From Moniliella sp. 'wahieum' (lineage: Eukaryota), in contig RSEE01000139.1 in NCBI GenBank assembly GCA_003971905.1, positions 120,992 through 140,991 of the forward strand: 20,000 nt of DNA. The letters run 5' to 3'. Of this stretch, positions 1 through 20,000 are shown one piece after another; the stretch's first letter is position 1, and each line of letters begins with the position of its first letter. The translations under genes were made by a program, and so were the position numbers. The notes beneath the pieces are model-generated. The model worked only from the letters and a program-made list of their open reading frames with translations, ran no database searches and was not told the DNA's origin.

Positions 1-139
1 GCAATTCAGGGGAAGCCATGCCTGACATATTAATGTCAGATGTGAGCCACAGTAGAGATGGTGGCCAGCGCTCGCCGGTTGGAACCAGTTGAGATCGTGC
101 TTGCGCCGGAGCGCTGGCCAGACCAATGCGTCCGACCCG

Positions 140-620
140 TCCCGTCCGCAACTCGCGCTTACATACTCAGTCTACTTCCCCTCAAACTTTAACTTTGTCC
201 AGGGAGGTAAGCTGCCCGGACTTTACTCCTCCGTCGGGGCATCAGGTAATGTGCCGATCAATGCTTCTACCTCCGGCTGTGTGAAGGTGGGTCGCTCGAC
301 GGGACCGCACCTCCTGCTGGTCGGCTCGGGTGATGTGGCGCACAGGCGGCCAAGGCGAGATCTAAGTCTACATCCCCCAGAAGTTGGGGGGGGGTACAAG
401 CTTTGAGGGTTTCTCCATACTTCTTCTCCGCCATCTTCTAGTAAACGTTCATCCTGCCTCAGTGGTGTGCGATATCCATACTTGTGGGCAATCACCATCA
501 ATGTTAGGCGTAATGCTCAGCCTGTGCTACAACGGCATCGTGTGTGATCAATGCGAGTAGGTGGATACATATAGGTTCAATATCATGTCTGGTGTGCACC
601 ATCAGGATTGCCATCAGGAA
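140..620 (+). pseudogene. Degenerate polysaccharide lyase family 14 (alginate-lyase-like) remnant
   Basis: ORF 89-406 contains LTYSVYFPSNFNFVQGGKLPGLY. Another frame from about 312 reads SCWSARVMWRTGGQGEI*VYIP, matching the PL14 CFSxRxMWRxxGxGExYxYxP motif but with TAA (363-365) at the Tyr position. Boundaries are approximate. Confidence 0.7.
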
Positions 621-1615
621 ATGACCCCTGTGACGACCCTGACCGTGCAAGCGTCGCAGAAGCTCAGTCCTTTCGAAGACGGTACACCGGGCTATATAGG
701 CTGGCTCCAAGTGCTGCGTGAAAGAGGTACAAGAGTCTTGGGTATATGCGGAATGCTTCCATTGCCGTTTTCCTAAATTAGGAAATCAGAATGAAAGTGC
801 TCCAACTATGCACGGGCAAGCGGTCCCCAACGTACTGGCTGTTTGCCAGCATAAGTTTTGTAAGCGCAAAGGAGAGGACGAATCGACAACGAGAAGGAGG
901 AGACAAGTCTGATTTCATATCGGGAACGAGGCTTACGAGCGCATATAATCAAAGGAGGAGAGAACATATGCTCGTCAAAAGCATTGTCCATTGTTTCTGA
1001 GGGCTATAAATGCATTTCTGTGGCTAATATCGGGCGCAGCGGCAGGTGTTCCACAAGGTCGGTGTGGCCGGGCAAACGATGATGTGTGACGGGCGCCATA
1101 TTCCCATGACCGGCGGTGGAAGTTACGATTAGATAGGGACGACATCGCTTAGGTTGTACTATGACCTAACGGTGCATGTCCTTTGAGGATGAACAGGTCG
1201 TCGAATTTTAGGGCACCGAATGTATGTTTTAGTTGGCGCGGAGGGGTCCGGCTGGTCACTTATCAATCAAGACTTACACCCACCTGTAAATCCTAGGGAA
1301 AACAACGCACCGTTGTCTGCCTGGACCCCAGAGTCGAAGGCGGTCTTTGTTGGGACTACCAAAAGAATGTGTTGCCTCAGGCCTCATCAGCGTTTGCGAA
1401 GCCTGTATAAAGGAGCGCTCCACTCCCCCCCACCATCTACATAGCAGCAGCAAAACCCTACTGAGCCAAATGGATGAGGATATTTCAACATTGCAATCAC
1501 AAGCGGAACCAGCGCCGAAATTTTGTGACCGGGCGGAATGGGCAGCGGGATGGCGCAACTGTCCTCAGGAAGAAGAGTTTGCTGGCCCCCACCACACCCA
1601 ATTCTGCTCCCCATC

Positions 1616-2531
1616 ATGTCAGGTTTGCCAGCTAAGCCCACCGCGCCCATGGGCAACGTTCCTGCCGCCGAGCCCACCGAGCCTACCGCTTCGCCACCCC
1701 AAGCCTTCCTCTGCGTCCAACGACGAGGAGGCGGGGGACAAGACGGTGTTTGATGACCAGGAAAATTTTACTCTCTCGCACCCGCTTGCTTCCACCTGGA
1801 CCATGTACGCCGACCTGCCCAGCTCCAATCGCCGCGCCACCTCTTCTTCCTGGGGCCAAACGATGGAGAAGCTGGCCGACGTGGACACAGTCGAGGCGTT
1901 CACTGGGTACGTGCCAACCCTTTTCCGAACCCTTCTTTTTCCACCCCCTCCCCTCCCCTTGGCGCAGCACGAAAGCTAACCACGAACCACTGCTGTCAGT
2001 CTGTTCCACCATGTGCCTGCGCCGACGCAGCTTGGCCAAAAAATGACTTTTTACCTTTTCCGGGATGGAATTCAGCCGGCCTGGGAAGACAAGGGGAACG
2101 TTGGTGGTGGCTCATGGAACGTGCAGTTCCCCAGGGACAAGCGGCGAGCAAGATTGATGACATGTGCGCAACACGATGCTTGCCGCGATTGGCGAGACGT
2201 TGGACATTCCTTTCCCCTCGGCGCGCGTCCGATCCAGAACCTGGACAAGGCCCCCTCGGTCGTGGCTGGCGTCGCGTTGGCGGCGCGGCCGAACTTTTAC
2301 CGTATTTCTATCTGGACCGCTCGCCGCCGGATGCGAACAAGAATGCGGAGGATGATGTGGCGCGCATCGGCCAGCGCACGTACGATGTCGGCTTGAACTT
2401 CAAGGTCCATGCTCTTGGCTTTACGCAGGAAGAAAGGTTGAGACCGCTACGGCTCCGAGGTCGAGTTCCAGTCCATGAGGATGCAGGTCCGGAACAAGGG
2501 CCGCAAGGGTAAAAGTGGGCGTTTAGGTTAA
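1616..2531 (+). CDS. eIF4E: Eukaryotic translation initiation factor 4E family protein (one intron; several apparent frameshifts)
   Basis: Motifs HPLASTWTMY, SSSWGQTM, DTVEAFTGLF (after splicing), YLFRDGIQPAWED, GGGSW, NTMLAAIGE and YRISIW occur in eIF4E order across ORFs 1347-1979, 2013-2396, 2114-2512 and 2164-2355. ATG at 1616 lies in a ccatcATG context. Start and stop are approximate. Confidence 0.9.
1907..1999 (+). other. Spliceosomal intron in eIF4E gene
   Basis: GTACGT donor at 1907, pyrimidine tract, GCTAAC branch site at 1975-1980, CAG acceptor ending at 1999. Splicing gives F-T-G-L-F-H-H-V-P-A-P in frame. Confidence 0.9.
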
Positions 2532-2948
2532 CCCTTTCGTGTAGTAGTCTACCGACCGCGTCTCTTCTTCCTCTGCTCTTCCCCCTCGTGCGAGACTCTA
2601 CAGTGGAGTGGTAGAGCGCTCTGCCTGTGAGCCGCTAGACCCTAACTGCCGGCCCCTACAGCTTACATGCCCCCAACCCATGGCCATTTCTCTTGTGCCG
2701 CTATTTCTACGAATCCCTTTTCTCCCTCGTGGGCTTGTGCTTCTGCGTCACGTTATTCGGATGTCATCTTGTCTACACCAACTCCCAAAAGCCATGCATC
2801 TTGCTTGTTCTTGCCCAACATGTCACATGTTGCCAATGCAGCTCCGTGCGTTCCAGGACCACAAGGCGTTCGGCTGGAAAAGGTTCGAGCCCTCGGTTGG
2901 CTGGACTGGATACTAGGCACTGGGAAGCGGGCAGTTGCATCTTATAGG

Positions 2949-4670
2949 GGCTCAGGCGCTCAGGCGCTCAGGCTGAGCTATGATATTGACGGATGACTTG
3001 GACGACCGACAGGAGAATGCGTGGGAGGCCTTGCCGCCGCGAAACGGGGGCCAATGTACCTAGCCCGTTAAACTACTCGATTGGTTGGTCCGGTAGTTAG
3101 GGGTCAGTACTCAGTCGCTGACCCGATCAGAATGTGTTGAGCGTTAGTACGTTGAATGTTACGCTTATACGCCAACGCGTCAACGTTCACGTTAAGCGTT
3201 AAGCGCTAAGCCTTAAGTAGCGCAGCAGAGAGAAGAGCCGCGGCTTCCTAGGGACTTGAAGAGCTTGAAGCTTGAAGCTTGACACCCAGGGTTGGATGGA
3301 GTAGGTCGATTAAATACCGAATGAACCAGGGGCACCAGCAGGGACACTCAAGGAAGGGGCAGGGACGCCGACGCTAAGTACGTTAAACGTTAAACGTTGA
3401 ACGTTGAAGCTTTGAAGCTCATCTGGGCAAGATGGCCAGATAGAAGGATGCCCTTGGAAACGGTGCAAAACAGGGAGGGAGCATCGAGCACACGGCTATG
3501 CTGGTGCCGCACGTGCTGGCCCAGAAGAGGCGGTGTACGGAATATAAGGATGTGCGCCTCCATCATGCATCGCTAGCACTAGTCACTAGCTCGTTAGGAA
3601 AAGTGAATGAGTGCGCTGCCTTCGACGGCCTGGGTCTTCTGAAGCAGGGCGCAGTGCGGGAACGCCGTAGCTTGAACAATGGCCCCGTGGTGCAGATGTG
3701 CAAGTTGCGCCAGACCGCCAGTTTGATCGCAGCTGGTACCAGTAAGTTGGTACTAATACTTCGTGGACTCTGTACTCAGTGTACTCACGTACTTAAGAGT
3801 TGAGTTACTCACAGTACCTCAAGCCTCAGGCGGCCTCAGGCTCAGTACCGAGTACTGATTAATAACTGATTGCATCGGCTGCTGCGTGGCGCCTCGGAGC
3901 GTTAGAGAGTACGTATCTCAGAGAGAGGATCTCAGATGTCATCATGTCATCGAATCGACGATCTCGGTACGGAGTCGGGACTTGTTAGTAGTGACTAGTG
4001 ACTAGTGACTAGTGGCTCCAGCTAGTGACGAGTGACTAGTGACTAGTAACGCGTAACGCTTCATAACGATGGGACGTTGGGAGTGGTTGGAACGCCCCAT
4101 GCGCAGCGCCGACAGCCTCCATTGCCGGTTTCATAACCTCTTCAGTTTAATCGAATCCCTGTCGCTCCCTACCACCCTACCTTACGAGCTTTGATGTGCC
4201 CCGTACCGGTGACGGATGGTGGGTGGTTGATACTCAAAACGGAATGTACTGAATCGATAGTCGATAGTCCTTGGTAAATTTGAAAGCTCAATAGCGAATG
4301 CAGTGCCCCGTGCTGAGTGGCTGAGCCTTGCTGCGCCGTTGCGGGCATGTTGAGCAGCGGCCTGCAGCGGCTGAGCGGCTGCCTGCGCCTGCTGCGCCCG
4401 CTCTGGAACCTGGGGTGTCCGGTGTGTGGCTTGAAAAATCCCGAAGATAGGGGCGGGAACGCCCATTGTACTACGTTCAACGTTCAACGTAGTGTTCGTT
4501 CGAACGTCGTTGAGGTTGAACTTGATGCGGTTCTCATCGATCATCGACTATCGACCATCGATTCTCCATGATGATGTTGATGATGCAGATGCCGGGGGCA
4601 TCTGGTGCATCGTTCTTTGATGCTGGGATGGTCGATGGGGGCTCTGACGCATCCTCAGGCTCAGGCCTCA
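2949..4670. repeat. Intergenic field of short 7-nt-period tandem microrepeats with palindromic cores
   Basis: AAGCTTG repeats at 3262-3282, AACGTTR at 3380-3407, GTACT-based units at 3772-3857, GACTAGT at 3993-4013 and 4034-4047, CGATAGT at 4254-4268, AACGTTC at 4473-4490, ATCGAYY at 4536-4562. Confidence 0.8.
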
Positions 4671-5442
4671 TGAAGACGAAGTCTGAATACTCAGACTTAC
4701 TGATGCTAAACAGACTCATACGCAATCGCTCTAAGATCCCATCGCGCTCAGTCGAACAGCGATCTTACCGTCTTGCCCGTGTGTGGACGGAGATCCAAGA
4801 ACCTCCTCTGCTTGGTTTTCGGGGCCGACGGGTCGAAGGGTGTCCCAGTGTTGGGAACGTTGAGCGGGGAGTACATGGTGCAGACATAATACGTACCTGG
4901 TGGGGGGTGTGGCCTGGTGTGGCCTGGTGCACCTGGGAGGCAGGCTGGCTGGCAGCAGCCATCGGCGCAGTGTAGCGCACATCATGCATGATCGTCATGC
5001 ACCATGCCGTCGCACCTGTGGCGTTAAGCTTTAGAGCGAAGGCTTAGCGCTGTTGCGCTTTAATCCTCTGCCTCCTTGCGCATCCAGCGCACTGGCCCCG
5101 CGCCGTTGCTCCCACCACTGAGCCCTGGCGCTCTCCCTCCGTTATTGCGTGCGGCAGCGCATCCGGCACCAGCGCACACTGCCCCGCGCCCATGCACGGC
5201 GCCACCCGCAGGCGAGTGCCTGGCCACCCGTCACAGACTGCAGTCCCTCGCGACTAGCTAGCACTATCCGCCATCAGTGCATCCGCCAGCGCAAGCCCCG
5301 CGCCCTGCCCTTTCCTGCCGCCGTTCCGACACAACACGCGTCCTCCGGCAGCAGCCTCCAACCAACCCACTCCCTCCTCCATCCAGTGCCCCCCGCTGGG
5401 CCCCCCCACCGCTCCCATCCCCTGCTCCCGCCACCACCATCG

Positions 5443-7642
5443 ATGCAGCCAAGCATTCCGCTCAAGCGTTTCGACACGGGCGAGTCGGATGAGTCGGCCA
5501 TCGACACCGGCATGGGCGAGGGCATGGAGGAGGTCCACCCCGGCGGCATGCCCACCAAAGTGTTCAGCTGGCCGCCCGACACCAAGGTATCCGACGACGC
5601 CCCCTGGACTCACATCGTCCCCGTGCGGACCAAGGACACCAGCGACGACCATGCTGCCCAGGCGGAAATCGAGAGTGGCGACCGCTTTCCTCTCGAGGAC
5701 CAGCAGGACGTCCTCGATGTCTTGGGCGGCGGACTTGTCTCCCATCTCAATCTCTGGCGCGGGCAGAAGGCTTCCTTTGGCGACTTGTCCGGTGTCCCTA
5801 CTGCCCAGCAGGAGCTCTTTCATCTCCCTGCCGGCTTGCGCAAGGGGCTCAAGCAACGACAGTACGTTCTCTACCCCCGCTCGCACTGCTGCCGCTGACT
5901 TTTCTCCCTCCACAGTGTACAGAGTGAGTCGTGATTTTTTGTTCTTCCGTATTGTGCGAGATGGTGATGGGGAAGGTTGGACCATCGATCAAAACGCTAA
6001 CCAACGAGAGGCTAGTGATCGCCCTCAGCTCTGTGATTGCCGGCGGGATTTTCCTCCAGACGGGACATACCCTGGCTGTTGCCGGCCCGCTCTCCCTCTT
6101 GATCGCGTATCTTTTGACAGGCGGACTGATTGCGTGCGTGATACTGTGCGAGGCCGAGCTTGCCAGTTTAGCCCCTGTCTCGGGCTTTTACGTACGGCAC
6201 CCGTCCATGTGGCTGGATGAGGCAGTTGCGTTCGCCACGGGCTGGGCCATCGTGGTAGGCAACGCACTGGCGCTTGCGCCGGCCGAACTAATCTCCTGTG
6301 CCCAGATGGCACTCTACTGGGGGAATGTCTCCCCTGCCGTCCTAATCACCGTCATGGCCACTCTGATTGTGGCATCCAACGTGTTTATGCTACGCATCAT
6401 GGGGGAGGTGGAGGTGGTAGCAGCAGTGTTCAAACTGATCTTTATCATCATGCTTGTCATTCTCAGCATCTGCCTCGCCTCGACCTAGGTGCCGGGCCCA
6501 AGGGGGAACGGATCGGGTTCCGGTACTGGACCGCGCCCGATGGGCCCATGCGATCTTTTCTTCTCCCAGGGGCGAGTGGCAGGTTTTTGGGCGTTTGGCA
6601 AGCGGCCATCACCAGCGTTTACACTTTCACCACCATCGACGCTACGTTTGTTGCCGCTGCTGAGCTCGAGGCTCCACGACGCAACATCCCCAAAGCTGCC
6701 AAACGGTAGGTGCCTTTCCCTCTACGCATTCGCTTGTCTTGCGGTAGCAGATGACTGACAAGCAGGCAGTGTGTTTATTCGCGTTTTTGTCCTTTATAAC
6801 CTGCTCATCATCCATGGGGCTCATCGTCTCCTCCGTGACCCACGGTTGAACCGTACCGTAGGGACCCAACAGAGCGTCTTTGTCATTGCGGTCGAAACAG
6901 CTGGCATCAAAGCCATGCCCAGCATCATTAGTACGTCCTCTTGTCCCTTGCTCCGCCGGCCTTTCTCCATCCACAAGAAATTGACAAGTTGGATCACAGA
7001 CGTTTGTGTCATCGCTTCATCCTGGAGCGCAGCCAACTCGTTTGTCCTTGCAGGTTCGCGTACCTTGGTAAGCCTTTCTGAGGAAGGATATGCCCCCAAG
7101 GCGTTTACCAAGATTCACAAGTTTGGCGTGCCCTGGGTCGCGGTTTTGACCATGTGCATTTGCTTTTTTGGCCTTTCTTTCTGGCCATGTCTTCGCGCGC
7201 CACTTCCATTTTCAACTGGTTTGTCCAGTGCGTGGCCAGTGTGTACCTTTGGACATACTCGGTAATCTGCCTTACCTCGATCCGCGTACAACGCGGGATG
7301 AAGGTGCAGGGAATCAAACGTTCTTCCCTTCCCTGGAGTATGAGGGGGCAACCGTACATTGCCTACGTTGGACTGAGCGGCTGCCTCCTCCTCCTTCTCA
7401 GCAACGGAATCCAGATTATGGTCCCGGGTCACTTTTCCGTCCCGGCGCTCCTCTCTCTCGTACTTGGCTCCATTGGTTCTGCTAGGCGTCACGGCCCTGT
7501 ACAAATTCTGGTACCGTACCACCATTGTACCAGTGGAGGAGATGCCAATTCAACCCTGGATCATCCAACATATCATGAACCCCGAACCTCCTGCCCCTCG
7601 TTTGAGAGGTGGCGCCGCCTCCTCGTTTTCCTCTGGGCATGA
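5443..7642 (+). CDS. Amino acid permease (APC superfamily, fungal YAT type); four introns; apparent frameshifts
   Basis: Spliced N-terminal region reads LRKGLKQRHVQMIALSSVIAGGIFL, followed by AGPLSLLIAY, ELASLAPVSG, AVAFATGW, GEVE, SVFVIA, SAANSFVLAGSRTL and GVPWVAV. Introns at 5862-5915, 5924-6015, 6706-6769 and 6931-6999 all have GT..AG ends and branch-like sites. Confidence 0.92.
5916..5923 (+). other. 8-nt microexon of the permease gene
   Basis: TGTACAGA lies between a CACAG acceptor (ends 5915) and a GTGAGT donor (5924). Including it restores the conserved RHVQMIA motif. Confidence 0.85.
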
Positions 7643-9462
7643 GTGCCTTCACCATTTTCTCCTCCTGTATCATAATATCTTGCCCCCATCAATTCTCTGG
7701 ATCCAACTGTTACGTGGGGAGTGAGACTCTTGAGGTTCATAGTCGCGCATAGCTAGTCACAAGGCAGCCCACAGGGGGCTCTAATCCGCCAAGCTGGACG
7801 ATTGATGGATCGGTTTCCCACCAACGGTGGGATCAACGAGGATAAAAAACTCAGGATCGTGTTGCCAACGGAACGAGGCCGACCAAAGACAACAGGGAGG
7901 AAGAAAGGAAAAGAGACACCGAAGCATATAAACTTGATGCGTTCGTTTTTGTAACGGCCCATTGAACAAGGGGTCAACTCCTATACTTGCTTCCATGCAC
8001 CGTCGACCGTACAGGCGGATTGTAGGGAGATTGAAGCAACAGAGGATACCATGGATGCAATAGAACAGATAATCCACCGGCAGTGGGGATATAGGGGTCA
8101 AATACATCTCATCCACCAACCCATGTTGTGAGTGGTGGCAGAGTGGGTGGACATGACGACGGTCAAAGCCTTGGCACATCAAAAGGGTGTGGGGGGGGTC
8201 ACGGCATGAAGAAACAGGCGGTAACGATGAGAACACACACAGAAGCGAGGAGAAATGATTGCTTGCGCGAGCAGGGTGGAGGTGGCCTGGGGGGGACGGG
8301 GAAATGAACAACTCAATGTGTACCGGCTCCCTGCGGGTTGGCCTCCCCGTTTGGTACACGTCGAATTCTGTTTTGGGGCTTCGATGTCAGGGCTCTCAGC
8401 AAGGTAAAACCGGGCGGAGCATGAAAATGACTTCAGTGCCAGGTCGCCCCCCGACCCACGGCAGATGGATAGGTCGGACGAAGGATGCATACCGAGCGCT
8501 GTTTGTGGGCTTCTACCGCTGATGCTCGTGCCGGGACGCTGCCTCAACTAGGGAAATGGTAACGGGGTCATCCGGCACTTGCAGGATGATACTGTTGATG
8601 CCGAACTGCGCGCTTCCCGCCACCATACTAGGACACGCGTTGGATCCCGAATTGGCCCAGGGCAGCCCTACGCATGGGACACGCACAAGATAGGACCGCG
8701 CATGTCGTGGTCAGTTGCATGGGGAAAGAGGGTGAAAGGGGGGCATCGCGCGGCGGTAGAGCAGACATCTGATTCTCGATTGTCTCTGCGAACTCAGTCA
8801 GCATGAATGGCGTGCATGACTCAGCACGGTGATCTTGCAACCAAAGACACACCCAGCCGATTTCGCGCCGTGTTTGGCTGCATCTGGTGCAAGGGCCAAG
8901 GCGAGACGCATCCCCCGCTAGCCCATCACCCTGCACGGCTGCCCGGCGGCGTCGACGTGATTGGCTCCCGTTAGCGCCACATGATGTGCGTGCATGACCT
9001 CGACTGGCAGCGTCGACGGCGCGCAGAGACGGAAGGATGACATGGATGGCAGCAAACAAGAAGACCAGCGGGCCGACACGGTGGCGATGGCGGTGGCGGG
9101 GCGCAGTCCGGTGACAGGAACCGATTTGCGGGGAACGGACTCGACTCCCGGCGCCCTACGGCCTAGAGCTGCACTACACACCGAGAGCTGCCCCACCGGC
9201 CTGGCCCGGACCGGCGTCCTTGTGTGGGGTAAACGTTTAAAGAGGGGAGGTTCTGTCGGCGAATACACGCCGCAGCACGGCGTTGGGTGGCACCCAACCA
9301 GTGTCGGCGCAATGCAACCCTAGTGGGCATGCACGTTCTCACTGAGCCCGCTTCCCGCGGCCCCCACCCCCCCGCGGACGCGTGCCGGGCGTGTGGCGTT
9401 AGCATTCAATATTGAGCCAAGTCCCCGACAGCGCCCGCGCCTGCTCCCACCCACCTGCCGTC

Positions 9463-11309
9463 ATGTCTGCCGAGATCCCTGCTGTCAACGACGACGTCTA
9501 CCAGGGTGCCATTGGCATCGACCTGGGCACCACCTTCTCCTGCGTCGGCTGGTGGACCAACGAGCGTGTCGAGATTGCCAACGACCAGGGCAACCGCACG
9601 ACCCCCTCCTATGTCGCCTTCACCGACTCGGAGCGTCTCATTGGTGATGCTGCCAAGAACCAGGCAGCAATGAACCCGCGCCAGACTGTGTTCGATGCCA
9701 AGCGTCTCATTGGCCGCCGCTTCGACGACCCCGATGTCAAGAAGGACATGGCCACTGGCCGTTCACCGTCGCTGACCGCGATGGCTCCCCCGTCATCGAG
9801 GTGGAGTACCTCGGCGAGAAGAAGCATTCACGCCCCAGGAAATCTCTGCCATGGTTTTTGACCAAGATGAAGGAGATTGCTGAGGCCAAATTGGCAAGGA
9901 GGTCAAGAAGGCGGTTGTCACTGTCCCTGCCTACTTCAACGACTCGCAGCGTCTTGCCACCAAGGATGCGGGTTCCATTGCCGGCCTTGAGGTGCTCCGT
10001 ATCATCAACGAGCCCACTGCCGCCGCCATTGCGTATGGTCTCGACTCGAAGTCGGCGGAGGAGAAGAACGTGCTCATCTTTGACTTGGGTGGTGGTACCT
10101 TCGATGTGTCGCTTTTGAACATCACGGGCGGTGTATTCGCTGTCAAGGCTACCGCCGGTGACACCCACCTTGGTGGTGAGGACTTTGACAATGCTCTCCT
10201 TGAGCACTTCAAGGCGGACTTCCAAAAGAAGACCGGCCACGACATCTCGGGCGATGCTCGTGCTGTGCGGCGTCTGCGCTCGGCCTGCGAGCGTGCCAAG
10301 CGCACTCTCTCGTCACTCACCCAGACCACTGTTGAGGTTGACTCTCTGTTCCAGGTGAGGACTACGAGGCCAGCATCACGCGTGCCCGCTTCGAGTCGAT
10401 CAACGCGGCTGCGTTCAAGGGTACCCTCGACCCTGTGGCCAAGGTGCTGAAGGACTCGAAGATCCCCGCCGACAAGGTGGACGACATTGTTCTGGTTGGA
10501 GGCTCGACGCGTATTCCCAAGATCAGTCGCTCGTGTCGGAATTCTTTGGTGGCCGTCAGCTCAACAAGTCGATCAACCCCGATGAGGCGGTTGCGTACGG
10601 TGCTGCGGTCCAGGCCGCCGTGCTGACGGGCCAGACGTCCGACAAGACGGCCAACCTGCTCCTGCTCGACGTGGCGCCCCTCTCGCTGGGTGTGGCCATG
10701 CAGGGCGATGTGTTTGGTGTCGTGGTTCCCCGCAACAACGCCCATCCCCAGCAACAAGTCGCGTGTCTTCACCACGGTTGAGGACAACCAGACGCAGGTT
10801 ACGTTCCCCGTGTACGAGGGCGAGCGCACCCAATGCAAGGACAACCGTCTGCTGGGTGAGTTTGAGCTGACTGGCATCCCCCCCGCACCTAAGGGCACGG
10901 TGGAGCTGCTCACCACTTTCGAGGTGGACGCCAACGGTCTCCTCAAGGTCACTGCCCAAGAAAAGACCTCGGGCCGTAAGGCCAACATCACCATCACCAA
11001 CTCTGTCGGCCGTCTTTCGAGCGCAGAGATTGAACAGATGATTAAGGACTCGGAGAATTTCAAGGCCTCGGACAAGGAGTTCCAGGCACGCCACGATGCC
11101 AAGAACGACCTGGAGGCGTATGTGAACCAGGTAGAAACCACCATCTCCAGCCCTACCGCCAACTTTAAACGTGCGGCCAAGAACCAGATCGAGACGGAGC
11201 TGGCCAAGGCGCTCGAAGTGCGACTTGGACGACGCCAAGGCGGACGACTTCCGCCGTGCTTCGCTTCGCCTCAAACGGTCTAGCAGAAGCCATGTCGGGC
11301 GGCCGTTAA
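9463..11309 (+). CDS. SSB: Ribosome-associated Hsp70, SSB type (intronless; multiple apparent frameshifts)
   Basis: Motifs [101 protein letters not shown] and [15 protein letters not shown]. The C-terminus ends KAMSGGR* with no EEVD, as in SSB proteins. Confidence 0.95.
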
Positions 11310-11593
11310 GAAAGGCTTTAGTCCTTGTTCCAAAAGGTCCTCATCGCGATTCCCTCTCCTATTCTCCTGAGGTCCTACTAGGTTCTCCGTGAATCGCCTG
11401 CGCCTCATGCTCAGTCTAGGCTCATAGGGTCAGGCTCGGATTTGGTTCTCTCGCGTCAAGCATATACGCAGCAATAAAAAAGAGAAAAAATACTGGTTGA
11501 AAAGGGAATTGATCACGAGGGCTCCAAGGAGCCGCGGTCTAGTGCTACGCACTGGTCTGCCGTAGGACAGCTGAGAGATACTACTACGCGATC

Positions 11594-12674
11594 TGTTGTT
11601 GTGGAAACATGTTCATTTCAGCCTCATAATACTTGTTGACCCACAAATGCTAGAGTGCGACTTGAGAGCACTCGCGATCCTATGGATCAGCTGCAAGCAA
11701 CCTTCAGACAAGGCGTAAGGCAAAGTGGTGAGCCACAAGTCTTCAAGCAACGTCTGAAGGGAAGGAGAAAGGAGAGAGAGGGAGATGGAGCGAGCAGGGC
11801 TGCGCGGCCTGCGAGCGGAACGCTTCCGCTCGGCTAGGCGAGCGTCACCGATCCATTGAGGGCCGTGCAGGAGAACCCTAGCAGTACCCTCTAACAGCCC
11901 CCCTCGGTGAGCTCGCCAGACCACAGGTGGGTGGTCCGGCCAAGGGCCAAGGCATGGGTGAAGAAAAGGATGTCTCCAACGCCTCTGGTCAAAAAGTGAA
12001 ATGAAAAACATAATTGGCAAGCGATGTTGCCATCAAGGAAGAGAAACAGTATATTCAACGCAGGAGGTAAGGAGGAAGCGTAGAAAGTCACAAGGTCATT
12101 CAACTTGGAAGTATAAACAACATGTTCCAAGTCGAAACAGGATGTTCAACGTATGAGGAGGAAGCGTAGAAGTCATAGAGGTCGATTCAACTTGGAGGTA
12201 GAAACAACATGCTCCAATCGAAAGAGTATGTTGAACGTGTGCAGGTAAGGAAGCTTTGAAAGTCATAGAGGTCGATTCAACTTGGATATAGACAACATAT
12301 GCCAAGTCGAACAGTAAAAACGTAGAGTTGAGGTCGAGTAGAGCCTAGAAGGCAATGCAACTTGAAAAGAAACCAACAGGTCAAATTTGGCACAGCCATG
12401 AAAAGGAGAAAAGGACCAAATTCAGGACGAAAAAGGATGACGACTGGTCAACCGTCACGCGGTATCAGGAGATGGAGATGGAGGAAAGGATAGAATCATA
12501 TTCATCGAGTGGCATAGGCGAGGTATATAACCTCGGAGAAGAGTAGAACAGGTGAGCTGAGTCACACGGAGAAAACAAAGGGGAGCATAGACCAAAAGGG
12601 GAAACAGGGTCTAGAACAAAACAGGGTTCAGTCGATCTGGTAACCATCGGTACCAGGTGGGTCTGATCCCGACA
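11594..12674 (-). repeat. Possible long 3' LTR of the truncated copia remnant
   Basis: On the minus strand, about 85 bp downstream of the RNaseH stop, purine-rich GGTGGAGAG is followed by TGTCGGGA (begins 12674). Candidate distal ends (TGTTG on plus) are at 11594 or 11634. There is no second copy to confirm the boundaries. Confidence 0.35.
12043..12316. repeat. Three diverged tandem units of about 86-91 bp
   Basis: Units start at 12043, 12134 and 12220, with a partial one at 12309. Each contains GGAAGC, AAGTCA, GGTC(G)ATTCAACTTGGA and ACAACAT. Confidence 0.9.
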
Positions 12675-12759
12675 CTCTCCACCGATCCTGTGGACGCCTT
12701 TGGTCTACTTCGACAAGATCGACATGGGAACTTGTCGCCTCCCACCGATCCAAAGGATC

Positions 12760-13627
12760 TCAGATCAGGGTGAGAGCTTGAGCAGCACGCGGCGCGTCGT
12801 CAGTCCACGCGGTAGAGCTTTGGTAAAGATGTCTGCAGCATTGTCGGAGCCAGGAATGTGTTAATGGCAGCCGACCGCGTTGGATCTCCGTACGGACAAT
12901 GGTAGCGCCAGTCAGGTGGCGAAGACGGCCAGTGGAACCGATCTTGACAGAGTCGCCGTAGGCGCCTTGGCTGTCCGAGCGGATATGGATAACTTCAGCG
13001 TTGGTAACCAATTAAACTCGGCTAGTACGTTGCGAAGGTACTGAGCCTGCTGTAGACCCTCTGCGACCGCCACGTACTCGGCAGCTGTGGTGGAAGATGT
13101 GGTGAGCGTTTGCCGAGGCTCTCCCAAGAGACATGGACACCCCAGACGAAGAGAAAACCAGTGATGTTGCGTTGGTCGGGCGCCCCGTAACTTGCGTCGC
13201 AATGTAGAAGGAGAGGCAGGTCCGAGGGGTGCGCTGAGAGGGAAAGAGCTGTGTCAGCCGTGGCTTGAACGTAGCCGAGAGCATCCCACGCAGCTTGGCG
13301 GTGAGCCGAAGACGGGTCGCTGGCGAAGCGGCAGAGAAGGCGCGTGGTGAAGGCAAGATCCGGGCGGGAGATGCGCGACAACCAAAGGAGACTGCCGACA
13401 ATGGCTCGGTACTGATGGTGCTCAGAAGGAGTCGCACGCGGCTCGTCGCCCGGGCGAGGCTGGAGACAGACGCCGCTGCGGAGAGGAACAGTGTGCCGAT
13501 GCGTGGTGGGGACAGCAAAGTCGGAGATTAAAGACTGGACAAAGGTGCGCTGGTTCACAAGGAAGGAGCCATCCAGTTGGGCTGCAAAGTGCGCGCCGAG
13601 GAAGGTAGAGAGGGGGCCGGAGGAACT
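12760..13627 (-). mobile_element. Truncated Ty1/copia pol remnant (RT C-terminal part and RNase H)
   Basis: Motifs GPLSTFLG, YRAIVGSLLWLSRISRPDLAF, LHCDASYG, TSSTTAAEYVA and IRSDSQGA, plus DNAADIFTKALP in another frame. It is frameshifted, and similarity stops abruptly at about 13627. Confidence 0.9.
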
Positions 13628-13654
13628 CTAGACATATGTTATTGAAATCAATTG
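13628..13654. repeat. 27-bp exact direct repeat, copy 1 (candidate element terminus)
   Basis: CTAGACATATGTTATTGAAATCAATTG, identical to 14159-14185. Confidence 0.9.
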
Positions 13655-13947
13655 CAGGCTGGCAATTATTGATCGGCTCCGCCTGACGTCCAAAATCATA
13701 TTGATTTTGAGATGACCCGGGTTGAGCCTGAGCGATGACCTATGACGTAGTCACGACCGGGCCCCGGGGCCTGACCGGTGAGCGCGTACCAGTGACTAGT
13801 GACCAGTGCCCAGGAGATGTTGGTGGCACACGCATTAATTCAACAGAGCCCGCCGCCGCGGTCAGAGCCTAGTCAGATATTCACGTGAAGGACTGCATAA
13901 CTCCGTCGATTTTCTCTATGAAAATGACGTTTTTCGTCTCAGAATTA

Positions 13948-14152
13948 CAGAGGTTGCAAAATGTCAGGCACCACAGTGTGTAAGTGCGAAAATGTGGCGC
14001 CTGACAGATGGTGACCTCTGACAGTTTGGGCGCGGGGCCTGTGTGCTGGAATGCAGAGTTTACGCTGGCCCGTCTGAAACGTGCGGAGGGCGAAGGGAGG
14101 TGCCTGACGGTTGGTGACCTCTGACAGTTTGGGTGCGGGGCCAGTGTCCTGG
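13948..14152. repeat. Imperfect inverted repeat plus about 51-bp direct repeat of the same motif
   Basis: 13948-13975 is the reverse complement of 13993-14020 at 22 of 28 positions. 13999-14049 is repeated with a few substitutions at 14102-14152. Confidence 0.85.
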
Positions 14153-14158
14153 CGGTGC

Positions 14159-14185
14159 CTAGACATATGTTATTGAAATCAATTG
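14159..14185. repeat. 27-bp exact direct repeat, copy 2
   Basis: Identical to 13628-13654. Confidence 0.9.
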
Positions 14186-14409
14186 GTGATTTTCAATTTG
14201 AAATCGGCCACCACCTTGTTAGAAAAACCACTAGGTGAAGAATCGCGAGCCCGGTTGGTGAGAATCGTACAAGGTCTGAGATGGCCCGCGGTCCGACAAG
14301 CCCCGGCCGGTGACTGGCTGACCGCTGACGAGCCTGTCGTGACGACGCTCCGTCCCGCCGGCCTGACCAGTGACTGCCCAACGGTGACCAGCATTAATTA
14401 AATAGCAAC

Positions 14410-14477
14410 GCCGCCGCCGCCCGCCGCCCGCCGCCGCGACCGCCACCACCACCACCACTCCCACCACCACCACTACC
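14410..14477. repeat. GCC/ACC low-complexity tract that served as the retrotransposon target
   Basis: (GCC)n then (ACC)n up to the target-site duplication. The ACC-rich sequence resumes at 19536-19575. Confidence 0.85.
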
Positions 14478-14637
14478 TGTCGGCCTCGCTACTACCACAG
14501 AATGTGAGCACTGAACGTCGTATTGGACTAAGAAGCTTCTGCGACTGACTCGTCCAGAAGACTGGTGCGAGCTCGGAAGGAATGAAAGCTGACTCACGTG
14601 ACTCAGGGTCCGCGCGGTCCTAGGACGGATGTCAACA
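14478..14637 (-). repeat. 3' LTR (160 bp)
   Basis: Reads TGTTGACATCC...GGCCGACA on the minus strand. Base-by-base identical to 19376-19535. Confidence 0.97.
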
Positions 14638-17600
14638 CCCCCGCTGACCGGAGGGCCCAGTCATGTGGACTGGATCCATCTCCTCGACGCGGAGTTGAGC
14701 AAGATGGCTTGTCAGGGCGGGACGGCCGAGAGGCTTGGTGAGGACGTCCGCTGGGTTCCTTTCGCCGGGGATGTGTACAAGTATGGCCTCGCCCGAGTCC
14801 ACGTGTTGCCGTACATTGTGGTACCGGATCTTCAGCTCTCGGAGCTTGCCGGTGCTGCCAAATTTGTGGGCGAGATCGACGACAGACTTATTGTCGCAAT
14901 ACCAATGAATGGGTGTACCCTCGCCGATGGCCCCAAGCTCGATCATGATGTTCTTGACATAGTTGGCGTCAACCAGTCCATCATATCCTGCCGTATATTC
15001 GGCGGCGGCGGTACTGGTAACGCTCTTCGGCTGAAGAATGGATCGCCACGACACCGGCACACCGTACACCATCAGTAGGCATCCAGATGTGGAGCGTGCC
15101 TGGATGGGATCTCCCGCCAAGTCGGAATCTGTATACAGCGCAATGGCCGGTGCATCTGATGTTGGGGTCAACCTCAGGCCCTTTCCTCGAGTATGGTACA
15201 GGTAGCGAAGGAAGTCATCGACTGCTTGATGATGCTGCTGCGATGGGTCGGCAGCGGCTCTGCTGAGGGCCGTGATAGCGAAGAGGGAGTCAGGCCGGCC
15301 CATTCGTGCAGCCCACAGTCCCGATCCGATCTTCCCCTGATATGCCTTGCGCAAGGCTGGGAGGGATGGGGGTTCAGGGTCGGCACGGGGCGGTATCATC
15401 CGTACGGGATGTGGGAGAGTCCGGATCCACGGGGCTTTGATGTGGTGCTTTGCCACCACTTCCTCGATGAACTTTGGTTGGCTCAGGTACAGCTCCCCAC
15501 CGATCCGATCGTATTGGCATCCCAGGTGGTAGTGAAGGGGACCGTTACCACGAACATCAATGTGTGTGTTTATCTCGGCCATAAACTCCTCGTACTTTTG
15601 GTGTGACTTGCATGCGAGGAGCAGATCGTCGGTGTGGACCGCCAGGAGGATCTGCTCACCCGGTGGTGCAGCGCGCACGAACAAGCAGGGCTCGGTCAAG
15701 CTTTGCGTGAAGCCGAGCTTGTCACGCAGCAGGTTCCGGATGTATCGTGCCCAGTTTGCTCCGCTCTGATGTAGCCCGTATAGACTCTTCTTGAGACGCC
15801 ACACGCGACCACCCGCTTCGGGGAAGTAGGGGGGTGGGCGGATGTAGACTGCTTCTTCGAGGGGGGTTCAGGTACGCTGCATTGACGTCCGCCGAGAAGA
15901 GGCCAAACTTATACTTCTCGGCCAGCACGACGAGGGTCAGGATGGCAGGTGTGCGCACCGATGGTGCGAACGTCTGGCCCCAAGTCTCGGCCGATTGTTG
16001 GTGTCCGCCCGCGACAAAGCGCGCGCGGTGGCGCAGGAACCGGCCCTCGGCGTCCGTCTTTGTGGTGATGCGCCATAGTCCTATGAGGATTTGTGCACCC
16101 GGTGGTGGGTACGTAGCCTCGTAGGTGCCGTATCGCGCGAGTGTGGCCACCTCGTCGGCCATAGCCTGCTTGACCATGGCAAAGGAGGGGTGAGTCTCGA
16201 GACCCTTGAGCGTCTTGGGAGCGAGGGGTACGCCATCCTTGGTGAGCTGAACCGTGTCCGGGTGGATGGGTGCGCTGAGAGCAGTCATGGCGGCGTATTC
16301 GGGAGGTTGAACTGTGTCGGCAAACGGGGGGGCGGATGTGTCAGGTAGGGGGCGGGCGATGCCGATCTCTGGTGCGGCGCAGTGGGGCGTGGCGGCTGCA
16401 GCACGAGCATGGTAGGTCGTGTCGGTGGGGTCGTCAGCGATTGGGAGTGTGTGCAGGTCGAGGGAGGTGCGGGTGGTGCGCTGGCGGAGGGGGTAGCGGC
16501 GCGGAGGGGGGGTGGTGGTGGGAGCGGGTGTCTGGGGTGTGGCGGCGGTTCGGGGCATGGGTGCTGCCGCGGCTGGCGGAGTAGGGTTAGCGTCTTTTTC
16601 ACTGTCGATTTTAATTTGAGGTGATTTGGAGATGTCGGGTGGGAAGTGGTCGGGGTGGAGATGGGGGTAGATGGCGTTGCCCCATTTGTACGGTTTCGAC
16701 CAGCGGTAGGTGAAGGTACCCAGGGATGGTTGGTATGTGGCGAAGAGCCATCCCTTTGATCCGCGCTGATGGTGGTATCCTACCAGCATACCTTCCTCTG
16801 CCCGCGCGCTGAGCTTGTGCTCGCGGCGTGACTCGGGCAGATGGAGGTATGCAACGCGGCCAAAGGGTTGCATCGGTAACGAGTATGCGTGGCCTTTGTA
16901 TCGCTCAAATCGCGATTTGTTGTCTTCCCCGGATGTTTTGAGTGGCATTTGGTTTTGGGTGAAGCACGCAGCGTGGAGGCTGTGTTCCCACCAGTCCGAC
17001 GTCGGAAGACCTGTACCCAAGAGCAACTGCCTTGCACGAGTCGTTATGGTTCGGATGGCACGCTCAGCCACACCGTTGCTAGCACTCTGCCCCGGGATTG
17101 TCCGTTCTGACGTGATGCCTTGCTCGTCCAGAAAAGGTTGCAGTGCGCTTGTCAATTCGGGGGCGTTGTCCGTGCGCAAAGTCCGCAGCAGTCTGTCCGG
17201 GCCGTAGCGTTGCTCCCGCAATATGAGGTTCCGCAGTTCCTTCGTTGCAGCGCCCTTTGTCGGGATCGCTGTGGTGAAGACGTACCGCGTGAAGTCATCA
17301 ACGGCGACGAGGGCGTATCCGTGCCCCATGCCGGTTACCCGGGGGAGGTCTACTACGTCGACGTGGAGGACCTCGAAAGGTCTTTTGGATCGGAGGCGGT
17401 CCCGGCTCGGATGGGGCGATGCTGTCGCTAGTGCCACCGCGCATGTTGGGCAATCCCACTCTGAACGACAGAGGGAGATATGCTTGGCTGTGACGCGGAG
17501 GCCTGCGGTTTCCGATCGTGTAAGCCAGGGGAGGAGGTCGATGGCTGCGTGGTTCCAGCGTTTGTGGGCTTTAGAGACGTGGTCCAGGGCCAGGGATGCT

Positions 17601-18073
17601 GCGAGGGAGTTTGGGGTTGAGGGTGGGTCGGCCGGTTTGATCGGTTTGGTCGCCATGGCCCGCAGGGGTGTGGGTGGCGTTCGCGGGTTGTGTAAGATCG
17701 TGAATTGATAGTCACTGCCGGTTACTTTTCGTAGGGTGGATCCTGGGTTACCAAGCCAGATACCCTTCTGGTGTGGGGCGAAGTATGATGCGATTCCGGT
17801 GTTCGACAGGTGTGCTACACTGACGAGATTTCGGCTGAAACGGGGCATGTATAGGCTGTTGGGGAGTTTTATCTCCATTTGGTGTCCTCCTAAGCATCGG
17901 ATACGGATTGTGGCCGTGCCTCGTCCTTCCGCCTTTACATGTGTCCCGTTAGCAACCTCTATCTCGTCGTCGCAAGGGGTCATGGATGTGAAGACGGATT
18001 TGTCTTTCCAAATGGATGGGAATGCCCCACTGTCATATAATGCCCGGATGATTCGCATTTCGCCCCCGAGTTC
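14632..18073 (-). CDS. pol: Pol polyprotein (protease, integrase, reverse transcriptase, RNase H); one frameshift in a homopolymer near 15861-15866
   Basis: PR: LYDSGA. IN: HKRWNH..CPTC, LHVDV, LRTDNAPE, SNGVAER. RT: RARFVAGG, DVNAAYLN, LKKSLYGLHQSG, VHTDDLL. RNaseH: YTDSD, AAEY, YCDNKS, NPADVLTKPL. The stop lies in the first bases of the 3' LTR. Confidence 0.95.
14638..14648 (-). other. Polypurine tract (short)
   Basis: Minus-strand GTCAGCGGGGG directly precedes the TG of the 3' LTR. Confidence 0.75.
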
Positions 18074-19321
18074 CTAGTAGTCAGCTGTGCCCGCATCAAC
18101 GTCAATCACTTCAGACTCGGGAGAGCTCGCTCTCTGAGCGACGTGAGCGTTGGCTCGGCCTGGGTTGCGCGGAGGGACAACAGGTTTATTAGACGTCGCG
18201 CTGCGCCAGGGTTGGTTGGTGCGGTCTTGCCCCTTGGTCTTTGTGTCCGCGAGGTTGTCGTCGCCGGCTTTGCCCCCGCTGGAGTTTTTTCCCCCGCTGG
18301 TGGGTCGTCCCCCGCTGTCGGGTCGAGTCCAAGGCGTTCCTCCGTTGACCGGCTTGCCTCCGTTTCTCTTCCTTTCTCCACCGGGATACGTGGCGGCTGG
18401 TATGTCCATCACGGCCTGCCGTAACTTGTCTAGACTCGAGCGCTCTTCACGCTGGCGAATGCTCATGTCGCGTAAGCCGAGTAGGATCCCAGTGCGTTCC
18501 TGCTCTTCCGTAAGTGGGATGCCCGCTCGCGTCAGGCTTGCACTGATCTCTTCCATGTAGTCGAGGTAGTCTCGACCCGATCGGTTTCCTTGGTCGGCCG
18601 AAAAGTAGCGAATGAGTAGAGGCCCTCTGTTTGCGGTAGGCGTATATCCATACCGCTGACGCAGCATGTTCAGCGTGTCCTGGGTGCATGATATTTCGTG
18701 GTGGGTGCGGATCGTCCGGAAGAGGGTTGACGGCATGGCTTCCCTAAGAAGGTTGTGCAAGCGTCTGTCGAGGTCCTCGGTGAAGTAGCGGGAGCTGCGA
18801 CCATTCTGGACGACGTCGCTTGCGTGGGGGTGGGCATCTGTTATCGCGAAGAGAAATTCGTCTTCCCAAGCGCTGTAGGCGGACGGGTCTTTGTTCAGAT
18901 CAGGCCACTTGATATTCTTGGTGGGAGACTCGCGTAGTGATCTGTAAAGGTCGTACTCGGGTCGCGAGGCTGCGCCTGTAGGTGCCCCCAAAGTTGCGTT
19001 GGGTTGAGTTTCCATTTGGTGGATGTTTTGCACCACAAAATTCGTAGCCCGTCGAACCCAGTTTGTCGTGATAGACGTAGGTTCGTCCTTCCATCCAAGC
19101 CACTCGGCTCTGTCGTGTATAGCTCTGTTGATCTTCTCTTTAACGACATCGATGTCGTTCGTCTTCTTGAACCACAGGTGCGCTTCGGCGCAAAGCATCA
19201 TGAGTTCCTCGTTGTCGGTGCCAATCGGTGGCGGATCGCGACCGGTTGGTGTCCAGTAATCGCGCTTGTTCACCATTGTGGTGTCGCTGACCGAGAGATC
19301 GGTGTTAGCGTTGGCGCCCAT
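18074..19321 (-). CDS. gag: Gag protein of the copia element (about 415 aa)
   Basis: First ATG after the 5' LTR is at 19321 (MGANANT). It has a copia-gag-like helical region (YSAWEDEF; LNMLRQRYG; DYLDYMEEISASL; ILLGL) and a basic Gly-rich tail, and ends at TAG 18074-18076. Confidence 0.85.
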   Translation of the reverse strand: MGANANTDLSVSDTTMVNKRDYWTPTGRDPPPIGTDNEELMMLCAEAHLWFKKTNDIDVVKEKINRAIHDRAEWLGWKDEPTSITTNWVRRATNFVVQNIHQMETQPNATLGAPTGAASRPEYDLYRSLRESPTKNIKWPDLNKDPSAYSAWEDEFLFAITDAHPHASDVVQNGRSSRYFTEDLDRRLHNLLREAMPSTLFRTIRTHHEISCTQDTLNMLRQRYGYTPTANRGPLLIRYFSADQGNRSGRDYLDYMEEISASLTRAGIPLTEEQERTGILLGLRDMSIRQREERSSLDKLRQAVMDIPAATYPGGERKRNGGKPVNGGTPWTRPDSGGRPTSGGKNSSGGKAGDDNLADTKTKGQDRTNQPWRSATSNKPVVPPRNPGRANAHVAQRASSPESEVIDVDAGTADY

Positions 19322-19359
19322 GGTTGTGGGTGTAGTTTTGGCCAGCTCAGGGATGAGCA

Positions 19360-19375
19360 GATAAGGATGTAACTC
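19360..19375 (-). other. Primer-binding-site position (non-canonical sequence)
   Basis: Minus-strand GAGTTACATCCTTATC abuts the CA end of the 5' LTR. It is called by position only; no primer was identified. Confidence 0.55.
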
Positions 19376-19535
19376 TGTCGGCCTCGCTACTACCACAGAA
19401 TGTGAGCACTGAACGTCGTATTGGACTAAGAAGCTTCTGCGACTGACTCGTCCAGAAGACTGGTGCGAGCTCGGAAGGAATGAAAGCTGACTCACGTGAC
19501 TCAGGGTCCGCGCGGTCCTAGGACGGATGTCAACA
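19376..19535 (-). repeat. 5' LTR (160 bp)
   Basis: Identical to 14478-14637. Confidence 0.97.
19488..19503. promoter_or_regulatory. Two AP-1/Gcn4-type sites overlapping an E-box in the presumed U3 of the LTR
   Basis: TGACTCA-CG-TGACTCA contains TCACGTGA. The same sequence is at 14590-14605. Confidence 0.55.
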
Positions 19536-19670
19536 CTACCACCACCATTTTCACCACCCCCACCTTTTTCACCACGCATCGTCGTTTCATAGCGCGCATC
19601 GTCCATACCTGCAATCCATTCGGTGCTAGCCCCTCTGGAGCCCACATGCCATCTCTCGTGCACACTGGTT

Positions 19671-19912
19671 GGGTAGGGTTAGGGATGGTGGGTGTAACTT
19701 GTCAACGGTGCGTCCAATCGAGAAACGGAGGCCATATGCTGCATAGAGCGGACGATTTTATAGCGAGCTATCGTCGAGGCCATCGGAGGGTGGGTGGGGT
19801 GGGTCGGGGTGGGTAGGGTTAGGGATGGGGGGTGTAACTTTTGAACGGGTGGTCCAATCGAAAACGGAGGGCATATGCTGCATAGAGCGGACGATTTCGT
19901 AGCGAGCTATCG
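19671..19912 (+). repeat. Two subtelomere-like units with 140-bp period, each starting with a telomere-like seed
   Basis: 19671-19773 and 19811-19912 both begin GGGTAGGGTTAGGGATGG and share TGTAACTT, GTCCAATCGA and CATATGCTGCATAGAGCGGACGATTT..TAGCGAGCTATCG. Confidence 0.9.
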
Positions 19913-19978
19913 CCTCGGCATAACTCTCCCCCTCTCCCTTCGGGTAGCTCGCTACTACCCTCGCCCTCGGCCCTCCCC

Positions 19979-20000
19979 TAGGGTTGGGTTAGGGTTAGGT
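19979..20000 (+). repeat. Start of a TTAGGG telomere-like tract
   Basis: TAGGG TTGGG TTAGGG TTAGGT at the window edge, with the G-strand oriented as for a right chromosome end. Only about 4 imperfect units are visible. Confidence 0.6.

Follow-up and report, generated by a model that had tools for sequence, protein, structure and literature searches.

A Ty1/copia LTR retrotransposon on the minus strand of the window (the whole 20,000-nucleotide stretch of Moniliella sp. 'wahieum' DNA analysed here, to which all coordinates refer) carries gag and pol in one reading frame split by a single UAG. In the family of this element, designated family A, the stop codon is fixed and inherited. Because the junction fits the description of type III readthrough signals, we consider it probable that the UAG of family A is passed by programmed readthrough. 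By analogy with viral systems the element most likely works like a type III readthrough element and not through a pseudoknot of the MuLV type; the candidate structural signal is an extended stem that is predicted to open about 8 nt after the stop and to close with a partner strand about 265-300 nt downstream, in family A and its two nearest families.

Architecture of the element and its surroundings

The window element (14478-19535) is by structure an ordinary member of the Ty1/copia group, as its LTRs, 5-bp target-site duplication, primer-binding site and polypurine tract (Table 1) and the order of its pol domains attest, Pfam placing Pol_BBD, rve, SH3 and RVT_2 in the copia order. The initial annotation of this DNA had reported identical LTRs, an intact target-site duplication and a single lesion besides the stop. 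All three descriptions hold: the 160-nt LTRs are identical and flanked by the 5-bp duplication, and the second lesion, in RT, is a small deletion at a run of Cs near 15861-15866 that is private to the window copy and missing from all 17 other copies readable there. The gag of the element has no Pfam match, and a capsid-like helical core is common to the gag of family A and of families B, C, D, E and H, six families in all. When the gag model was used in a fold search the top hit was the Drosophila Copia capsid 8vvw (E 0.004), followed by the Ty1 CA-CTD, with none at E <= 0.001.

The primer-binding site at 19365-19375 is complementary to the anticodon arm of an intron-containing host tRNA, with 29 genes against 0 for the control. 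This tRNA was read by hand as tRNA-Tyr(GUA), the labels from ARAGORN without its intron mode being inconsistent, and the complementarity suggests half-tRNA priming by tRNA-Tyr(GUA) for the window element. The primer-binding sites of families A to E comprise a complement of the Tyr(GUA) anticodon arm followed by a complement of the D arm, and those of families F, H and I are what we take to be initiator-Met-half-like. A literature search on tRNA-Tyr half priming found nothing. tRNA-Tyr is a known natural suppressor of UAG. Within the LTR, at 19488-19503 of the minus strand and at the same site of the 3' LTR, two TGAGTCA motifs, presumably Gcn4/AP-1-like, overlap a CACGTG box.

Beside the element, at 13022-13627 on the minus strand, lies a degenerate RT/RNase H-like copia remnant with no Pfam match. 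Frameshift-split host genes of the eIF4E-like, amino-acid permease and Ssb-type Hsp70 kinds occupy 1290-2500, 5928-7642 and 9403-11340, and small tandem or dispersed repeats with spacings of about 14, 87-90 and 140 nt occur at 3967-4050, 12083-12302 and 19667-19919. The assembly is indel-prone and holds its chaperonin genes in two copies. Judged by the Hsp70 in the window, whose best match is Ssb1, and by the nearest named copia proteins, which come from Ustilago, the host is a fungus.

Table 1. Features of the window element and its gag/pol junction, in window coordinates
Feature	Position	Strand	Remark
Target-site duplication, 5' side	19536..19540	.	same 5 bases as 14473-14477
Target-site duplication, 3' side	14473..14477	.	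5 bp
5' LTR, 160 nt, TG...CA	19376..19535	-	identical to 3' LTR
3' LTR, 160 nt	14478..14637	-	identical to 5' LTR
Primer-binding site	19365..19375	-	complementary to anticodon arm of intron-containing host tRNA
gag, 415 codons, start ATG 19321	18077..19321	-	
In-frame UAG at gag end	18074..18076	-	56/56 copies; TAG at border in 9/9 families
Spacer 3' of stop	18067..18073	-	G at +1 in 9/9 families
ATG, five codons 3' of stop	18056..18058	-	family A only
Protease DSG motif (Pol_BBD)	18026..18034	-	
5' arm of predicted extended stem, +8 to +44	18030..18066	-	
3' arm of predicted extended stem, +265 to +299	17775..17809	-	within protease coding sequence
Upstream arm of previously proposed 9-bp stem	18115..18123	-	short windows only; competes with distal stem
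pol, PR-IN-RT-RNase H	14632..18073	-	broken near 15861-15866; stop codon inside 3' LTR
Short polypurine tract	14638..14645	-	direct sequence reading

The stop codon within family A

The TAG at 18076-18074 of the minus strand lies in the frame of gag and is separated from the protease Asp (18034-18032) by 13 codons, exactly as the initial annotation had quoted the sequence in placing the stop ahead of the protease DSG motif. What had been read from one copy holds across the genome. A search pattern with NNN at the codon found TAG in 56 of 56 places, with no sense codon anywhere in the family, and a pattern for the 28 bases downstream of the stop found 54 places, all within those 56. The 801 bases around the stop are identical in 33 of the 40 scored matches, and three of the seven other copies with frames listed have an intact gag and an intact 1146-codon pol with the TAG alone between them. 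One family A copy has its protease region interrupted by a 5.6-kb LTR element.

An assembly or base-call error, or a chance mutation, at the stop is ruled out by the presence of TAG in 56 of 56 copies. The family A loci with a readable 5' flank that were fetched (40) correspond to 34 distinct places with 34 different flanks, and for the 34 places checked duplicated haplotypes are ruled out as a source of inflated copy number, despite the presence of host genes in duplicate.

Conservation of the stop and its context in nine families

Protein and profile searches of the genome yielded eight further copia families, B to I. Over aligned residues their Pol identity to family A is 61% for B and C, 48% for D and E, 33% for F, 33% for G (over 123 residues only), 35% for H and 30% for I. 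Third-position identity between families at four-fold sites is 19-33%, and none of the 35 columns shared by seven families is invariant; on these alignments synonymous sites between families are saturated. An in-frame TAG-G nevertheless stands at the gag/pol border in all nine families, with assembly-type frameshifts between the stop and the protease motif in G and H. The context after the stop is also kept, with G at +1 (9/9), A at +2 (8/9), C at +6 (7/9), G at +7 (7/9) and G at +9 (8/9). Both +6 and +9 fall on the third base of a codon, and the amino acids encoded there differ. Families B and F have 13 identical bases from the stop on although their Pol is only 33% identical.

The nine families are not independent of each other. 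In a tree built without G (no usable sequence), Tca2 and VdLTRE5, families A to E group together with support 100, F and H adjoin this clade, and I falls with weak support amid unrelated copia proteins. A metagenomic background set was assembled from 426 confirmed copia-like loci, of which 80 were kept; setting aside 16 without a protease match and 6 partial ones leaves 58 with a readable protease start. In 40 of these the frame stays open across the junction or as far as the contig start; in the other 18 a stop occurs within 200 codons, and two of them share a UGA-CUAG junction. TAG-G at the junction occurs in 0 of the 58.

Two side observations concern other copia elements. An unrelated metagenomic lineage (two loci) has its zinc knuckle followed directly by a GAA-TGA-CTAG junction, whose context is of type II. 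Protein records of Ustilago copia gene models have different gag positions joined to one pre-protease site, as would be expected of predictors skipping a stop or a frameshift.

Stop-bearing and stop-less junctions

Across all families 101 of 129 junctions carry the TAG: 56/56 in A, 20/20 in B (one truncated locus excluded), 2/2 in C, 6/29 in D, 3/3 in E, 9/14 in F, 1/1 in G, 1/1 in H and 3/3 in I. The 23 stop-less junctions of family D have an 87-nt deletion (18 copies), TCG (3) or AGG (2), and the exceptions in family F comprise three copies with a 27-nt deletion, one with a 24-nt deletion and one that is degenerate. Three independent deletions span the stop, of 87, 27 and 24 nt (both F lengths being hand counts), and each has a length divisible by three. 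In the 87-nt and TCG lineages of family D the gag start codon is missing too; two stop-bearing D copies carry the same 5' deletion, which indicates that loss of the gag start preceded loss of the stop. Two of the three F copies with the 27-nt deletion have a 66-nt deletion in gag.

As judged from the frame-keeping stop-less sublineages, synthesis of Pol as part of a Gag fusion is evidently possible. The spread of these sublineages also speaks against programmed readthrough, in that copying does not require the stop, at any rate where helpers exist, Gag probably being supplied in trans. The 87-nt-deletion sublineage of D outnumbers its stop-bearing parent by 18 copies to 6, and the stop-less sublineages may consist of Pol-rich elements that borrow Gag. 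Most stop-less D copies have an integrase frameshift; it is likely an assembly error, since it lies at a G-run, is found in stop-bearing copies as well and is absent from a short-read protein record, which is unbroken there. Two other features coincide in a pair of family D copies, which have a 54-nt in-frame GT...AG deletion in the integrase-RT linker, resembling retrotransposed spliced RNA, and which retain the TAG.

Predicted RNA structure downstream of the stop

Local folds around the stop of family A have z scores of +1.0 for a 141-nt region, +0.9 for -60 to +40 and +0.8 for +1 to +60, no stability beyond that of shuffled sequence, and families A, B and C are without a local hairpin after the stop. 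The type of fold after the stop differs between families: families F and G have a predicted hairpin starting at +9, D and E have one starting at +5, a helix opens near +6 in H, and a long hairpin opens at +1 in I.

When distant partners were sought for +9 to +38, the best one lay at the same location in each of families A, B and C (windows from +250, +240 and +268), the best duplex of this 30-nt query in family A (-26.6) being weaker than the control-window mean (-30.9). Folds of +1 to +340 from the three families each contain a multi-helix stem running from +8/+9 to between +295 and +302, most of its pairs having probabilities >0.9. For +1 to +309, a window that like the stem arms was chosen after the pairing was seen, z is -4.76 in A (0/100 shuffles), -2.63 in B and -3.11 in C, against -0.22 to +1.25 in six control 309-nt windows of the family A element. 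The same region has no excess stability in D, G and H (z +0.1, -0.5 and -0.5), reaches about -2.2 in F and I, and has no such fold at the metagenomic UGA-CUAG junction (z +1.6).

Of 500 synonymous randomisations per family, 4 in A and none in B or C reached the stability of the duplex between the arms, and in every element the 197 other windows were all weaker. Heterologous arm pairs were weaker than the cognate pair in five cases out of six and equally stable in the sixth. RNAalifold predicted the basal helix unprompted, with one compensatory G-C to A-U change, and in the three-sequence alignment 74% of cells pair, as against 29-46% for slid partners. Covariation among the three sequences amounts to 2 double changes, a number not above shuffles (197/500). 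The distal stem of family A is also predicted in a 500-nt window, with z there only -1.9.

Two local structures had been put forward in the initial annotation as the signal at the stop, and neither is borne out. The pseudoknot formed by CUCGGG/UCCGGG with AAUGC/GCAUU can be drawn, but its stems share one base, its stability falls within that of shuffles and it is displaced by the distal arm in the longer fold; a compact H-type pseudoknot beginning at +9, as in MuLV, is not supported by these folds. The 9-bp stem between 18115-18123 and 18063-18071 appears in short windows only and overlaps the spacer covered by the ribosome, and when 67 upstream bases are included the distal stem persists and displaces it. 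A similar helix across the stop is predicted in family C.

Proposed mechanism

In the mechanism that we favour, family A, an actively spreading Ty1/copia family, would set its ratio of Gag to Gag-Pol by programmed readthrough of the UAG. The majority of ribosomes would halt at this codon and release Gag, and a minority would insert an amino acid by means of an ordinary near-cognate tRNA and continue into Gag-Pol, the rate of readthrough and the inserted residue being conjectural. The signal would be of type III, consisting of UAG with a G on its 3' side, about 8 nt of spacer and a helix positioned at the mRNA entry of the ribosome. This helix would be the extended stem with its partner strand about 265-300 nt downstream in A and its two nearest relatives, and a local or medium-range hairpin in the remaining families. 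The suggestion in the initial annotation that the stop is functional and sets the Gag:Pol ratio is therefore sustained as far as the codon is concerned, which is fixed, conserved and best explained by readthrough, and is abandoned with respect to the local structures.

In the available portions of the reports cited here and below, type III readthrough is described by three features, a UAG, a G or purine-rich octamer on its 3' side and an RNA structure that likewise lies 3' (PMC3542737), and its users include MuLV and other gammaretroviruses (pseudoknot), epsilonretroviruses (extended stem-loop) and Tombusviridae (PMC3542737, PMC13517186); in MuLV the helix begins at G9 after an 8-nt spacer (PMC13517186; PMC8310308). 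The copia junctions share with these cassettes an in-frame UAG between two ORFs, the adjacent G in nine of nine families, a helix near +9 (predicted here) and putative control of a polymerase fusion. The motifs of type I (UAG-CARYYA) and type II (UGA-CGG/CUA) do not follow the stop. The initial annotation was right that the context is neither CARYYA nor the MuLV sequence, and the class is nonetheless MuLV-like in its UAG-G, its spacer of about 8 nt and its predicted helix. Among the type III hexamers listed in the portions available are UAGGAU, present in families G and H, and UAGGGG, present in family I; the UAGGAA of family A is not a listed hexamer, and its octamer after the stop has 5/8 purines, with three pyrimidines in the spacer. 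The copia junctions also differ from the viral cassettes in their setting, a retrotransposon in a fungal host, and in that a pseudoknot is unsupported.

Comparison with known systems

A further structural parallel is found in the extended stems of alphaviruses, which have spacers of 8-12 nt and a distant 3' arm inside coding sequence (PMC3159437). The stem predicted here is similar in its spacer, its coding 3' arm and its long, less conserved loop; the alphavirus signals have UGA-C and loops of 101-154 nt, whereas the copia junctions have UAG-G and a predicted span of about 290 nt.

Among retrotransposons, Tca2 (pCal) of Candida albicans is a Ty1/copia element whose gag and pol lie in one frame split by UGA (PMC2194720; PMC7175516). 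It resembles the window element in its copia domain order, 8-nt spacer and proposed 3' structure, and differs in having UGA with a proposed local pseudoknot where we find UAG-G in nine families. Programmed readthrough at the window junction has to contend with the observation that the similar-looking 300-nt junction of Tca2 (150 nt on each side) gave no readthrough in yeast, for which its authors suggested a role of remote cis sequences (PMC2194720). Tca2 was tested to 150 nt, and the predicted partner strand of the window element lies 265-300 nt away. VdLTRE5 of Verticillium dahliae, also Ty1/copia, has a gag-stop-pol layout with UGA in two copies (PMC3441728). It shares with the window element short LTRs (159 bp), this layout and the lack of CARYYA, and differs in its UGA; no signal is described in the available part of that report. 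The fission yeast Ty3/gypsy elements Tj1, Tosmo and Tcry1 have an in-frame gag stop (PMC4600332; bioRxiv 10.1101/2022.12.06.519325), and its removal from Tj1 abolished transposition (PMC4600332). These elements likewise keep the gag stop with a short context across families, but they belong to the gypsy superfamily and the context is GAA-TGA-CT.

Alternative explanations

Splicing would provide a different route to Pol, if the TAG doubled as a 3' splice acceptor (YAG/G) or if another intron removed it, so that a minor spliced RNA encoded Gag-Pol or Pol. The G that follows the AG in nine of nine families and a branch-like CTGAC 3 nt upstream in A and B would suit an acceptor, and the 54-nt GT...AG deletion in two D copies suggests that such RNAs may be spliced and then copied into DNA. 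The same two spliced-looking copies retain the TAG, however, and a deletion ending at the AG is seen in 0 of 129 junctions, while the stop-spanning deletions never have GT...AG ends. A conserved in-phase donor was not found, the sole consensus-like donor of family A lying 40 nt inside the LTR; CAG is never the acceptor sequence, and a conserved helix 8 nt downstream would be unexpected for one. These observations make splicing improbable. A-to-I editing that turned UAG into a Trp codon in a fraction of the RNA, perhaps in the sexual stage only, is comparably doubtful, and stage-specific editing of the tRNA-deaminase type known from fungal sexual tissue, by which Pol would be made in the sexual cycle only, is if anything less probable still. 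All nine junctions fit the fungal editing preference for U at -1 and A or G at +1 and +3 (PMC11156358), the target A is predicted to be unpaired in A, C and I, and A-to-I editing has been reported in Microbotryum (PMC13608869). The target A is predicted to be paired in E, F and H, however, and earlier reports of editing in basidiomycetes have been called artefacts (PMC11156358). Edited genomic RNA would be copied as TGG, and so the finding of TGG in 0 of 129 junctions, where the sense variants are TCG and AGG, counts against editing unless the edited RNA is unpackaged.

Production of Pol as a separate protein, from a promoter at the junction or by re-initiation at the ATG at 18058, has a similarly slender chance of being the explanation. 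This ATG, which precedes the protease motif and follows the stop by five codons, had been named in the initial annotation as a start that would speak against readthrough, and weak promoter activity has been described at the Tca2 junction (PMC2194720). In families B, C, D, E and F, on the other hand, the first in-frame ATG comes after the catalytic Asp; the ATG has no counterpart before the protease motif in B to F, and re-initiation there cannot be general. Separate expression also needs no common frame, yet nine families and three stop-spanning deletions keep it. The least probable of the alternatives, and a very unlikely one, is that the stop is unprogrammed, being read as sense, decoded by an amber suppressor or carried as a dead passenger moved by a stop-less helper. 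Stop-less relatives do exist in D and F, and a host gene ending in TAG was not found among the ten chaperonin loci examined. But TAG lies inside only 4 of 105 chaperonin matches, mostly alongside other stops, and Pol frames run for 1146-1504 codons without it. A CUA anticodon is present in 0 of 5 tRNA-like matches to a non-exhaustive pattern, read by hand, and stop-less members number 0 of 56 in family A. A neutral lesion would not leave the same stop at the same position in nine families whose synonymous sites are saturated. Programmed readthrough thus remains the reading that we prefer for family A.

Implications

The gag-stop-pol layout of copia elements is already known from Tca2 and VdLTRE5, both with UGA. 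What appears to be new is a UAG cassette kept across a clade of copia elements, together with a predicted distal stem. In the literature searched, a search to which most subscription journals were closed, we found no copia readthrough signal with a UAG or a distal stem, and the available part of PMC5009743 mentions neither copia elements nor Tca2. How gag-stop-pol copia elements bypass their stop has been an open question since the failed Tca2 test (PMC2194720). The predicted partner strand 265-300 nt downstream is a concrete candidate for a remote element, one that a window of the size used for Tca2 would miss, and the stop-less in-frame sublineages offer natural controls. In-frame gag stops of this kind may lead gene predictors to call introns. 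If the proposed mechanism is true, virus-style type III readthrough with an extended stem would extend to Ty1/copia elements.
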